Part shown: positions 1 through 64,000 of the stretch, one piece after another
How the letters are laid out: each line of letters starts with the position of its first letter
How positions within the stretch are numbered: the stretch's first letter is position 1
Origin: a virus
DNA length: 64,000 nucleotides
IMG/VR virus record: IMGVR_UViG_3300032805_000001
Span: 1 to 64,000 of that record
Strand: one strand, 5' to 3'
Program-made: the position numbers and the translations under genes
Notes under the pieces: generated by a model
What the model was told of the DNA's origin: nothing
What the model saw: the letters and a program-made list of their open reading frames with translations, nothing else
Databases searched by the model: none

Positions 1-1286
1 TGCGGGATTATCTGTGGCGGGAGATCGCCAAGTGGGCGAACTGTCTCGACTTCGGTAAGATCGGCCGGCCGCCGTTCAATCCTCGTGGCGAGCTTATGAA
101 GACTGGGCTGAGTCTCCGCCATGGTCTCGCTCTGGCTTCGTCACCTGACACTCCCGCCAAGATCGAGGGTGTTCACGGGGATTCGGTGCTGGCGGTCCTC
201 GACGAGGCGAAGATTATCTCCCCGGAGACTTTCGACAGTATCGAGGGTGCGTTCTCCGGTTCCGGGGAAGGGTCTGACCTGGAGGCTTACGCTCTGTGTA
301 TTTCGACTCCGGGTGAGCCGTCGGGGCGTTTCTATGACATTCACAAGCGGGTGCCGGGACTGGAGGACTGGCATATCCGGCATGTCACCCTTGATGAGGC
401 GGTAGCCGCTGGGCGGATGACCCGGACGTGGGTTGAGCAGCGGAAGAAGTTGTGGGGCGAGACTTCCGCCCTGTTCCAGAATCATGTTCTGGGTGAGTTC
501 TGCGCCGACGACGAGGATGCCATCATTCCCCTTTCCTGGGTTGAGGCTGCGGTGACCCGGTGGCGGGAATGGGACGCGGACGGCCGTCCTGACCCGCAGG
601 GGCCCCGCGTCGCCGGTGTCGACGTGGCTACCACAGGCAAGGACCACACCGCCGTCGCCACGCGCTACGGTGACGTGATCATCGGTATCAGGACGTGGGC
701 CAGGGCTGACACGATGGAGACCGCCGGCCGTGTCAGGCAGGTTCTTGACGCAGATCCGGAGATCACCGCGATCGTTGACTCCAGGGGGGTCGGTTCCGGG
801 ACTTACCATCGGCTCCGGGAGATGGGATGCCGGGTTGACCCGTTCGATTCGAGCGCGAAGGCTACCCGGCGGGATCGTACGGGCCAGTTGTCGTTCAAGA
901 ATCTCCGGGCCGCGGCCTGGTGGCATTGCCGGGATCTGCTGGACCCTTCCGCTGGTGCCGCCCTGGCGCTTCCGCCGGATGACGAGCTGATCGGTGACCT
1001 GACGTGTGTGCATAAGAAGATCCTCAGCGACGGGAAGATCCTGGCTGAGCTGAAAGACGACGTGCGGAAGCGGATCGGGCGTTCCACGGACAAAGGTGAC
1101 GCTGTAGTGATGGCCCTGTGGGCGGCGCAGGGGTCATGGATGGACGCTTACCGCACTACGGGGAACTGTGAGCATTGCGGGCTCTGGTTCCGGCCTGACC
1201 TGCCGGACGGGTCGGCGCGGACGCATTGCCCCCGCTGCCGTAAGCGTCTGGAAGTCCCGGGAGACGGCGAAGATGAGGCTGCCTGA
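1..1286 (+). CDS. Terminase large subunit (5' end lies outside the window)
   Basis: Walker B-like AVLDEA, coupling motif ISTP, RNase H-like nuclease motifs AGVDVA...DHTA and STDKGDA; C-terminal CxxC...CxxC zinc ribbon; upstream of portal. Frame appears open upstream of the 96 ATG. Confidence 0.9.
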   Translation, partial: RDYLWREIAKWANCLDFGKIGRPPFNPRGELMKTGLSLRHGLALASSPDTPAKIEGVHGDSVLAVLDEAKIISPETFDSIEGAFSGSGEGSDLEAYALCISTPGEPSGRFYDIHKRVPGLEDWHIRHVTLDEAVAAGRMTRTWVEQRKKLWGETSALFQNHVLGEFCADDEDAIIPLSWVEAAVTRWREWDADGRPDPQGPRVAGVDVATTGKDHTAVATRYGDVIIGIRTWARADTMETAGRVRQVLDADPEITAIVDSRGVGSGTYHRLREMGCRVDPFDSSAKATRRDRTGQLSFKNLRAAAWWHCRDLLDPSAGAALALPPDDELIGDLTCVHKKILSDGKILAELKDDVRKRIGRSTDKGDAVVMALWAAQGSWMDAYRTTGNCEHCGLWFRPDLPDGSARTHCPRCRKRLEVPGDGEDEAA

Positions 1287-1323
1287 CAGAAAACGTGGTG
1301 CGGTCTAACTTACAATGGCGGGT

Positions 1324-1980
1324 ATGGCTGCCATGTACGGGAAGATGATGAGATGGGAACTGCCGCACCTCATCGCGCAGGTCAGGTCGGTATGTGAGAT
1401 CACCGCGGACGGCTGCTGGCTGTGGCGTTACGGAGCGTGGAAAGACCGGCACCTCATCGGCGAGCGCCCGTACCCGCGGATCATGATCGCTGGCGAGCGT
1501 CATTTCGTCGCGCACTGGGTTCTTGTCGCGAGCGGCCAGCCCCGCCGCGCCGGGATGGAACCATGCCATAGCTGCGACAGGCCACCCTGCTGCTGTCCCG
1601 CTCACCTGCACTGGGGTACCCATCAGGTGAACATGGCGGAGATGGGTACCCGGCGGCGCGCGGGTGCTCAGCGGCACCCGGAGCGGATGCAGCGCGGCGA
1701 TGACCACTGGATGCGGCGCACCCCGGAGCGGAAGGTGTACGGCCCGCGCCCCGGGAACTACGCGCACGGCGACAATCACTGGACCCGCCGGGAACCGGAG
1801 TCGATATCGTGGGCCGGCACCGCCCATCACATGGCGAGGCTTGACGAGGGCAAGGTCCGGATGATCCGGTCCGACGCGGCAGCCGGGAGGAAGCCGGGTG
1901 CCATCGCGGCGGCGCTTGGCGTCGGTGAGACCACCGTCCGGGCTGTCCTGAACGGCCGCACCTGGAAGCATGTGACCTGA
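1324..1980 (+). CDS. HNH homing-type endonuclease with C-terminal HTH
   Basis: CWLW...HSCDRPPCCCPAHLHWGTHQVN HNH motif; repeated GDxHWxRRxPE; TACAAT (1311-1316) 7 nt before ATG 1324 suggests a leaderless start. Confidence 0.85.
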   Translation: MAAMYGKMMRWELPHLIAQVRSVCEITADGCWLWRYGAWKDRHLIGERPYPRIMIAGERHFVAHWVLVASGQPRRAGMEPCHSCDRPPCCCPAHLHWGTHQVNMAEMGTRRRAGAQRHPERMQRGDDHWMRRTPERKVYGPRPGNYAHGDNHWTRREPESISWAGTAHHMARLDEGKVRMIRSDAAAGRKPGAIAAALGVGETTVRAVLNGRTWKHVT

Positions 1981-2026
1981 GCCGGGAAGCGAAGCGGTGT
2001 AACGGCGCTGTGTTACGTTTGGGCTC

Positions 2027-2914
2027 ATGCCGGTCAACATCAGCAATCCGGGGCTTCTGAAGATCGCCCGCCGGATAATGAGCGAGCCGTGGTTCAGTTA
2101 CGATCCCCGGGACATGGAACGCGCGTTCCGCCAGTGGACTGAGGTTACGACACCTGAGCAGCGGGAGATCGCTCAGAGGGTGTTCTTCTATCGGTTGCTG
2201 GAAGACCTGCGTGCGGAAAAGTGGCGCCCCGCTGAGGTCGCCGCGCCCGGACGGCCCAGGATTGTGCCCGGCCGCGTGACGGAAGACAGCACCCCGCCGG
2301 GGCGGGATACTGCGACCCCGCCGCCTGTTGCGGCGCTGAAGTTCAGGAGCCAGTCTTCTGACTGGCCCAAGGAGGAGGAGCCGCCACCCCTGGCCGCGCC
2401 GGCCGCGCCGCAGCAGGCACCTGCGGCGTCTCTGGCACCGGCAGCCGCTGCCAGCACGGGCAGCACGGGCAGCACGGAGTGGCCGGCGGTGAAACGTACG
2501 ATCCCGCCGTCACCTCCCGCCCCCGTGGCCCAGCCGTCCCGTAAGATCGCCGGATATCAGCAGATGTACCCCGAACTTTCCCGGTCGTGGGAAGCCGCTT
2601 CGGGTGAGAGGAAAACGCTCGCGGACTTCGACGAGCGTGACATCCGGTACCGGGACAGGCAGCTCAGCGGGCAGCAGCAGTTGTGGCGGACCGAGAACGC
2701 GGGTGACGAGGAGCGTATCGAGGGCCGTGAGCGCCGCAACGCTCAGGATCGGGTGCGGATCGCGCAGCGGGCGCAGGGTATCCGTGATCTGGAAGCGGAA
2801 AGGGAACGGCTGGCAGCCGCCGGGCAGGAAATGGCTGAGCATGGCTGTGCCACGATCGGTGAGCTTCCCCCTGAGGCTCTCACCGCGTGCGGTTTCCGCA
2901 GGCATGTAGCATGA
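2027..2914 (+). CDS. Hypothetical protein (Pro/Ala linker, C-terminal coiled coil), translationally coupled to the Tas-like gene
   Basis: 295 aa ORF; TACGTT (2014-2019) 7 nt before ATG; stop overlaps next ATG (ATGA 2911-2914). Confidence 0.65.
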   Translation: MPVNISNPGLLKIARRIMSEPWFSYDPRDMERAFRQWTEVTTPEQREIAQRVFFYRLLEDLRAEKWRPAEVAAPGRPRIVPGRVTEDSTPPGRDTATPPPVAALKFRSQSSDWPKEEEPPPLAAPAAPQQAPAASLAPAAAASTGSTGSTEWPAVKRTIPPSPPAPVAQPSRKIAGYQQMYPELSRSWEAASGERKTLADFDERDIRYRDRQLSGQQQLWRTENAGDEERIEGRERRNAQDRVRIAQRAQGIRDLEAERERLAAAGQEMAEHGCATIGELPPEALTACGFRRHVA

Positions 2915-4053
2915 CCGCCGGAGACCCCCTCAGTGACCAAACCGGAAGCGTTGCCCAGTCACCAGTCGTCACTGAGGGTCAGGACTCCCCGCAGGCCACA
3001 GCAGGCGCGGCACCCACTCGCCCGGCGCCTGCGGGGGACAAGACCAGCCGCAGCCAAAGGACATCCGGCACCCAGGCGCCCAACGCTGCGGCTGATGACT
3101 CCTCCGGCGGCCACAAGCATGCCGGCGCCCAGGGATGCCGCGCCGCCGGAGGGCAAGCACCCCCACCCGCCACATCCTCTTCGGTGCTGTCGGCGTGGCC
3201 GGAAGAACTCGGCCGTGACCTCGCCGCCGCCGCCGACACCCTCTGGGACATCGAACGCCTCCGCATCGCGAGCGAGAACCGGCTCCGCCAGTTCACACGC
3301 GGCATCGGCGAAGCCGACAAAGACGGGCGGAAACGGGGATTCGGGTGGGATCTCCGCTCACCAGCCGTGGCCACGCTCGCCGCGATCACCGGGCACATGC
3401 TGTGCGACTCCACCGTCGTCAGGGAAACACTCGGCGACGAGAAACCAGCCAGGCATAAAGGCTGCTGTCTTGAACACGACGCTGAACGGAACCTGACCCG
3501 GGCGCTCCGCGCGCACCCGCTCGGCCCATGGGTACGGGAACGCAAAGGCGCTGGGGAGAAACAAGGCGGCCGGCTCATCGCCGTGATCGGTGACCCGTAC
3601 ATGCGGCCCCCGATCCTCCTCGAGGATGGTTCCTGGGACCCGGCGAGACCGCGTACCGTCGCGGAACTATGGGCCTACTGCGGTCTCAAACCAGGGCAGA
3701 AACGTAAGCGGGGAGAGAAAGCCAACTGGTCCGCCGCCGCCAAAATGCGCGCATGGAATATCGCCGGGTCCATGCTGAAAGCCGGCAACCGTGAACTGTA
3801 CGACAAGCGCAAGGCTGCCACCGAAGGCCGCGCCCACAGCGGGGAATGCGTGCGCTGCGGCCCGTCCGGCAAGCCCGCGCAGCCGGGGACGCCGTGGAGT
3901 GACGGGCACCGGCACGCTGACGCGCTGCGGATAGTGTCCAAGGAAGTCCTGAAAGACTTGTGGCGTGAAGCCCGGCGCATCCACGAGGAAACTCCCGTCA
4001 GTGGCCACGGAGCCGGCGTCTCCCAAAGACGGTGCGCCGCTGACGGGCACTAG
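2911..4053 (+). CDS. TasA-like Nop-domain RNA-guided DNA-binding protein (IS110 C-terminal/Nop fold, no nuclease domain)
   Basis: Coiled coil DIERLRIASENRL, then HPLGPW..KGAGEKQGGRLIAVIGD, LWAYCGL, YDKRK, HRHADALRIVSKEVLKDLW typical of IS110/Nop RNA-binding region; no RuvC (DEDD) or HNH domain seen; surrounded by dual-spacer hairpin units. Alternative start GTG 3184. Confidence 0.8.
   Translation: MTAGDPLSDQTGSVAQSPVVTEGQDSPQATAGAAPTRPAPAGDKTSRSQRTSGTQAPNAAADDSSGGHKHAGAQGCRAAGGQAPPPATSSSVLSAWPEELGRDLAAAADTLWDIERLRIASENRLRQFTRGIGEADKDGRKRGFGWDLRSPAVATLAAITGHMLCDSTVVRETLGDEKPARHKGCCLEHDAERNLTRALRAHPLGPWVRERKGAGEKQGGRLIAVIGDPYMRPPILLEDGSWDPARPRTVAELWAYCGLKPGQKRKRGEKANWSAAAKMRAWNIAGSMLKAGNRELYDKRKAATEGRAHSGECVRCGPSGKPAQPGTPWSDGHRHADALRIVSKEVLKDLWREARRIHEETPVSGHGAGVSQRRCAADGH
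2923..3152 (+). ncRNA. TIGR-like stem-loop guide array, units 1-4
   Basis: Four hairpins (2923-2980, 2986-3038, 3045-3094, 3101-3152), each stem-CCA-N9-CG-N4-CCA-N9-CG-stem. Spacers A/B: AACCGGAAG/GTCACCAGT, CAGCAGGCG/CTCGCCCGG, AAGGACATC/GGCGCCCAA, CAAGCATGC/GGGATGCCG. Confidence 0.88.
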
Positions 4054-4248
4054 AAGGAATCCCCGTCAGCGGCCAAAGCGTAACCGTCGCCCATGCTCAG
4101 TGCGCCGCTGACGGGGGCTAGAAGAAACTCCCGTCAGCGGCCATGACGCAGGCGCCTCCCACCCAGCGACCGCCGCTGACGGGGACTAGCCGATCCAGCC
4201 CGGCCATCATCGGGGCGTTACTCCAAAGGAAACGCGCCGGGCTGGATC
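3994..4248 (+). ncRNA. TIGR-like stem-loop guide array, units 5-8
   Basis: Units 3994-4047, 4061-4116, 4130-4183, 4192-4248 with the same grammar. Spacers CGGAGCCGG/AAGACGGTG, AAGCGTAAC/TGCTCAGTG, TGACGCAGG/CCCAGCGAC, TCATCGGGG/AAGGAAACG (unit 8 has a 5-nt loop). Confidence 0.9.
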
Positions 4249-4285
4249 ACCTTGCGCCCCTCGACGAGCTGGGAAGCGAGGCGGC

Positions 4286-4732
4286 GTGACCCATCCCGGC
4301 GTCCCCACCTCGCCCGGCGTTCCCGTGTTCGAGCACGCCGCCCAGGAGGCTATCCGCCAGGCCCGGTCGCGTGTGGAGGCCTTCACCCGCCCCCGGCCGA
4401 TCCTCACCCCCGAGGAACGCGAGGATGCTCTCAAACGCGCTGAGGAGGGTGAGACCTGCCGGTTCTGCGCGGGGTTTCACCCTGGCGCGTCCACTCCCGC
4501 GTGCCCCCGGCTGGCGACGTTCGAGCTCAACGGCGACGGCCAGGTGGTCAAGGGGTCGTTCTGGCCTGAGGGGATCACGGACGCGGCGGTGGAATTGGAC
4601 GGGGAGGGGGCGGTGCGGGCGGTGACATTCCACCGGAACGACCAGTGGGACACGAGCCAGATCGTGCGGGCCGCCGATGCCGCGGAGGAAGAGGACGGCG
4701 GCTCCGCGGAGGTTTCCGTGGGGCATCCTTGA
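4286..4732 (+). CDS. Hypothetical protein, possible Zn-binding (CxxC..H..C)
   Basis: 148 aa ORF with GC3-rich codon usage and GAGG upstream. Confidence 0.6.
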   Translation: MTHPGVPTSPGVPVFEHAAQEAIRQARSRVEAFTRPRPILTPEEREDALKRAEEGETCRFCAGFHPGASTPACPRLATFELNGDGQVVKGSFWPEGITDAAVELDGEGAVRAVTFHRNDQWDTSQIVRAADAAEEEDGGSAEVSVGHP

Positions 4733-4735
4733 CCG

Positions 4736-4924
4736 GTGAGCATCGAGGATGGCATCAGGATCGGTGACCCCATCAGGGTCACGATAACCGGGTACGCCGG
4801 TGACGGGTTCAGCGGGACATCAGGCTCGGAAAATGCAGCAGAGAAGTTCATCAGGCTGGACTACGGCCGCGAGAGCGCGTACATCGCCTGCGAGCAGCCT
4901 GGTGTGACAATCACGAAGGTCTGA
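4736..4924 (+). CDS. Small hypothetical protein
   Basis: 62 aa ORF filling the gap before the portal. Confidence 0.45.
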   Translation: MSIEDGIRIGDPIRVTITGYAGDGFSGTSGSENAAEKFIRLDYGRESAYIACEQPGVTITKV

Positions 4925-4949
4925 ACCTGCGCGAGGGCGGTGATCCGTC

Positions 4950-7900
4950 ATCGCGAGCCCAGCCGCCATCCTCCGCGCATCGAAAGCGGCCCCTGGCGGC
5001 GCGCGGCCGACGCCTGCCCCGCAGGGTCCGGGTATCGGGCAGATCAGCCCGCTCGCTGCCCAGCTAGCGAACGAGTCTGGTTACGCGAACGCCTACGGCC
5101 CGTTCCTGCCGCGTCCGGCCCGGACGTTCACTGAGGGTGCGTTCGGCCCGTTCAGCCCGATCCTCCCGGTCCCGGTTGATTCGCCGCCGCCGGGTGGTGA
5201 TCTGCCGGATCCGCGGCTGTGGCAGGGTCCGGTCGGCTGGAACCTGCCGACTCAGCCTGGCAGTGAGGGCATCAAGCTGGCGTCGTTCGCCACTTTGAAG
5301 ACTCTCGCTGACACCTACAGTGTGGCCAGGACGTGCATTGAGCGCCGCAAGTATGAGATCGCCGGCCTGGACTGGGACATTGTGCCCACACGTGAGGCCA
5401 GTAAGGCGTATCAGGGTGATCACGATGCGATGCGGGATTTTGGTGAGCGCCGCGCGCAAGCCGTGAAGTTTTTCCGGCAGCCTGACCCGGACTTTTTCTC
5501 CTTCTCCGGGTTCCTGAAGGCCGCGCTTGAGGACGTGTTCGTGTTCGACGCGCTGTCGGTCCTGATGAAGCCGAAGCGGGGCCGGGGTTTGCGGCGGGGG
5601 CTGCTCGGGTCGGATCTGGACTGCCTGAACCTGATCGACGGGCAGACGTGCCGTCCGCTGATCGGTTTGCATGGGGAGGTGCCGCGGCCGCCGGCGCCGT
5701 ACATTCAGCAGTACCTGTTCGGGGTGCCCCGGTCGGATTTCCCGGCGATGATGACGGGCCGTGACATTGAGGAAGCGGGCCTGAAGGGTGCTGAGGCGGG
5801 GTCGTTTTCCGTTGATCAGATGCTGTACCTGCCGATTGTGCCGCGCCGTCAGACACCGTACGGGTTCAGTGCGACGGAACAGGCGCTGATCGTCATCATG
5901 ACGGGTCTGCGGAAGCAGGCGTATCAGCTTGAGTACTACTCCGAGGGCACCGTCCCGGCTGTTTACATCAGTCCCGGGGATGTAAACATCACCCCGAATC
6001 AGGTCCGGGAACTGCAGGATGCGCTGAACGCTTACGCGAATGATCAGGCGTGGCATCACAAGGTGATCGTCCTGCCGCCAGGCTCCCGGGTGGATCCGCA
6101 AAGGCCTCAGGACCTCGCGGACCAGTTCGACGAGATCATCATGACCGAGGTCGCGATGGTCTACGACGTCGACCCGATGAGCCTGGGTATCATCCCGAAG
6201 GTTTCGACGGTCGCGTCGCCGTTCGCGGCCCGGGAGATGGCGCAAGCGTCCCGCACGGTTCATGACCGGACGTCGACGAAACCGCTGCTGAAATTCCTGT
6301 GCGATATTTTCAACACGATCCTGCACCGTGTCTGCGGCCAGGACGACATGAAGTTCACGTTCGCCGGGATGGACGAGGCGCAGGACCAGGCGGCGCAGAC
6401 GGATCTGCTGGTCAAGCAGGTCCAGAACGGTATCCGGTCTGTTGATGAGGCCCGTGAGGAACTGGAGCTGACCCCGTGGGGGCTGCCGGAAACTTCCGGG
6501 CCGGTGGTGTTCACCCAGATGGGTGTGGCGCCGTTCGAGTGGATGCCGGGGGCGGCGATCGAGGAGGCTTCCAGCGGCGGCGCCTACTCCGGTGACGATG
6601 AAACCCCGCAGGATGAGGGGGCCGCGCAAGCGTCGGGGACGGCGACACAGCCGAGGGGTGTGCATCACCCGCCGAGCTCACGTCCGGTCGGCACCCACAA
6701 CCCGCGTCTCGGGCTGCCGTCGGGGGGGACGAGGCTGCACGCGGAAACCCCGCCGGAACGGGCGGGGCGGATGGGCCGCACCCCGGCGCATTCAGCGGCG
6801 GTGGGTGCGCACGGGACGACCCGGCAGGGGAAAGCTGTCAAGGCGGAACTGGAAGCCCTGGCCCGGCATCTGCGGAAAGGCCGGGACATCGGCACGTGGC
6901 GGGCGGAACACATTCCCGGTACGGTCCTCGCTGTCGTCGCGGAGGATCTCACCAAGGGGCTGACCGCTGATGAGGCGGTCGCGTCCGCGATGACGGTGGT
7001 GCTCCCAAAAGCGGCGTACGAGTGGGCGGAGAAGGCTAACCCGCCGCAGCAGGGCAGCAGCCAGCAGCAGCAGTCCGCTCAGCAGGCCCAGCAGCTTGCC
7101 CGCACGTACGCGCAGCGGATCCGGGCCGCGTTCACCGCGGTTGCGAAGGCGGCGCTGCGGCTGATCCGCATGTGGCTGACGGGTGCGCTCGCGGTGACCG
7201 CGCTCGCTTTGGCGGGGATGATCGCGGAACTGATCCGCAAGCATCTCACCCCGGTCCTGGCTGCGTTGTGGCGGGAAGCGTGGCATCTGGGCGCGGCGAC
7301 CGCTGAGGCGGTGATCCGCGACGAGGAACCAGACTGGAAAGGCTGGGAGCCTGGCAGTACCGCCGCGGCGGGCAAGCCGGCGGCGATGGACGCCTGGGTC
7401 GCCTCCCATGGCCGGGACGTGATCGAGGGCATCACCACCACCCGCATCCCGGACCTGGCGGACGCGCTCACCAGGGCCGCAGCGGCGGGGGAGAGCGCGG
7501 AGACGATCGCCGCCACCATCGCGGTCGTGCTCGGGTTCGATCAGCGCGCCGACCTGATCGCGGTGACGGAAACGGAGCGGGGCAAGAACGGCGGCATGAC
7601 CGACACGTACCGGCTCGCCGGGGTCATGCAGAAGCAATGGGTCACCATGCACGACGGCAAGGTGTGCGGCACCTGCCGGGCGAATGAGGCGCAGGGCTGG
7701 ATCGTCTTTGACGCGCCGTTCCAGAGCGGCAACCTTGCCCCCCCTAACCATCCGCGCTGCAGGTGCCATCTGTCCGCCCGGCTGGCCCCGGCCGCCGCGA
7801 AGAAGTACGCCCGCGCTGTCGGTGTGAACGGGCAGGAGTATTGGCCGGCTGACAGCTACGCCCGTGGCACCGCGCCGGGCTCGGGCGGTCCCATGCCCAC

Positions 7901-8981
7901 CATCCACGACGCCGACGGCATCCAGATCGGCATCGCCGGTGGTGTGCCGGGGGCGACGGCTGGCGGGGAACCGCCACGCTGGGACGGGGACGAGGCCCCG
8001 CACATCGTGACCGCCACCCCCCGCAGTGACGCGGAGGGGCGCGGGAACGTCCAGACGTACGGTGGCGGCAGCACCGGCGCCCCATACCGGGACCGCAGCG
8101 GCGAAACCCACGTGGGTGAGCCGCTCGATGCCGACGACGCGGACTGGCCGGAACATCGCGGTATACCGCCGAGGCCGGGACGGGACTGGCCCGCCCCGTA
8201 CATGGACGGCTACTGGCCGGCGGGGGGTCACGGGACCGGGCAGGCACCCGGCAGCCCGGTCGTGGGCGGGGAACGGGGCAGGCCGCCGAACGCGGTCGGG
8301 AAGAACGCCGCCGACCTGTCCGACCCGAACCCGGTCGAGTGGCCTCACGTGCAGGCCCTCATGGAGAAAAACTTCCCCGAGGACGTCCTTACCTGGGTGA
8401 AGGACGCGCACTGGATCGGCCCGGTTGAGGTGCCTCAGGACCGGATCGACACCTCCGATGAAGACTCGTGGGCGGCTTCGCATGAGCCGGAGGCGGTGCG
8501 CCGGTTCGCGCGGGACATCAAACGCGGCACCGGGCACACGCATCCGGTGATCCTTGTCCAGTCCCCGGAGGACAGCAAGGCCGTTGTGATCGACGGGCAT
8601 CACCGGACTCTCGCCTACCGGAAGCTGGGCCGGCCGGTGAAGGCGTACGTCGGGATGGTTGACAAGATCACCCCGGCGATGCTGGAAACGCACACGCGCC
8701 AGATTCATCAGGGTGCCGATCCGGCGAACAAGGCGGCCCGTGGCCGTACCGCTGCGGAAGTGCTCCGCGAGTACTGGACCCATGAAGGGCATCCCGGGCC
8801 GACACGGTACGCGCTCGAGCAGAAAATCCGCTGGGGCCAGCCGGATGACTGGTACCGGTGCGTGGATGAGCTGACGCCCTACGTCGGCGGTGAGGGTGCC
8901 AAGGGGTACTGTAATTTGCGCCACAAAGAGGTACTGGGTTACTACCCGGCGCAACATGCCGAGATGGAACGCGGTAAGTAG
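4950..8981 (+). CDS. Portal protein fused to MuF-like minor head domain, ParB-like domain and C-terminal head-associated domain
   Basis: Portal motifs (ARTCIERRK, PYGFS..EQAL, YYSEGTVP); MuF motif KQW..DGKVCGTC...PPNHPRCRC; ParB-like VILV...VIDGHHR; frame open from 4944 with probable ATC start at 4950 (ORF caller starts at 5295). Confidence 0.85.
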   Translation: MASPAAILRASKAAPGGARPTPAPQGPGIGQISPLAAQLANESGYANAYGPFLPRPARTFTEGAFGPFSPILPVPVDSPPPGGDLPDPRLWQGPVGWNLPTQPGSEGIKLASFATLKTLADTYSVARTCIERRKYEIAGLDWDIVPTREASKAYQGDHDAMRDFGERRAQAVKFFRQPDPDFFSFSGFLKAALEDVFVFDALSVLMKPKRGRGLRRGLLGSDLDCLNLIDGQTCRPLIGLHGEVPRPPAPYIQQYLFGVPRSDFPAMMTGRDIEEAGLKGAEAGSFSVDQMLYLPIVPRRQTPYGFSATEQALIVIMTGLRKQAYQLEYYSEGTVPAVYISPGDVNITPNQVRELQDALNAYANDQAWHHKVIVLPPGSRVDPQRPQDLADQFDEIIMTEVAMVYDVDPMSLGIIPKVSTVASPFAAREMAQASRTVHDRTSTKPLLKFLCDIFNTILHRVCGQDDMKFTFAGMDEAQDQAAQTDLLVKQVQNGIRSVDEAREELELTPWGLPETSGPVVFTQMGVAPFEWMPGAAIEEASSGGAYSGDDETPQDEGAAQASGTATQPRGVHHPPSSRPVGTHNPRLGLPSGGTRLHAETPPERAGRMGRTPAHSAAVGAHGTTRQGKAVKAELEALARHLRKGRDIGTWRAEHIPGTVLAVVAEDLTKGLTADEAVASAMTVVLPKAAYEWAEKANPPQQGSSQQQQSAQQAQQLARTYAQRIRAAFTAVAKAALRLIRMWLTGALAVTALALAGMIAELIRKHLTPVLAALWREAWHLGAATAEAVIRDEEPDWKGWEPGSTAAAGKPAAMDAWVASHGRDVIEGITTTRIPDLADALTRAAAAGESAETIAATIAVVLGFDQRADLIAVTETERGKNGGMTDTYRLAGVMQKQWVTMHDGKVCGTCRANEAQGWIVFDAPFQSGNLAPPNHPRCRCHLSARLAPAAAKKYARAVGVNGQEYWPADSYARGTAPGSGGPMPTIHDADGIQIGIAGGVPGATAGGEPPRWDGDEAPHIVTATPRSDAEGRGNVQTYGGGSTGAPYRDRSGETHVGEPLDADDADWPEHRGIPPRPGRDWPAPYMDGYWPAGGHGTGQAPGSPVVGGERGRPPNAVGKNAADLSDPNPVEWPHVQALMEKNFPEDVLTWVKDAHWIGPVEVPQDRIDTSDEDSWAASHEPEAVRRFARDIKRGTGHTHPVILVQSPEDSKAVVIDGHHRTLAYRKLGRPVKAYVGMVDKITPAMLETHTRQIHQGADPANKAARGRTAAEVLREYWTHEGHPGPTRYALEQKIRWGQPDDWYRCVDELTPYVGGEGAKGYCNLRHKEVLGYYPAQHAEMERGK

Positions 8982-9002
8982 CGAAGTTCCGGTTTTCCAC
9001 CT

Positions 9003-9024
9003 GCCCGCTCCGGCGGGCTTTTTT
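9003..9024 (+). terminator. Intrinsic terminator
   Basis: GCCCGC-TCCG-GCGGGC followed by TTTTTT after the portal stop. Confidence 0.75.
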
Positions 9025-9047
9025 CATGCCCACCGAAAGGAAGTCTC

Positions 9048-9539
9048 ATGGCAGGTCGCGTTTACACCGCCACATCCAACCTGGTTCCCTACACCGGCAC
9101 GTCGGCTACCCCGGTTGTGGCCGGGTCGGCGGCTACGACGATGACGATGGACATTCAGGCCATCCGGATCGGCATCTACTCCGGCGGCGGCGTGTCGTAC
9201 CCGAGCAACGGGGCGGTGCTGTGCCAGTTGTCCCGTGTCACCGGCGCCATCACCGGCGGTGCGGCGATGACGTCCCGGATCGCGCCGCACAACTCCGCCG
9301 ACATCGCTTCCAACATCGCCACGATGGCTGACGGTTCCACGGCGATCACCGGCCTGACGCAGGGCGTGAACCTGTGGCAGCAGTCCCTGCCGTTCACCGC
9401 CGGGGCGAACTGGGCGGAATGGGTCACGCCGGGCTCGGAGTGGCGGATTCCCGCCGCGGGTGAGTTCGCGGTCTACCTCACCGCGAGCTCGGCTGGCACG
9501 GCGACGGACTTCGGCGTCGAGCTGGTCTGGACCGAGTAA
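9048..9539 (+). CDS. Putative virion structural protein
   Basis: 163 aa, Thr/Ala/Gly-rich beta-type sequence, AAAGGAAG RBS. Confidence 0.65.
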   Translation: MAGRVYTATSNLVPYTGTSATPVVAGSAATTMTMDIQAIRIGIYSGGGVSYPSNGAVLCQLSRVTGAITGGAAMTSRIAPHNSADIASNIATMADGSTAITGLTQGVNLWQQSLPFTAGANWAEWVTPGSEWRIPAAGEFAVYLTASSAGTATDFGVELVWTE

Positions 9540-9567
9540 GTACCGGGCCTGGTGCTGGAGGGGTTCA

Positions 9568-10791
9568 GTGACCAGTTACCGGCTGATGGATGGCGCGGCC
9601 GGGCGGCCCGGGGTCGGGTCGTCCGGCACGCAGCCGCCGTCATCGTCGACCCCGTATTCCGGCACGATCGTGGAAGGTACCGCGTTCCAGGTCACGCAAG
9701 GGGCGATGTACCTGGAGGGGTTCTGGTGGTGGCGGGCTGACACCGCACAGTCGGCTAGCGCACAGTCGTTCTGCCTGTGGCAGGTGACTGGCACCACCCT
9801 GTCGGCGTCTGGTGGCCTGTTCGTGCCCGGCAGCCAGATGACGTCCGGTGCCCTGTCGGTGGGCTGGAATTATGTTCCGCTGCCTGCCCCGTTCGCGCTG
9901 ACCCCTAACACTCCGTACCGGGCGCAAACAGGGCTGAGCAACAATTTCCCGGACACGCAGAACCAGTACGGCGCCTTCCCGCAGCCGTACTCTGCGGGGA
10001 TCACGAACGGGCCGCTGATGGCCTATTCCGATTCTGGGGGGTCCGCGTATTTCCCGGTGTGGACGGGAGGTACGTCCGGCGGGGCGCAAAGCGGTTTCAG
10101 TACGGCGAGCGCTGACCCCACAGCCACCTATGCTGGCGCTTCCTCGAACAGTTTCCTGTGCTGGCTTGATGTGCAGGTCACTGATCAGGCGCCGGCGGGG
10201 GCGTCGTACCGGATCTGGCCGAACTACCCGGCCGGTGGCCCGCTGCGCACCGATGATTCTAACGGGTACACGATCGGCACCGAGTTCACCCTCAGCGAGC
10301 CGTGCACCCTCAACGCGATCTGGTGGTACTCGCCGGCCGGGGCGGCGGACCTGCCGTCCTGGTGCGGGATCTGGGATGTGGGCAGCCAGGCGATCGTCGC
10401 CGGCACCGGTAACAACTCCCCGTCCTGGTCGGGGGCGGCCGGGGCCGGGTGGATCAAAGTCACCTACGACGGGTCGGTGACCCTCGCCGCGAATAAGGCG
10501 TACAAAACCAGCGTGTTTCATGCTGCGCTGTCCAATCACTGGTTCAGCGACGTCGCGGATTACTGGCACACGACTGGCGGTGGCGGGTACCCGGGGGCCA
10601 GCGGGATCACGAACGGGCCGCTGACCGCCCCGTCCGACCCCGCGTCCACCACAGGGCAGAGCAGTGAGCATCTGACCACCTTCGCCTATCCCGGTACCAC
10701 CGACGCCGGGGCGAATGACTGGACCGACGTTGAGGTCACTCCCGTCGTGGCGGCGCCGACCACCCTCTATCAGATGCGGAGTTTCCCGTGA
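9568..10791 (+). CDS. Tandem DUF4082-like beta-sandwich protein (putative glycan-binding virion protein)
   Basis: Two internally similar halves (GTxF...GxWWW/AIWWY...GWxxV...GITNGPL...WxDVxVT); GTG 9568 after GGAGGGG. Confidence 0.65.
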   Translation: MTSYRLMDGAAGRPGVGSSGTQPPSSSTPYSGTIVEGTAFQVTQGAMYLEGFWWWRADTAQSASAQSFCLWQVTGTTLSASGGLFVPGSQMTSGALSVGWNYVPLPAPFALTPNTPYRAQTGLSNNFPDTQNQYGAFPQPYSAGITNGPLMAYSDSGGSAYFPVWTGGTSGGAQSGFSTASADPTATYAGASSNSFLCWLDVQVTDQAPAGASYRIWPNYPAGGPLRTDDSNGYTIGTEFTLSEPCTLNAIWWYSPAGAADLPSWCGIWDVGSQAIVAGTGNNSPSWSGAAGAGWIKVTYDGSVTLAANKAYKTSVFHAALSNHWFSDVADYWHTTGGGGYPGASGITNGPLTAPSDPASTTGQSSEHLTTFAYPGTTDAGANDWTDVEVTPVVAAPTTLYQMRSFP

Positions 10792-11012
10792 GCGACGAGG
10801 AACGCCTGGCTTTCCGGGAGAAGATCACCTCTGTCGGGTTCGTGCGCGGGCCGGCGCGGCCGAAAGAGTACCGCCGCGATGACGGGGTGCGGGTGAAGGA
10901 AGTCACCGACGACGCGGGAAACATCACCCAGTACAGCAACACCGGGGACACGGAAAGCGTCGGTGTTGAGATACGTCCTTCGACCGTCGTGCAGAAGGTC
11001 ACGCAGCAATGA
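10788..11012 (+). CDS. Small hypothetical protein
   Basis: 74 aa, overlapping start/stop with both neighbours. Confidence 0.55.
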   Translation: MSDEERLAFREKITSVGFVRGPARPKEYRRDDGVRVKEVTDDAGNITQYSNTGDTESVGVEIRPSTVVQKVTQQ

Positions 11013-11386
11013 GCTGGCTTGATGACATGAAGGCCGATGCTTTGTGTCTCGCCGCGCCCGGTTTTGTGCTGGGAGAGGGAGATGAGATCCACGTCAAGGT
11101 GCGGTCAAGCGAGGGAGACCGGCTGTCCTCAGTCACCTTCGAGCCGGCATTTTTCGCCATTGACGTTGCGGTCTGGCGGCCGACCGGACGCGAGCTAGGC
11201 GAGTCGCTGCCGGGTCAGATCATATTCAGGTGGATGGCCACCGGGCAGAAGTACTACCACGCGATGTACCGGTGCTACCTAGGTAATGAGGCCCGGGATT
11301 TTCTGGTTGAGCTCATGAATCTGGGAAGCCAGGGTGCTTGTGACCGATCCCGACGGCATGCGGCGGTGAGTGATGGCCTGGGCTAG
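11009..11386 (+). CDS. Hypothetical protein
   Basis: 125 aa, ATGA coupling to upstream gene. Confidence 0.45.
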   Translation: MSWLDDMKADALCLAAPGFVLGEGDEIHVKVRSSEGDRLSSVTFEPAFFAIDVAVWRPTGRELGESLPGQIIFRWMATGQKYYHAMYRCYLGNEARDFLVELMNLGSQGACDRSRRHAAVSDGLG

Positions 11387-11855
11387 TTCTTATGTGGTCC
11401 CTTCCACCTTCGTCTCGGGGCTGGAAGCCAACGGCACCCGGATCAACCTTGACCTGTCCTCGGCTAATACGTCCAGTCTTTACATTGCGCTGTTCGACAA
11501 CACCGTCACTCCCAATGTGGACACCGACCCCCAGTCCTACAGTGCCGCCCCGTGGAACACTGGGGAGTCGACGGGAACGAACTGGGCTGCGGGTGGTGTC
11601 GCCCTGAACCTGTCAGGGGCCGGGCTCACCCACCAGTCCGGCGGTAACCTGCTGTTTACCGCGGGAAACGTCTCAGTGGCTAACACCACCCTGTCCGACG
11701 CGGTGTACGGATGCCTTATCTACGCTCAGGGACTATCTCCGAAGGCTGCCGTCTGCGCGGTGTGGTTCGGCGGGTCGGGTTACACGACCAGCGCGGGCCC
11801 GTTCGGGATCACCTGGCCGGCCAGCGGAATCTGGACTACCGCGTTCGTACCCTAG
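11373..11855 (+). CDS. Small phage fibre/structural subunit
   Basis: LYIALF...GESTGTNWAAGGVAL...FTAGNVS...GCLIY...FGITW pattern common in small phage fibre-associated proteins. Confidence 0.65.
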   Translation: MAWASSYVVPSTFVSGLEANGTRINLDLSSANTSSLYIALFDNTVTPNVDTDPQSYSAAPWNTGESTGTNWAAGGVALNLSGAGLTHQSGGNLLFTAGNVSVANTTLSDAVYGCLIYAQGLSPKAAVCAVWFGGSGYTTSAGPFGITWPASGIWTTAFVP

Positions 11856-11894
11856 GGGCGCCTTTCTGCCTCCTGGCCCTGATAAGGGGGGACT

Positions 11895-12953
11895 ATGGCT
11901 GGCGTCACCATAACCCCGAACACGATCGGCGGCCAGTTCACCCGCCTGATCGCCTACTTCCCGGCGATAGTCGTCACCAGCCAGAATGGGGGGCGTGTCA
12001 CGGTCGCCGGTTTCGCCGGCAGCGGGGCGCCCGTCGCCTTCGACTCGTTTAATACCGACAACGGGTCCACCAGCGGCATTGTGGGTAACTGGGTCGCCCT
12101 GGTCAGCTCCCAGGACCAGAAGATAGATCCCTGGGCGATACTCGGGACCGGTTTTGGTGACTTCGCACTGGGCTCCTGTGATCCGGCTATCGGCGAGGAC
12201 AACTTTTTCGCCCAGGACACTGGGCCCACTCCGCCCTCACCCGCCACGGTTAACTTTGTCGCCTACTACAGCAACGACTTTTTCTCCGGGGAAGTTGGCC
12301 CCTCCCAGAACGCTGTGCGTAACTCCGCGAACTGGACGTGCATTTCCAGTCAGCCGGTCCTCGGCGAAGGGGACCTTGGGTCGGTGAAGTGCTACCCGGC
12401 GAACCAGATATCGTTCAATACGGCCACCTCCGCGATTTCCGCGTTCAAAACGATCCGGGGTTACGCGAACACGACCAGCCCGATGAAACCTGCGAGCGCC
12501 ACCCCCAATATCCATTACGAGGCCGCCTGGGATATTTTCGGGAACGCGCACAACACTGGCGGGATCTCGCTGGAGATCATGTTCTGGACCTACAACCACA
12601 ACCAGGGCCCTTACGGGTTTTATCTCACCGAGACGGGGATTGACCTGTCCGGGGACGGGATGCTGTGGGACCTGTACATGACCGCGGATACTGTCGCGAC
12701 CGGCGGGGCTGCCACCAGCTACTCCTATGCCATCTGGTATTTGCAGGACGCGTACCAGGGTGACATTCAATGGGTGGATATTCTCGCCGGGCTGCGTTAC
12801 GTCTGCATAAATTATGTGGTCACCAGCAACGGCGCCCCCGCTAATCCCCTGGACTGCCCGCTGATCCAGATCACCCGGGGCTGGGAGCTGTGCTCTACGG
12901 AGTACACCCCGATGGAGTTCCGGATGAACGACTACCGCGTGATCATGGAATAG
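11895..12953 (+). CDS. Protein with GH12-like (endoglucanase/xyloglucanase fold) domain
   Basis: YEAAWDIF, LEIMFW..N.GP and GWE resemble the GH12 nucleophile and acid/base motifs. Confidence 0.6.
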   Translation: MAGVTITPNTIGGQFTRLIAYFPAIVVTSQNGGRVTVAGFAGSGAPVAFDSFNTDNGSTSGIVGNWVALVSSQDQKIDPWAILGTGFGDFALGSCDPAIGEDNFFAQDTGPTPPSPATVNFVAYYSNDFFSGEVGPSQNAVRNSANWTCISSQPVLGEGDLGSVKCYPANQISFNTATSAISAFKTIRGYANTTSPMKPASATPNIHYEAAWDIFGNAHNTGGISLEIMFWTYNHNQGPYGFYLTETGIDLSGDGMLWDLYMTADTVATGGAATSYSYAIWYLQDAYQGDIQWVDILAGLRYVCINYVVTSNGAPANPLDCPLIQITRGWELCSTEYTPMEFRMNDYRVIME

Positions 12954-12955
12954 CC

Positions 12956-14224
12956 ATGGCAGGCGCGACGGTCACCCCGCTGGCACGGTTCCCGCTTTTC
13001 ACCAGCATAGGCGTCCCGGCGATCACCGCCGGGGGTCTCGTTCTCGGCGTACAGCCCGGATATATGACGTACATGCCCTACCCGGACGGGGAAGGCGACG
13101 TCACCTGGAAAGGTGACCTGTTCGGGCTGACCGCCCCGGCCGGGTCGAATGTCTGGTACATCGCCGTCACCATCACCTACCGGGTGTCCACCCTCGCGGC
13201 TTTCAGCCTGATCACGGCGCAGCTTTACATCGCCGGCAGCCCTGTCGGGTCGCCGGCGTCTTTTACGCCGAGCATAACCCCCGCGACCGGGACGGTTTTC
13301 TATACCGGGGGGGTCACCCCGGCGGATCTGCCCACGCTGGCGGTACAGGTAACGTTTCACCAGACGCGAATTGGACTGGCGTACGTCACTCAGGCGTACG
13401 CGGCAGCGGACTATTCCTCCGCTGATTCGGTGGGGATTTTCACCGTCACCGGGAAAACCTCGAGCGCCGTCCCGGCGCTTCAGGTCTCCTCTCCCGCGAC
13501 GGCCACCCTGGTCGCCCAGGGGGCCGTGGTGCAGACCCTCATACCCTCTTTCGGGCAGCCCACAACGGCGGGGGACCTGCTGATTGGGTGGACGCTGAAC
13601 AACAGCAGCTCCCCCACGTTCGACACCACCTGCAATGATCCGGCCTGGGCGCTTATCGGGTACGCCGGCGGCAGTTACGGGTGGCGTTCCCTGTGGTACA
13701 GGGCCGGGTGCGCCGCGGGTGAGATCGCGCCTGTCTTCAGCGGCGGCGGGGCTTTTTCCATGTCCCAGTTGCTGGAGTTCTCCGGGGTGACGGCCCTCGA
13801 CCAGTCGGGGGCGTTCTACACGGCCAGCCCGGACTTCACCATGTCCGAATCCGCGACGGATACCACCTCCGGGGATCTGGTTGTGGCGGTCACGATATGG
13901 GGGGGCGGGAGCGCGGTCACCCCGATCACCTCATCAGTGACAGGGACAGATTCTTCCGGGGCGGCGCTGGCGCTGACCACGTACACGAACGATTCCACCA
14001 CCGGCCAGGCACCGTACGCCTTCACCTGGGGGCAGGCGGGTATCCCGGTGGGGCCCGGCCTCACCGGGATTTCCGCGACGCTTTCCGCTTACGGCAACAG
14101 CGCCGCCATCCTCGCCACATTCCACCCCGCCACCGCGCCCGCCAGCATCCCCGGGCCTGCCGTGACCTTGCGGGGGCCAGCCCGCCGTGTCATCGCCGTG
14201 CCTTTCTACGCCGGGCGGCGGTGA
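12956..14224 (+). CDS. Putative virion accessory protein
   Basis: 422 aa, TAGDLLI/TSGDLVV beta-sandwich repeats, Pro/Arg C-terminal tail. Confidence 0.6.
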   Translation: MAGATVTPLARFPLFTSIGVPAITAGGLVLGVQPGYMTYMPYPDGEGDVTWKGDLFGLTAPAGSNVWYIAVTITYRVSTLAAFSLITAQLYIAGSPVGSPASFTPSITPATGTVFYTGGVTPADLPTLAVQVTFHQTRIGLAYVTQAYAAADYSSADSVGIFTVTGKTSSAVPALQVSSPATATLVAQGAVVQTLIPSFGQPTTAGDLLIGWTLNNSSSPTFDTTCNDPAWALIGYAGGSYGWRSLWYRAGCAAGEIAPVFSGGGAFSMSQLLEFSGVTALDQSGAFYTASPDFTMSESATDTTSGDLVVAVTIWGGGSAVTPITSSVTGTDSSGAALALTTYTNDSTTGQAPYAFTWGQAGIPVGPGLTGISATLSAYGNSAAILATFHPATAPASIPGPAVTLRGPARRVIAVPFYAGRR

Positions 14225-14225
14225 A

Positions 14226-15632
14226 GTGACCGCATCATATATTGCTCAGTTCAGCGGTGATGGCACCTATTTCCTGGATCAGAACGGCCAGCCGATTTTC
14301 GTTGTCAATGACGCGATCTGGTGTCTGCTGATCAATGCGGGCCGGTGGAGCAGCGGCAACTGGCAGTCTGAGATCAGCACATACATGGCGTCGCGGGCGG
14401 CGCAGGGCTACAACCTGGCCGAGATCACCGCGTTCAGCTACCCGGCGACCGGAGTCTGGGATTTCGTGTACACCGATGGCCGCCTGTGGGACGGGACCTG
14501 GCCGTTTACCACCCAGATGAACCCCACGACGGGGATGAACAATACCTACTGGCAGCGGCTCGATTACATCATCGACCAGGGCGCCGCCAACGGGATCACG
14601 GTAACGTTCAACGCCACCACCGCAGGGGTAGGGAACACCACCGTACAGGGCTGGAGCACCGCGCAGTGGACCGCGTACGGCACGGCGCTGGGAAACCGGT
14701 ACAAGACCAAGCCGAACCTGCTCTGGAACGCCGGGGACGACTATTTCGGCGGGCAGGACACCGGGATCACGGCGATGCGGGCGGCGATCACCGCAGCGGG
14801 GGACTCCCATCCGCAGACGATCATGGGGTATCAGGAGACGACCAGCCGCACCGATATTTACACGGGGGCACCATACGCCTCGGGAAGTAGCTGGGCGCAG
14901 TACGACTGGGTGTACACCTACAACGTGTCCTACCCGGGGATCATCGTCGCGAACAATGAATCCCCCCGGAACCCGGTCATCTACGCGGACGGGCAGAACT
15001 ACCTGTACTCCGGGATCGACTCCACCGACGCACTGGAACGGCGGATGCTGTGGTGGGCACTGTCATCCGGGGTCGCCGGGATCGGCACCGGCGACTACAA
15101 CGTGTCCGGGTGGGACAGCAGCGGCGTGCAGGCCATCATCAGCAGCACCGGTACGTTCTACATAAACTCGATGCCCATCATCACGACGGCGTTCCGGGCG
15201 CTGACGGGCTGGTGGAAGCTCCGCCCGGACTCTGCCAGCCATCTGGTGACAGGCGGGCGGGGCACCCCCACCCCGCCGATCACCTCCGGCGGCGGCGGCG
15301 CCTATTTCACCGGCGACGCGGACGGTTACGTGACGGCGGCGCTGGCCACGGACGGGTCACTGGCGGTGATCTACTGCGCGCACGCTTTCAGCATCACGAT
15401 CAATGAGGCGAAAGTCGGCGGGCACGGTAATTACACCGCGAAATGGCTGGACCCGCACAGCGGCACGACGTACACGGCGACCACCGGGACCACCTACAAC
15501 TCGGGGGCCGCCGATGGTTCCAAGCCGGTGGGTAACTCTGACACTAACCACCCGGCAGACTGGGCGCTGATACTCCAGGGCATCGAGCAGCCCACCCCGG
15601 TTCTTGTGGGTGCCTCCATGCGGCGGATTTGA
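14226..15632 (+). CDS. DUF4038/GH140 (apiosidase-like) glycoside hydrolase with C-terminal collagen-binding-like domain
   Basis: YFLDQNGQPIF..DAIW, RAAQGYN, YWQRLDYII, LGNRYK.KPNLLWNAGDD, and C-terminal AKWLDP.SG...DWALIL. Confidence 0.7.
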   Translation: MTASYIAQFSGDGTYFLDQNGQPIFVVNDAIWCLLINAGRWSSGNWQSEISTYMASRAAQGYNLAEITAFSYPATGVWDFVYTDGRLWDGTWPFTTQMNPTTGMNNTYWQRLDYIIDQGAANGITVTFNATTAGVGNTTVQGWSTAQWTAYGTALGNRYKTKPNLLWNAGDDYFGGQDTGITAMRAAITAAGDSHPQTIMGYQETTSRTDIYTGAPYASGSSWAQYDWVYTYNVSYPGIIVANNESPRNPVIYADGQNYLYSGIDSTDALERRMLWWALSSGVAGIGTGDYNVSGWDSSGVQAIISSTGTFYINSMPIITTAFRALTGWWKLRPDSASHLVTGGRGTPTPPITSGGGGAYFTGDADGYVTAALATDGSLAVIYCAHAFSITINEAKVGGHGNYTAKWLDPHSGTTYTATTGTTYNSGAADGSKPVGNSDTNHPADWALILQGIEQPTPVLVGASMRRI

Positions 15633-15638
15633 GGTTCC

Positions 15639-16382
15639 ATGGCTGTCGCGTTTGACGCTGTAGGCCCTGCAGGGGGGGGCGGCACGTCACTAACCACCAG
15701 CCCGGTCACCTGGACTCACACGGTGGGCTCGGTTGCCCTCCCGGTGGTGCTTGTGGGAGTAGCGGTCGGGATGAGTTCCGGGGTGAGCCTCAGTACCACC
15801 AGCGTCACCTACGCAGGCGGGAGCATGACCCCGCTGACCTCGAAGATTCCGTCCAACAATGCGGATTATGGGTACCTGCAGGTGTTCGGCAAGTCGGGGG
15901 TGGCGACAGGGGCCGGCACCATTGTGGCGACCACCAGCGGCGGGGCGGCTGTCCTGTCGGTGAACTGCGGGTCGCTGTCGTTCGCGAACGTGAGCCAGAC
16001 CACCCCGTTCGGCACCGCCGGAACTGCAGCCAGCAATGGGCCAATGACGGTCACGTTGCCGTCCAGCACCATCGGGAACATGGTGGCCGGGATCGTGGGC
16101 GGTGCTCCGATCGGCGCAGTGTCCGGGTCGGGTACCCGCCAGTACCTGGACAACTTTGAAACGGAGTCGGCGTGCGGGAACACGTCGGGGCAGACGCTGA
16201 CGTCCACGGGAAGCTCAATGGCGGTCGGCTGGACGACGTCCGACTGGTTCGCTATCGCCGCGCTTGAAGTGCTGTCGGGGGCTACACCCGGGCCACCGCT
16301 GACAGATGCCCCAGTCCCAGTGAACATGCCTTTTGTGGTGACAGGCCGGGCCGGCCGGCGGAACGCGGGCCACAGCCGCTAA
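15639..16382 (+). CDS. Putative virion accessory protein
   Basis: 247 aa Thr/Ser/Gly-rich beta domain with Pro/Arg C-terminal tail. Confidence 0.6.
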   Translation: MAVAFDAVGPAGGGGTSLTTSPVTWTHTVGSVALPVVLVGVAVGMSSGVSLSTTSVTYAGGSMTPLTSKIPSNNADYGYLQVFGKSGVATGAGTIVATTSGGAAVLSVNCGSLSFANVSQTTPFGTAGTAASNGPMTVTLPSSTIGNMVAGIVGGAPIGAVSGSGTRQYLDNFETESACGNTSGQTLTSTGSSMAVGWTTSDWFAIAALEVLSGATPGPPLTDAPVPVNMPFVVTGRAGRRNAGHSR

Positions 16383-16461
16383 GGGGAGGTTCCGCAGCCC
16401 GCAGGGAAGGGGAGAGGTTCGCAGTCCGTAAGGGAGGTCACGTAGCCGGCAGGGAGGTCGC

Positions 16462-19400
16462 GTGGCCGTAACCCAGGTTGGCACAGCCCCCGCCACCGTT
16501 TACACCACCACCAACGGTGCCAACACCCCCGCGCTGGCGTGGGGGACTGGGCAGAACCGCACCGCCGGCAACATTCTTGTCCTTACCGTCACCGCCGCCG
16601 CGGTCACCTCCGTCACCGCCCCAGCCACCCCGTCCGGGTGGAACGACGGCCTCGCTTCCGGGAACGCCGCCACCCCGCACGCTTATACGGCGATTTACTG
16701 GAAGGTCGCTACCGGCGGCGACGGGGTGCCGTCGATCACGGTCACCACTTCCGGGACGACCCGCTGCGGGTTCAGCTTGTTTGAGCTGACCGGCGCGGAA
16801 AACGTCTCGTCCCCGGTTGACACGTCCGGCACGTACGCGTCCGGGTCAACCGCGGCGAGTTACACCGGGATCACCGTCACCGGCAGCACGAATGTTGCCT
16901 ACGCGGGTGAGTACGGTATCGCCGCGTTCGCGTTCGAGTACGCCACCGCCAGCACGGCCAGCGCGTTCACGGCGGGCAGCGGCTGGACGAACTTCAGCAA
17001 CGACTCCAGCTCGTCCAGCCGTGACCACAACGCGGTTGATTACGCGACGTCCGCGCCGTCGGTGGGCAGCGCCGCATCTGATGCGGCGTCCGCCACTTCC
17101 AACGGCACCGGGTTCGCGGCTGCGGTGCTGGCCACGTTCGCACCACCGCACGACCCGGGCCCGGTCCTGGTCCCGCCATCGCAGCCGCCCGGGGTGCGGG
17201 TCAGCCTGCAGATGGCCGGGCAGGCGCTCGCCTCAGCGATTCCGCAGGTGGCCGTGACGCCGCCAACCCCGGCACCGCTGTACCCGCTGACCCAGCCAGT
17301 GGACGGGTCGCGGCGCCTGGCGCGGCCACCCCGCGGCATTGTCCGGGGGATCGCCGGGGCGGCGCTCGCCGTGTCCGTGCTCGGCCCGCCGGCCGCCCCG
17401 CTGCATCAGCCCGTCCATCCGCCTGTCCGGGTCCTGCCGCCTGCCGGCCGGGTGATTCACCGGGCGGGCACGTTTTCCGGCACCGGCCCGCCGGTCGTTA
17501 TCAAACGCCGCCCGGTCACCCCGCCGGTGCGGCCCCTGCCACCCGCTGGCAGGGTCATCTCACGGGCCGGCACCTTCAGCGGTACCGGCCCGCCGGTCAC
17601 CCCGCTGCACAAGCCGGTCATCCCAGCGGTCCGGGTCCTGCCGCCACGAGGTGTCAAGCACACCCGGGCCGGCGTTTTCAGCGGGACCGGTCCTGCGGTC
17701 ACCGCGCCGCAGCGGCCGGTGCGGGCGGTCACCGGACGGCTGCCGTCCGGGCGGGCTCTCACCGTCCGCATCACCGCCCCGCCCGCCGCCCCCGCCGCCG
17801 GGCCACCCATCTACCCGCTGCACGCCCCGGTCACCCCTGCGGCCCGCCTCCTGCCGCCACGGGGAACAGTCAGCAGCCGCACCGGGATCCGGTCTGGCCA
17901 AGGCCCCGCAGTCCAGCCGTTGCAGCGGCCGGCGCGTCCCAGTGTGCCGTTCCCGGTCCTGCGGGGCCGGGTGCTGTCTTTCAGGGCCCCGGCGCGGATA
18001 CTTCCCCCCGCCACCCTTCCCCTGCACCAGCCGGTGCGGTCTGCTGTGCCTGCCCCGCACCAGCGGGGTATCACCCTGACCGTTTTGCAGCAGGTGACCA
18101 CAGGCCCCTTCAGCGGGCCGCCGCTCACCCCCCTGCACCAGCCGGTGCGGGCGGCGCTGCCCGCCCCCCGCCAGCGCGGCACTGCCCGCACCGCCAGGGG
18201 CATCTACAGTGGTGAAGGCCCAGCCGCCGCCGCGCTCCGCCAGCCTGTCCGAGCTCGCCGCCCGTTCCCGCCGGCTGGAAACACCCGCACCCGCACGGGC
18301 ACCTTCAGCGGTACCGGCCCGCCGGTCACCCCGCTGCACAAGCCGGTCATCCCAGCGGTCCGGGTCCTGCCGCCACGAGGTGTCAAGCACACCCGGGCCG
18401 GCGTTTTCAGCGGGACCGGTCCCGCGCTCGTCCCGCTGCACGCCCCGGTCCGGGCGCGGCCCGCGAACCTGCTCCGCGGCCATGCCATCACCACCCCGGC
18501 ACCGGTCCGGGTGGCCGCCCCCACCACCGGGCCCGCGCTCGTCCCGCTCCGCCAGCCGGTCCGGGGCCGTCTGCCGCTCCCCGTACCCGGCCGCGCCGCC
18601 ACCATGGCGGCCCTCGAGGTCACCCAGCAAGCTCCCATCCCGGCACCGCTGTACCCGCTGCAGCGCCCAGTTCGCGCACCCATCCCCGCCCCGGCCCGCG
18701 GGGGTTCCGGGTATGGGCTGCGGGGGACCGCGACCGGGATTGGCGTCCCCCTGCCGCCATGGACACAGCCGGCGGCCGTTCAGATAACGTTCCTGCGTAC
18801 CGGGCACGTTCAGGCTTCACCGGTCACTGCCCACCCGTTCATTCCCACCACCGGTCCCGCGTTCACCCCCCTCCGGCAGCCGGTCCGGAGTCGTCTGCCG
18901 CTCCCGCCGGCCGGGGTCAGGTACACCCGGGCGGGTGTGTACTCCGGGACCGGGCCCGTGTTCCGGCTCCCGGCAACCCCGGTCACAGCCGCAGTCCGCG
19001 TATCCCCGTTGCGCGGCCATGCCATCACCACCCCGGCACCGGTCCGGGTGGCCGCCCCCACCACCGGGCCCGCGCTCGTCCCGCTCCGCCAGCCGGTCCG
19101 GGGCCGTCTGCCGCTCCCCGTACCCGGCCGCGCCGCGGCGATGGCAGCGATCCCCATCACCGCCGTCACCCCGGTCGCCGCGCCGATCCCGCCCCGCGCG
19201 CATCCGGTCCGGGCTGTCATCCCCGCCCCCGCCAGAGGCGGCAGCACACGAAACCTCAGCAGAATTTTCTCCGGCACCGGGCCGGCTGTCCGCCTGCCGG
19301 CGGGACCGCCCCGGATCACCCGGCCGCTGCCCCCCGCCGGGCGTGTTCTCGGCATCTACCGTCCTGTCCCCCCCGCACCAGCCCCCACCACCGGTCCCGC

Positions 19401-20256
19401 GTTCATCCCCCTGCACCAGCCGGTCCGGGGCCGTCTGCCGCTCCCCGCCCCGGGCCGCGCCGCGGCGATGGCAGCGCTGGCGGTCACCACCGCCCCCCCC
19501 ACCTCCGGGCCGCCGATCCCGCCCCGGGCAACCCCACTGCGGCCAGCCCTGCCCCGGTTCCCGGTCCTGACCGGCCGGGCCCTGGCCACACCGCGACCCG
19601 TCATCCCCGCCGCCCCGGTCACCGGGCCGCGTATCCCGCCGCGGGCTCAGCCATGGCGGCCGGTCATCCCCGCCGCGGCGCGCGGCGGGTACACCCTCAC
19701 CCGCACCGGTACCTTCAGCGGCACTGGCCCGCCAACCGCCCCCCTGCATCAGCCGGCCGGGGACATGGGCCGCCTGGCACCACCCCCCGCCGGGCGCACC
19801 CGCAGCAGCTACATCCCCCCGGCCCGGCAGATTCCTCTCCCGGCACCCCTGCACACCCCGGTCACCGCACCCCGCACCCCGCCACCCGCCGGGCGTGTCC
19901 TCGGCGTGGTCCGCGTCACCGCACTCCAGCCGACCGCCGGGCCACCCATCCACCCGGCCCGCCAGCCCATCCGGGCCCGCCAGCCGCTCCCGCCACCCGG
20001 CCGCGCCGCAGCGATAGCCGCGATCCCGGCCCCCGTCCCGCCCACCTCCGGGCCGCCGATCCCGCCCCGCGCCCAGCCGTGGCGGCCGGCACTGCCCGCC
20101 CCGCACCAGCACGGCATCGCCACCACGTTCCTCATGCCCATCTACCCGCCGCCCCCGCCGTCGAACGCCCTGTTCACCGCCACCGGCGCCCGGTGGCGAT
20201 GGGACACCACCGGTACCCAGTGGAAATGGGGCGCGGGCGGCGCCCGCAACCAGTGA
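16462..20256 (+). CDS. Large protein: N-terminal beta domain plus roughly 25-30 Pro/Arg-rich repeats (putative fibre scaffold)
   Basis: Consensus GP.(V/I).PL(H/R)QPVR..(L)P.PP.GR...R.G.FSGT; GGGAGG RBS; Trp-rich C-terminus. Confidence 0.75.
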   Translation: MAVTQVGTAPATVYTTTNGANTPALAWGTGQNRTAGNILVLTVTAAAVTSVTAPATPSGWNDGLASGNAATPHAYTAIYWKVATGGDGVPSITVTTSGTTRCGFSLFELTGAENVSSPVDTSGTYASGSTAASYTGITVTGSTNVAYAGEYGIAAFAFEYATASTASAFTAGSGWTNFSNDSSSSSRDHNAVDYATSAPSVGSAASDAASATSNGTGFAAAVLATFAPPHDPGPVLVPPSQPPGVRVSLQMAGQALASAIPQVAVTPPTPAPLYPLTQPVDGSRRLARPPRGIVRGIAGAALAVSVLGPPAAPLHQPVHPPVRVLPPAGRVIHRAGTFSGTGPPVVIKRRPVTPPVRPLPPAGRVISRAGTFSGTGPPVTPLHKPVIPAVRVLPPRGVKHTRAGVFSGTGPAVTAPQRPVRAVTGRLPSGRALTVRITAPPAAPAAGPPIYPLHAPVTPAARLLPPRGTVSSRTGIRSGQGPAVQPLQRPARPSVPFPVLRGRVLSFRAPARILPPATLPLHQPVRSAVPAPHQRGITLTVLQQVTTGPFSGPPLTPLHQPVRAALPAPRQRGTARTARGIYSGEGPAAAALRQPVRARRPFPPAGNTRTRTGTFSGTGPPVTPLHKPVIPAVRVLPPRGVKHTRAGVFSGTGPALVPLHAPVRARPANLLRGHAITTPAPVRVAAPTTGPALVPLRQPVRGRLPLPVPGRAATMAALEVTQQAPIPAPLYPLQRPVRAPIPAPARGGSGYGLRGTATGIGVPLPPWTQPAAVQITFLRTGHVQASPVTAHPFIPTTGPAFTPLRQPVRSRLPLPPAGVRYTRAGVYSGTGPVFRLPATPVTAAVRVSPLRGHAITTPAPVRVAAPTTGPALVPLRQPVRGRLPLPVPGRAAAMAAIPITAVTPVAAPIPPRAHPVRAVIPAPARGGSTRNLSRIFSGTGPAVRLPAGPPRITRPLPPAGRVLGIYRPVPPAPAPTTGPAFIPLHQPVRGRLPLPAPGRAAAMAALAVTTAPPTSGPPIPPRATPLRPALPRFPVLTGRALATPRPVIPAAPVTGPRIPPRAQPWRPVIPAAARGGYTLTRTGTFSGTGPPTAPLHQPAGDMGRLAPPPAGRTRSSYIPPARQIPLPAPLHTPVTAPRTPPPAGRVLGVVRVTALQPTAGPPIHPARQPIRARQPLPPPGRAAAIAAIPAPVPPTSGPPIPPRAQPWRPALPAPHQHGIATTFLMPIYPPPPPSNALFTATGARWRWDTTGTQWKWGAGGARNQ
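17569..18422 (+). repeat. 125-bp direct repeat pair (17569-17693 and 18298-18422)
   Basis: Identical by eye, GGCACCTTCAGCGGTACC...GGGACCGGTCC. Confidence 0.85.
18475..19136 (+). repeat. 125-bp direct repeat pair (18475-18599 and 19012-19136)
   Basis: Identical by eye, CGCGGCCATGCCATCACC...CGGCCGCGCCGC. Confidence 0.85.
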
Positions 20257-20274
20257 CACAGCCCGGGGGGTGAC

Positions 20275-20604
20275 ATGAACACCGTCGCCCAGTCAGTCCT
20301 GTCCACCAACTACCTGCAGGTCCTCATCACCACCAAAGCCCCCGCCGGGTACAACCCGACCGGGGACCCGGTGGCGATGGCGTTCACCCCGCTCACCTAC
20401 CCGCTGACCTCACCGACTGCGGCGTACTGGGTCACCGGGCAGTGGGTGACATTCCCGGGGCCCGCCTACTGGTGTGAGGCGCTCGTCGGCCCCGCGAACG
20501 GCGGCACCGCCCTCACCCTCGGCACCTACCAGGTCTGGGTGAAAATCAGTGATTCCCCGGAAGTTCCGGTACTGCAACCTTGCTTGCTGGAGATCACGCC
20601 GTGA
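20275..20604 (+). CDS. Small Ig-like fibre adaptor (BppU N-terminal-like)
   Basis: GTYQVWVKI.DSPEVPV motif typical of actinophage fibre adaptors. Confidence 0.55.
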   Translation: MNTVAQSVLSTNYLQVLITTKAPAGYNPTGDPVAMAFTPLTYPLTSPTAAYWVTGQWVTFPGPAYWCEALVGPANGGTALTLGTYQVWVKISDSPEVPVLQPCLLEITP

Positions 20605-22577
20605 CCGTTGAACTGTTCGCCAGCCAGCCGCAGACCACGGTCTCCTCCGGCGGCACCACCGCCCCATCCCCAGGCACCGTCGAAAACTGGACAGTCGCCT
20701 CCTCGGGCGCGTTTCCCGCCGCGTCCTCCACCGCCGTGCCCGCCACCCAATTCCACGTCGCCGACACCAACGCCAGCGCCGACAGCGAAATCATCGCCGT
20801 CACCAACGTGTCCGGCACCACCTGGACCGTCACCCGCGGCGCCGAAGGCAGCACCCCCGTCGCGCACACCTCCGGGTTCACCGTCCGGCAAGTCGTCACC
20901 AAAGGCTGGCTGAACACCGTCCCCGCCTCCGGCGCATCCAGCATCACCACCGTGTACGCCTCCGGCGACACCACCGGCGCGGCCGACACCACCGCCATCC
21001 AGAACGCGCTCAGCGCGCTCCCATCCGGCGGCACCGTCTACCTCGCCTCCTACCTGTACTACACGAACACGCCGATCATCGTCCCCCCCTGCGTCACCCT
21101 CCAGGGCGCCACCTTCACCTACCTGTGGCCCAACGAATACGGCACCCCAAACGGGTCACTCGCCCCCCAGTCGCAGATCATCCCCGTCTCCGCGTTCTCC
21201 GGCGACTCCGTAATCAAAATGATCGACCAGTCAACCGGCGGTTACGCTGCGGCGTCCGGCAACCAGGTGATTAACAACATCACCGTCAACGGGTCAAGCC
21301 TGCCCGGCGGGAACACCGTCAACGGGTTCGAGTGGTACGGGTCGATCATCGGCATGGTCATGAACGAATGCTCAGCCAGCGCCGTCGGCGGCCACGGATA
21401 CGCCGTCGTCTCCCACACCGGCGCCGGGATCGGCTACGGCGACCTTGACCAGCTCGCCGCCACCAACTGTGTCGCCTACGCCTGCGGCGGCGACGGGTTC
21501 CACTTCCTCGGCCTGTCCGACTCGATCTTCGTCGGCTGCCACTCCATCGGGAACACCGGCAACGCCTGGTACTCCTACCTCGGCAACCACAACTACTTCA
21601 CCAACTGCAAGGGGGAATGGTCGGCGATCGGATGGCGGATCGACGTCCCCTCCGGCAACCACACCCTCGCCCGCATGGGCTTCGAGGGCTGCTCCACCGA
21701 CTACAACAACGGTGACGGGTTCTACTTCACCGGCAACCAGACCGGCGGCGTTGTCACCATGACCGGGTGCATCGCCCACGCCGACGGGCACACCGGCGGC
21801 ACTGCCACCGCCGGCTTCCACGTCTCCGGCACCGGCTACCCGATCCTGCTCACCGGCTGCGCCGCCTACACCGACACCACCGACGCCGGCACCAACCCGT
21901 ACGGGCCCGCCTACGGCATCGCCGCCGGATCCACCCCCACCATGCTCGCCGTCAGCGACACCTACGTGCAGGGCTACACCGCGGGCATCAACTACGACCA
22001 GACCGGCACCGTCTACACCGGCACCAACGTCATCTCCGTCACCGGCGGTTCCGGCACCGTCCCCACCACCGGGGTCATCCAGCCCGTCACCGGCTGGGGC
22101 AACACCACCCTCCCCACCCCCACCCCGCCGCATACCTACACCGGCAGCGTCGCCATCCAGAGCGTCCTCCCCGGGCCCACCATCGCCGCGAACGCCGCCG
22201 CCAACGGGCTCACCTACGAGTTCGACTGCTGGGGTGCCGTCACCACCACCGTCGACACGCAGACACTCCAATGGCGGGCCTACTACGGCGGCACCGCCGG
22301 AACCGTCATCCTCGACACCGGCGCACAGGCCCCCAGCGCAAGCACCGCCCTCACCGGCGCTGCGGTCCGGTTCAAAGGCGTCGTCCAGTTCCTGTCCGCA
22401 ACCCAAGCGTCCGCAGCCGCCCAGCTAGACCAGAACTATTACCCGGAGACGGTCGGCCAGCAAACCACCGCCGTCACCTCCACGACCGCCAAGCAACTCA
22501 CCATCGGCATGACCCCCTCCGGGACCGCCGTGTCCCTCACGATCAACGGCGGTTACTGGCGCCGGATCAACCTCTAG
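20601..22577 (+). CDS. Pectate-lyase-like beta-helix tailspike/depolymerase
   Basis: GAADTTAIQNAL...GGTVYL followed by right-handed beta-helix repeats (NxGxGF); GTGA coupling. Confidence 0.75.
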   Translation: MTVELFASQPQTTVSSGGTTAPSPGTVENWTVASSGAFPAASSTAVPATQFHVADTNASADSEIIAVTNVSGTTWTVTRGAEGSTPVAHTSGFTVRQVVTKGWLNTVPASGASSITTVYASGDTTGAADTTAIQNALSALPSGGTVYLASYLYYTNTPIIVPPCVTLQGATFTYLWPNEYGTPNGSLAPQSQIIPVSAFSGDSVIKMIDQSTGGYAAASGNQVINNITVNGSSLPGGNTVNGFEWYGSIIGMVMNECSASAVGGHGYAVVSHTGAGIGYGDLDQLAATNCVAYACGGDGFHFLGLSDSIFVGCHSIGNTGNAWYSYLGNHNYFTNCKGEWSAIGWRIDVPSGNHTLARMGFEGCSTDYNNGDGFYFTGNQTGGVVTMTGCIAHADGHTGGTATAGFHVSGTGYPILLTGCAAYTDTTDAGTNPYGPAYGIAAGSTPTMLAVSDTYVQGYTAGINYDQTGTVYTGTNVISVTGGSGTVPTTGVIQPVTGWGNTTLPTPTPPHTYTGSVAIQSVLPGPTIAANAAANGLTYEFDCWGAVTTTVDTQTLQWRAYYGGTAGTVILDTGAQAPSASTALTGAAVRFKGVVQFLSATQASAAAQLDQNYYPETVGQQTTAVTSTTAKQLTIGMTPSGTAVSLTINGGYWRRINL

Positions 22578-22582
22578 GCCCC

Positions 22583-22783
22583 TTGGCTGACACCAGGCGT
22601 CTCCTCGCCGCCATCGCTGAGGCTATGAACGCGGCCGAACGAGCCGGGCTGGTCATCACCAACCTGCAAGACGGGATCGTGTGGACCCCCGCCGGGTATG
22701 TCGTCCCGTTCGGGGAGGAACGGCTCGGCTGCCGGTGGGTGGTACGGGCGCGGATCGAGTACGTGCCTCAGAGGGAGAGCTAA
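22583..22783 (+). CDS. Small hypothetical protein
   Basis: 66 aa from TTG 22583 (3' part of the 21767 ORF). Confidence 0.4.
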   Translation: MADTRRLLAAIAEAMNAAERAGLVITNLQDGIVWTPAGYVVPFGEERLGCRWVVRARIEYVPQRES

Positions 22784-23106
22784 CACCCCGGCAACCCGGA
22801 CGTGACGGTGATTGCCGCATCGGGCCCGCGCATGCTGCGTATCCAGTCGGCGTAACTCATTCCCTCCGGGCAGCGGGCGCGAATGAAATGCTCCTCGCCA
22901 TGACCCCGAATGCTGACCAGCATGCGCTCGGCACAGCACGGCCCCACGCCGTAAGAAGTAAACATGTAGCCGCCACTGCGGGGATCGTCCGTCAGGTCCG
23001 TGTCATCAAGGTCGCAGAGCACCGTGCGGCCCACAGGGATTGACACCGGAACCCCAGCGTCCAGCGCATCAGCATATGCCTGGTGAAGCGGGTGCAGCTC
23101 ACTCAC
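22780..23106 (-). CDS. Hypothetical protein (reverse-strand insert)
   Basis: 108 aa with Cys motifs; coupled to the upstream minus-strand gene. Confidence 0.55.
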   Translation of the reverse strand: MSELHPLHQAYADALDAGVPVSIPVGRTVLCDLDDTDLTDDPRSGGYMFTSYGVGPCCAERMLVSIRGHGEEHFIRARCPEGMSYADWIRSMRGPDAAITVTSGLPGC

Positions 23107-23378
23107 AGGACTGCCCCCTCTTCCCTTAGCTGTACGTCCCGGGCGATGTCGGCCTGCTCAATCATCCACATGCCGAGCGCGTTCATCTCCTGCCACGGCA
23201 TGTAGTGCACGCTGCACGTCAGGTCCCCGGTGCAGCACTCGATGTCACCGCCCGCGTCCTGGCAGCGGTCATCCTCGACCCAGAGCAGCGTCTGCCCAGT
23301 CCCATTGATGTACTCCGCGCCAATGCGGGCCCAGACGGGGACGCCCGCCGGCCGTTCCGGCTTCGTGTAGTTGCTCAT
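23103..23378 (-). CDS. Hypothetical protein (reverse-strand insert)
   Basis: MSNYTKPERP..., 91 aa; GACGAT 6 nt before ATG. Confidence 0.5.
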   Translation of the reverse strand: MSNYTKPERPAGVPVWARIGAEYINGTGQTLLWVEDDRCQDAGGDIECCTGDLTCSVHYMPWQEMNALGMWMIEQADIARDVQLREEGAVL

Positions 23379-23392
23379 CCGCTCATCGTCGC

Positions 23393-26300
23393 ATGCCCTT
23401 AGCCGGGCTTCCTGGAGGTGACCGCGTGGGATCTCCTCCCGGCACGGCCCCGGTCCGCGGGCCCGGTGGCCTATTCGCCGGCCGCACCCCCGCATCCGGC
23501 GGGGCATCCGGCGGGTCATCCGGGAGCGGTGACTCCACGGCACCGCAGACAGGCCAGCAGGCGACAGGCACCAGAACCGACACGACCGGAGGTGGCGGCG
23601 GAGGCGGCCACGCCGACGGCCAGCAGCCGCACGACCACCCGCCGCACCTGCCCGCCACCGGCACAACGCAGCAGCCACCCGCCACCGGCACCACGGCACA
23701 GCCACCCGCACAAGCCGCACCCGAACCCCGCGACACCCCGCAAAGCAGGAAACTCGAACAGCAGATCGCCGAACTCCGGGACAAGCTCAAAAACGTCCAG
23801 GACCGTCTCGCCGGCGAAGGCACCCCCGCCACCGAAAGCGGCCTGATCCACCAGCAGGAAACCCTCGATCTCCAGATCAAGGAACTCGAAGCCGCAGCCG
23901 CACACCTGCGCCGGGAAGCCGGAGCAAACCCGGAAACCAAGGCCACCGCCCCGCACATCAGTAAGGAGGCCGGCATGGCCGCGACCGCCACCGCTGAACT
24001 CACCTACGCCACCTTCCCCATCGAGAAGATGGAAGAAGAAGACGGCACGCTCTACGTCTACGGCAAAGCAACAACGCCCGACGTGGACAGCGACGAGCAG
24101 GTGGTCGACTCCTCCTGGAGCGGGTCCGCGATGAAAACCTGGTTCGAGACCGGGCCCAACATCCGCGTCCAGCACAACGGCCAGCGCGACCCCGCCGGCT
24201 CCGGCGTCAAAATCGAAATCGACCGCGACGGCGACGGCGCCCACTGGGTCAAAGCCGCCATCGACGAACCCATCGCCCAGCGGCTTGTCAAAAAAGGCCA
24301 CCTGCGGGCCTTCTCCGTCGGCATCGCCAAACCCGTCATCATCCGCGACGTCACCGGCAAAGCCCGCGGCGGCATCATCAAAGGCGGCGAACTCGCCGAG
24401 ATCAGCCTCGTCGACCGGCCCGCCAACCGGTCCTGCTACGTCGAGCTCGCCAAGGCTGCCGCTGACGGGCACTGCGAGTTCACCGGCAAAACGATCGGCG
24501 CCGACCTGCTCACCAAGGGCGAGGACACGGTGAACGTGGACGTCCCCAAGAGCGCGTCCATCACCTTCTCACCCGGCGACCTCGCCAAACTCCTCGGGCA
24601 CCGCAGGACCGCCGAGGACCGCGAGCAGGCCGCTCTCACCCCGGACGTCGCCAAACGGGACTTCGACCGCAACGTCGGCGGGGGAGTGGACCGGGACAAG
24701 ATCCCCGACGCGGACTTCGCTGGCCGGAACCGGTCATTCCCCATCGTCACCCCCGGCGACGTATCCGACGCCCTCCACTCCATCGGCCGCGCCGGAGCGG
24801 ACAACTACGACGCAAACACGCTGCACGCCAACATCCTGCGCATCGCCCGCCGCAAGGGCTTCCCGGTGCCGGATTCCGCGAAGAAGCCAAAGAAGAAAAA
24901 GGAGAAGTCCATGGGCGAACCGCAGGTCACCGTGGCCGAACCAGAAGAGGTCAAGGGCAGCAAGTGCGCGACCTGCAACGGGACCGGGAAAATCCGCGGC
25001 GGCCACGTGGACTGCCCCGACTGTGACGGCGGGAGCGCCCCGTCTGGCGGCAGCTCAGAGAAAGCGGACCTGTCCGCCTCCGCGCCAGCCGGCACTGAGG
25101 CCACCAAGAGCGACGGCGGGGACGGCGACGCCCCGCAGTTGCACCACGACGACGGTGACGACGACGACACCGACTCCGACGCTGACGCCATGGACAAGGG
25201 CGCCGCGCCGGAGAAGACCGCCGTACCGGACATGGCCAAGAAGCCCAAGATCCCATGCCCCAAGTGCAAGGGCATGAACAAGGCCAAGGCCAAGTTCTGC
25301 GGCAAATGCGGCACCGCCATGGCCGCCGAGAAGGCCAGCAAGCCCACTCCCGGTGACGGGGTGACCGGCGAGCACACCGAACCCGCCCCGCCGCACCGGG
25401 AACCGGACGGGCCCGCGATCGAATCCCTCGAGCACGACGCTGGCCTGCCCACCACCCCCGACTCCAGCGTCAAAGCCGACGAAGCGATGCTCGTCGCCGC
25501 CCGGCACAAGACCGTCGGCGCCGACCGTGAAATGGGCATGCTCCACGACCTCACCTGCGCCGCCTACGACCCCGCCGCCGTCGCCAAGTCCTACGACGGC
25601 GTCGACTTCTCCGCGATCAACGTCGCCACCTGGCTCGACAAAACCCTCACCCTCGCCGCATCCGCCCCCCTGGAGCAGGCACGCGAAGCGGGCAGGCTCG
25701 TCGAGACCGCCGTCACCCTCAAAGCCATCGCCCCCGATCTCGCCGACGAACTCCGCCACGAGGCGCACAAGGCGTTCCGGGACGCCAACCCCGGCCCCGC
25801 CCACGCCCCCACACCCACCGAGATCAGCGCGCAGCGGTTCAACCGGCCCCTCATCACCGACGGCCGCGCCGCCCCATCCCCGGACCAGAAGCCGCCGAAC
25901 AAGGCCCCCATCCACCCCGGCCACATCGCCGCCGCCGACTTCCACCGGGACCTGATCACCGCCGGGCACGCCGCCGACTCCCCGGACAACGACTCCGCGC
26001 GCCCCGAACCCGTCCCCGCACCAGAAGTCCCCGGGGTGCCGTCCCGGGTGTACTACACGCGGGTCCAGCGGCAGAACGCCGCACAGGCCATGCGGTCCAT
26101 GCACGACCACATCGCCGCCACCTTCCCCGACCTGTGCCCCATGCACGGCCCCGGCCGCATGGGCGAGCCGCCCTCGCACGCCCGGCCCGTCCCCGTGGGT
26201 GTCGGCGGGCCCGTCCCGCACGGCGCCACCAAGGCAGCCGAACCGGCCCCGGCCGGGCCGGACGAGTTCGACCGCGCCGAAGCGGAAGCCCGGGCCGCGC

Positions 26301-26800
26301 GGAAAGCCGCCAAGAAGCAGCGGCGAGAACTCGGCGACGCGATCCTCAAGGGTGCCATCAGCGTTGAGGATGCCCAGCGCCGGCTCGGCCTCAACCCGGA
26401 CACCGTGATGGAGCGGGTGCCGGTCACCAAGGCGGCCTCCGTCCAGGGTGAGGTGGTGACCCCGGAAGCCAGCAAGGCGTTCGACCCGGACCTCATCAAG
26501 TCCGCCGTCGCCGAAGCGCAGGCACCGCTCCTGGAACGCCTCGACGCCCAGCAGCGTCTCCTCGACGCCATGGCCGACCAGCCCGACCCCCGCGTCGCCG
26601 CCTACCGCGGCGTCGCCCTCACCAAAACTTCAGCCCCGGCGGGGCTGCTGAACAATCCCGAACGCCCGGCGGGCGTCCAGGACGCGGCCTACAGGGCCAT
26701 GCACGACCAGTGGAAGCACAGCCCCGACCCCGAACTTCGCGAAAACGCCCTCGCGTTCCTCATGAAGCACACGGGCCTAAGCCAGAACACGAAAGCATGA
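23393..26800 (+). CDS. Prohead (capsid maturation) protease fused to scaffold, with zinc ribbons
   Basis: LYVYGKAT..DVDSDEQVV, NIRVQH, LRAFSVGI, EISLVDRPAN; CxxCxGxG and CxxC ribbons; strong AAGGAGG RBS before ATG 23975 suggests the protease start; directly upstream of capsid gene. Confidence 0.85.
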   Translation: MPLAGLPGGDRVGSPPGTAPVRGPGGLFAGRTPASGGASGGSSGSGDSTAPQTGQQATGTRTDTTGGGGGGGHADGQQPHDHPPHLPATGTTQQPPATGTTAQPPAQAAPEPRDTPQSRKLEQQIAELRDKLKNVQDRLAGEGTPATESGLIHQQETLDLQIKELEAAAAHLRREAGANPETKATAPHISKEAGMAATATAELTYATFPIEKMEEEDGTLYVYGKATTPDVDSDEQVVDSSWSGSAMKTWFETGPNIRVQHNGQRDPAGSGVKIEIDRDGDGAHWVKAAIDEPIAQRLVKKGHLRAFSVGIAKPVIIRDVTGKARGGIIKGGELAEISLVDRPANRSCYVELAKAAADGHCEFTGKTIGADLLTKGEDTVNVDVPKSASITFSPGDLAKLLGHRRTAEDREQAALTPDVAKRDFDRNVGGGVDRDKIPDADFAGRNRSFPIVTPGDVSDALHSIGRAGADNYDANTLHANILRIARRKGFPVPDSAKKPKKKKEKSMGEPQVTVAEPEEVKGSKCATCNGTGKIRGGHVDCPDCDGGSAPSGGSSEKADLSASAPAGTEATKSDGGDGDAPQLHHDDGDDDDTDSDADAMDKGAAPEKTAVPDMAKKPKIPCPKCKGMNKAKAKFCGKCGTAMAAEKASKPTPGDGVTGEHTEPAPPHREPDGPAIESLEHDAGLPTTPDSSVKADEAMLVAARHKTVGADREMGMLHDLTCAAYDPAAVAKSYDGVDFSAINVATWLDKTLTLAASAPLEQAREAGRLVETAVTLKAIAPDLADELRHEAHKAFRDANPGPAHAPTPTEISAQRFNRPLITDGRAAPSPDQKPPNKAPIHPGHIAAADFHRDLITAGHAADSPDNDSARPEPVPAPEVPGVPSRVYYTRVQRQNAAQAMRSMHDHIAATFPDLCPMHGPGRMGEPPSHARPVPVGVGGPVPHGATKAAEPAPAGPDEFDRAEAEARAARKAAKKQRRELGDAILKGAISVEDAQRRLGLNPDTVMERVPVTKAASVQGEVVTPEASKAFDPDLIKSAVAEAQAPLLERLDAQQRLLDAMADQPDPRVAAYRGVALTKTSAPAGLLNNPERPAGVQDAAYRAMHDQWKHSPDPELRENALAFLMKHTGLSQNTKA

Positions 26801-26839
26801 CGCCGCCACGCGGCGCACCGCACAGAAAGGAGCCGGCCA

Positions 26840-29784
26840 ATGGCCGACCTCCTCGAAGACATCCGCCCTGACGGCACGCCCCAGGCCCCGGATGCCCTCA
26901 GCAACGCGCTCTACGGACGCGCTGCCCAGCCTGTCGACCAGGCTGACATCGCCCGGTACAACACCACCGGCGACGCCCTCAGGTCCGTGATGCCCGACCT
27001 CGTGAAAGGCGCCGGATTCGCCGCCAAGGGCGGCAACCAGCCCCTGTCCGACCCGGCCGATATCACCCTCCGCGCCTCGATGGCCACCACCGAACTCCGC
27101 AGCGCCGTCTACCAGGGCTTCCACGGCAAATCCAGCGTCGTGAAGTCGTTCAACCCGGGCTTCATGTCCCAGTTCGGGGCTCTCCAGACCGCGCTGTCCG
27201 CGCCGAGCGTGGGGGAGCAGGTCGCCCAGGTCCTCGGGCAGGTCAACCCGGACCTCACCAGGTCGTTTACCGCTGGGAACCTCGGTATCGGCTCGGTGTC
27301 CGGTTTGACCCCTTTCAACCTCCTTGCGCCTTCGAGGTTGGTTTATCCGGTTTACACCGTTTACAGGAACAAGTTTCCCCGGCCGGCAGGCCAGGGCGCG
27401 TCCCTGATCGAGCGGCTGTTCACCGGCATCAGCGGCAGCCAGACCGGCGGCCAGTCCGTCAAGGACATCTCCCTGTCCGAACTCGTCGGCGGCTCCAGCT
27501 TCGGCACGTGGCCGCTGAGCCTGCCCGCTGCGGGCAGCCAGACCGAAACCACCATCAACGTCCCTTAATTTGGTAGGGGCCTCGCATCGTGAGGTGCGAG
27601 TGAAAACCGCGAGAACTGCTGGAAAGCCCGAGCCACCTGCCTAGGCCACAACGTGGGGCGAAAGCCCGAGCGTGACGGCTTGAAAACTTAGGCAGCAGAG
27701 GGGTAATCAGCAGCCGAGCCCGCCTGGGACCTCATCCCTTTCGGGCGCTGCCCCTTGAGGCGTCGCATCTCAAGGAAGTAGCGCTCCCGCATCACCAACT
27801 GCTCTGGAGTGAGAGGCCGGCCGGGGATACGTCCCCCCGCTGTCATGGCGGCCTGGAACTCCATCAGCATGAGAGCTTGCGGCTTCTTGAGGATGAGGTA
27901 AGACACGACCTGCTCCATCAGTTCGGCGGCGATCTTCGCCTGCCAACTGATCCTGTATGCCTGCTTGACCATGTTCGCCGTCGGCTTCTTGATCATTATG
28001 TGACGGTCATAGAGCCTGGCCAGATGCTCGATCGACTCACGTTCCGACATCTGGACCTCAACCTTGGCGAAATAGCGCGGATTACCATTCTTGATGTGAG
28101 GCGCTGGCCGTACTCTCTCGATGGTGATCACGCCATCGGCGTCAAGGATTCCGGCTAGGTAAGCCAGGTCTGTGTCTTTAACTGGATACATGCTCTGAGC
28201 ATATACCATGTAAATCCCGACGGGATGGTTCAGAGAGCATGCACGCGGAATCTCAATGAGATTGTGATGTGCTCCGACCTCACGTGAGAGCGTGAGAGAC
28301 CAGCGGAAACGACTGGTCCCGTCATTCCTTGAATGGATGGCGAGTAACAAATGTGTACCGCTTCCTCGGAATCACCGAACAGCTCTCGTGGCTGGCCCAG
28401 TTCTCGGGTCAGGGCTACGAGGACATTTCCGCCCTAGCATCCCTGATAATGCTTCAGGAAATGATGTTGGGGGAAGAATATATGCTCATTGCCGGCAGTT
28501 CTTCCACCCTCACCGCCCCCGCTGCGCCGACTGTCACGCGGCGCACTGCTGGGTCGAATGAGACCTCGGTGGGGGCGAACACCTATTACAAGGTGTTTGT
28601 GACGGCGACGAACTTCTTCGGTGAGACGATCGCGTCTGCCGTGGGGGATGCGAGCGCTACGACGGCCGGTCAGGTTGTGGATGTGACGATCTCGCCGGTT
28701 CAGGGTGCGATGAACTACAACATCTACGTGTCCACGCAGTCGTCTGCGCTGACCGCGAATGAGTATCTCGCGGCGTCTGGTGTGGGCGGCACGAAGTACA
28801 CCTTGCAGGGCACCCCGCCCAGTTCGGGTACTACGCCGCCCGCGGCGGATTCGGGTACGGGGGCGAACACCCGGTTCGAGGGTGTCATCCCCACCCTGTC
28901 CGGGCTGTCCGCTGAGGCGGGCATCTACCCGACCTCGCCGACTCCGTGGCAGGCGGGCTACTACAACAACAACGTCCAGACCCACCTGTCCTACAACGCG
29001 ATTTACACGGCGCTGAAGAACCTGTGGCAGTCGACGTCGACGAACCCGGGTGGTTTCCGGGCTGACCCGGCGGAGATCGTCAGCAGCGGTATCGACATCG
29101 CGAACCTGTCCAACGACGTCATCAACCAGGGCGCCGGCACGAACTACCAGTTGTTCATCCAGCAGGGCAACGTCGGTGATGTGACTGTCGGCGCGGCGGT
29201 GAGCCAGTTCCAGAACCCGCTGACCCGCAGCCTGCTCAAGATGGTCGTGCACCCCTGGTACACCCAGGGTAACGCGACGCTGCTCTCTTATCAGCTTCCT
29301 CAGACGTGGACGAACGTCGCGAACGCCTGGGAAGTGTCGACGGTGCAGGACTACGTGTCCATTGAGGCCCAGTTCTCGCTGAACTAGGGCAAGGTGGCGC
29401 GGCCGGGTGACCGGTCGTGGAAAACGGCACTGTTCGGGGAACCCCTCCACTACGTGGGGAATCCCGAGCTGCGGCGATGCCTGCCGCAGTGTAGAGACTG
29501 TACGTGCCGGATCTGTGTTATGGACGACCGCGCGAGGCATTGCGTGCGGTCGGCCGCAGATCGTGAGACAGGCCGATCTGCATCGATGGCAAAGATGCAG
29601 AAGCGGGCAGAAATGACCCGCTCGCTCACCGTAACGGTGAGAGGTAACAGAATGCGCGTGGCCCGTTATCGACGCAACGTTCAGGTATAGCATCTTTAGT
29701 TACGAAGCGCTAGTGAGCCATGCCCCTTGGTACTCAGCGCAGCTATCTGGGCTCCAGAACAGTGACTCCCCGCCTTATTCGTAA
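26840..29784 (+). CDS. Major capsid protein, three exons (26840-27565, 28356-29362, 29655-29784; 620 aa spliced)
   Basis: Position after protease; AAAGGAG RBS; splicing restores ...TINVP|YRFLGITE... and ...QDYVSI|AWPVIDATFRYS... in frame. Confidence 0.85.
27566..28355 (+). ncRNA. Group I intron 1 in capsid gene (790 nt, carries a homing endonuclease)
   Basis: 5' exon ends in U, intron ends in G; P1 CCCU/GGGG with U-G at the splice site; P10 GGUA/UACC; P4 CUGCUG/CAGCAG; P3 CCGCG/CGCGG; P7 GAGAGCA/UGCUCC. Confidence 0.9.
27688..28191 (-). CDS. Single-motif LAGLIDADG homing endonuclease, antisense within intron 1
   Basis: YLAGILDADG, V..YLILKKPQA; TATGCT 6 nt before ATG on the minus strand. 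Confidence 0.9.
   Translation of the reverse strand: MYPVKDTDLAYLAGILDADGVITIERVRPAPHIKNGNPRYFAKVEVQMSERESIEHLARLYDRHIMIKKPTANMVKQAYRISWQAKIAAELMEQVVSYLILKKPQALMLMEFQAAMTAGGRIPGRPLTPEQLVMRERYFLEMRRLKGQRPKGMRSQAGSAADYPSAA
29363..29654 (+). ncRNA. Group I intron 2 in capsid gene (292 nt, ORF-less)
   Basis: Exon CCAU| pairs with GUGG; P3 CGGCAC/GUGCCG; P4 GUUCGGG/CCCGAGC; P7 GAGACUG/CAGGCC; terminal ...AAUG; removal restores the frame. Confidence 0.85.
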
Positions 29785-29852
29785 CACCGAACATCGAGTT
29801 AGTGTTATAGTTTCTCCATGAGCGGGCACCCTGCCCGTGAAAAGGGGAAACG

Positions 29853-31286
29853 ATGGGAAGACGGCCCGACCTTGGACGCCGCCAGGAGCGCCAGCAGGCG
29901 TTCCTAGCGGCGTTCGCCGAAACCGGCATCGCCAGCCTTGCGGCCCAGCGGAGCGGCATCCCCGGACCGCAGCACTACAACTGGCTCAAGCGAGACGCCG
30001 ACTATGCCTCGCGCTTCGCTGAACTGCGAGGCAAGACGAGAGAGATCGCCGATCAGAACGCCAGGCCGCACGGCCCGGCACCCGGCACCCGGCAAGGAGG
30101 CAGGCGGCCAGCAGATCGCCTGCACCGCCAGGAATGCTTTCTTGAAGCGATCAGCCACGGACTCAGCATCATGGCCGCAGCACGTGAAACCGGCATGGGT
30201 GCCCCGACTAGCCACTATCAGTGGATTGCCAGCGACGAGAGTTATGCCGAACGTTTCCGTGACCTGTACGAACGTACGACAGAACTGCGTCGCACCAGCA
30301 TTTCACGGACGCTCAGAGAAGTTGCCGCAGTCACCTGGAGCAAGCCGGCCGCCCGGGACCAGTTCAATGCAGCGCAGCGTCGGCGCCGCACAGCGGAAAG
30401 CGGCGCACTGAATGAAACGCACCGGCAAGGGCCGTTCCTTGCGATCATCAGTCAGGGGATACCCCTTCAGGCTGCTGTGCGCGACGCCGGGATCACCAAG
30501 ACAATCCACCGTCAGTGGCTCGCCAGTGACCCCGCCTACGCTGCTGCGTTTCAGCAGGCATACGAGCAGAGTGCCGGACTGCGCACTCGAGTGATCAGTG
30601 AGATGCACAGCCGGGCGTCAGAAGCTCGCTGGGAAGATCCCGATGCTCGCGCAAAGATGAGAGAGCGGCATCGCGAATACTGGACGCCTGAACGCCGCGA
30701 GGAGTTCGCGCAGCAGATGCGTGAACGGTTCAAGAACGACCCCAGGCGGCGCGAGCAGCTTCTGGCGGCTGCTCGCGCCTGGTGGGACCGCCCCGACTCC
30801 CGTGCCATCAACAGCGAGCGAATGAAACGGCTCTGGGCGGATCCAGAGTACCGGCAGAGGTATCAGGCGGCCATCGACAACCCCGAGCGCCGGGAGCGCC
30901 TCAGTGAGGCGGCCAAGGCACAGTGGGCGGCGCTGACGCCAGAGGAGCAGGAAGCAAAGCTCCGCCACATGCGCCGCGCCTTCAAGGGCGGTCACAAGCT
31001 CACGTCCATCGAGTCGGCAGTCATGCTGGCCCTAAACGACCGTGAACTGCCCTATGTCGTACACAAGCAAATCGGCCGCTACATAGCCGACATTCTCATT
31101 CCATCGCTGCACCTCGTCATCGAATGCGACGGCGCGTGGTTCCACGTGCAGCGCCGTTCCAGCGACGAGGAGCGGGATGCAGAGTTGCGGGCCCTCGGGT
31201 TCGCCACGCTCAGGCTCTCCGAAGAGGAGATCAAGGCTCAGGACTGGAGCCGGCTGGACGAGAAGCTCACTGCACTCGCTCAGTAA
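29853..31286 (+). CDS. Free-standing DUF559/Vsr-like endonuclease with three HTH repeats and helical W-D-P-E repeats
   Basis: C-terminal IGRYIADI...LVIECDGAWFH...DEERDAELRALGF..LRLSE; three FL.A...AA...G....H..W...D..YA..F repeats. Confidence 0.8.
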   Translation: MGRRPDLGRRQERQQAFLAAFAETGIASLAAQRSGIPGPQHYNWLKRDADYASRFAELRGKTREIADQNARPHGPAPGTRQGGRRPADRLHRQECFLEAISHGLSIMAAARETGMGAPTSHYQWIASDESYAERFRDLYERTTELRRTSISRTLREVAAVTWSKPAARDQFNAAQRRRRTAESGALNETHRQGPFLAIISQGIPLQAAVRDAGITKTIHRQWLASDPAYAAAFQQAYEQSAGLRTRVISEMHSRASEARWEDPDARAKMRERHREYWTPERREEFAQQMRERFKNDPRRREQLLAAARAWWDRPDSRAINSERMKRLWADPEYRQRYQAAIDNPERRERLSEAAKAQWAALTPEEQEAKLRHMRRAFKGGHKLTSIESAVMLALNDRELPYVVHKQIGRYIADILIPSLHLVIECDGAWFHVQRRSSDEERDAELRALGFATLRLSEEEIKAQDWSRLDEKLTALAQ

Positions 31287-31295
31287 GAACCGTTC

Positions 31296-31336
31296 GCGAA
31301 ACCCCCTGGAGGCATCCCGCCGCCGGGGGGTTTCGC
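31296..31336 (+). terminator. Stable hairpin/probable terminator
   Basis: GCGAAACCCCCTGG...CCGGGGGGTTTCGC inverted repeat. Confidence 0.55.
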
Positions 31337-31358
31337 ATGCAACCCGGAAGGACCGGCC

Positions 31359-31670
31359 GTGCCCATTTACGATGCTGGCTCTCTTGCATTCCAGGGCCCA
31401 ACATCCGTCACGACGTCTCCGACGTCCATCTTCAGCCTCAGCCCTGGTGGCACGGCCCTGACTTCCCCCCGGGACGTGACCGTCATCAACCAGGGCACGG
31501 TGAACACCATCTACGTCGGCGGCACCGCAGTCACCCAGTACTCGGGTGTGCCGGTCGGCCCCGGTTCGCAGCTCACCGTGCAGGGCACTGCTGTGGCCCT
31601 GTCGGCGTGCACGTCGACGAGCACGAGCAATGTGATCGCGGGGCTCGCTTCCGTCGCTTCGGTGGTCTGA
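31359..31670 (+). CDS. Small virion protein (paralog 1)
   Basis: V.NQG...IYVGG..VT motif shared with the next two ORFs. Confidence 0.65.
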   Translation: MPIYDAGSLAFQGPTSVTTSPTSIFSLSPGGTALTSPRDVTVINQGTVNTIYVGGTAVTQYSGVPVGPGSQLTVQGTAVALSACTSTSTSNVIAGLASVASVV

Positions 31671-31674
31671 ACCG

Positions 31675-32175
31675 ATGGCGATCACGCCTGTCAGTGCGAC
31701 GATCCCCACCGTCATTTTCGTCCCTCCTACGGCTGGGACACCGCACGCCTTTCTGTATAACAGCGGGCCGTCGCCGGTGTATCTGGGCGGGTCCGGGGTG
31801 TCGACGTCGGTGGGGTTCGCGCTGGCAGCAGGCGACAAGATGAACCTTGCCTATAACGGGGGGACGATCTGGGCGATCTCCGGGTATCAGACGGCTTCCC
31901 CGGCGGGGACGGTGATCACTGCGGCGACGACGCTGGGCGGGACGACGCTGACCACTGCGGGGGGGACGGCTTCGACTAGCCAGTTCACTGCCGGTATGTG
32001 GCTGGTGGTTGAGTCTGGGACGCCACGGCAGGAGATCGCCCAGGTGAACGGTACCAACGCGGGTTCGGTGTTCACGAACGGGCCGCTGACGTATTCCCAT
32101 GGGACGGCGAGCACGTTTTCGCAGATCACGTCCGCGCCGGCAGTGGTGAGGACATCCCAGGTTGGGACGACCTGA
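31675..32175 (+). CDS. Small virion protein (paralog 2, with insertion)
   Basis: LYNSG...VYLGG..VS motif. Confidence 0.65.
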   Translation: MAITPVSATIPTVIFVPPTAGTPHAFLYNSGPSPVYLGGSGVSTSVGFALAAGDKMNLAYNGGTIWAISGYQTASPAGTVITAATTLGGTTLTTAGGTASTSQFTAGMWLVVESGTPRQEIAQVNGTNAGSVFTNGPLTYSHGTASTFSQITSAPAVVRTSQVGTT

Positions 32176-32450
32176 TGATCGAGCCGCTCGGGGTGAGTGT
32201 CGCCGGGACGGCCCCGGTGCTGCTTGCGACTGTCCCGCCGGGGCCGGCGTCGATCGTGATCACTAACGGTGGTACGGCGGCCCTGTATGTAGGCGCCGGG
32301 ACTGCGGCTACCACGGCGAGTGGTGCCCCGGTCCCGGCGTCGGGGGTGGTGCCTTTGGGGCAGTTCTCGTCGTCGACGGCGACGAAGCTGTGGGGGATCA
32401 CCTCGGGCGGCACGGTTTCGGCGGGCGTGTTCATCTCGACGGGGGCGTGA
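32175..32450 (+). CDS. Small virion protein (paralog 3)
   Basis: ITNGG...LYVGA motif; TGATG coupling. Confidence 0.6.
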   Translation: MIEPLGVSVAGTAPVLLATVPPGPASIVITNGGTAALYVGAGTAATTASGAPVPASGVVPLGQFSSSTATKLWGITSGGTVSAGVFISTGA

Positions 32451-32451
32451 C

Positions 32452-32802
32452 GTGAGCCGCACCGTAACTCTCCCGCCCGGCTGCGCTGGTTTCACCATGC
32501 AGGACGGCACCCAGTACCGGGGCCGTGAAGGCGGCAGCGTCACCGTCACTGACGAGCACGCCCCGCATATTCAGCGGCAGGTCGGCGGGGATGCGGGCCT
32601 GGTCGGATCGGCGGCGTTCCGCCAGTTCGCGGGGACGCGGGACGGCCGCTGGTGCGAGCCATGCCGGTTCTTGGCTCAGCGCTGGTCGGTGGTCTGCCCG
32701 CGCTGTGGCCGGGACACGATTCCCGAGGCGGAGATGCCAGAGCCGCCGAAGGCGGACATGCCGTCAGACTGCGCGGTGATCGCTATGACCGTGGTCGCGT
32801 GA
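32452..32802 (+). CDS. Hypothetical protein with zinc ribbon
   Basis: GTG 32452; CEPC...CPRCG. Confidence 0.55.
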   Translation: MSRTVTLPPGCAGFTMQDGTQYRGREGGSVTVTDEHAPHIQRQVGGDAGLVGSAAFRQFAGTRDGRWCEPCRFLAQRWSVVCPRCGRDTIPEAEMPEPPKADMPSDCAVIAMTVVA

Positions 32803-33235
32803 GGTTGGCCACCAGGTTTCCGAGCATCTGCTCCTCGGATGGCCCGGTGACGGTCGCCACCTCGGGCTTGCCGGTGATGACGAGGCCTTCGCCAACTGAG
32901 ATGGTGTTCACGCATTCCTCGGCTTCCCAGTCGCCGCCGCAGTGCACCTTGAGCAGCATCGACGGGGCGATGTGCACGAGGACGCCAAGCGCGTCAGCGA
33001 CGTCCTTGACGGTGTAGTCCCGTTCGGCGAGGTTCCCGCAGCGGTTCATCTGCGGGGCGGGCCATGCACCAAGCCCGAAGAGTGACGGGCGTTCCGTGCT
33101 GAAGCTGAGGCAGGAGTAGGGCTCGCTCCAGCCCGGCCAGTCGAATGCGTCGCCGCGGTCGAGCAGGTCCCGCAGGGCGCGGGCGTGGTCTTCCGTCATC
33201 GTGCCGGTGATGTTCACCGTGCGCCAGTTACCCAT
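32783..33235 (-). CDS. Hypothetical protein (reverse-strand insert)
   Basis: 150 aa with coding-like codon usage on the minus strand. Confidence 0.6.
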   Translation of the reverse strand: MGNWRTVNITGTMTEDHARALRDLLDRGDAFDWPGWSEPYSCLSFSTERPSLFGLGAWPAPQMNRCGNLAERDYTVKDVADALGVLVHIAPSMLLKVHCGGDWEAEECVNTISVGEGLVITGKPEVATVTGPSEEQMLGNLVANLTRPRS

Positions 33236-33267
33236 CTACTCATCATCAAGCACAGAAGGAGAATCTC

Positions 33268-33909
33268 TTGACGATTTACGCCAGGTCAGACCTGGCCTTC
33301 GTGTCTATTTCCCAGGCTCACGGAGGCTGCGGCCAGCCGCATCGCCGACCCGTTGAGCGTGGGGCACCGGCCAAGCTCTGGGCCTTGACCTGCGGTGGCG
33401 GCTGCGAGGATCATCTTCGCGGCGACCCGCTGTGGTCCACGACTATCTCTGAGATCCCCGAGACCCATGACGAGAAGAACGTCCGCGAGGACTGGGAGAA
33501 GCGTGGTGCCCAGGACCGGGACGCGATCATGCCTGTTCTGCTGGCGAAGCTCGCCGGTGTGGACGTGAGCCAGCTTCCTGAGTCTCTTACCCGGGCGATT
33601 TCTGGTGCGTCGCTGCACATTCCGGGGGTGCTGGAGTGCCCGAAGGGGCATGCGCAGCCGTCTGGGCAGGATTTTTGCGGGAAGTGCGGGGCGCCGATGC
33701 ATGAGCGGGCGGCGACTGGGGTGCTTCCGGTGGCTGAGGTACGCGAGCCGGCGGCTGAGGTGCGTATCCCGGATGCGCCTAAGCGGGAGCTGGCGGACCT
33801 GCATCCGCAGAAGCTGCGGAAGATGTGCCGGGAGCGAGGCCTGTCTGACTCTGGGACGCGACCGGAGATGATCGCCCGGCTCGAGGCGGCGAAGAGGGTG
33901 GCAGCCTAG
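33268..33909 (+). CDS. Protein with zinc ribbon and C-terminal SAP-like domain
   Basis: CPKGH...FCGKCG; LADL..QKLRKMCRERGLSDSGTRPEMIARL matches the SAP pattern. Confidence 0.65.
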   Translation: MTIYARSDLAFVSISQAHGGCGQPHRRPVERGAPAKLWALTCGGGCEDHLRGDPLWSTTISEIPETHDEKNVREDWEKRGAQDRDAIMPVLLAKLAGVDVSQLPESLTRAISGASLHIPGVLECPKGHAQPSGQDFCGKCGAPMHERAATGVLPVAEVREPAAEVRIPDAPKRELADLHPQKLRKMCRERGLSDSGTRPEMIARLEAAKRVAA

Positions 33910-33918
33910 CTCGTTCAC

Positions 33919-34035
33919 TGCGGGAGGCCGGGCGGGCTTCGATCCCGCAAATGTCCCGATACCAGCCGCGCCTACTCGTGCACGTTTCAGCTTGGCCACA
34001 CGGTGCCCTGCCAATTGGGCTACCGGCCTCCCGCA
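33919..34035 (-). ncRNA. tRNA-like RNA with enlarged anticodon region
   Basis: Acceptor AGGCCGG/CCGGCCT extended to 13 bp; U8A9; D-arm GCCC-AATTGGCA-GGGC; T-arm GCGGG-ATCGAAG-CCCGC; about 55 nt between the arms; TATGCT -10 at 34046-34041. Confidence 0.7.
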
Positions 34036-34065
34036 CTACGAGCATAGACAGGGGGCGATCTCCCC

Positions 34066-35010
34066 GTGTCCCTGCTGTATCCGGCCGGGCAAACGCCCTA
34101 TTGCACGCCAAACGAGCTCATAGCCGCCCCCACGGGTATCTCCTGGTCCACGATCCCGCCGTATAAGGGGACGACCCCGGCGCAGAATGTGGCCGAGCAG
34201 CTCAACATGCTGATGCGGGCGACCGCGCAATGCGATTTGTACACGAATCAGGTCCTCCGGGCGACTCTCGACACGGAGCAGATCAGCGGCCCTGACTTCC
34301 GGGTGACGATCCAGACCGGCTCACAGAACGGCCGGGTGATCTTGTCCCGCTGGCCGATCCTGTCGATCACCCAGATCCAGGTCGCGCCGAATAACATGTT
34401 CCCGCGCCAGTGGACGACCCTGCCAGCCGGGTACTACGACATCGAGCATCCGGTGATCGGCGTGTACGGGTCGATTGCCCCTTCGGACTCGGGGGATGGC
34501 GGCCAGTCGATCGTTATCTCACCGGGGTACGTGAACTGGGCGAATGGCCGCAATGGTGTCCTTTTGCGTGTCTCGTACGTCAATGGATGGCCGCACTGTT
34601 CCCTGACCGGGAATGTCGCTGCTGGTGCTATGACTATTCCGGTTGATGACTGCACCGGGTGGGCGATCACCGGGGAGTTCGGGGTTACGGGTGCGGCGGG
34701 GACGATCTATGACAGCGGCCAGCAGGAAGGCGTGCAGGTCACTGCGGCGTCGGCGACGTCGGGGCCGGGGACGCTGACGCTTTCGTCGGCGCTCACGTTC
34801 GGGCATGCCGCGGGGGTGATGGTGACGTCGCTGCCGCAGTCGGTGATCTGGGCGACGATCCTGTTCGCCTCGGCGCAGGCTCTTACCCGTGGTTCCACGT
34901 CGACGACGGTCCACAACATTCCCGGGACGGGGGCGAGCGGGGAGAAAAGCGCCGCGGACCTCATCGGGGACGCTGAGATGCTGCTGCATCCGTTGCGCAG
35001 GACGATCTAG
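34066..35010 (+). CDS. Head-to-tail adaptor
   Basis: PYCT..EL...RAT...D.Y.NQ.L, ILSRWPILSI, YVNGW, C-terminal LLHPLRR; position after capsid genes. Confidence 0.7.
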   Translation: MSLLYPAGQTPYCTPNELIAAPTGISWSTIPPYKGTTPAQNVAEQLNMLMRATAQCDLYTNQVLRATLDTEQISGPDFRVTIQTGSQNGRVILSRWPILSITQIQVAPNNMFPRQWTTLPAGYYDIEHPVIGVYGSIAPSDSGDGGQSIVISPGYVNWANGRNGVLLRVSYVNGWPHCSLTGNVAAGAMTIPVDDCTGWAITGEFGVTGAAGTIYDSGQQEGVQVTAASATSGPGTLTLSSALTFGHAAGVMVTSLPQSVIWATILFASAQALTRGSTSTTVHNIPGTGASGEKSAADLIGDAEMLLHPLRRTI

Positions 35011-35021
35011 GAGGCGCCGCG

Positions 35022-35204
35022 ATGGCTTCCCGCAGGGCGATGCATAACGCTGGCCGCCGGAACCACTATGCGGCACGCCGCGCCGCGCACATTAAGGCCC
35101 GGCATTCGGCGCCTGGGTGCTGCGGGGCCATGGGTGGCGGCGGCGGGGGCAGCAAGACCGCTGTGCCGCCGGCGGCGGCACAGTCGCCGCAGACAGCCAG
35201 GTAA
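35022..35204 (+). CDS. Small basic hypothetical protein
   Basis: AGGAGG RBS; 60 aa. Confidence 0.4.
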   Translation: MASRRAMHNAGRRNHYAARRAAHIKARHSAPGCCGAMGGGGGGSKTAVPPAAAQSPQTAR

Positions 35205-35208
35205 CACA

Positions 35209-35724
35209 GTGTCTTTGAACACGGCTCAATTGTTCATCCAGTCCTTGCTTGATGACTTGCCGCTGCCCGGTGACGCCACCCCGAACCTGTCCGCCGTCAT
35301 CACCCCTCCGGACCCGAACGTTCAGGCTGAGGCGCCGACCGCCTACATCTGGCCCACCCGCGGTGTTGAGTCCCGTAACCCGGCGCTGGGCGGCACGATC
35401 CCCCGTAACACCGGGCCGGGTACTCCGTCGGGGCTGAAACCGCTCGAGCACAGCCTGGAGATTTTCCTCGTCTACTTCGGGCAGAACGACGACACTGAAG
35501 CGGACACCTTGTTCCCGGGGATCATCGAAGCGGTCATGCAGGCGCTGCGGACGTCCCCGAACCCGGCGCAGCAGCAGGACCCGTACTCGGGTGTGGTGTC
35601 CACATTCGTCGACGTCGGCGAGCAAATGACGTGGGAAGTGGTCATCAACGCTGTCGAGAACCAGGCGTACAACCGGTACGACTGTCTTCTGACCTGCAAG
35701 ATGTTCGAGCTGATCTTCGCCTAG
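35209..35724 (+). CDS. Putative tail terminator/completion protein
   Basis: GTG 35209; acidic 171 aa protein just before the tail tube gene. Confidence 0.55.
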   Translation: MSLNTAQLFIQSLLDDLPLPGDATPNLSAVITPPDPNVQAEAPTAYIWPTRGVESRNPALGGTIPRNTGPGTPSGLKPLEHSLEIFLVYFGQNDDTEADTLFPGIIEAVMQALRTSPNPAQQQDPYSGVVSTFVDVGEQMTWEVVINAVENQAYNRYDCLLTCKMFELIFA

Positions 35725-35730
35725 CGGCCA

Positions 35731-36048
35731 TTATTCAAGCCAGCGGTCGCGATCGGGGAGCGCCACGAACCTCGCGTTTTGCCATCCCTGGTCCGTGCCG
35801 GGTGCATGGAGCGGCTCAACAACCTGCCGGTCACCCTCAATACGGACAAGGCGCCCAATGCTGTCCGGGTCAAAGCGATCCGGCCTCATGCCGCCCCATC
35901 GCGAAACCTCTAGCACGAGGTCACCCGGTTGCGGGTTCCGCATGCGTTCCCCAAGTTCCTTGATGACCGGCGGTGCATTGCCGATCAGCGTGGCCCTGTA
36001 CAACTCGCGCCCGATGATCGCCAGCAGGTAGACATCCTCGCCTGTCAT
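35731..36048 (-). CDS. Hypothetical protein (reverse-strand insert)
   Basis: TACGGT 6 nt before ATG (leaderless). Confidence 0.6.
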   Translation of the reverse strand: MTGEDVYLLAIIGRELYRATLIGNAPPVIKELGERMRNPQPGDLVLEVSRWGGMRPDRFDPDSIGRLVRIEGDRQVVEPLHAPGTDQGWQNARFVALPDRDRWLE

Positions 36049-36076
36049 GCGCTGACCGTACCGAATGTCTCAGACC

Positions 36077-36099
36077 GCCCCGCCCGGTGCGGGGTTTTT
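36077..36099 (+). terminator. Intrinsic terminator
   Basis: GCCCCGC-CCGGT-GCGGGGT then TTTT. Confidence 0.65.
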
Positions 36100-36116
36100 C
36101 ATGCCCGGAGGCGCGC

Positions 36117-36419
36117 ATGCTCTGCACCTACACCGGCAGTGACAGCCGGATGTATCTCGACTACCGGGACGCCTTCACGGGCCGGTCGCTGGAGGCCGCC
36201 CCCGGCGGCACCTACGACATCGAGGTCGCCTCCGGGCAGCCTGGCAGCCTCCCGCTGCCTCCTGGTGACGGCCGCTGGCTTGCCGCAGCCGAGGGCGTGC
36301 CTGGGGCTCCGGCGGCCCCGCCGTGGCCGCCTGCTCCTGTTCCTGCGGCCGAGCCTGAACCGGTCGCGCCTGTCACACCCGAAGAGGCCGGCGACCGCCC
36401 GGCAGATGAGGAGAGCTAA
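36117..36419 (+). CDS. Small hypothetical protein preceding tail tube
   Basis: GGAGG RBS, ATG 36117. Confidence 0.55.
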   Translation: MLCTYTGSDSRMYLDYRDAFTGRSLEAAPGGTYDIEVASGQPGSLPLPPGDGRWLAAAEGVPGAPAAPPWPPAPVPAAEPEPVAPVTPEEAGDRPADEES

Positions 36420-36421
36420 CC

Positions 36422-37702
36422 ATGGCACTCGGTGGCCCTTCCGTTGCGCCATCCACTAGGTCCTGGCTCGGGGTCGCCCGCGAGCTCACTGTCGGCAAAG
36501 TTGTCGCGCCGACGAACACGATTCCCATGGATCCGAAGTCGTACTCACCGGAGGACACCCCGAAGTTCCTCCCGGATGAGGCGATCCGCGGCAGCATGGC
36601 CATGTTGTACGAGGACATCATCGGCCCTGCTGATGCCACGTTTTCTTTCGGCGGTCCCGCGTTCCTTGACACGCACGGGTTTTTCCTTGACAACATTTTC
36701 GGGGACTTGTCGACGACTGGCACTGTGTCGGCGGGTACGTCGACGTCGTTTTCTGGTTCCCCGGCGGTGGGAGCGACCGCGATCACGGTGGGGAACGGGA
36801 CTGCGTTCACTGTCGGGCAGACCGTGCAGATCGACTCTGGGTCGATCGCTGAGGTGGTGACGCTGGATGCGACAGCTTCCACTGGTCTTGGTTTCGGCAG
36901 TAACCCGCTCCGGTTCGCGCATGGCGCGTCGGGGACTGTGTTCACGGTCGTGGCCCCGTTCACGCACACGTTCGCGCTGCTCAACTCCCAGTTGGGCTAC
37001 GGGGGAGTGCCTGGTGCGCAGCCGCCCACACTGACCCTCACGGACAACACGGGCCTGAACTACGGCGGCACGCCGGGCACGAACACCTCCTATGCACGTG
37101 CCTATCCCAGCGCATGCGTGTCCGCCGTCGACATCAGCGGCAACGTCGAGCAGCTCCTGGATTTCAAGGTGACGGGGAACTCGTGGGTGTCGATCCCGGC
37201 GCCGGCGACCCCGACGAACACGATTTCCAGCGTCATCCCACAGGCGAACTGGAAGTCGCAGCTTTACGTCGGGGGAACCACCCCCTCGAACCTGATCACT
37301 ACGAACGGTGAATGGGCTGTCAACCTGAAGCGCCAGTTGCAGGTGTACTGGACGTCGCAGGGGACGATTTCGCCGTTCGTTATCGCGCGTGGCCCGCTCA
37401 GCGCAACGCTGTCGATGAAGTTCACGGCACCGGCGGATGAGACTCCGCTGAGCTACATGCTGTATCAGGGTCCTCTGTGGGTTCACATCAACCTGAACAG
37501 CGGAAACACGGGCGGTACGAGCTTGTCGATGACGATCGACGCGAACAATGTGCAGTTCACGAAGAGCAAGATCGGCAGGAGTGCCGTGCTGGTCGATTTC
37601 GACGATACGGCCGAATGTATCGCCAACACAGTCAACACGGGTGGCACCGGCGGTCTCGGCCCGGTCCGGGTTCAGCTTGTTAATGCGCAACCCACGTATT
37701 AA
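36422..37702 (+). CDS. Major tail (tube) protein
   Basis: WLGVARE..G....PT..IP, DE.IRGS, FTHTF, C-terminal VQLVNA..TY; upstream of chaperones and tape measure. Confidence 0.8.
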   Translation: MALGGPSVAPSTRSWLGVARELTVGKVVAPTNTIPMDPKSYSPEDTPKFLPDEAIRGSMAMLYEDIIGPADATFSFGGPAFLDTHGFFLDNIFGDLSTTGTVSAGTSTSFSGSPAVGATAITVGNGTAFTVGQTVQIDSGSIAEVVTLDATASTGLGFGSNPLRFAHGASGTVFTVVAPFTHTFALLNSQLGYGGVPGAQPPTLTLTDNTGLNYGGTPGTNTSYARAYPSACVSAVDISGNVEQLLDFKVTGNSWVSIPAPATPTNTISSVIPQANWKSQLYVGGTTPSNLITTNGEWAVNLKRQLQVYWTSQGTISPFVIARGPLSATLSMKFTAPADETPLSYMLYQGPLWVHINLNSGNTGGTSLSMTIDANNVQFTKSKIGRSAVLVDFDDTAECIANTVNTGGTGGLGPVRVQLVNAQPTY

Positions 37703-37740
37703 CAAGTTCTGCACGCTTCTATTGAATTGGAGGCCCCTCG

Positions 37741-38139
37741 TTGGGCAATGAATTGACCGGCGACACGTGGCGTATCGAACTGCCGTCCGGTGGATGGGTC
37801 CAGGTCCGTTCCCGGATGACGGTCGAGGATCAGCGTGCGGTGCAGGGCGCCGTCGACGTCGAGGTGCACAGCGATGGGCAGGGCAATAACGTTGCCCGTC
37901 TCCCCGGGGATCATCAGATGGCCCGCCGGGCGGCCCTGCTGCACCGGATCATCACCGGCTGGTCGTATGCGGAGCAGGGCATTCCGGTCCCGTCGCAGAA
38001 CGTCGCGGGCCCGGACACGGTGGAGTCAGTCCTGTCCGACCTGGATGACATGGCCGCGGTCGATGAGGCGATCGCGCCGCTGATGGAGAAGGTGAACCCG
38101 AGCCGCCGCCCAAATTCGACGAGGCCGTCTCCCGCCTGA
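37741..38139 (+). CDS. Tail assembly chaperone (G)
   Basis: Between tail tube and tape measure; ITGWSY motif; slippery site near its end. Confidence 0.75.
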   Translation: MGNELTGDTWRIELPSGGWVQVRSRMTVEDQRAVQGAVDVEVHSDGQGNNVARLPGDHQMARRAALLHRIITGWSYAEQGIPVPSQNVAGPDTVESVLSDLDDMAAVDEAIAPLMEKVNPSRRPNSTRPSPA

Positions 38140-38363
38140 CCGCCTACCTCTACAGCCATGGGAAGACCGGGGCCCCGCCGGAGGGGATGCCGGCGGATGC
38201 GCTGCTGGATGAGTGGTTCGCGGACACGTACGGGTATACGCCGGCGGAGATCGCGGAGATGCCTTTGGAGGCGTATCAGTGGTTCCCGGTGATCCGCCGG
38301 GCGCATAACGAGGCGGCGTCGCTGCGGCACCGGCAGGAGCAGCGGATGCAGGGCCGGGGGTGA
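38109..38363 (+). CDS. Tail assembly chaperone extension (T) via -1 frameshift at C CCA AAT (38109-38115)
   Basis: X XXY YYZ heptamer; the -1 frame reads PKFDEAV...WFADTYGYTPAEIAEMP...GRG*. Confidence 0.75.
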   Translation, partial: PKFDEAVSRLTAYLYSHGKTGAPPEGMPADALLDEWFADTYGYTPAEIAEMPLEAYQWFPVIRRAHNEAASLRHRQEQRMQGRG

Positions 38364-38366
38364 GCG

Positions 38367-38855
38367 GTGACCCCTGATGAACTGCCGGGTTTTCTTGCCG
38401 GGTTCCGGGATCGGGTGATGGCGACGCCGGGGCCGTGCGCTAAGGCGATGGCGGATGAGTATAAGACGCATCTGACGCGGGTGACGTTGCAGCGGTATCA
38501 CTCGGCTCCGGGCCAGTTCGGTACTCCGTCGCCGGCGTTTGAGGGGCCTGTGGCGTCCCGTACGGGGCGGCTGGCCGCGTCGGTGACGGCGTGGGGCGGC
38601 GCGTCGGATGGGGCGGTGGGGACGGCTTTCGTGGCGCCGCACACGATCTATGCGGTGACGCAGGAGTGGGGGGAGGTTCACTTCGCGCGGACCCGTCACC
38701 TCATGCACTGGACGAACTCCGGTGGCTCCTGGTGGAAGAAGCGGGTCGATATCCCGGAACGCCCGTACATGCGTACTGCCACGAAGGAGACCGTCGCGGA
38801 CGGGTCGCTGACGCGGGCGGCGATAGACATGTTTGTCTCGATCGTGGGGTTCTAA
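38367..38855 (+). CDS. HK97 gp10-like neck/tail-completion protein
   Basis: RTGRLAASV...YAVTQEWG...IPERPYMR. Confidence 0.7.
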   Translation: MTPDELPGFLAGFRDRVMATPGPCAKAMADEYKTHLTRVTLQRYHSAPGQFGTPSPAFEGPVASRTGRLAASVTAWGGASDGAVGTAFVAPHTIYAVTQEWGEVHFARTRHLMHWTNSGGSWWKKRVDIPERPYMRTATKETVADGSLTRAAIDMFVSIVGF

Positions 38856-39844
38856 TGGCGGCGCTCCGCGTAGGCGCGGTTGGAGCAGTTCTTAGAGCAG
38901 TACACGTTCTGGACTGTTCGCGGGACAAACATGGTTCCGCACTGCTTACACGGCGTCGTGCCCTCGCCGTTTTCGAGCGCCTGGACGCGAGCTTGCCTGC
39001 TCAGTTTGTCGTAGCAAGAACTGGAGCAGCACTTTATGTCGGAGCGGCAACCCCGGAATGTAGTGCCGCAGAACTGGCAGGTTAGTTCCCAGGAGTTTTC
39101 GGCCCGGGGTTTCCGGGGCTGCTTCATGCGCTCGCGCACCTCATCCTTGGCTCGCGCGAGGTTGTCGGCGATGCGGCGCAGCCGGCCCGGGTCATCTAGG
39201 GCTATGCCGATGAGGCGGTTGCATTCTTTGCAGGCCAGCCCGCGACGGCATCTCTCGCATGATTTGGCCAGCGGACAGCATGCATGGTCGTGGTCCAGGT
39301 GGATCGCCTTGGGTACGTCTCGCTTCAGGTCGTCGCCACACAGGTAGCACTTGCCGCCCTGAGCTTCCCAGAATGCCCGAAACAGGCTCTCCCAGTTGAT
39401 CCCGTGCTGGTGTAGGTACTTGTTGCCGAGATCCTGAGAGCGCCGTTCCTTGGCGCGCGCTAGGATGCGCTCGCGGTTGTCTCGGTAGTACTGGCGCTTC
39501 TCGGCCCGCCGAGCCGCCGCCCCTTCTGGATCGGCACTGACCTTCGCGTAGCGTTCCCGCTTCTCGGCTCGGACGCGATCACCGTGTTTCGCTTCATAGC
39601 GGCGTTCAATCTCACGGCGGCTGGCGCGATTCTCCCGCGCCCAGCGAGCATGCACCTCGCGCTGCCGATCTTGATTTTCCCGGTTATAGAACCGGCGATG
39701 ACAGTCGCCTGTGCAGAATCGCGCGTCGCTCCTTTTGGCGGTAAACGTCTGCCCGCACTCGGCGCACGTCTTCTCGTATGAAGTTCGCAGGACGTGCGTG
39801 TGACGTCCGCATTTGCATCCTGGGGGGCATCCTCTTCTGGCCAT
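38852..39844 (-). CDS. Endonuclease VII-type homing endonuclease with CxxC DNA-binding modules
   Basis: QGGKCYLCG...LDHDH...RGLACKECN..IG; three CxxCG..F...C motifs; TATACT just upstream of ATG 39844. Confidence 0.85.
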   Translation of the reverse strand: MARRGCPPGCKCGRHTHVLRTSYEKTCAECGQTFTAKRSDARFCTGDCHRRFYNRENQDRQREVHARWARENRASRREIERRYEAKHGDRVRAEKRERYAKVSADPEGAAARRAEKRQYYRDNRERILARAKERRSQDLGNKYLHQHGINWESLFRAFWEAQGGKCYLCGDDLKRDVPKAIHLDHDHACCPLAKSCERCRRGLACKECNRLIGIALDDPGRLRRIADNLARAKDEVRERMKQPRKPRAENSWELTCQFCGTTFRGCRSDIKCCSSSCYDKLSRQARVQALENGEGTTPCKQCGTMFVPRTVQNVYCSKNCSNRAYAERRH

Positions 39845-39874
39845 CACTAAGTATAGCTGATTGTCAGGAGGAAA

Positions 39875-42800
39875 ATGGAACTTCCTGAGGTCACGCAGCG
39901 CTTCGACGCCGACGTGTCTGGCTACCTGGCCGGCATTGAGGAAATGATCGCCGCGACGGACCAGTTCCGCGAGTCCGTCGACGCGGCCCTCGTGTCTGTC
40001 GAGGCGCTGCACGCGGCTATTGATGACCTGCCCACCGAGAAGACGATCCACATCAACCTGGAGACGTCTGGGGTTCCGGCTGCTGCTGCGGCTGGGGCGG
40101 GCGCTGGTGCCCCGGACACTGCGGGGATGGCCGCTGAGGCGGCTGCTACTGAGGCGGCCGGGGCTGCCGCCGACGACGCGGATGCGAAGTTCCGCGGGCT
40201 ATCGGAGGCGGAGGATGCTGCGGCGGCTGCGGCGGCCCGGGATGCTGCTGCATTGTCCGCGGAGGCGGCTGCGGCCCATGAGGCGGGGGATGCGGCCGAT
40301 GGGACCGCTGCCTCGCTTGGGCGTATAGGTGAAACCGTCGGTGAGGCTACCATTCCCCTCGCCATGGCTGGTGATGCCGCCCGGGAGGTTGGTATCGGCC
40401 TGGAGGAGGCCGGGGGTGATGCTGAGCGGACAGCCGCCGGTTTCGGCTTGCTCGGTGCCGCTGCTGCCGGGATCGTCAACGGGTTTGCCCGGGTTGAGGA
40501 GACCTGGAAGAACACGAATGTCGTGTGGGGCCTGTCGCTGAATGCCCTGCACTGGATCGTCATGGGCTCGATGGAGGTGCTGGCGGTCGCGGTGCCGGCC
40601 CTGGTCGCGTTCGGCGCCGCCTCCCTGGTCGCTATGCAGGGGGTGCAGGAGACCGGGAACCGGCTTGAGGCCAGTTACACCACCACTGAAGCGCTTGGGG
40701 ATGCGTTTAACACGACCGGTGGTGAGGCGCTCGGCCTGAAAGGGAACCTTCAGGCCGCCCAGGATGCCGCTGACCCGCAGATCTGGGAACTGCTCGGGGC
40801 TGGGCTCAGGATTGTCGGAGAGCAGTCCCAGGGTTTCGTCACCATGGGCAGCCAGGTGATCGGTGTCCTGGACCGGTTCGCGGCGGAACTGACCGTGGAG
40901 CTTAACCCGAAGCTGAGCAGTTTTGCTGGCCAGCTTGACGGCATTGCTTCTAAAGGCGTCTCAGATCTGACTGCGTTCGGGCAGGCGTTCGGTAATCTCG
41001 GTCATTTCATCGTGAATCTCGCGTCGGAGATGCCGGGGCTGGCGGAGGTGCTGCTGGGGGCGGTCGCCGGGTTCACGAAGCTGCTGGCGGTCCTGACCAA
41101 CCCGGCGTGGTACAACTTCGGCGGCAATCTTGTCAGCGTCGCGATGGGCATCGAGGAGGCGTGGCGGTGGGGTGGGCTGCTGTCGAATGTGCTGGGTTCG
41201 ATGCTCGGAAAATTTGCCAACCTGGTCATGGGCATCGGGGGTTTCGTCGGGAAGATTGGCGCACTCGGCAGTGCGGGTACGGCTGCTGCCACTGCCATGG
41301 AAACCATGGGTGGTGGTATCGCTACTGCCGCCGAGGCGCTGTCCGGTCCGTGGGGCTGGGTAATCATGGGGGCTGTGGCGGGGCTGGCGCTGCTCACCAT
41401 CAAGCTGGCAACTACCCGGACTGCCGCGCAGCAGTTCGCTGATGGTCTCCAGAATGCCGTCAATTCATCTGATATGACTGATGCGTTCACGAAGATCGGG
41501 GGAGACCTTACCCAGCTTCAGGGCAAGATGCAGCAGACTGGTGTGGCCGCTGACCATACCGCGACGCTGGTGACGGCTTCCGGTTCGTCGTTTAAGGGGC
41601 TCGGCGCCTCGGTCGGCACGGCCATTGAGGCGTATAACGCATATTCAGGTACGTCCAGCACCATGATAAAGCAGTCTGTTGGCTTGATTGATGCTGGGGA
41701 GAAAATCTCAAGTCAGTTCAAGATCAGTCTTCCCGCGGCGTTTGAGGCTGCCGACATGGCTGGCGTCAAGGTCGGCACCATGTTCCAGAAGAACGGGCAG
41801 ATCAGCGCCGTCGCCCTTCAGCAGATCCAGAACTTTATCGACGGCTATAGGGTTATGAGCGGTAATGCCACCGCTCTTGGTAACAATATCAACGCCGTGA
41901 ACGTGCAACTCGGCTTGCAGAACACTAAGGTCGGTCAGCTCAATCAGGCGTGGGATCAGTTCACCGCCAACGCGACCGGCGGTACCTCGGCCTGGGCCGC
42001 CTTTAATAATGATCTTCAGCAGATGGGTGACACTGCTGGTGTTGTCGGCAATAAAATTACGGCTTTCAGTGGTAAGACTGCAATAGGCGTTAAGGAGATA
42101 AGTCAGGCTCTGACGTCATTTAGTGGTACATCAGCGCAGGTGTGGCAGAGCTTTGATGCCTCCATTACGCAGGCGAACACGAACCTGGACTGGTGGCGGA
42201 CTGCGGCGGCGTCGGGGGCGGCAAGCGGGAAACAGCTCACGGAGGCGACCGCTACTACGGCTGGGGCGTTCCTGCCGTACGTCAAGAACAGCCAGTCGGC
42301 GCTTGCGGAAACGATGATGCTCGCGCAGCAGCAAGGCGGCCCAGCTTACAATTCCTCGAAGTCGCTGGCGCAGAACTATCAGGCGCTGAGCGGCTGGGTG
42401 CAGCAAAACAGTGTCTCGCAGAATCAGTACAACGGCATGCTTGCTCAGGCGACCACTGCTTTGTCTAATGTGAATCAGCAGGCGCAGCAGTTCAGCCAGA
42501 CGCTGCGTGGTGATGTGTCTCAGGCTATTATCACGGGTTCCGGTGCGCTTGCCACCGTCACGAAAGACACTCAGAGCTTCAGTACGGCGCTGAAGAATAA
42601 TGTCCCGCAGTCAGATGCTGTCTCAAGTGCTGTTAAAACTCTTACGGGCGATCTGGTGCGGAACGGCTATGATGCGCAATCCGCTGGCTCTATGATCTAT
42701 CAGCTAGGCGTCCAGCAGGGTCTCACGAAGGGCCAGGCGTACACGCTGGAACAGCAGGCTATCCGGACGGCGAATGCGCTGATTCAGACCGGGAATGCGG

Positions 42801-43330
42801 CGACCCAGGCCGGCGGAAAGGCGAATGCGGCCGCAGGTGAGTTCAGCAACAGCGCCGCGCAGCTATGGCGTATGGTTGATGCGGCGAATGCCGCCGCCGG
42901 CGCGATCAACGCGATCCCCACGTCAAAGACAACCAACTACTACGTCAACACCGACTACGCGCATATTGGTGCGGCGGGTGGCTTTTCCTCGGGTGGCCGG
43001 ATTCCTGGCTATGGCGGGGGAGATGTGCATCCGGCTCTGCTGGAAGGCGGGGAGACGGTTGTCCCGAAGGAACTGACCCCGGCGGTGGCGCCACTGATGC
43101 GCGCTCATGGTATTCCTGGGTTTGCTGGCGGCGGGATCATGGGTTCCGATGGTGGTTACGTCAGCCATGCCGGGTTCGGCGGCGGCGGCGGTGCCCAGCC
43201 GTTGCACATTCACCTGGAATTGAACGGTAACGAGATCGCCAGCGCGCTCATACCGTCCCTGACCAGCGCGAGCGGCAAGTATTCGGTGCGTAATTCTGGG
43301 AAGGCCACGGGTATCTGGCGTCCCGTCTGA
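39875..43330 (+). CDS. Tape measure protein
   Basis: 1151 aa Ala/Gly-rich helical protein; AGGAGG RBS; C-terminal SGG.IPG.GG.D..PALL..GE.V motif. Confidence 0.9.
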   Translation: MELPEVTQRFDADVSGYLAGIEEMIAATDQFRESVDAALVSVEALHAAIDDLPTEKTIHINLETSGVPAAAAAGAGAGAPDTAGMAAEAAATEAAGAAADDADAKFRGLSEAEDAAAAAAARDAAALSAEAAAAHEAGDAADGTAASLGRIGETVGEATIPLAMAGDAAREVGIGLEEAGGDAERTAAGFGLLGAAAAGIVNGFARVEETWKNTNVVWGLSLNALHWIVMGSMEVLAVAVPALVAFGAASLVAMQGVQETGNRLEASYTTTEALGDAFNTTGGEALGLKGNLQAAQDAADPQIWELLGAGLRIVGEQSQGFVTMGSQVIGVLDRFAAELTVELNPKLSSFAGQLDGIASKGVSDLTAFGQAFGNLGHFIVNLASEMPGLAEVLLGAVAGFTKLLAVLTNPAWYNFGGNLVSVAMGIEEAWRWGGLLSNVLGSMLGKFANLVMGIGGFVGKIGALGSAGTAAATAMETMGGGIATAAEALSGPWGWVIMGAVAGLALLTIKLATTRTAAQQFADGLQNAVNSSDMTDAFTKIGGDLTQLQGKMQQTGVAADHTATLVTASGSSFKGLGASVGTAIEAYNAYSGTSSTMIKQSVGLIDAGEKISSQFKISLPAAFEAADMAGVKVGTMFQKNGQISAVALQQIQNFIDGYRVMSGNATALGNNINAVNVQLGLQNTKVGQLNQAWDQFTANATGGTSAWAAFNNDLQQMGDTAGVVGNKITAFSGKTAIGVKEISQALTSFSGTSAQVWQSFDASITQANTNLDWWRTAAASGAASGKQLTEATATTAGAFLPYVKNSQSALAETMMLAQQQGGPAYNSSKSLAQNYQALSGWVQQNSVSQNQYNGMLAQATTALSNVNQQAQQFSQTLRGDVSQAIITGSGALATVTKDTQSFSTALKNNVPQSDAVSSAVKTLTGDLVRNGYDAQSAGSMIYQLGVQQGLTKGQAYTLEQQAIRTANALIQTGNAATQAGGKANAAAGEFSNSAAQLWRMVDAANAAAGAINAIPTSKTTNYYVNTDYAHIGAAGGFSSGGRIPGYGGGDVHPALLEGGETVVPKELTPAVAPLMRAHGIPGFAGGGIMGSDGGYVSHAGFGGGGGAQPLHIHLELNGNEIASALIPSLTSASGKYSVRNSGKATGIWRPV

Positions 43331-43412
43331 TCTGGGCCTGTCCGCGGGAATCTCCCGTCCTCCTCTTGTATGCGGGTTACCTGCCGCACTGTGACCTTCC
43401 CCGGGGGTGTGT

Positions 43413-45008
43413 GTGGCTGTTGAGGTTTTCGCTAACGACGGTGCCGCCACTGTCGCCAGCGGCGGCGCGACTACCCCGGTGGCAGGCACCGTCGAGTCGT
43501 GGACCCTGGGCAGTTCCACCTTGCCGGCGGTGTCCTCGTCGGCGACCCCGCCGACCTGGTGTTACATCACCGATCAGGCGAACGACGCGGAGAAGATGCT
43601 CGTCACGAACATCTCCGGGTCGACGGCGACTGTGACACGCGGCGCGGACGGCACCACGCCTATCGCGCATGCGAGCGGGTTCACGGTCAACCAGGTCGCT
43701 ACCCGCGCGTCGCTGACGGCGCTGCAAAGCCCCGCCTGGCTTAACGCGGCAACGTGGTTCGGTGCGGATCCGGCGGGGGCGGCGGACTCCACCACGGCGA
43801 TCCAGAATGCCCTGAATGCTGCCGGGACCGGCGGGGTCGTCTACCTGCCTGCCGGGACGTATAAGCTCACCGCCGCGCTGACCATGACTTCCGGTGTCAC
43901 CCTGCGCGGCGCCGGGCCGGCTGCGACGATCCTGTATCAGACGGGCACGGCGGCGAACGGCATCACGATCGCCGCGACGACGATCGCTAACGTCACGGTG
44001 CGTGATCTGCGGCTTAATGGCCCCAACACGGGCAGCGGTGTCGGTATCGCCGCGGCGGCGAACGGGGGCGCCAACCCGGTCGTGCAGTTGCTCCTGGACA
44101 ACCTGATCGTCTACCAGTTCGGCTCTCATGGCCTTTACCTGCAGAACACGATCGTCTCGATACTGAGCTGTATCGAGTCCGTCAATAATCTCGGCCGCGG
44201 ATTCTGGCTGAACGAGGGCACTTCCACGTCGCTGATTAGCTGCTACGCCAACACGAACCCGAATGAGCGCGGCTACTACCTGCAGAGCCTGCTTTATTCG
44301 CCGGTGATTGGCTGCGCGTCAGATGGTAACGCCATCGGGTATGAGCTGAACGGGTGCGACAGTGTTTCGGTTGCCGGCTGCGGCGCCGAGGACACCGCGG
44401 CGGGGTCTTCTGGCCTGGATGGTTCATCGTTCAAGCTGACCGGGTGCACGTCCACGTCGGTGCGGAACATCCGGGCGCTGAACAACGCCGCGGTTGGCTG
44501 CTATTTCACCAGCAACAGCACGCAATGTTCCCTGGATGGTTTCACCGAGACCGCGGCGGGCGGGGCGACCGCATCAATCACGGTTGACGCTGGATGCGAT
44601 GTCACGTTGCAGAACTACGTTACCGCCACCGCGCAGACTCTCGCGAGCGGCACCACAACCATCCTGAACAGCTATGGTTACACGTTTCTGCGGACGCTGG
44701 AGGCCGGTGATCCGCTGGTCCTGGACTCTGGCAGCGACACGAGCGGCGTCGCCGCCGCGACCTCGCCGTCTTTCAGCACTAACGTCGCGAAACAGCTTGA
44801 TACCACCCAGGACGTCATGCTTTACATCGCCGTTCAGACGTCCGTGAATCTCACGGTGGCGATCGGGCCGACCTCGACCCCGGCGACGACGGTCATGCCC
44901 ACCAAGTCGTACGCATTGGGTCTTATCTCGCTGCGGATTCCCAAGGCCTGGTGGGTGGTGATCACGGGCACGATCGCCGACCTGACTATCACCCAGATTC
45001 CCTGCTAG
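43413..45008 (+). CDS. Pectate-lyase-like beta-helix tailspike (paralog of 20601-22577)
   Basis: FGADP.G.ADSTTAIQNAL...GVVYLPAGTY; N-terminal domain similar to the 20601 protein. Confidence 0.8.
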   Translation: MAVEVFANDGAATVASGGATTPVAGTVESWTLGSSTLPAVSSSATPPTWCYITDQANDAEKMLVTNISGSTATVTRGADGTTPIAHASGFTVNQVATRASLTALQSPAWLNAATWFGADPAGAADSTTAIQNALNAAGTGGVVYLPAGTYKLTAALTMTSGVTLRGAGPAATILYQTGTAANGITIAATTIANVTVRDLRLNGPNTGSGVGIAAAANGGANPVVQLLLDNLIVYQFGSHGLYLQNTIVSILSCIESVNNLGRGFWLNEGTSTSLISCYANTNPNERGYYLQSLLYSPVIGCASDGNAIGYELNGCDSVSVAGCGAEDTAAGSSGLDGSSFKLTGCTSTSVRNIRALNNAAVGCYFTSNSTQCSLDGFTETAAGGATASITVDAGCDVTLQNYVTATAQTLASGTTTILNSYGYTFLRTLEAGDPLVLDSGSDTSGVAAATSPSFSTNVAKQLDTTQDVMLYIAVQTSVNLTVAIGPTSTPATTVMPTKSYALGLISLRIPKAWWVVITGTIADLTITQIPC

Positions 45009-45038
45009 GCCCGCGCCGGGGTTAGCCGGGCCTGTTTT
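45007..45038 (+). terminator. Probable terminator
   Basis: AGGCCCG...CGGGCCT followed by GTTTT. Confidence 0.5.
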
Positions 45039-45070
45039 CACCGCACCTCACGAAATCCGGGGGGTGCGGC

Positions 45071-48000
45071 GTGCTGTCGTTTTCTTTCGTCCCGGGTGCG
45101 GCGATACCGGGCCGGTCCCGGCCGGGTACTCCCAGCCCGGCCGGGACGAACCCGCTGGTGGTGCAGCAGGTCACCGGGTCGGTGAACTCCGGGTACGGGG
45201 CGGGGACGTCGCTGATCACCACCAGTCTGGGTAACGCGCTGGTGTGTTTCGCTGGCTGGGACACGATCAACACGAACTTGTCCCTGACCGAGCCGCCCAG
45301 CCCGGGTCCGAACGTGCCCGCGGTCAACGTGACGGACAGTGCCGGGAACCTGTGGCAGCAGCTTGGTATCACCGTTTCCAACGGGTACAGCGCGCGGTGC
45401 GCGATCTGGGTCGCGGTCAACGCCGAACCGGTGACCTGGGTGAGCGTGTGCACGACCGGGTATGCGGCGTCAGCGGCGTGGGTGCTCGCGGAGATCAGCA
45501 GCCTGCCGCAGCAGGTCGGCCTCGACTTTTCTTCCAATGACACGACGGCTCCGCTGTCGGTGGACACTTTGTCGCTGGTCGGGGACGCCACCGGCACTGA
45601 TGTCGTGTTCTCGATGCTGGCCATCCCGACGACGGGGACTTTGAACCCGTCGGTGACGGGCGGCCCGGCCGGGTTCACCGCGCTGGACACGGCGGCGACG
45701 GGGGCGTCGCAGGGCAGCGGTATCGCGATCTTCCCGTACTGGCGGGCGGTCACTCCTGCTGGCGGGGTGACGGCCGGGTACACGATCAGCGTCCCGGATG
45801 TGATGGCGGGGATCGTCGCCGGGATTTCCTCGTCCGCGGCGCCGCCGGTGCAGCCGTCGCAGAATTTCCCGCTGGTGATCACGGAGGCCGCGTTCGGGGC
45901 GCAGCCCGGTGACATCACCAAGTCCGTCGACTATCTCGCGGACAACGAGTCGATTTTCTGGACTGATATTTCCGCGCGGGTGCTGGGGGATGCGGGGCAG
46001 GGGCGGATCAGCGTGTCCCGGGGCCGGCAGTACGAATTGGCGCAGGAGGAGGCGGGCGAGCTCACCGCGTTCCTGGACAACCATGATGGGGCGTTCACGC
46101 CCGGTTATCCCGGGTCGCCGTTTTACTCGAACGCGCTGAACGGGAACATGTCGTTTCAGCTTGCGGTGCCGCCGTGGACGCCGGTGGGCGGGGCGTCGCT
46201 GGCGTTGTCGGCCGCGTACGCGTTCGCGTCGGCGGGGAGTGCCACTTCGAGTTTGCAGGTGACACCGCAGGGCGGGGGGACGGTTTCCCCGTTCGCGTTC
46301 GTGCCGAGCGCCGCGCTGCCGGGCTTGATGGTTCCCGGTTATCCGGGGACCGCCTCGTCGGTGACGAACCCGGGTGCGGCTTCGGAGCTGGTGGATATTA
46401 CGACGACGGCGGGGCGGATCGCGTCCCAGCAGGCATCGTCGTCGGTGTTCGCGACGTCGGGGTCGTGGACGGCGCCGGCGGGGATCACGTCGGTGCAGGC
46501 CGAATGCTGGGGCGGCGGCGGCGGCGGGGGCGGCTCGGACGGGACCGCGAACTCCGCTGGCGGCGGCGGCGGGGGCGGGGAGTACGCCCGGGACACGGTT
46601 CCGGTGGTCGCCGGGACTTCGTACCCGTACACGGTCGGCGCTCCCGGGTCGGGGGGCGGCGGGGCGGGCGGCCAGCAGGTCGTCCAGTTGTTCACTTCGT
46701 CGGGGTCGTGGACGGCGCCGGCCGGTGTGACAGCGATCAAGGTGGAGTGCTGGGGCGGCGGCGGCAACGGCGCCGGGGTGTCCGGTACTACCGGTGGTGG
46801 CGGCGGGGGCGGCGGGGAGTACGCCGCTGAGGCGGCTCTTGCGGTCACGCCAGGGTCGATGTACACGGTGACCGTCGGCGGGGTCGCTGCAGCGTCCACG
46901 TTCCCCGGGAACGCGGCGACGGTGACCGCGCACGGGGGGAAGAACGCTTCCGGTGCCAGTGCGGGGGCGGGCGGTTCGGGGTCATCGAACTCTGTTCATC
47001 ACAGCGGCGGCGCGGGCGGCGCCGGGGATTTCAACGTGTCCGGGACCAGCGGCAGCGGGTCCTATACCGGTTCAGCCGGGTCGAACATTGACGGCAGCGA
47101 CGGCACCCAGAACTCCGCGAACATCACGATCCCGCTGACGGCGAACGCGGCCGGGCAGACGATCACCGCGATCACCATCGCCGCGGGTGGCGCGGGGGGT
47201 GGCGGGCAGGGCGGCGGCGCGTTCTCCGACGGCCACGGCGGCGGAGGCGGCGGAGGCGGCGGGTATGCGAGCGGCACGTGCACGGTCACGGCCGGGAATG
47301 CTTACACGCTGTACTACGGCAACGGTGGTGACCCTGACAGCAACGGCTACGGCGGCGGGGCCGGTGCTGATTCTTCGTTCAGCGGGGACTCCGGCACTGT
47401 TACTGCGGGTGGCGGGAAAGGCGGCGGCGGGGCGGGAGCCGGCGGGGCGGGGGGTACCGCGTCCGGTGCGGGCGGCGGGTACGCGATCGGCGGGTCCGGT
47501 GCGGGCGGGGGCGCCCCGGCGGGGGCGAACTATTTCGGTGGCGGCGGTGGTGGTGGCGGCGGTGGCCGGGCCAACGGGGCGGGCGGGAACGCGTCCGGGC
47601 GTGTCCCGGGTAACGGCGGCGGGAACGGTTCCGGCGGCGGGTACGGGAACCTTAACGGGCCCGGCCGCTCGTTCGGCGGCCAGGGCGGCAACGGCACCCC
47701 GTCCGGCGGCCAGGGCGGCGGCGGGGGCGGGGGCGGGGGCGCGACCGGGGCGACAACCGGATGGCATGGCGGCGGCGGCGGATCCGGGTGGATTTCCTAC
47801 TATTACTCCAACATTCTCGACACCCCGGTCGGCGGGGGCGGCGGCGGGTCGGCGGCGCCTACCGGGTCGGGGAACACGGGCGGGGTCAGCACCAGCCTGA
47901 GCGCCGGTGGTGCGGGTGGCGTGGCGCTGGCGAACGGCGGCGGCGGCGGGAACGGCGGGGTGCAGTCCACCCCCGCCCAAGGCGGTTCAGCGCCGGGCGG

Positions 48001-51000
48001 CGGAGGCGGGGGCGGCGTCACGTCGTTCGGCGCCCCAGGCGCGAACGGGCAGGTCCGCGTCACTTACACGACGTCTTCCAGCCCGAGCGCGGGCACCGCG
48101 GGCGGGGACACCACGTTCAACACCTCGAGCGTGGTCGGTCATGGTGGCAGCGGCGGCGGGGTTGGGCTGCTCGGCGCGAAAGGCGCCGGTGGCGCCGGCG
48201 GCGCGGGGTCTTCGGCTACGGCCCATTTCAGCGGCGGCGCCGGCGCGGGCGGTGTGGTCGCCACCGGGTTCGGCGGTGGCGGCGGCGGGTCGGGAGGCAC
48301 CGGGTCGGCGGGGAATGCGGCCAGCGGCGACCAGGGCGCGACCGGGGTCACCGGCGGGGCGCCCGGCGGGAACGGCGCGCTCGTATCCGGCACGGATTTC
48401 CCTGCCACGTCACCGGTGATCGCCGGCGGGGCGGGTGGCGGCGGCGCGGAGAACGCCGGGTTCACGTCGGGAGCATTCGGCGCTTCAGGGCAGATCCGGC
48501 TCACCTACACCCCTAACGGGCTACTGTCCGCGTCGGCGTGGTTTTACTCGCCGTCCGGGTGGGCGCCGGGCATGCAGGTGAACATCGCCTGGTATGACAC
48601 CGCCCAGACGCTGATCTCCACGACCAGCGGGCCTGTGACGGGTGTTCCGGCGTCGGCGTGGACCCTGGTGGAGAACCTGGCCGTCTCCGCGCCCGCCGGG
48701 GCCATGTACGCGCAGGTCATCGCCGAGGCCAACGGGAACCCGCCGGGCCCGTTCTATATTGCTGAGGCGGCGATCGTCGCCGGGCCGACCATGGTCCAGA
48801 CGGGTCTTGTGCGGCTGCTGACCCCGGTGCGGGTGACCGCGTGGTGGAACGGGCGCCGGTACCCGGTGTGGTTCGGGTACATCGAACGGTACCCGCAGGC
48901 GTGGCCGGAACTGCCGCAGTGGGGGTTTTCGCAGATCACCGCGACGGACGCGGTGGCGGTCGCCGCGGTCGCGAACATGCGTTCCGCGGTGCAAGGGGAC
49001 ATTCTCGCTGACCAGCCGTACGCCTACCTGCCGTGCAACGAGCAGTACACGACCGCTTCGCAGGGCCCGACGACCGTGTACACGCCGATCGACGCGAACG
49101 GGCTGATCGCCGTCGACTACGCCACCCCCAACCAGGTGCCGGGCATTTACGGGGACGGGCTGATCGCCGCAGTGAACACGGGCCTGGCGATCAACCTGCT
49201 CGGCGACCAGAACACTGGGATGGGCACGACGGGGTATTCGCAGCAGGACTCCGGTGACCGGGGTGCGGGCCTGTTCTACTACGACGCGAACCTGCCCACT
49301 AATAGCACCGGGTCGGGGCTGACGGCTGAGTTCTGGTTCGGGTACGGCGGTACGGCGCAGACGTGCACGCTGCTGACGATGTGGGGTGCGCCGAGCTCGT
49401 TCAAGGCGCCTACCGGGTCGGGGAACGGGGCGGTAGCGACCGTTTACGCGAATGGGGCGTCGGGGACGATCACGGTGCTCGGGCCGGCGGGGGCCACGCT
49501 GAATTTCCCGTTCACCCCGAACGGGAACACCCCGCAGCACATGGTTCTCACCTTGTCGACGTCGAACGGCCTGTCGGACGTTTACTTCAACGGCACCCTG
49601 CAGGGGCAGGTGACGCTGGGGGTGATGTCTGAGTTCGCGGCGGTCGCGCTTGGCCCGTCCCGGTACACCTATGACTGCGCGAACGCCTCCAACTACCAGA
49701 GTTTCAACTATGTCGCCGCGCATCTGGCCGTCTACTCCTACCAGCTCACACCCGAGCGGATCGCCGCCCACTACACGACCGGTGCGCTCGGCGCATCAGG
49801 AGTGACAGCAGCGGAACGGTTCGCGCAGATCCTGACGTGGGGCGGGCTGGGCCTGAAACGGGGCGTGTACTGGTGGCAGATCGCGACCGGGCAACCGGAG
49901 ATCACCCAGATCGGCCCCGCCTATTCCCTGTCCGGTTCGTCGGCCGCTGACGGGATCAACGCGGTCGCTCAGGAAGAAGGCGGCCGGTCGAACACGCAGG
50001 CCAACGGGTCATACGTGTACACCGAACGGTGGGCGAATTACAACAAGCCGATTGTCGCCGCGTTCGGTGACAACGCGATCGGCGGTCCTGTCGTCCTCGA
50101 CACGTCCCCGTTCCCGCAAGGTTCTCTCGGCGCGTGGACAGCCAGCAACGGCACCTTGTCCCTCAGCCAGGCGCAAGCATACGGGGGCGCCTTCTCGGGA
50201 CTGCTGGTCCCCGCGGGCGGGTCCGGGGCGTGGGTGAGCGGCGACATGGTGACGGTGACCGCCGGGAACGGGTACGTGGCAGGCGCGTGGGTGTACTCGC
50301 CGACCGGGTGGGGAACCGTGGTGATCGGCGCCGACTGGTACGCCCCATCCGGGTATGTGTCGACGTCCGCCGCGACCGTCGGCATCCCCGCCGGCGCGTG
50401 GGTGTACGTGACGTCCGGGGTGGTCACCGCCCCTGCCGGGCAGGGCATCACCTCAGCAACCTTGCATGCCGGGGAAGCGGGGATCAGCGCACCATCGCCA
50501 GCGAACCTGCTGTACATCGGGCTCGCGACCCTGCTCGCCGCCTCCCCGGAGATCCCCGCGCTGCAGGACTCCACGTTTGATTACGACAACACGTACCTGT
50601 ACAACGAGACCACGGTCACCCAGCAGGAAGGACCAAACCAGCTTGTCATCGCCGACGAGCGGGACACCACTTCGGCGGGTGAGTATTTCCGCCGGTCGGC
50701 GCTCACCTACTCCAGCGAGGTTGTCTCCCCGTACGACGTGACGGATCTGGCGTCGTGGTCGCTGGCGAAGTTCGGGCAGCCGGGCCTGCACTTGCAGCAG
50801 CTTGTCGTGGACGCTCATGCATGCCCGCAGATCGCGTTCCCCACCGTCCTCGCCCTGGACATCGGGGACGTCGTACAGGTGACCCGCAGGCCTATCGGCG
50901 GAGCCGTGATCTCCGAAACCGGGATCATCGAACGGGTCCAGCATCAGATCGGCGCGGGCAAGTGGACGGTGACCTACCAGTTGAGCCCGTACACCCCGGA

Positions 51001-51064
51001 GTCGGCGGTCATGACGGTGGACGGGAGCGAGAACGTGCCGGGAGTTGGGGTGCTTGGCTGGTAG
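45071..51064 (+). CDS. Large tail-tip/baseplate hub protein with carbohydrate-binding-like, glycine-rich and LamG-like domains
   Basis: WTDIS..V...SRGRQYEL...G.L...LDN.DG.FTP, PVRV...FGYIE, HLAVYSYQLTPERIAAHY, LDIGDVVQV; 1997 aa. Confidence 0.8.
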   Translation: MLSFSFVPGAAIPGRSRPGTPSPAGTNPLVVQQVTGSVNSGYGAGTSLITTSLGNALVCFAGWDTINTNLSLTEPPSPGPNVPAVNVTDSAGNLWQQLGITVSNGYSARCAIWVAVNAEPVTWVSVCTTGYAASAAWVLAEISSLPQQVGLDFSSNDTTAPLSVDTLSLVGDATGTDVVFSMLAIPTTGTLNPSVTGGPAGFTALDTAATGASQGSGIAIFPYWRAVTPAGGVTAGYTISVPDVMAGIVAGISSSAAPPVQPSQNFPLVITEAAFGAQPGDITKSVDYLADNESIFWTDISARVLGDAGQGRISVSRGRQYELAQEEAGELTAFLDNHDGAFTPGYPGSPFYSNALNGNMSFQLAVPPWTPVGGASLALSAAYAFASAGSATSSLQVTPQGGGTVSPFAFVPSAALPGLMVPGYPGTASSVTNPGAASELVDITTTAGRIASQQASSSVFATSGSWTAPAGITSVQAECWGGGGGGGGSDGTANSAGGGGGGGEYARDTVPVVAGTSYPYTVGAPGSGGGGAGGQQVVQLFTSSGSWTAPAGVTAIKVECWGGGGNGAGVSGTTGGGGGGGGEYAAEAALAVTPGSMYTVTVGGVAAASTFPGNAATVTAHGGKNASGASAGAGGSGSSNSVHHSGGAGGAGDFNVSGTSGSGSYTGSAGSNIDGSDGTQNSANITIPLTANAAGQTITAITIAAGGAGGGGQGGGAFSDGHGGGGGGGGGYASGTCTVTAGNAYTLYYGNGGDPDSNGYGGGAGADSSFSGDSGTVTAGGGKGGGGAGAGGAGGTASGAGGGYAIGGSGAGGGAPAGANYFGGGGGGGGGGRANGAGGNASGRVPGNGGGNGSGGGYGNLNGPGRSFGGQGGNGTPSGGQGGGGGGGGGATGATTGWHGGGGGSGWISYYYSNILDTPVGGGGGGSAAPTGSGNTGGVSTSLSAGGAGGVALANGGGGGNGGVQSTPAQGGSAPGGGGGGGVTSFGAPGANGQVRVTYTTSSSPSAGTAGGDTTFNTSSVVGHGGSGGGVGLLGAKGAGGAGGAGSSATAHFSGGAGAGGVVATGFGGGGGGSGGTGSAGNAASGDQGATGVTGGAPGGNGALVSGTDFPATSPVIAGGAGGGGAENAGFTSGAFGASGQIRLTYTPNGLLSASAWFYSPSGWAPGMQVNIAWYDTAQTLISTTSGPVTGVPASAWTLVENLAVSAPAGAMYAQVIAEANGNPPGPFYIAEAAIVAGPTMVQTGLVRLLTPVRVTAWWNGRRYPVWFGYIERYPQAWPELPQWGFSQITATDAVAVAAVANMRSAVQGDILADQPYAYLPCNEQYTTASQGPTTVYTPIDANGLIAVDYATPNQVPGIYGDGLIAAVNTGLAINLLGDQNTGMGTTGYSQQDSGDRGAGLFYYDANLPTNSTGSGLTAEFWFGYGGTAQTCTLLTMWGAPSSFKAPTGSGNGAVATVYANGASGTITVLGPAGATLNFPFTPNGNTPQHMVLTLSTSNGLSDVYFNGTLQGQVTLGVMSEFAAVALGPSRYTYDCANASNYQSFNYVAAHLAVYSYQLTPERIAAHYTTGALGASGVTAAERFAQILTWGGLGLKRGVYWWQIATGQPEITQIGPAYSLSGSSAADGINAVAQEEGGRSNTQANGSYVYTERWANYNKPIVAAFGDNAIGGPVVLDTSPFPQGSLGAWTASNGTLSLSQAQAYGGAFSGLLVPAGGSGAWVSGDMVTVTAGNGYVAGAWVYSPTGWGTVVIGADWYAPSGYVSTSAATVGIPAGAWVYVTSGVVTAPAGQGITSATLHAGEAGISAPSPANLLYIGLATLLAASPEIPALQDSTFDYDNTYLYNETTVTQQEGPNQLVIADERDTTSAGEYFRRSALTYSSEVVSPYDVTDLASWSLAKFGQPGLHLQQLVVDAHACPQIAFPTVLALDIGDVVQVTRRPIGGAVISETGIIERVQHQIGAGKWTVTYQLSPYTPESAVMTVDGSENVPGVGVLGW

Positions 51065-51068
51065 CCGG

Positions 51069-51452
51069 TCAGCCTTCCCAGCGCCACCCATTATTGTCTT
51101 CGCAGGTGATGGACTTGCCGTCTCCGGCGACACCGGACAGGCCGTGATCTTTCTCCGGGCAGAACTCTCCCGGCTCGTAGCAGTTGCCGCTGCCCGCGGT
51201 GGGATAGCAGCCTGCTTGCGTGGCCGTAGCCGGCGGTGCTGTTTTGCGGGTTTCAGGCGGCGTGGTCTCGCGAGTCTTAGGTGCAGCCGGAGGTGTGGAT
51301 ACCGGTGTGGTGGCCGTCTTCACCGGTGACGCCGACGGCATGGTCGCTGTTGCGCTGGATGAGGTGACCGGGCCCGGAGACGTGCTTCCGCAGCCAGCCA
51401 GGAACAGCGCCAGGAATGCCAGGCCCGCAACGGGCCCGATGGTGGTCTTCAT
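51069..51452 (-). CDS. Predicted lipoprotein (lipobox LAGC, Thr/Pro linker, Cys-rich C-terminal domain)
   Basis: MKTTIGPVAGLAFLALFLAG-C; C-terminal CYP...GNCYEPGEFC...ITC...GWRWE. Confidence 0.7.
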   Translation of the reverse strand: MKTTIGPVAGLAFLALFLAGCGSTSPGPVTSSSATATMPSASPVKTATTPVSTPPAAPKTRETTPPETRKTAPPATATQAGCYPTAGSGNCYEPGEFCPEKDHGLSGVAGDGKSITCEDNNGWRWEG

Positions 51453-51516
51453 CGGGATGTCAGCGTAGCAGGAGCAGGACCGGGAACCTGCCTGACGTTG
51501 ATCACAGGCTGCGGGG

Positions 51517-53346
51517 GTGATCAGAATCCCGACGCAGCCTAGCCCCTGGTATCCGGGCCCGCTCTCACCGCAGCAGCTCAACCTGGCCCTCTATAGCTAC
51601 GACGGCTCGGGTTACGGCGCGAACGGCATCCTGTACCACTCTCACCGGGTCATCCTGTCCGAGTCGATGACTCAATGCCGGGCCCTCAGCGTCTCCAGCA
51701 GCGGCACGTGGAGCGTCTTCTCCGGCACCAACACCGACGCGTTCGGCATCTTCGACAACTCCGCCTTGTTCGGGCTCGGCTGCGACGCCCCCGGCGTTCA
51801 CGCCTACTACCATTTCGCTGCCGCCGCGCTCGGCTCCGCTGGAGTTTCCGGCAGCGCGACCACCTCAACCGGCGGCATCTACCTCGGTGTCCATTTCGCT
51901 ACTGCGACCGCTGCGGGTGCGACTCCCGCTGCGGCCGGCGCGGGCATGTACGTTCAGGCGGGAACCGGGGCGACCGTGTTCCACTCTCAGGGTGTCGTCC
52001 AGGCGCAGGGCACCGGGCATGCGGGGGAGTCGTTTTACATCAACCTGCTGGCTTCCGGGGTGCAGACGAACACGTGGCAGCCGGGCGGGTTCTACGCTGA
52101 CGCTTCGCTGTCCACGGAAACCCCGCCGGCGTCGTCGACGGACACGGCCGGGTTCACGCCCCGCCAGTTGTGGGCGTGGTTCGGGGTTGCCGTGTCCGGC
52201 ACCACCGTCACCCAGGTTCCCACTCCGCAAGTGTCGTGGACGGGACCGGTCACGTCCGCTTTGATGAACGGCCCGTCCGGGCCTTACCAGGCGCTCACGT
52301 TGCTGAACAACCCGCCGTCGATGCAGGTGAACCAGGCTCTCACCACGTCGATCAGCAACAACAGTCCGGCAACGGTGCCGTTCACTGCCGCGCCGTCGAT
52401 CGACACGTACTCAAGGTTCGGGACCGCCACCTCCACCTACACGGCCCCGCTGAACGGCCTGTACCTGACGTTCCCCACGATCACGTTCGCTTCTAACGCC
52501 ACCGGCGCGAGGTATGCGGGACTGTCGGTCACCTCAGGTACGGTGACCACCGCGATCCAGGGGCCCGCTTACGCCGCGACCGGGGCGAGCGCGATGTCCG
52601 TCACCGGGCTCCGCGTCCTCGACCTGAACGCCGGTGACACGGTGAAAGCGACCGCGTTCCAGAACTCCGGCGGTAACCTCGCGCTCGGCGGGGCAACGTG
52701 GAACTCCCGGCTCGGCATCCTCTACCTGTGCCCGTATTCCAGCGGCGGCGTGAACTCTTTCACCCCGCCGGTGACCGCGTTCCACTGGACCGCCGGGCTG
52801 CCCGCCGCGTCGATTCCCGCGCTGCTCACCGAACATCTCGGCAACGACCTGAATTTCCTGGTCAACAGGCCGTACTTCACCGGGTATCAGGCCACCGCGC
52901 AGACCGGGCTGACGGTCGGCTCGTGGACTACGGTCACTATCGACACGGTGGCCGGGCTGCTGCACGGCTCACCCGGTGACAGTTACGCCGGCTGGTCGTC
53001 TTACAGCAACAGTTACGCCGCGCCGGCCGCCGGCTGGTATCTGGTCATCTTCGAGGTTTACGCCGCCCTCCCCACCCTCACCACCGGGTACCTGTCGGCG
53101 GGCATCAAAGTCCCCACTTCCGGGGGGATCGCGCCGTCCACGTCCCCGGACTGGTATCAGACCGTGTTCTTCCCGCTCACCTCCCTGCCCGTTCCCGGTG
53201 CCGCCGCGGTCGGCTGCTACTACCTGAATGCGGGGGAGACGGTTCAGCCGGTCGCGCTCACACAGAACTGGTCGAACACCACGTGGAGCACGTCTACGAG
53301 CGCGAGCGCGCGAAGCCAGTTCAGCGTGTTCTGGCTGTGCGAATGA
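51517..53346 (+). CDS. Minor tail/fibre protein with C1q/TNF-like jelly-roll repeats
   Basis: YTAPLNGLYL / YAAPAAGWYL and LNAGDTV / LNAGETV repeats. Confidence 0.65.
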   Translation: MIRIPTQPSPWYPGPLSPQQLNLALYSYDGSGYGANGILYHSHRVILSESMTQCRALSVSSSGTWSVFSGTNTDAFGIFDNSALFGLGCDAPGVHAYYHFAAAALGSAGVSGSATTSTGGIYLGVHFATATAAGATPAAAGAGMYVQAGTGATVFHSQGVVQAQGTGHAGESFYINLLASGVQTNTWQPGGFYADASLSTETPPASSTDTAGFTPRQLWAWFGVAVSGTTVTQVPTPQVSWTGPVTSALMNGPSGPYQALTLLNNPPSMQVNQALTTSISNNSPATVPFTAAPSIDTYSRFGTATSTYTAPLNGLYLTFPTITFASNATGARYAGLSVTSGTVTTAIQGPAYAATGASAMSVTGLRVLDLNAGDTVKATAFQNSGGNLALGGATWNSRLGILYLCPYSSGGVNSFTPPVTAFHWTAGLPAASIPALLTEHLGNDLNFLVNRPYFTGYQATAQTGLTVGSWTTVTIDTVAGLLHGSPGDSYAGWSSYSNSYAAPAAGWYLVIFEVYAALPTLTTGYLSAGIKVPTSGGIAPSTSPDWYQTVFFPLTSLPVPGAAAVGCYYLNAGETVQPVALTQNWSNTTWSTSTSASARSQFSVFWLCE

Positions 53347-53753
53347 ACTTCCCCTTCCCGGCGCTGCGCCGGCTGATATCCCGGGTACACCGCAAAATCG
53401 GCTACCGTGGAATGTTCCTGGCCCTGCTCGGCGCCATCGACATCCTGCTCGGCGCCTACCTGCTAGTTAGCAGGCTGCCCCCCGCCCCGGGTGTCGTTGT
53501 TCTCGGCGAGTCCGCATGGGGCGGTGTCTGGATCGGCGCCGGCCTGTTCCTGTTCACCGGCGCGCCGGCAACCCGGGATCAGTGGCATTTCGCTGCCGCC
53601 GCCCTCCTGAAAACAGCATGGGCAGGCGAATTTGCCCGCCTCGCCATCATCCGCCACGCCGCGAACCACTGGCTGTGGCTCCTGGCAGCCGCCTGGATAC
53701 TGGTCGCCGCGACAGTCCTGCTCATCTCCACCTGGCCTGAGACGCGGAAGTGA
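53343..53753 (+). CDS. Membrane protein (holin-like, lysis region)
   Basis: About four hydrophobic segments; ATGA coupling. Confidence 0.55.
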   Translation: MNFPFPALRRLISRVHRKIGYRGMFLALLGAIDILLGAYLLVSRLPPAPGVVVLGESAWGGVWIGAGLFLFTGAPATRDQWHFAAAALLKTAWAGEFARLAIIRHAANHWLWLLAAAWILVAATVLLISTWPETRK

Positions 53754-54097
53754 GCATCACCGGGCCCGTTGTTACCACTCTCGTTGTCGGCGTCCCGTCC
53801 GCCGCCGCCGCGGTCGCGTCGTACATCTTCTCGATCCACGCGCACAGGGAAGCCGCCGCCACCAGCAAAAACAAGGTCGACGCGGACGCCTATCTGCGTG
53901 CCAAGGAACTGTATGAGTCGGCGATCAGTGAACTCCGGCTGGAAATCGAACGGCTGAAAACCGAACTGCATGACATGCGGGAACAGATCACCACCCTGGA
54001 AGTCGCCAACGAGGAACTGCAGAAACGTCTCCGCAGGGACGGCGGCTACACGGGCAGCCCCGCGCCCGGCACAGGAAAGGATCCGGGTGAGACGTGA
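53750..54097 (+). CDS. Single-TM coiled-coil protein (lysis region)
   Basis: N-terminal hydrophobic helix then heptad repeats. Confidence 0.6.
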   Translation: MSITGPVVTTLVVGVPSAAAAVASYIFSIHAHREAAATSKNKVDADAYLRAKELYESAISELRLEIERLKTELHDMREQITTLEVANEELQKRLRRDGGYTGSPAPGTGKDPGET

Positions 54098-54530
54098 TCT
54101 GGCCCGCCCGGCGATCCTGGGCGGTTTCGACGGGGCCGCGAGCCTGCTCGGCGTCATCATCTACCTGCTCGCCACCCACCCGCACCTGATCTTCCCCGCC
54201 GCCTTGTCCGGGGCGATCTCCTCGGCGCTGTCCATGGCCGCCGGCCAGTGGCTTAGCGACGACAATGACTCCGGGTTCGCGGGCGCCTCGATGATGGGCG
54301 CGGCGACGTTCACCGGGGCGCTCGCGCCAGCCCTGCCGTTCGCGTTCCTGTCCGGGCCCGCAGCCGTCGCACTGGCCGTGATCATCGCGGTCGCTATCGG
54401 GGTCGCGGTCGCGGCGCTGCGGCCGAACCGGGGCTTCGGCCGGGCGCTCGCCGAAGTGTTCGGGTTGCTGATCGTCATCGTCGGTGTCTGCTCGCTGCTC
54501 AGCCCGACCTTGCCGGGAGGTGCCGGTTGA
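54087..54530 (+). CDS. VIT1/CCC1-like membrane protein
   Basis: AILGGFDG...ALSMAAGQWLS...GALAPALPF; AGGAAAGGA RBS before GTG 54087. Confidence 0.65.
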   Translation: MRRDLARPAILGGFDGAASLLGVIIYLLATHPHLIFPAALSGAISSALSMAAGQWLSDDNDSGFAGASMMGAATFTGALAPALPFAFLSGPAAVALAVIIAVAIGVAVAALRPNRGFGRALAEVFGLLIVIVGVCSLLSPTLPGGAG

Positions 54531-55021
54531 GCCTGTACAAGCACACCCCGCATCCGCATCTGGGTCACCGTAAAGCTCACGGCCCGGTCAAGGTCGCCGA
54601 CGTGCGTCCCGGCGGGAACCGTGTCACCCGGTTCAACACCCGCGCTGCTGTCATCATCACGCGGGCCGTGGGTTCCATGTGGGCCGCTTACGCCTTCTGC
54701 GTGCTGGCGTTCTACGGGCTGCCCGCCGGCTTGCACGGCGGGGCGGCCGGGTTCGTGCAGTGGGCCAGTTCGCAGTTCATTCAGCTTGTCCTGCTGCCGA
54801 TCATCCTCGTCGGGTCCGCTGTGCTCGCCGAAGTGTCCGACCGGATGGCCAAACGGCAGTTCGATGACGTTGAGGCGCTGCTGCACGGGCAGGGTGAGCA
54901 GGCCAGCCACCTCGCCGCCCAGGACGAGAAGATCCTCGTGATCCTGGAACGGCTCGAGGCGAACACGGCGCTCACCGAGGAAGTCAGGGCGACTCTAATG
55001 CAACCCCCGAACGTTCGATAG
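54527..55021 (+). CDS. DUF1003-like membrane protein
   Basis: ITRAVGSMW...SQFIQLVLLPIILVG. Confidence 0.6.
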   Translation: MSLYKHTPHPHLGHRKAHGPVKVADVRPGGNRVTRFNTRAAVIITRAVGSMWAAYAFCVLAFYGLPAGLHGGAAGFVQWASSQFIQLVLLPIILVGSAVLAEVSDRMAKRQFDDVEALLHGQGEQASHLAAQDEKILVILERLEANTALTEEVRATLMQPPNVR

Positions 55022-55095
55022 ACTGTACGAAAGCGCCCCAGCAGGTGGTGGAACACCTACCGGGGCTACGCCGAACCTGATTAGGCAGGTCCGAC

Positions 55096-55737
55096 ATGCT
55101 CAATGTTACTGAGCGCTGGCTACCCGTCATCGGATACGAGGGGCTTTACGAGGTCTCCGACCTCGGGCGCGTGCGCAGCATAACCCACACAGATCGCCTG
55201 AACAGGCTGCATCCCGGGAAGGTGCTAAGCCAGTTCAAGATGACTGACGGGTATCTAGCCGTGGGATTCACGAACCGGCCCGGCAATCGCGTTCACCACC
55301 TCGTCCTGGAAGCCTTCCACGACCTGCGTCCCGATGGCACGGAAGCTAGGCACCTCAATGGCAACCACCTCGACAATCGGGCAGCAAACCTGAAGTGGGG
55401 CACCAAGAGCGAGAACAACCGCGACCAGGTGCATCACGGCACTCACCCCAAAGCATCCAGGACGCATTGCCCGCAGGGTCACCCGTACGACGAGGCGAAC
55501 ACCTACATCACCGTCGCAGGCGGTCGACAGTGCCGCGCCTGCGAGCGGGCGCGCGCGGAACGGCGGCGGCATCCGGCGCCACCCAGAACCCACTGCAAGC
55601 GTGGTCACGAGTTCACGCCCGAGAATACCTATGAGCAGGCCGGTGGCTACCGGGGCTGCCTTGAGTGCAAACGGCAGCGTGATCGGGAAGGCGCCCGCCG
55701 CGCACGGCTCCGCAAGGAGCCGGCCACGCGCGGCTAA
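55096..55737 (+). CDS. NUMOD4-HNH homing-type endonuclease
   Basis: ERWLPVIGYEGLYEVSDLGRVRS; VHHLVLEAF...RHLNG..DNRAANLKWGT..EN; two THC..GH.(Y/F)...NTY...C..C repeats. Confidence 0.9.
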   Translation: MLNVTERWLPVIGYEGLYEVSDLGRVRSITHTDRLNRLHPGKVLSQFKMTDGYLAVGFTNRPGNRVHHLVLEAFHDLRPDGTEARHLNGNHLDNRAANLKWGTKSENNRDQVHHGTHPKASRTHCPQGHPYDEANTYITVAGGRQCRACERARAERRRHPAPPRTHCKRGHEFTPENTYEQAGGYRGCLECKRQRDREGARRARLRKEPATRG

Positions 55738-55752
55738 CGGAGGTGCGTTGCA

Positions 55753-56568
55753 ATGAACGAAATCCCCGATCGTCCGGCTACGTTCCGCGCTGGCACCCGG
55801 CCCGGTTCCAGCGCGGCGATTCCGGCGACTACCCCCGAAGCCTCCGGGCCGCGAACATACCTCGCGGACATTTCGGAATTTCAGCCCGATATTGCCGACG
55901 CCGCATACCTCGCATGGAGTAAGGCCATCGTTTTTCGCGCGATGTACGGCAGCGCCCACGACGACGCCGCCTGGTATGGGGGTTCCCGCCGTGCCGCCCT
56001 GCACGCCGGGGGAGCGCGGTTCATCGGCATCTACATGTACCTGGCCGCCGGGCAGGACGGCGCCGCGCAAGCCCGCGCGTTCCACCAGCTTGTCGGCGCG
56101 ATCCAGCCCGGCGAGGTGTTCATCGCCGACTTCGAGGAGGGCAGTCATGGTCTCCTGACCGCCTGGTACAACGAGATGATCGCCTTGTATGGGCAGCAGA
56201 TCGCCCCCCATCTGTGGACCTACACGGGGCTGAACTTCGGGGCGGCGCAGGGTGTGCTGCCGGTTCAGTGGCTCGCCGACTACACCAGCGCCGAGCCGGC
56301 GTCGCCGCACAAACTGTGGCAGTTCACTTCGGCGTACCCGGTGCCCGGGGTCGGGTCCTGTGACTGCTCGGTGTTCCACGGCACTATCGACGAGCTCGCG
56401 GGGCTGGCCTGCCAGCCGGCCGCGGCGTCTTTCCATGTTTCGGTTGCGCCGCCCGGCTGGTGGAGGCCGGGAGGCCCGCTCACCCTGACCGGCCCGGCAC
56501 CGGACGGCAGCATGTGGGAGACGAGCACCGGCGATGGGAAGACGTGGACTGAGCCGGCCAGGCAGTGA
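55753..56568 (+). CDS. Endolysin, GH25 muramidase-like
   Basis: DISEFQ, G.YMY, DFEE, WLADY, LWQFTS...CDCS; GGAGG RBS. Confidence 0.8.
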   Translation: MNEIPDRPATFRAGTRPGSSAAIPATTPEASGPRTYLADISEFQPDIADAAYLAWSKAIVFRAMYGSAHDDAAWYGGSRRAALHAGGARFIGIYMYLAAGQDGAAQARAFHQLVGAIQPGEVFIADFEEGSHGLLTAWYNEMIALYGQQIAPHLWTYTGLNFGAAQGVLPVQWLADYTSAEPASPHKLWQFTSAYPVPGVGSCDCSVFHGTIDELAGLACQPAAASFHVSVAPPGWWRPGGPLTLTGPAPDGSMWETSTGDGKTWTEPARQ

Positions 56569-56638
56569 GGCCTGTGTGGCTGTAGGCTTCCCGATGGCTC
56601 CCTGACACCTCACCAGGCACTCCCAACCCCCGAAGGCG

Positions 56639-57433
56639 ATGATGAAAACTTGGGACACGTTCATGCTCGGCGGTTCCGAGTCCGAGATGGACGTCCTTGA
56701 GTGCAGGCTCCGGGAACTGGAGGGGGTTCCGGATCTGCATCACATCATCACCGAAGCTGAGATCACCCACCGCGGTGATCCGAAGCCGCTGTGGTTCAGG
56801 GAGTTCCGGGAACGGTTCGCCTCGTGGGGGGAGCGGATCACCTACGTGCACGTCCCGGCGACCGCTCTCCCGTCACGGAGAGACAACCCGGACCCGTGGT
56901 CGCGGGAGTACGCGCAGCGGGAGTTCTGCCACGCCGGCCTCGACCAGGCCGACCCCCGCGACATTGTGCTGCACGGCGACCTCGACGAGATCCCCCGGCC
57001 CGGGGCGCTCGCCGCGGTCAGCGCGAAAGAGCTGCCGTTCCCGGCCGTGTTCCAGATGCGGCTGTGCATGTACGCCGTGGACTGGCTGCATCCGCTGCCG
57101 TGGCATGGGACGATCCGCACCCGGGTACGGTCGGCGGGGTCGTTCGCCAGTTTGCGGGGGATGCGGAACGACCTGCCGATGATCATGGAAGGCGGGTCGC
57201 ATCTGTCGTGGATGGGCGGCACCCCCGCGCACGTCGACAAACTGGACACGCACTGTCACCTGGAGATGACCCCCGAGACGGAGACGGCGCTCCGGTCGGG
57301 GGAGTGGCTGCGGGAAGGCCGGCACAGCGACGGGCACACACTCGAGCCTGTTGACGTGGACGACACGTGGCCCCGGTGGGTGTTCGAGCGGAACTGCCCT
57401 AGCACATGGTTCCGGCCGAGAAAGGAAACCTGA
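56639..57433 (+). CDS. GT17-like glycosyltransferase
   Basis: E.DVLECRLREL...EA..THRGDPKPL...WSREYAQR...GDLDEIP...HLSWMGG. Confidence 0.8.
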   Translation: MMKTWDTFMLGGSESEMDVLECRLRELEGVPDLHHIITEAEITHRGDPKPLWFREFRERFASWGERITYVHVPATALPSRRDNPDPWSREYAQREFCHAGLDQADPRDIVLHGDLDEIPRPGALAAVSAKELPFPAVFQMRLCMYAVDWLHPLPWHGTIRTRVRSAGSFASLRGMRNDLPMIMEGGSHLSWMGGTPAHVDKLDTHCHLEMTPETETALRSGEWLREGRHSDGHTLEPVDVDDTWPRWVFERNCPSTWFRPRKET

Positions 57434-57435
57434 CG

Positions 57436-58083
57436 TTGCTCGTGTCCGTCCTGCTGCCCTCCCGGGGGCGGCCCGGCTCTCTCCACGGAACCATCACCGG
57501 CCTGTTCGAGCTCGCCACCGACCCCGGGCAAGTTGAGATCCTCATCGCCGCCGACCCCGACGACGACGCCACCATCCACGCCCCGCTCCCCGAAGGCAAC
57601 ATCCGCATGTGGGTCGCCCCGGAACGGTACGGCTACCACGGCCTGCACCACTACGTGAACCACCTCGCCACCATGTCCGGCGCGACGTGGCTGATGCTGT
57701 GGAACGACGACGCGAAAATGCTCAGCCGGGGATGGGACGCTATCATCGGCGGCTACGACCCGTCCACCGTCATCTGGCCCACCCACAACGACGCCGCCGC
57801 CTACGGGTGCAACATCTTCCCGATCTGGCCCCGCATCTGGACCGACTGCATGGGCCACGTCGCGCTCAACGCCCACTGCGACTCGTGGATCCAGGACGTC
57901 GGCAACGACCTCGGCCGGACCGGGGAACGGAACACGATCGCGATCATGCACGACCGGTTCGACCTGACCGGCGGTCACAACGACGGAACCTACCGCGACC
58001 GGATCTACACCAAAGACGAATACTTCCAGATGGAAGAAGCCCGCCACGCCGACGCGGACAAGATCCGGGAAAAGCTCCATTAA
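57436..58083 (+). CDS. GT2-like glycosyltransferase
   Basis: VSVLLPSRGRP...EILIAADPDD...WNDDA...HCDSW. Confidence 0.7.
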   Translation: MLVSVLLPSRGRPGSLHGTITGLFELATDPGQVEILIAADPDDDATIHAPLPEGNIRMWVAPERYGYHGLHHYVNHLATMSGATWLMLWNDDAKMLSRGWDAIIGGYDPSTVIWPTHNDAAAYGCNIFPIWPRIWTDCMGHVALNAHCDSWIQDVGNDLGRTGERNTIAIMHDRFDLTGGHNDGTYRDRIYTKDEYFQMEEARHADADKIREKLH

Positions 58084-58688
58084 TGGGCGGTTCCGCTTAC
58101 ACGTACGCCGCCAGTCTCAGCTACACGCCGGAAGAATGCATCGTCGAGGTTGGCTCGGAACGCGGCGAAGGATCCACCGCATACCTTGCGTTTCTCGCCA
58201 GTGAATGCGGCGTCCCGTTCTTCTCGATCGACGTTGACCCGGACGCTGCGGAACGCGCCCGGAGCATCGGGGGCGTGCAGGTTCTTCTTGGTTACGCCGA
58301 GGATCACCTCGCGAACTGGGATGGGCCGCCGGTCAGGTTCGCCTGGATCGACGGGCACGACTGGCCCTACTCCTGGTGTGCCCGGGAAACCTGGTTCAAA
58401 GATCAGCAAGCACGGTACGCGGCCCGCGGTGACACCGTGACCGAGGAAGCGAGCATGGCGTCCCATCTGGTGATCGCCAGGCTTATTGATCCGCTGACCC
58501 GTTCAGGAACGGTAGTGATGTTCGACGACACCTGGCGTGACAGGAACCGGCGGCGCGGTGAGGGCCGCTGGCGCGGCAAAGGCGGCACGGCGGTCCCGTA
58601 CCTGATCAAGACGGGGGCGTGGCGGCTGACCGGCTGCGTCAACGGCACCGAACCCGATGACGGCTTCGCCCGGCTGGAGAAAATGTGA
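58083..58688 (+). CDS. Class I SAM-dependent methyltransferase
   Basis: IVEVGS.RG, SIDVD, FAWIDGH, VMFDD. Confidence 0.7.
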   Translation: MGGSAYTYAASLSYTPEECIVEVGSERGEGSTAYLAFLASECGVPFFSIDVDPDAAERARSIGGVQVLLGYAEDHLANWDGPPVRFAWIDGHDWPYSWCARETWFKDQQARYAARGDTVTEEASMASHLVIARLIDPLTRSGTVVMFDDTWRDRNRRRGEGRWRGKGGTAVPYLIKTGAWRLTGCVNGTEPDDGFARLEKM

Positions 58689-59926
58689 ACGTCGGCTGGA
58701 TTGGCCTGGGCCGTCTCGGGCTGCCGTGCGCGCTGGTCCTCGACGCCGCCGGGCACACCGTCACCGGCTACGACCTGTCCCCGGTACCAGCAGAAATCCT
58801 CACCGGCAAGTGTCCCCCGATGCAGGAAGAACACATCACCGGCCTGCTGGCCTCCTCGTCGCTGAAACTGCTCAGCTCACCCCGTGACGTGGCAGCCACC
58901 TCCGATGTTGTGTTCGTCGCCGTGCAAACCCCTCACGCGCCCGCCTACGGGGGAGAAGTACCCGCACCGGAGGACCGGCGGGACTTCGAGTACGCCTACC
59001 TTGTGCAGGCGTGCCGGGACGTGTGCGCCGCCGCAGCGGCCATGGCGAAACCTGTCACTCTCGTCGTCGTGTCCACGGTCCTGCCCGGCACCGTGAACCG
59101 GCTCATCCGCCCCCTCCTCAACCCGCATGTGCGGCTCATCTACTCCCCGGCGTTCATCGCGATGGGCACCACCATCAGCGACTACCGCAACCCCGAGTTC
59201 GTCACCTGCGGCGTTGACCGGGACGAGGACGCGGAACCGCTACGGGACGTGTTCGGGGCCGTGCACACCCGGCCCCTGTTCGTCACCAGCATCGAAACCG
59301 CCGAACTGATCAAGGTCTTTTACAACTGTTTCATCAGCACCAAAATCGTCCTCGGTAACACGCTGATGGAGATCGCGCATAAGACCGGCGCGGACTGTGA
59401 CGCGGTAATTGACGCCCTGACGCTGGCAACCGACCGGATCATCTCCCCGAAGTACCTGCGCGGCGGCATGGGAGACGGCGGCGGCTGCCACCCCCGCGAC
59501 AACATCGCCATGTCCTGGCTCGCGGAACGCCTCGACCTGTCCTACGACCTGATGGGAGAAGTCACCAGGGCCCGGGAAGCGCAAACCTGGTGGCTCGCCG
59601 ACCTCGCCCGCTCCTACGCCGACCAATCCGGCCTGCCGATCACAATCCTCGGGAAAGCCTACAAACCCGGCTCGGACCTCACCGCAGGCTCACCGGCGCT
59701 GCTGCTCGCCCACCAGTTGCGGGACAGGGAACCAGCCCACTGGGATCCCCACGTGGAACCACGATCAGCCTCACCGCTGCAACGCCCGGCCGTGTTCGTA
59801 GTCGCCACCCGGCACCCCGCCTTCAGCAAGGCCTGCTACCCGGAAGGGTCGATCGTCGTGGACCCGTTCGGGTACGTCCCCGACCATTCACACATCACCG
59901 TCATCAGGGTGGGCCGCAAATCATGA
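58685..59926 (+). CDS. UDP-glucose/GDP-mannose 6-dehydrogenase family protein
   Basis: IGLGRLG, VAVQTP, STVLPGT, AELIKVFYN, GGGCHPRD, GKAYKP. Confidence 0.9.
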   Translation: MNVGWIGLGRLGLPCALVLDAAGHTVTGYDLSPVPAEILTGKCPPMQEEHITGLLASSSLKLLSSPRDVAATSDVVFVAVQTPHAPAYGGEVPAPEDRRDFEYAYLVQACRDVCAAAAAMAKPVTLVVVSTVLPGTVNRLIRPLLNPHVRLIYSPAFIAMGTTISDYRNPEFVTCGVDRDEDAEPLRDVFGAVHTRPLFVTSIETAELIKVFYNCFISTKIVLGNTLMEIAHKTGADCDAVIDALTLATDRIISPKYLRGGMGDGGGCHPRDNIAMSWLAERLDLSYDLMGEVTRAREAQTWWLADLARSYADQSGLPITILGKAYKPGSDLTAGSPALLLAHQLRDREPAHWDPHVEPRSASPLQRPAVFVVATRHPAFSKACYPEGSIVVDPFGYVPDHSHITVIRVGRKS

Positions 59927-60375
59927 GGAAGCTCAACCTGGGCTGCGGCACCCGTCCCCTGCCGTGGCATGTGAACGTCGACATCGTGCAGATGACCGGC
60001 GTCAACGTCGTCTGGGACCTCGACGTAACCCCGTGGGAGCCGTTCAAAGACGAAGAGGCCGACGAGATCGCCGGCTACGACATCTTCGAGCACGTCAACG
60101 ACCCGATCGGGTTCATGTGCGAGTGCGCCCGGATCCTGAAACCCGGCGGCATCCTCAACTTGCACACCAACTACTGGCAGTCCCAGAACGCCTACACCGA
60201 CCCGACCCACAAACGGTTCTGCACTGAGCGGACGTTCGAGTACTGGGTGAAAGGCACCGAGTTCAACGACCGGTACGGCCCCGCCTACGCACGCAACGGG
60301 ATCGTGTTCGAGTACGTATCCGGCTTCCCCTGCCTGGAGGGCACCGAGCTGGCCGTGAAGATGCGGCGGATCTGA
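59923..60375 (+). CDS. SAM-dependent methyltransferase (type 11-like)
   Basis: KLNLGCG...VNVD...FEH...RILKPGG...DPTH. Confidence 0.8.
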   Translation: MRKLNLGCGTRPLPWHVNVDIVQMTGVNVVWDLDVTPWEPFKDEEADEIAGYDIFEHVNDPIGFMCECARILKPGGILNLHTNYWQSQNAYTDPTHKRFCTERTFEYWVKGTEFNDRYGPAYARNGIVFEYVSGFPCLEGTELAVKMRRI

Positions 60376-60584
60376 TGGGCGGCTACAAGCTACTGCTGGT
60401 GCCAGTTGACGAGATAGACCCGTCATGGCCTGGATCGCCGCTAGAGGCCTTGGTGAGGGCCGAGCGCGGCGTTAGCCCGCTCAGGGCTGGCCCGTTCGAG
60501 GTGATCGCGGACGTGGGCGAGGACAAGCGCATCAGGATGTCCCGCGCGCTCTACGACGAGATTGAGGTAGTGGACCCCCAGTGA
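60375..60584 (+). CDS. Small hypothetical protein
   Basis: Overlapping start/stop with both neighbours. Confidence 0.45.
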   Translation: MGGYKLLLVPVDEIDPSWPGSPLEALVRAERGVSPLRAGPFEVIADVGEDKRIRMSRALYDEIEVVDPQ

Positions 60585-61375
60585 ACCTCTCCCGTACCGC
60601 CATCATGATGACAGGCTGGCGCCGCCCCCAGTACCTGCGCCGCACCCTCGCCTCCTGGGCACGCGTCGACGGCGTGCACGACGTGGCCGCGTTCACCATC
60701 TGCCTCGACCCGTCCGACCGCACCACCGCCATGCTCCAGGTCGTCCACGAAGCACAAGACGCCGGGATGCCCGTCACCGCCCACGTCAACCCGGTCCACC
60801 TCGGCGTGTCCATCAACCCCGTCGAATCCGGCACCGCAATCCTCAAAGAATACGAGGACGTGGACTACCTCGTCCTCGCCGAAGAAGACCTTGTGGTCGC
60901 CGACGACGTGCTCCGCTACCTCACCTGGGCCGATGAGACGTTCCGGGGCAACCCGGAGGTGCTCATCGCCTGCGCGCACTCACCGGACAACCCCACTGCA
61001 GACGCCGACCCGGCCGCGGTCGTACTCCAGCGCCGGTTCCGGTGCTGGATCTGGGGAACCTGGCGGGACCGCTGGTTCGGCACGCTCGAACCGACATGGG
61101 ATCGGGCGTACTACACGGGAAACCAGGAAACAGGACAGCAAGCCGGGTTCGACTGGCACCTCGACCTGCGGGTCATCCGCGGCAAAGACCCGCACACCAA
61201 AGGCCGGCAGTACCTGTGCGCCCTGCCGCTCGCATCCCGCAGCCAGAATATCGGCCGGTTCGAGGGCGTGCACGCCGACCCGACCGCCTTTCCCGCAACG
61301 CTCAACCCGTCGTTCCGGGAAACGTTCGGCGAAGTGGAGTACAAGGTTCGGTTCGGCCTGCAGGCGCCAGCCTGA
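60581..61375 (+). CDS. GT-A fold glycosyltransferase
   Basis: RRPQYLRRTL, LAEEDL.V..D, WGTWRDRW, SRSQNIG. Confidence 0.7.
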   Translation: MNLSRTAIMMTGWRRPQYLRRTLASWARVDGVHDVAAFTICLDPSDRTTAMLQVVHEAQDAGMPVTAHVNPVHLGVSINPVESGTAILKEYEDVDYLVLAEEDLVVADDVLRYLTWADETFRGNPEVLIACAHSPDNPTADADPAAVVLQRRFRCWIWGTWRDRWFGTLEPTWDRAYYTGNQETGQQAGFDWHLDLRVIRGKDPHTKGRQYLCALPLASRSQNIGRFEGVHADPTAFPATLNPSFRETFGEVEYKVRFGLQAPA

Positions 61376-61395
61376 TCACCGGGAAGAACGGGCCG

Positions 61396-62622
61396 TTACA
61401 TCTCCTCGAGCTCTTTGAGTACCGGGACCAGGTGGTTGGCGAGCACAAGATCCGCGTCGTACGACTCAGCGAACGTCCGGGCCCGCTTCCGCCGCATCAC
61501 CGCCGCCTCAGTGCCCTTCTCCTGGTAGGCCTCCTCGTACGCCGCGGCGATCTCACCGGCGTACGGGGCCTTCCACCAGGCGTTGTGCCCGGTGATGTGA
61601 CCGAGCTGGCCGTTCCAGTACGGCTCACCGTCCACCAGCCACCCGGCCCCGCACAGTTCCGTCATCGCCGAATGATCAGTGACAACCGCCGGCGTGCCAC
61701 CCGCGGCAGCCTCAACGATCGGCAACCCGAACCCTTCACCATGCGAAGCGTTCGACAGCAGGTCAAGGACCCCGTACCAGGCAGCGAGATTCACCGGCTT
61801 GATCGCCCCGGTCACATACGTGTACCAGTCGCTGAACCGCACATGCTGATCCAGGTCCAGCGCCGACACGATGGCCTGCAAGTCCAGGGCACCCGGGGAG
61901 CGGGGGAGCGCGTGAATCAGCAGCAGCGCGTCATCATGCCGTTTACGGAACTCCGCGAACGCCCGCAACTGCGCCGGGTACGACTTGCGGATCGTGTCCT
62001 TGTTCGCCCCGTTGATCCCGATCAGGAATGCGTCCTCGGGCAAGCCGAGCTCGCGGCGGTTCTGCGCCGGGTCCGCGAGCGGCCGGTACACCTTCTGCGT
62101 CTCGATCCCGTGCGGGACATACAGCGGGGAGAACCCCGCCTTCCGCAGCTCCTGCTCGCCGTACCGGGACATCGCGATCGGCACTGCCCCGGACCGCTGC
62201 AAAGCCTGCCGGTCCATGATCCCCATCGGCTGGCAGTCGACCGGCATCCAGTTGGCCACCTTCAGGCCCTGCAACTGGCCCGGGTCGAGCACCCACTGAT
62301 CCATCAAGGTGATCACAAAGTCCGCGTTGGTGCGGAGAGCATGCTCGCGGAGGATGTCGTTGCCGTACGGGTCGACCGCGCCGGGCAGGACTGGGACACC
62401 GCCCCAGTCGATCGACATGCCCTGGATGCCGTAGTAGGCGGAAACGATCATCTCGTGGCCGAGAGCTTGCAGGCGGGGAATCCAGACCTGAGTCTGCTGC
62501 CCGTACCCAGTTATCGTGGGGCCGTTGGAGTGCCAGAGGATGCGGGCTACCGGAACCACCCCCGCGGGGTGGTCGTGATCGTCATGAGGTAAGGGTAACG
62601 GGAACTGCCGCATGTAGCACAT
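61396..62622 (-). CDS. GT4 (GT-B) glycosyltransferase; start may be GTG 62559
   Basis: ILWHSN.P..TGYG, VPHGI, RK, SHGEGFGLPIVEAAA.GTP.V. Confidence 0.85.
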   Translation of the reverse strand: MCYMRQFPLPLPHDDHDHPAGVVPVARILWHSNGPTITGYGQQTQVWIPRLQALGHEMIVSAYYGIQGMSIDWGGVPVLPGAVDPYGNDILREHALRTNADFVITLMDQWVLDPGQLQGLKVANWMPVDCQPMGIMDRQALQRSGAVPIAMSRYGEQELRKAGFSPLYVPHGIETQKVYRPLADPAQNRRELGLPEDAFLIGINGANKDTIRKSYPAQLRAFAEFRKRHDDALLLIHALPRSPGALDLQAIVSALDLDQHVRFSDWYTYVTGAIKPVNLAAWYGVLDLLSNASHGEGFGLPIVEAAAGGTPAVVTDHSAMTELCGAGWLVDGEPYWNGQLGHITGHNAWWKAPYAGEIAAAYEEAYQEKGTEAAVMRRKRARTFAESYDADLVLANHLVPVLKELEEM

Positions 62623-62663
62623 GGTGGATATGGGGTTCCTTGCATGCTTCTGGGCTACTCCCC

Positions 62664-62720
62664 CGCTCTGAAATTTTAGAGCGCGAGAAGACGGCTTCTC
62701 ACGAATTGATCATGTATCAT
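62664..62720. promoter_or_regulatory. Palindromes and -10 box upstream of recombinase (candidate recombination/operator site)
   Basis: CGCTCTGAAA/TTTTAGAGCG (9/10 inverted repeat), GAGAAG-N4-CTTCTC, TATCAT 7 nt before ATG 62728. Confidence 0.45.
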
Positions 62721-62727
62721 GGGGGAC

Positions 62728-63783
62728 ATGACCATAACCCCGATCGAGCGGATCATCCTCCCGCCCGGCGACGGCCGGCCCGACTGGCTCCCCGTCGCCG
62801 TCAGCGGCACACCCGCCCCGCCACCCGGCATCGACCCGCACGCCGCCTACATCGCCCGGCTCAAGAGCCCGCAATCCAAGCGCGTCATGAACGGCTGCCT
62901 GAACAACCTCGCCCGCATGATCGCCAGCGACGCCCTCGGCGCCGAACCCGAACTTGACGACAACCCCGGCAAGGCCTTCCCGTGGTGGCTGCTCCGCTAC
63001 CAGCACACCTCCCGCCTCACAGCCCTCCTCGACAGCCACCAGCCGCCCTACGCAGCGTCCTACATCAACAAGCACCTCGCGGCGCTGCGCGGCATCCTTG
63101 AGGAATGCTGGAAACTTGAGCTGATGAGCGGCGACGACTACACCCGCGCCAGGCGCATCGAGGACGTCAAGTTTCACCGCGAGCCCGCCGGCCGGCTCAT
63201 CCACGACGACGACATGGCCAGGCTGCTCGCCGTCTGCTCGGACGGCATCATCGGAATCCGGGACACCGCGCTGCTCGCCACGCTGTACTGCACCGGTATC
63301 CGCTGCGAAGAAGCCGCCACCGCGCTCATCGAGCACTACGACGGCCGCGAGCGGACCCTGCGTGTCCTCGGCAAGGGAAACAAGGAACGCACTGTCCCCA
63401 TCCACCCGGCCGGGATCCCCCACCTTGAAACGTGGCTCGCCCTGCTCGGCGACCAGCGCGGGCCGCTGTTCCGCACCGTCGACAAGCACAACCGGATCGG
63501 CGGCGCGGTCAGCCCTGGTGCCATCCAGCGGCGGATCAGCCAGCGTTACCAGCAGGCCGGCATACGCAGGCTCACGGCACACGACTTCCGCCGGACGTTC
63601 CTCAGCGAGTTCCTCGATTCTGGTGCCGACGCGATGCAGGCACGAAAGGTCGCCGGGCACGCGAGCGTCGCCACGACCCAGCTTTACGACCTTCGCGAGG
63701 ACCGCGGCATCCGCGAAGCCGTGAGCCGGATGAAGATCGCCCTCCCTGCCCCGCCGTCAGTGGATGCCGTCTCTCCTTCCTGA
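62728..63783 (+). CDS. Tyrosine recombinase (integrase/Xer-like)
   Basis: RD.ALL..L..TGIRCEE, GKGNKER, HDFRR, AGH, TTQLY: R-K-H-R-H-Y catalytic set. Confidence 0.92.
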   Translation: MTITPIERIILPPGDGRPDWLPVAVSGTPAPPPGIDPHAAYIARLKSPQSKRVMNGCLNNLARMIASDALGAEPELDDNPGKAFPWWLLRYQHTSRLTALLDSHQPPYAASYINKHLAALRGILEECWKLELMSGDDYTRARRIEDVKFHREPAGRLIHDDDMARLLAVCSDGIIGIRDTALLATLYCTGIRCEEAATALIEHYDGRERTLRVLGKGNKERTVPIHPAGIPHLETWLALLGDQRGPLFRTVDKHNRIGGAVSPGAIQRRISQRYQQAGIRRLTAHDFRRTFLSEFLDSGADAMQARKVAGHASVATTQLYDLREDRGIREAVSRMKIALPAPPSVDAVSPS

Positions 63784-63794
63784 CCTCTCCCCCC

Positions 63795-63826
63795 GAAAGC
63801 CCCCCGGCCTCCTCCGGGGGGCTTTC
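63795..63826. terminator. Hairpin terminator after recombinase
   Basis: GAAAGCCCCCCGG-N6-CCGGGGGGCTTTC perfect 13-bp stem. Confidence 0.7.
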
Positions 63827-64000
63827 CTTATACCTGGAGGCAGCGTGACCGTTCCCGCCCGTGTCCCCGGTTTGCGTGGCCGTCTCCCGGTCAAGCCGCC
63901 GGGTGAAAGGTTTGCTCTCCGGTTTGTCCACGAGTACGTCGTCGAGCCGCTTCCGGCACCGTCGTACCCGGTCGACGTGACCGGCGGGATCGGCGACCAG

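Follow-up and report, generated by a model that had tools for sequence, protein, structure and literature searches.

A probable phage-borne TIGR-TasA locus with guide hairpins inside the effector's own reading frame

TIGR-Tas systems form a young family of RNA-guided DNA binders that are compact and PAM-free. In-frame intragenic stem-loop arrays have already been reported by Xu et al. (bioRxiv, Sept 2026, 10.64898/2026.09.09.750476), for instance in Bifidobacterium longum BlTasA. The main text of that preprint suggests a tie between tigRNA maturation and Tas translation, and its Discussion proposes that the stem-loop processing enzyme may be a host RNase. A CUU at the stem base is described there as marking the processing site, a feature that is frequent and not defining. 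The methods of the same preprint give the definition of the stem-loop unit grammar that we applied here. Its main text contains no codon-phase rule or frame statistics. The locus described below is a real feature whose central idea is thus already in print, and what we contribute is confirmation, statistics and a test system, not discovery. The codon-phase rule is a modest addition to what that main text reports.

The window is a 64,000-nt stretch of viral DNA (positions 1 to 64,000 of IMG/VR record IMGVR_UViG_3300032805_000001). We assign a probability of roughly three in four to the reading that it carries a phage-borne, stem-loop-type TIGR-TasA system, with five of eight guide units lying in a doubly used tasA frame, at its 5' and 3' ends. 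The features are as follows.

2027..2914, + strand: upstream ORF; its stop overlaps ATG 2911
2911..4053, + strand: tasA, long form, 380 codons plus TAG
2927..2978, + strand: putative tigRNA unit 1, codon phase 0, 11-bp stem
2986..3037, + strand: putative tigRNA unit 2, codon phase 2, 11-bp stem
3045..3094, + strand: putative tigRNA unit 3, codon phase 0, 10-bp stem
3100..3153, + strand: putative tigRNA unit 4, codon phase 0, 12-bp stem
3184..3993, + strand: conserved TasA core, coiled coil plus Nop/IS110-CTD-like domain (homologue alignment, AF2, Foldseek, phmmer)
3994..4047, + strand: putative tigRNA unit 5, codon phase 0, 12-bp stem with one U.G pair
4060..4117, + strand: putative tigRNA unit 6, 3' of the tasA stop
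4129..4184, + strand: putative tigRNA unit 7, 3' of the tasA stop
4192..4248, + strand: putative tigRNA unit 8, unique stem, 5-nt linker (31-nt loop)

The open frame spans 2875 up to the TAG at 4051-4053 and holds only three in-frame starts, GTG 2887, ATG 2911 and GTG 3184. The stop-start coupling claimed for ATG 2911 by the initial annotation is indeed present, as ATG 2911-2913 overlaps the TGA (2912-2914) of the upstream ORF to give ATGA. GTG 2887, an alternative upstream start absent from that annotation, has a GAGG 10 nt 5' of the start codon and occupies the position of the ATG used in a relative that is 87% identical (L010). Starts 2887 and 2911 are preceded by GAGG/AGG. No purine-rich SD was found upstream of GTG 3184, the alternative short start, which is conserved in L010. 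We infer that translation here begins at ATG 2911 (or GTG 2887), with the short start GTG 3184 also present. A search of 1200-5400 found no sigma-70-like promoter, which is weak evidence for an actinobacterial phage since the consensus was of the E. coli type; together with the ATGA overlap, this absence fits co-transcription. No Pfam or PHROG family was found for the upstream ORF. Megablast of positions 1-8000 against phage records gave no match, Rfam on 2000-5000 gave just two sub-threshold chance matches, and comparison with four DNA contig sets retrieved only identical or strain-variant contigs and assembly breaks.

The eight hairpin units all lie on the + strand (2927-4248), and in each a stem of 10-14 bp closes a loop of 30-31 nt. 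All eight follow the loop grammar CCA-N9-CG, N4-5, CCA-N9-CG. Units are spaced 56-60 nt apart, with linkers of 6-10 nt between them, and the linkers flanking the stems are A/C-rich. Stem pairing holds in 80/80 cells, with changes on both sides at 8/10 stem positions among the eight units, a combination matched by 0/500 shuffles; the 5' array folds with a z-score of -3.4 and the 3' array with one of -7.7. A CTT (CUU) at the 5' stem base was found in 0/8 units within a 10-nt window (6 nt upstream plus 4 nt into the stem), and these stem bases read ..AC|TCCC; across homologues, 163/657 units have the CTT. Composite 18-mer targets in both geometries, searched across the 120,103-bp contig, had no match with <3 mismatches outside the locus. 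We rejected a CRISPR mini-array because a common stem is confined to units 5-7, each of units 1-4 and 8 having one of its own, and because no Cas family was found in the four ORFs scanned. The published unit grammar, followed by 8/8 units, and the Tas homology of the encoded protein support the proposal that these hairpins serve as TIGR-Tas guide units. The placement described by the initial annotation also stands. Units 1-4 occupy codons 6-81 of the 380-codon ORF, counted from ATG 2911 and without a stop, and unit 5 supplies codons ~362-379, the final ~18 codons before TAG 4051.

Judged from its sequence and predicted model, the protein is a nuclease-less Tas (TasA), with no RuvC or HNH fused to the Nop core. 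With phmmer against the PDB, it matched the TasR structure 9mty_A (E 1.6e-8) and TasH 21kl_A (E 2e-6), and the alignment to TasR begins at chain residue 154, past the TasR RuvC domain. The AF2 model has a pLDDT of 89.3. All of Foldseek ranks 1-10 are TasR/TasH, with E from 1.2e-7 to 3.2e-5 and probability 1.00. Alignments to homologues begin at about residue 102-104 of the long form, and pLDDT falls below 50 at residues 1-90 and 364-380; the ~90-residue N-terminal extension made by units 1-4 and the C-terminal tail made by unit 5 are predicted to be disordered. By analogy with characterised TasA proteins, TasA would bind 18-bp DNA targets via dual 9-nt spacers, repressing and not cutting them. 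No Pfam domain was found in TasA at E<=0.1. An IS110 transposase or bridge-RNA recombinase was rejected, as there was no Transposase_20 or DEDD_Tnp_IS110 match at that threshold, the structured part starts with a coiled coil and IS110 structures match weakly (E about 5e-3 to 2.5e-2). A scan of genome contigs with the single protein found no relative, and an alignment-based scan found 15.

In order to assess whether homologues keep the array in frame, the check that the initial annotation had proposed, we collected 184 homologous loci. The frame analysis omitted 13 of the 184: one gave no tblastn match to the core, and in the others the best alignment began past core residue 30 or was on the opposite strand. 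Among 124 representatives, 23 had no proximal upstream unit and two had arrays touching the contig end, leaving 99 non-redundant loci. Units with a linker other than 4 nt were excluded from the position matrix and from the amino-acid composition by phase. Over the 184 loci, the gene strand carries 911 units and the opposite strand 9.

Homologues do keep the array in frame. Read in the gene's frame, the upstream array has no stop in 77/99 loci, against 22/99 and 12/99 in the other two frames, and stops in the upstream arrays total 50/149/263 by frame. An in-frame start lies upstream of the array in 74/99 loci. Units inside ORFs fall into the three codon phases as 297/7/176; stop avoidance alone would give expected shares of 0.36/0.27/0.36 (chi2 206). 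Units outside ORFs are spread evenly over the phases (51/52/35 upstream, 13/10/16 downstream). The allowed phases give peptides rich in Gly/Ala/Ser/His/Gln or in Pro/Ala/Ser/Thr, and the disfavoured third phase would yield an Arg/Pro-rich peptide. Because 653/659 spacer pairs are distinct, stop avoidance recurs independently. We note that single-linkage clustering reduced the set to 18 usable clusters at 60% identity and five at 50%; the contrast between frames shrinks to 11/6/1 and 2/0/0, respectively, the direction holding and power being lost at both levels.

Start codons point the same way. In 35 of the 77 open loci there is no ATG, GTG or TTG after the array, and translation of at least one whole unit is obligatory in 22 of the 77. 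For instance, a relative 77% identical to the present locus (L011) has no short start and must translate at least four units. A short start is present in 20/22 interrupted loci. The frame result, the phase bias and the loci without a later start together argue that translation through the array is selected family-wide, and the need for spacers to avoid in-frame stops, as the initial annotation had it, follows from this frame selection across homologues. Embedding is not obligatory, because arrays lie outside the ORF in 22/99 loci, including Bethlehem-type mycobacteriophages. Wedge-loop (internal) units occur in 56/124 homologous loci.

At the present locus, units 1-4 are in phases 0, 2, 0 and 0, each of an allowed kind, and the stems and these phases persist in L010 with all spacers replaced and no stop. 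The open frame by itself proves nothing, because frame +1 is likewise stop-free across the array, where stops by frame number 0/0/5, and codon-position GC is flat over 2911-3183 (0.70/0.73/0.70, with 0.69/0.54/0.77 in the core); several minus-strand frames are open too. The initial annotation was right to caution that an open frame here may arise by chance. Set within the family, translation through the array is probably selected at this locus as well.

The doubly used DNA would then obey two sets of rules, an RNA grammar (a stem and CCA-N9-CG twice) and a coding rule (no stops, two codon phases only). A single sense transcript would serve as both mRNA and guide precursor, so that each excised 5' unit would destroy a message, which may amount to the negative feedback that the initial annotation proposed. 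If a host RNase processes the guides, this feedback would not depend on the protein. We tentatively propose a further step, in which the scaffold is readable in exactly two benign phases and guide and TasA production are antagonistically and stoichiometrically coupled, forming a self-limiting RNP assembly circuit. Its scaffold details would be the GNC-periodic stems, the 30-nt loop and the two box C 'CA' dinucleotides placed 18 nt apart, and replacement of spacers in 9-nt blocks would preserve the frame. Under this proposal, guide and effector output would be antagonistically coupled because the 5' units are excised from the sole transcript for full-length TasA. A leader-shortened processed mRNA may still be translatable from GTG 3184.

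Selection for translation through the array could also reflect the mechanics of expression, an explanation to which we give a minority share of belief. The array would be in frame to couple tasA translation to the upstream gene and to shield a long stretch of C-rich RNA that would otherwise go untranslated from Rho-dependent termination or decay, while host RNases would process separate transcripts independently of TasA. The ATGA coupling, the A/C-rich linkers around the stems and the resemblance of the encoded peptides to neutral disordered filler all agree with it, and nothing speaks directly against it. It accounts for the wedge-loop units no better than coupling of guides to mRNA does, and arrays that are intergenic or 3' of the stop work without translation.

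It is improbable that the gene is short, starting at GTG 3184, with units 1-4 belonging to a structured 5' leader or to a guide transcript of their own and the 91-codon frame a product of chance at 67% GC. This agrees with the alignment of homologues only from about residue 102, with the flat codon-position GC, with the open frame +1, with the calling of some close homologues at 290-298 aa and with Bethlehem gp71, which begins at the equivalent position and has an intergenic array. It leaves unexplained the family-wide selection on frame and phase, the allowed phases that L010 retains despite complete spacer replacement and the lack of a short start in L011, and GTG 3184 has no SD-like purine run, as opposed to the GAGG/AGG of 2887 and 2911 and the stop-start coupling of 2911.

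Slightly less probable still are internal promoters that would transcribe the intragenic units on their own, so that guide production spares the mRNA. Xu et al. (10.64898/2026.09.09.750476) explicitly leave this open in their Discussion. Spacing of 56-60 nt with 6-10 nt linkers offers little promoter room, 911/920 units are on the sense strand, and the promoter search described above, weak as evidence, was negative. Finally, we give very little credence to hairpins that are not guides and instead act as DNA-level sites of a degenerate IS110-like element (cruciforms or recombination ends) or as REP-like repeats, since, despite the 'transposase' names of homologues in PHROG and RefSeq and a fold resembling the IS110 C-terminal domain, there is no DEDD/RuvC domain, the nearest structures are TasR and TasH, the units follow the published tigRNA grammar exactly with hypervariable spacers in a fixed scaffold and a strand bias of 911:9, and the one U.G pair is tolerated only in + strand RNA.

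In quantitative terms, the present locus and its relatives show coding constraints acting on arrays inside tas in addition to RNA constraints. Gene calling is affected, as many homologues are called at 254-499 aa or are labelled 'transposase' by PHROG and RefSeq. For engineering, spacers of embedded units must avoid stops and keep phase. Coupling between mRNA and guides can be tested in culturable actinophages, with arrays in the ORF in Mycobacterium phage Rich (gp50) and Gordonia phage LonelyBoi (gp46) and an intergenic array in Bethlehem (gp71).

The closest known systems are the stem-loop TIGR-TasA systems in the main text of Xu et al. (10.64898/2026.09.09.750476), with which this locus shares a nuclease-less Tas and hairpin units holding two box C...box D intervals. 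There, as here, arrays lie upstream, downstream and inside the CDS with its frame left intact, in disordered regions. Unlike the intragenic arrays described there, the embedded units here are at the 5' and 3' ends and not in the wedge loop, and the CUU at the stem base is absent in all eight units. Compared with the dual-repeat TIGR-TasR/TasH systems (Faure et al., Science 2025, PMC12045711; PDB 9mty, 9vzx, 21kl), the Nop-type domain is homologous and the 9-nt dual spacers have similar box C/D-like flanking nucleotides, whereas TasA here is without RuvC or HNH domains, variable palindromic stems stand instead of conserved edge repeats and a 4-nt linker takes the place of the loop repeat. The guides here are probably longer than 36 nt, unlike those of TasR/TasH. 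The fold of the C-terminal domain is related to that of IS110/IS621 recombinases (Foldseek ISCro4 E 4.9e-3, IS621 1.7e-2, TM ~0.43), but TasA lacks a DEDD RuvC-like domain, and the locus has no bridge RNA carrying target and donor loops. As in phage CRISPR arrays and mini-arrays, tandem hypervariable short guides sit in a fixed scaffold beside an effector gene; unlike in CRISPR arrays, the stems differ between units, each spacer is divided 9+9, no cas gene was found in the four ORFs scanned and the arrays lie within the ORF.

Eight hairpins lie on the + strand, units 1-5 inside the tasA ORF (2911-4053) and units 6-8 past its stop codon, with stems of 10-14 bp and loops of 30 nt (31 in unit 8):

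2927-2978, + strand: hairpin, unit 1
2986-3037, + strand: hairpin, unit 2
3045-3094, + strand: hairpin, unit 3
3100-3153, + strand: hairpin, unit 4
3994-4047, + strand: hairpin, unit 5
4060-4117, + strand: hairpin, unit 6
4129-4184, + strand: hairpin, unit 7
4192-4248, + strand: hairpin, unit 8

In all eight, the loop with its closing C-G pair reads CCA-N9-CG, a 4-nt linker (5 nt in unit 8) and CCA-N9-CG. Units 5-7 have one common stem and a period of 68 nt, and the stems of units 1-4 and 8 differ. When the eight units were aligned, 80/80 stem cells were paired, with two-sided changes at 8 of 10 stem positions. None of 500 shuffles matched this pairing and covariation, sliding the partner column reduced pairing to 27-59%, and both arrays folded better than dinucleotide shuffles (z -3.4 and -7.7). 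Given these pairing, shuffle and fold results, the hairpins are real and not a product of chance. The CUU stem-base motif reported for stem-loop tigRNAs occurred in 0/8 units, whose bases read AC|TCCC. CTAG is found in the linker after each of units 5, 6 and 7 (4048-4056, 4118-4124 and 4185-4191), and the first of these supplies the tasA stop codon. The composite target of unit 2 matches its own locus with one mismatch because spacer A is a near copy of the unit's own 5' stem (window 2996-3036).

The tasA protein matched no Pfam family and a single PHROG family, labelled 'transposase'. By sequence it matched TasR (chain 9mty_A, E 1.6e-8) and TasH (21kl_A, E 2e-6). For an AlphaFold model of residues 92-380 (mean pLDDT 89.3), TasR and TasH took all ten top places among the Foldseek matches in the PDB (probability 1.00, E 1.2e-7 to 3.2e-5), and the IS110 recombinases ISCro4 and IS621 came next. 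No nuclease domain was found in the protein. Together with this homology and fold, and with a unit grammar that follows the stem-loop definition in the methods of Xu et al. (bioRxiv 10.64898/2026.09.09.750476; such arrays are also described in Faure et al., PMC12045711), the absence of a nuclease identifies the system as TasA with a stem-loop TIGR array. The preprint of Xu et al. (bioRxiv 10.64898/2026.09.09.750476) ascribes DNA binding and transcription repression to TasA of this kind, and by analogy the same role is predicted here. Four residues of the core (His218, Cys222, Cys225 and His242; HxxxCxxC...H, window 3835-3909) are invariant in 35 aligned homologues, and the segment resembles a small insertion of the C-terminal domain that would bind zinc.

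The initial annotation described ATG 2911 as a candidate start coupled to the upstream stop, with units 1-4 within the first ~80 codons of that frame and unit 5 in its last ~20, and this local layout was borne out. ATG 2911 overlaps the upstream TGA as ATGA, units 1-4 occupy codons 6-81 of a frame open from 2875 to TAG 4051, and of the last 19 codons unit 5 encodes ~18. At the 3' end the overlap cannot be avoided, because the conserved C-terminal helix ends near 3991 and no stop follows until 4051. The 5' overlap cannot be proven from the local sequence alone. Frame +1 is likewise free of stops across the upstream array, and several minus-strand frames are open. Codon-position GC is flat in 2911-3183 (0.70/0.73/0.70) compared with the core (0.69/0.54/0.77), and homologue alignments begin only at about residue 102. 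In a full-length model pLDDT is <50 at residues 1-90 and 364-380, and thus the unit-encoded parts of the protein are predicted to be disordered. The only in-frame starts are GTG 2887 (GAGG 10 nt before it), ATG 2911 (AGG 8 nt before it) and GTG 3184, which has no purine-rich stretch before it.

For a comparison across the family, 183 related loci (184 with the window) were searched with a unit detector built from the CCA-N9-CG stem-loop grammar. Of the units it found, 911 are on the gene strand and 9 on the opposite one. In 171 loci the N-terminal part of the core could be aligned, giving 124 clusters at 85% protein identity; an array lies directly upstream in 101 of their representatives, core-internal units occur in 56 and downstream units in 41. 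Stops were counted from the first unit to the conserved core in the 99 representatives whose upstream array is clear of the contig end.

Stop codons by reading frame, upstream array to core (99 loci)
Frame; loci without a stop; total stops
Gene frame; 77; 50
Frame +1; 22; 149
Frame +2; 12; 263

Most homologous loci thus keep the array in frame, a comparison that the initial annotation had suggested (77/99 stop-free, versus 22 and 12). An in-frame start lies upstream of the array in 74/99. Spacers of different representatives are practically independent (653 of 659 spacer pairs are distinct), so stop avoidance must be renewed in each lineage. Single linkage at 60% identity left 18 usable clusters (11/6/1 without a stop in the gene frame, +1 and +2), with the direction unchanged and low power. 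Among the 77 open loci, 35 lack any ATG, GTG or TTG downstream of the last unit and before the core; translation has to pass through one or more complete units in 22, and through some or all of a unit in 45. For instance, L011, a related locus (77% identical), has its core at 2001 and no start after position 1713, which forces the translation of four units or more. A short start is present in 20 of the 22 frame-interrupted loci.

The codon phase of the units, defined as the codon position of the box C 'CA' relative to the gene frame, is also constrained. Units within ORFs use two of the three phases, and those outside use all three.

Codon phase of units by location
Location; phase 0; phase 1; phase 2
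5' end, in ORF; 171; 7; 168
Internal to core; 94; 0; 2
3' end, in ORF; 32; 0; 6
Upstream, outside ORF; 51; 52; 35
Downstream, outside ORF; 13; 10; 16

The stop-free fraction of outside-ORF units is 77%, 58% and 77% when they are read in phases 0, 1 and 2. Intrinsic stop content does not account for the bias: from it, shares of 0.36/0.27/0.36 would be expected, whereas 297/7/176 units were counted (chi2 206). Phase 0 peptides are rich in Gly, Ala, Ser, Asp, His and Gln, and phase 2 peptides in Pro, Ala, Ser and Thr; phase 1 peptides contain 29% Arg and 19% Pro. The stems have a 3-nt periodicity (C at -9, -6 and -3; G at +34, +37 and +40), and, with 18 nt separating the two box C motifs and a 30-nt loop, the two arms and the two boxes all fall in the same phase. 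In the window, the in-ORF units have phases 0, 2, 0, 0 and 0, and those after the stop 2, 1 and 1.

In many homologues the conserved core itself contains one or two units, at an insertion after ELWAYCGL (homologue alignment A1, columns ~420-485), for instance in Gordonia phage LonelyBoi (L001, 2074-2185). These are nearly all in phase 0 (94/96); the window has none at this site.

Family-level evidence indicates that translation would run through embedded arrays and that the encoded peptides are probably selected to be harmless. For this locus, the open frame, the coupled start and the four allowed phases, read with the family proportions, lead us to favor the long form, initiated at 2911 or 2887, with a probability of about 0.85-0.9. 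In L010, a related locus with an 87% identical core, the four upstream units (1190-1416, versus 2927-3153 in the window) keep position, stem and phase; all eight 9-nt spacers differ and no stop has arisen. In this pattern the scaffold stays fixed and spacers are replaced block by block. The neighbourhood of the array shows no evident acquisition gene. In three sibling metagenome runs, contigs of identical sequence begin or end within the array or gene (2988, 3362, 3563 and 3580). Short divergent contigs also map to 2988-3580, and together these observations suggest strain variation around the array.

The initial annotation further proposed that the mRNA is also the guide precursor, so that processing would cut the message and provide negative feedback. 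A single sense transcript would probably serve both purposes: units are biased to the gene strand, linkers are tight, and the stop-start coupling goes together with a lack of consensus promoters in 1200-5400 (weak evidence, as the scan used an E. coli-type consensus). Feedback would additionally require TasA-dependent processing, and we regard it as rather doubtful; an equally good fit is translation that ties tasA to the gene before it and protects the leader. The proposed mechanism is a reasonable conjecture, already voiced in print.

The window is part of a 120,103-bp phage-like contig from a wetland metagenome (GC 66.8%), and the genes around tasA are all co-oriented with it:

3-1286, + strand: large terminase
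1315-1980, + strand: HNH endonuclease
2027-2914, + strand: ORF without assignment, adjoining tasA upstream
4286-4732, + strand: small ORF downstream of tasA
5295-8981, + strand: portal

Within window 1-9000 the locus is tightly packed among late structural genes, between terminase/HNH and portal. Mycobacteriophage and Gordonia homologues lie instead among early or regulatory genes (beside Cro, excise, helicase and exonuclease).

Relatives number 1503 in the protein database. Actinophages often carry homologues: of 90 phage records with one, 83 are from Mycobacterium phages, and the labels vary between hypothetical protein, transposase and DNA-binding protein. In cluster-A-type mycobacteriophages the annotations 'transposase', 'DNA binding protein' and 'hypothetical' cover TasA homologues with a stem-loop array in the upstream intergenic region, as in Mycobacterium phage Bethlehem (L003; array 1154-1455, gp71 1483-2190), so that public annotation misses the system. 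A full-text search for TIGR-Tas with mycobacteriophage returned only Faure et al. (PMC12045711), where the word occurs once, in the reference list.

In a full-text search, intragenic tigRNAs appeared only in the preprint of Xu et al. (bioRxiv 10.64898/2026.09.09.750476). In its main text the word 'codon' refers solely to start and stop codons; the phase rule and frame statistics are thus apparently absent from that text. The preprint leaves co-transcription versus internal promoters undecided. It does report intragenic tigRNAs of BlTasA, seen by small-RNA sequencing. The guide units in the reading frame described here are real, were rightly described at the outset, and are an instance of this known kind.
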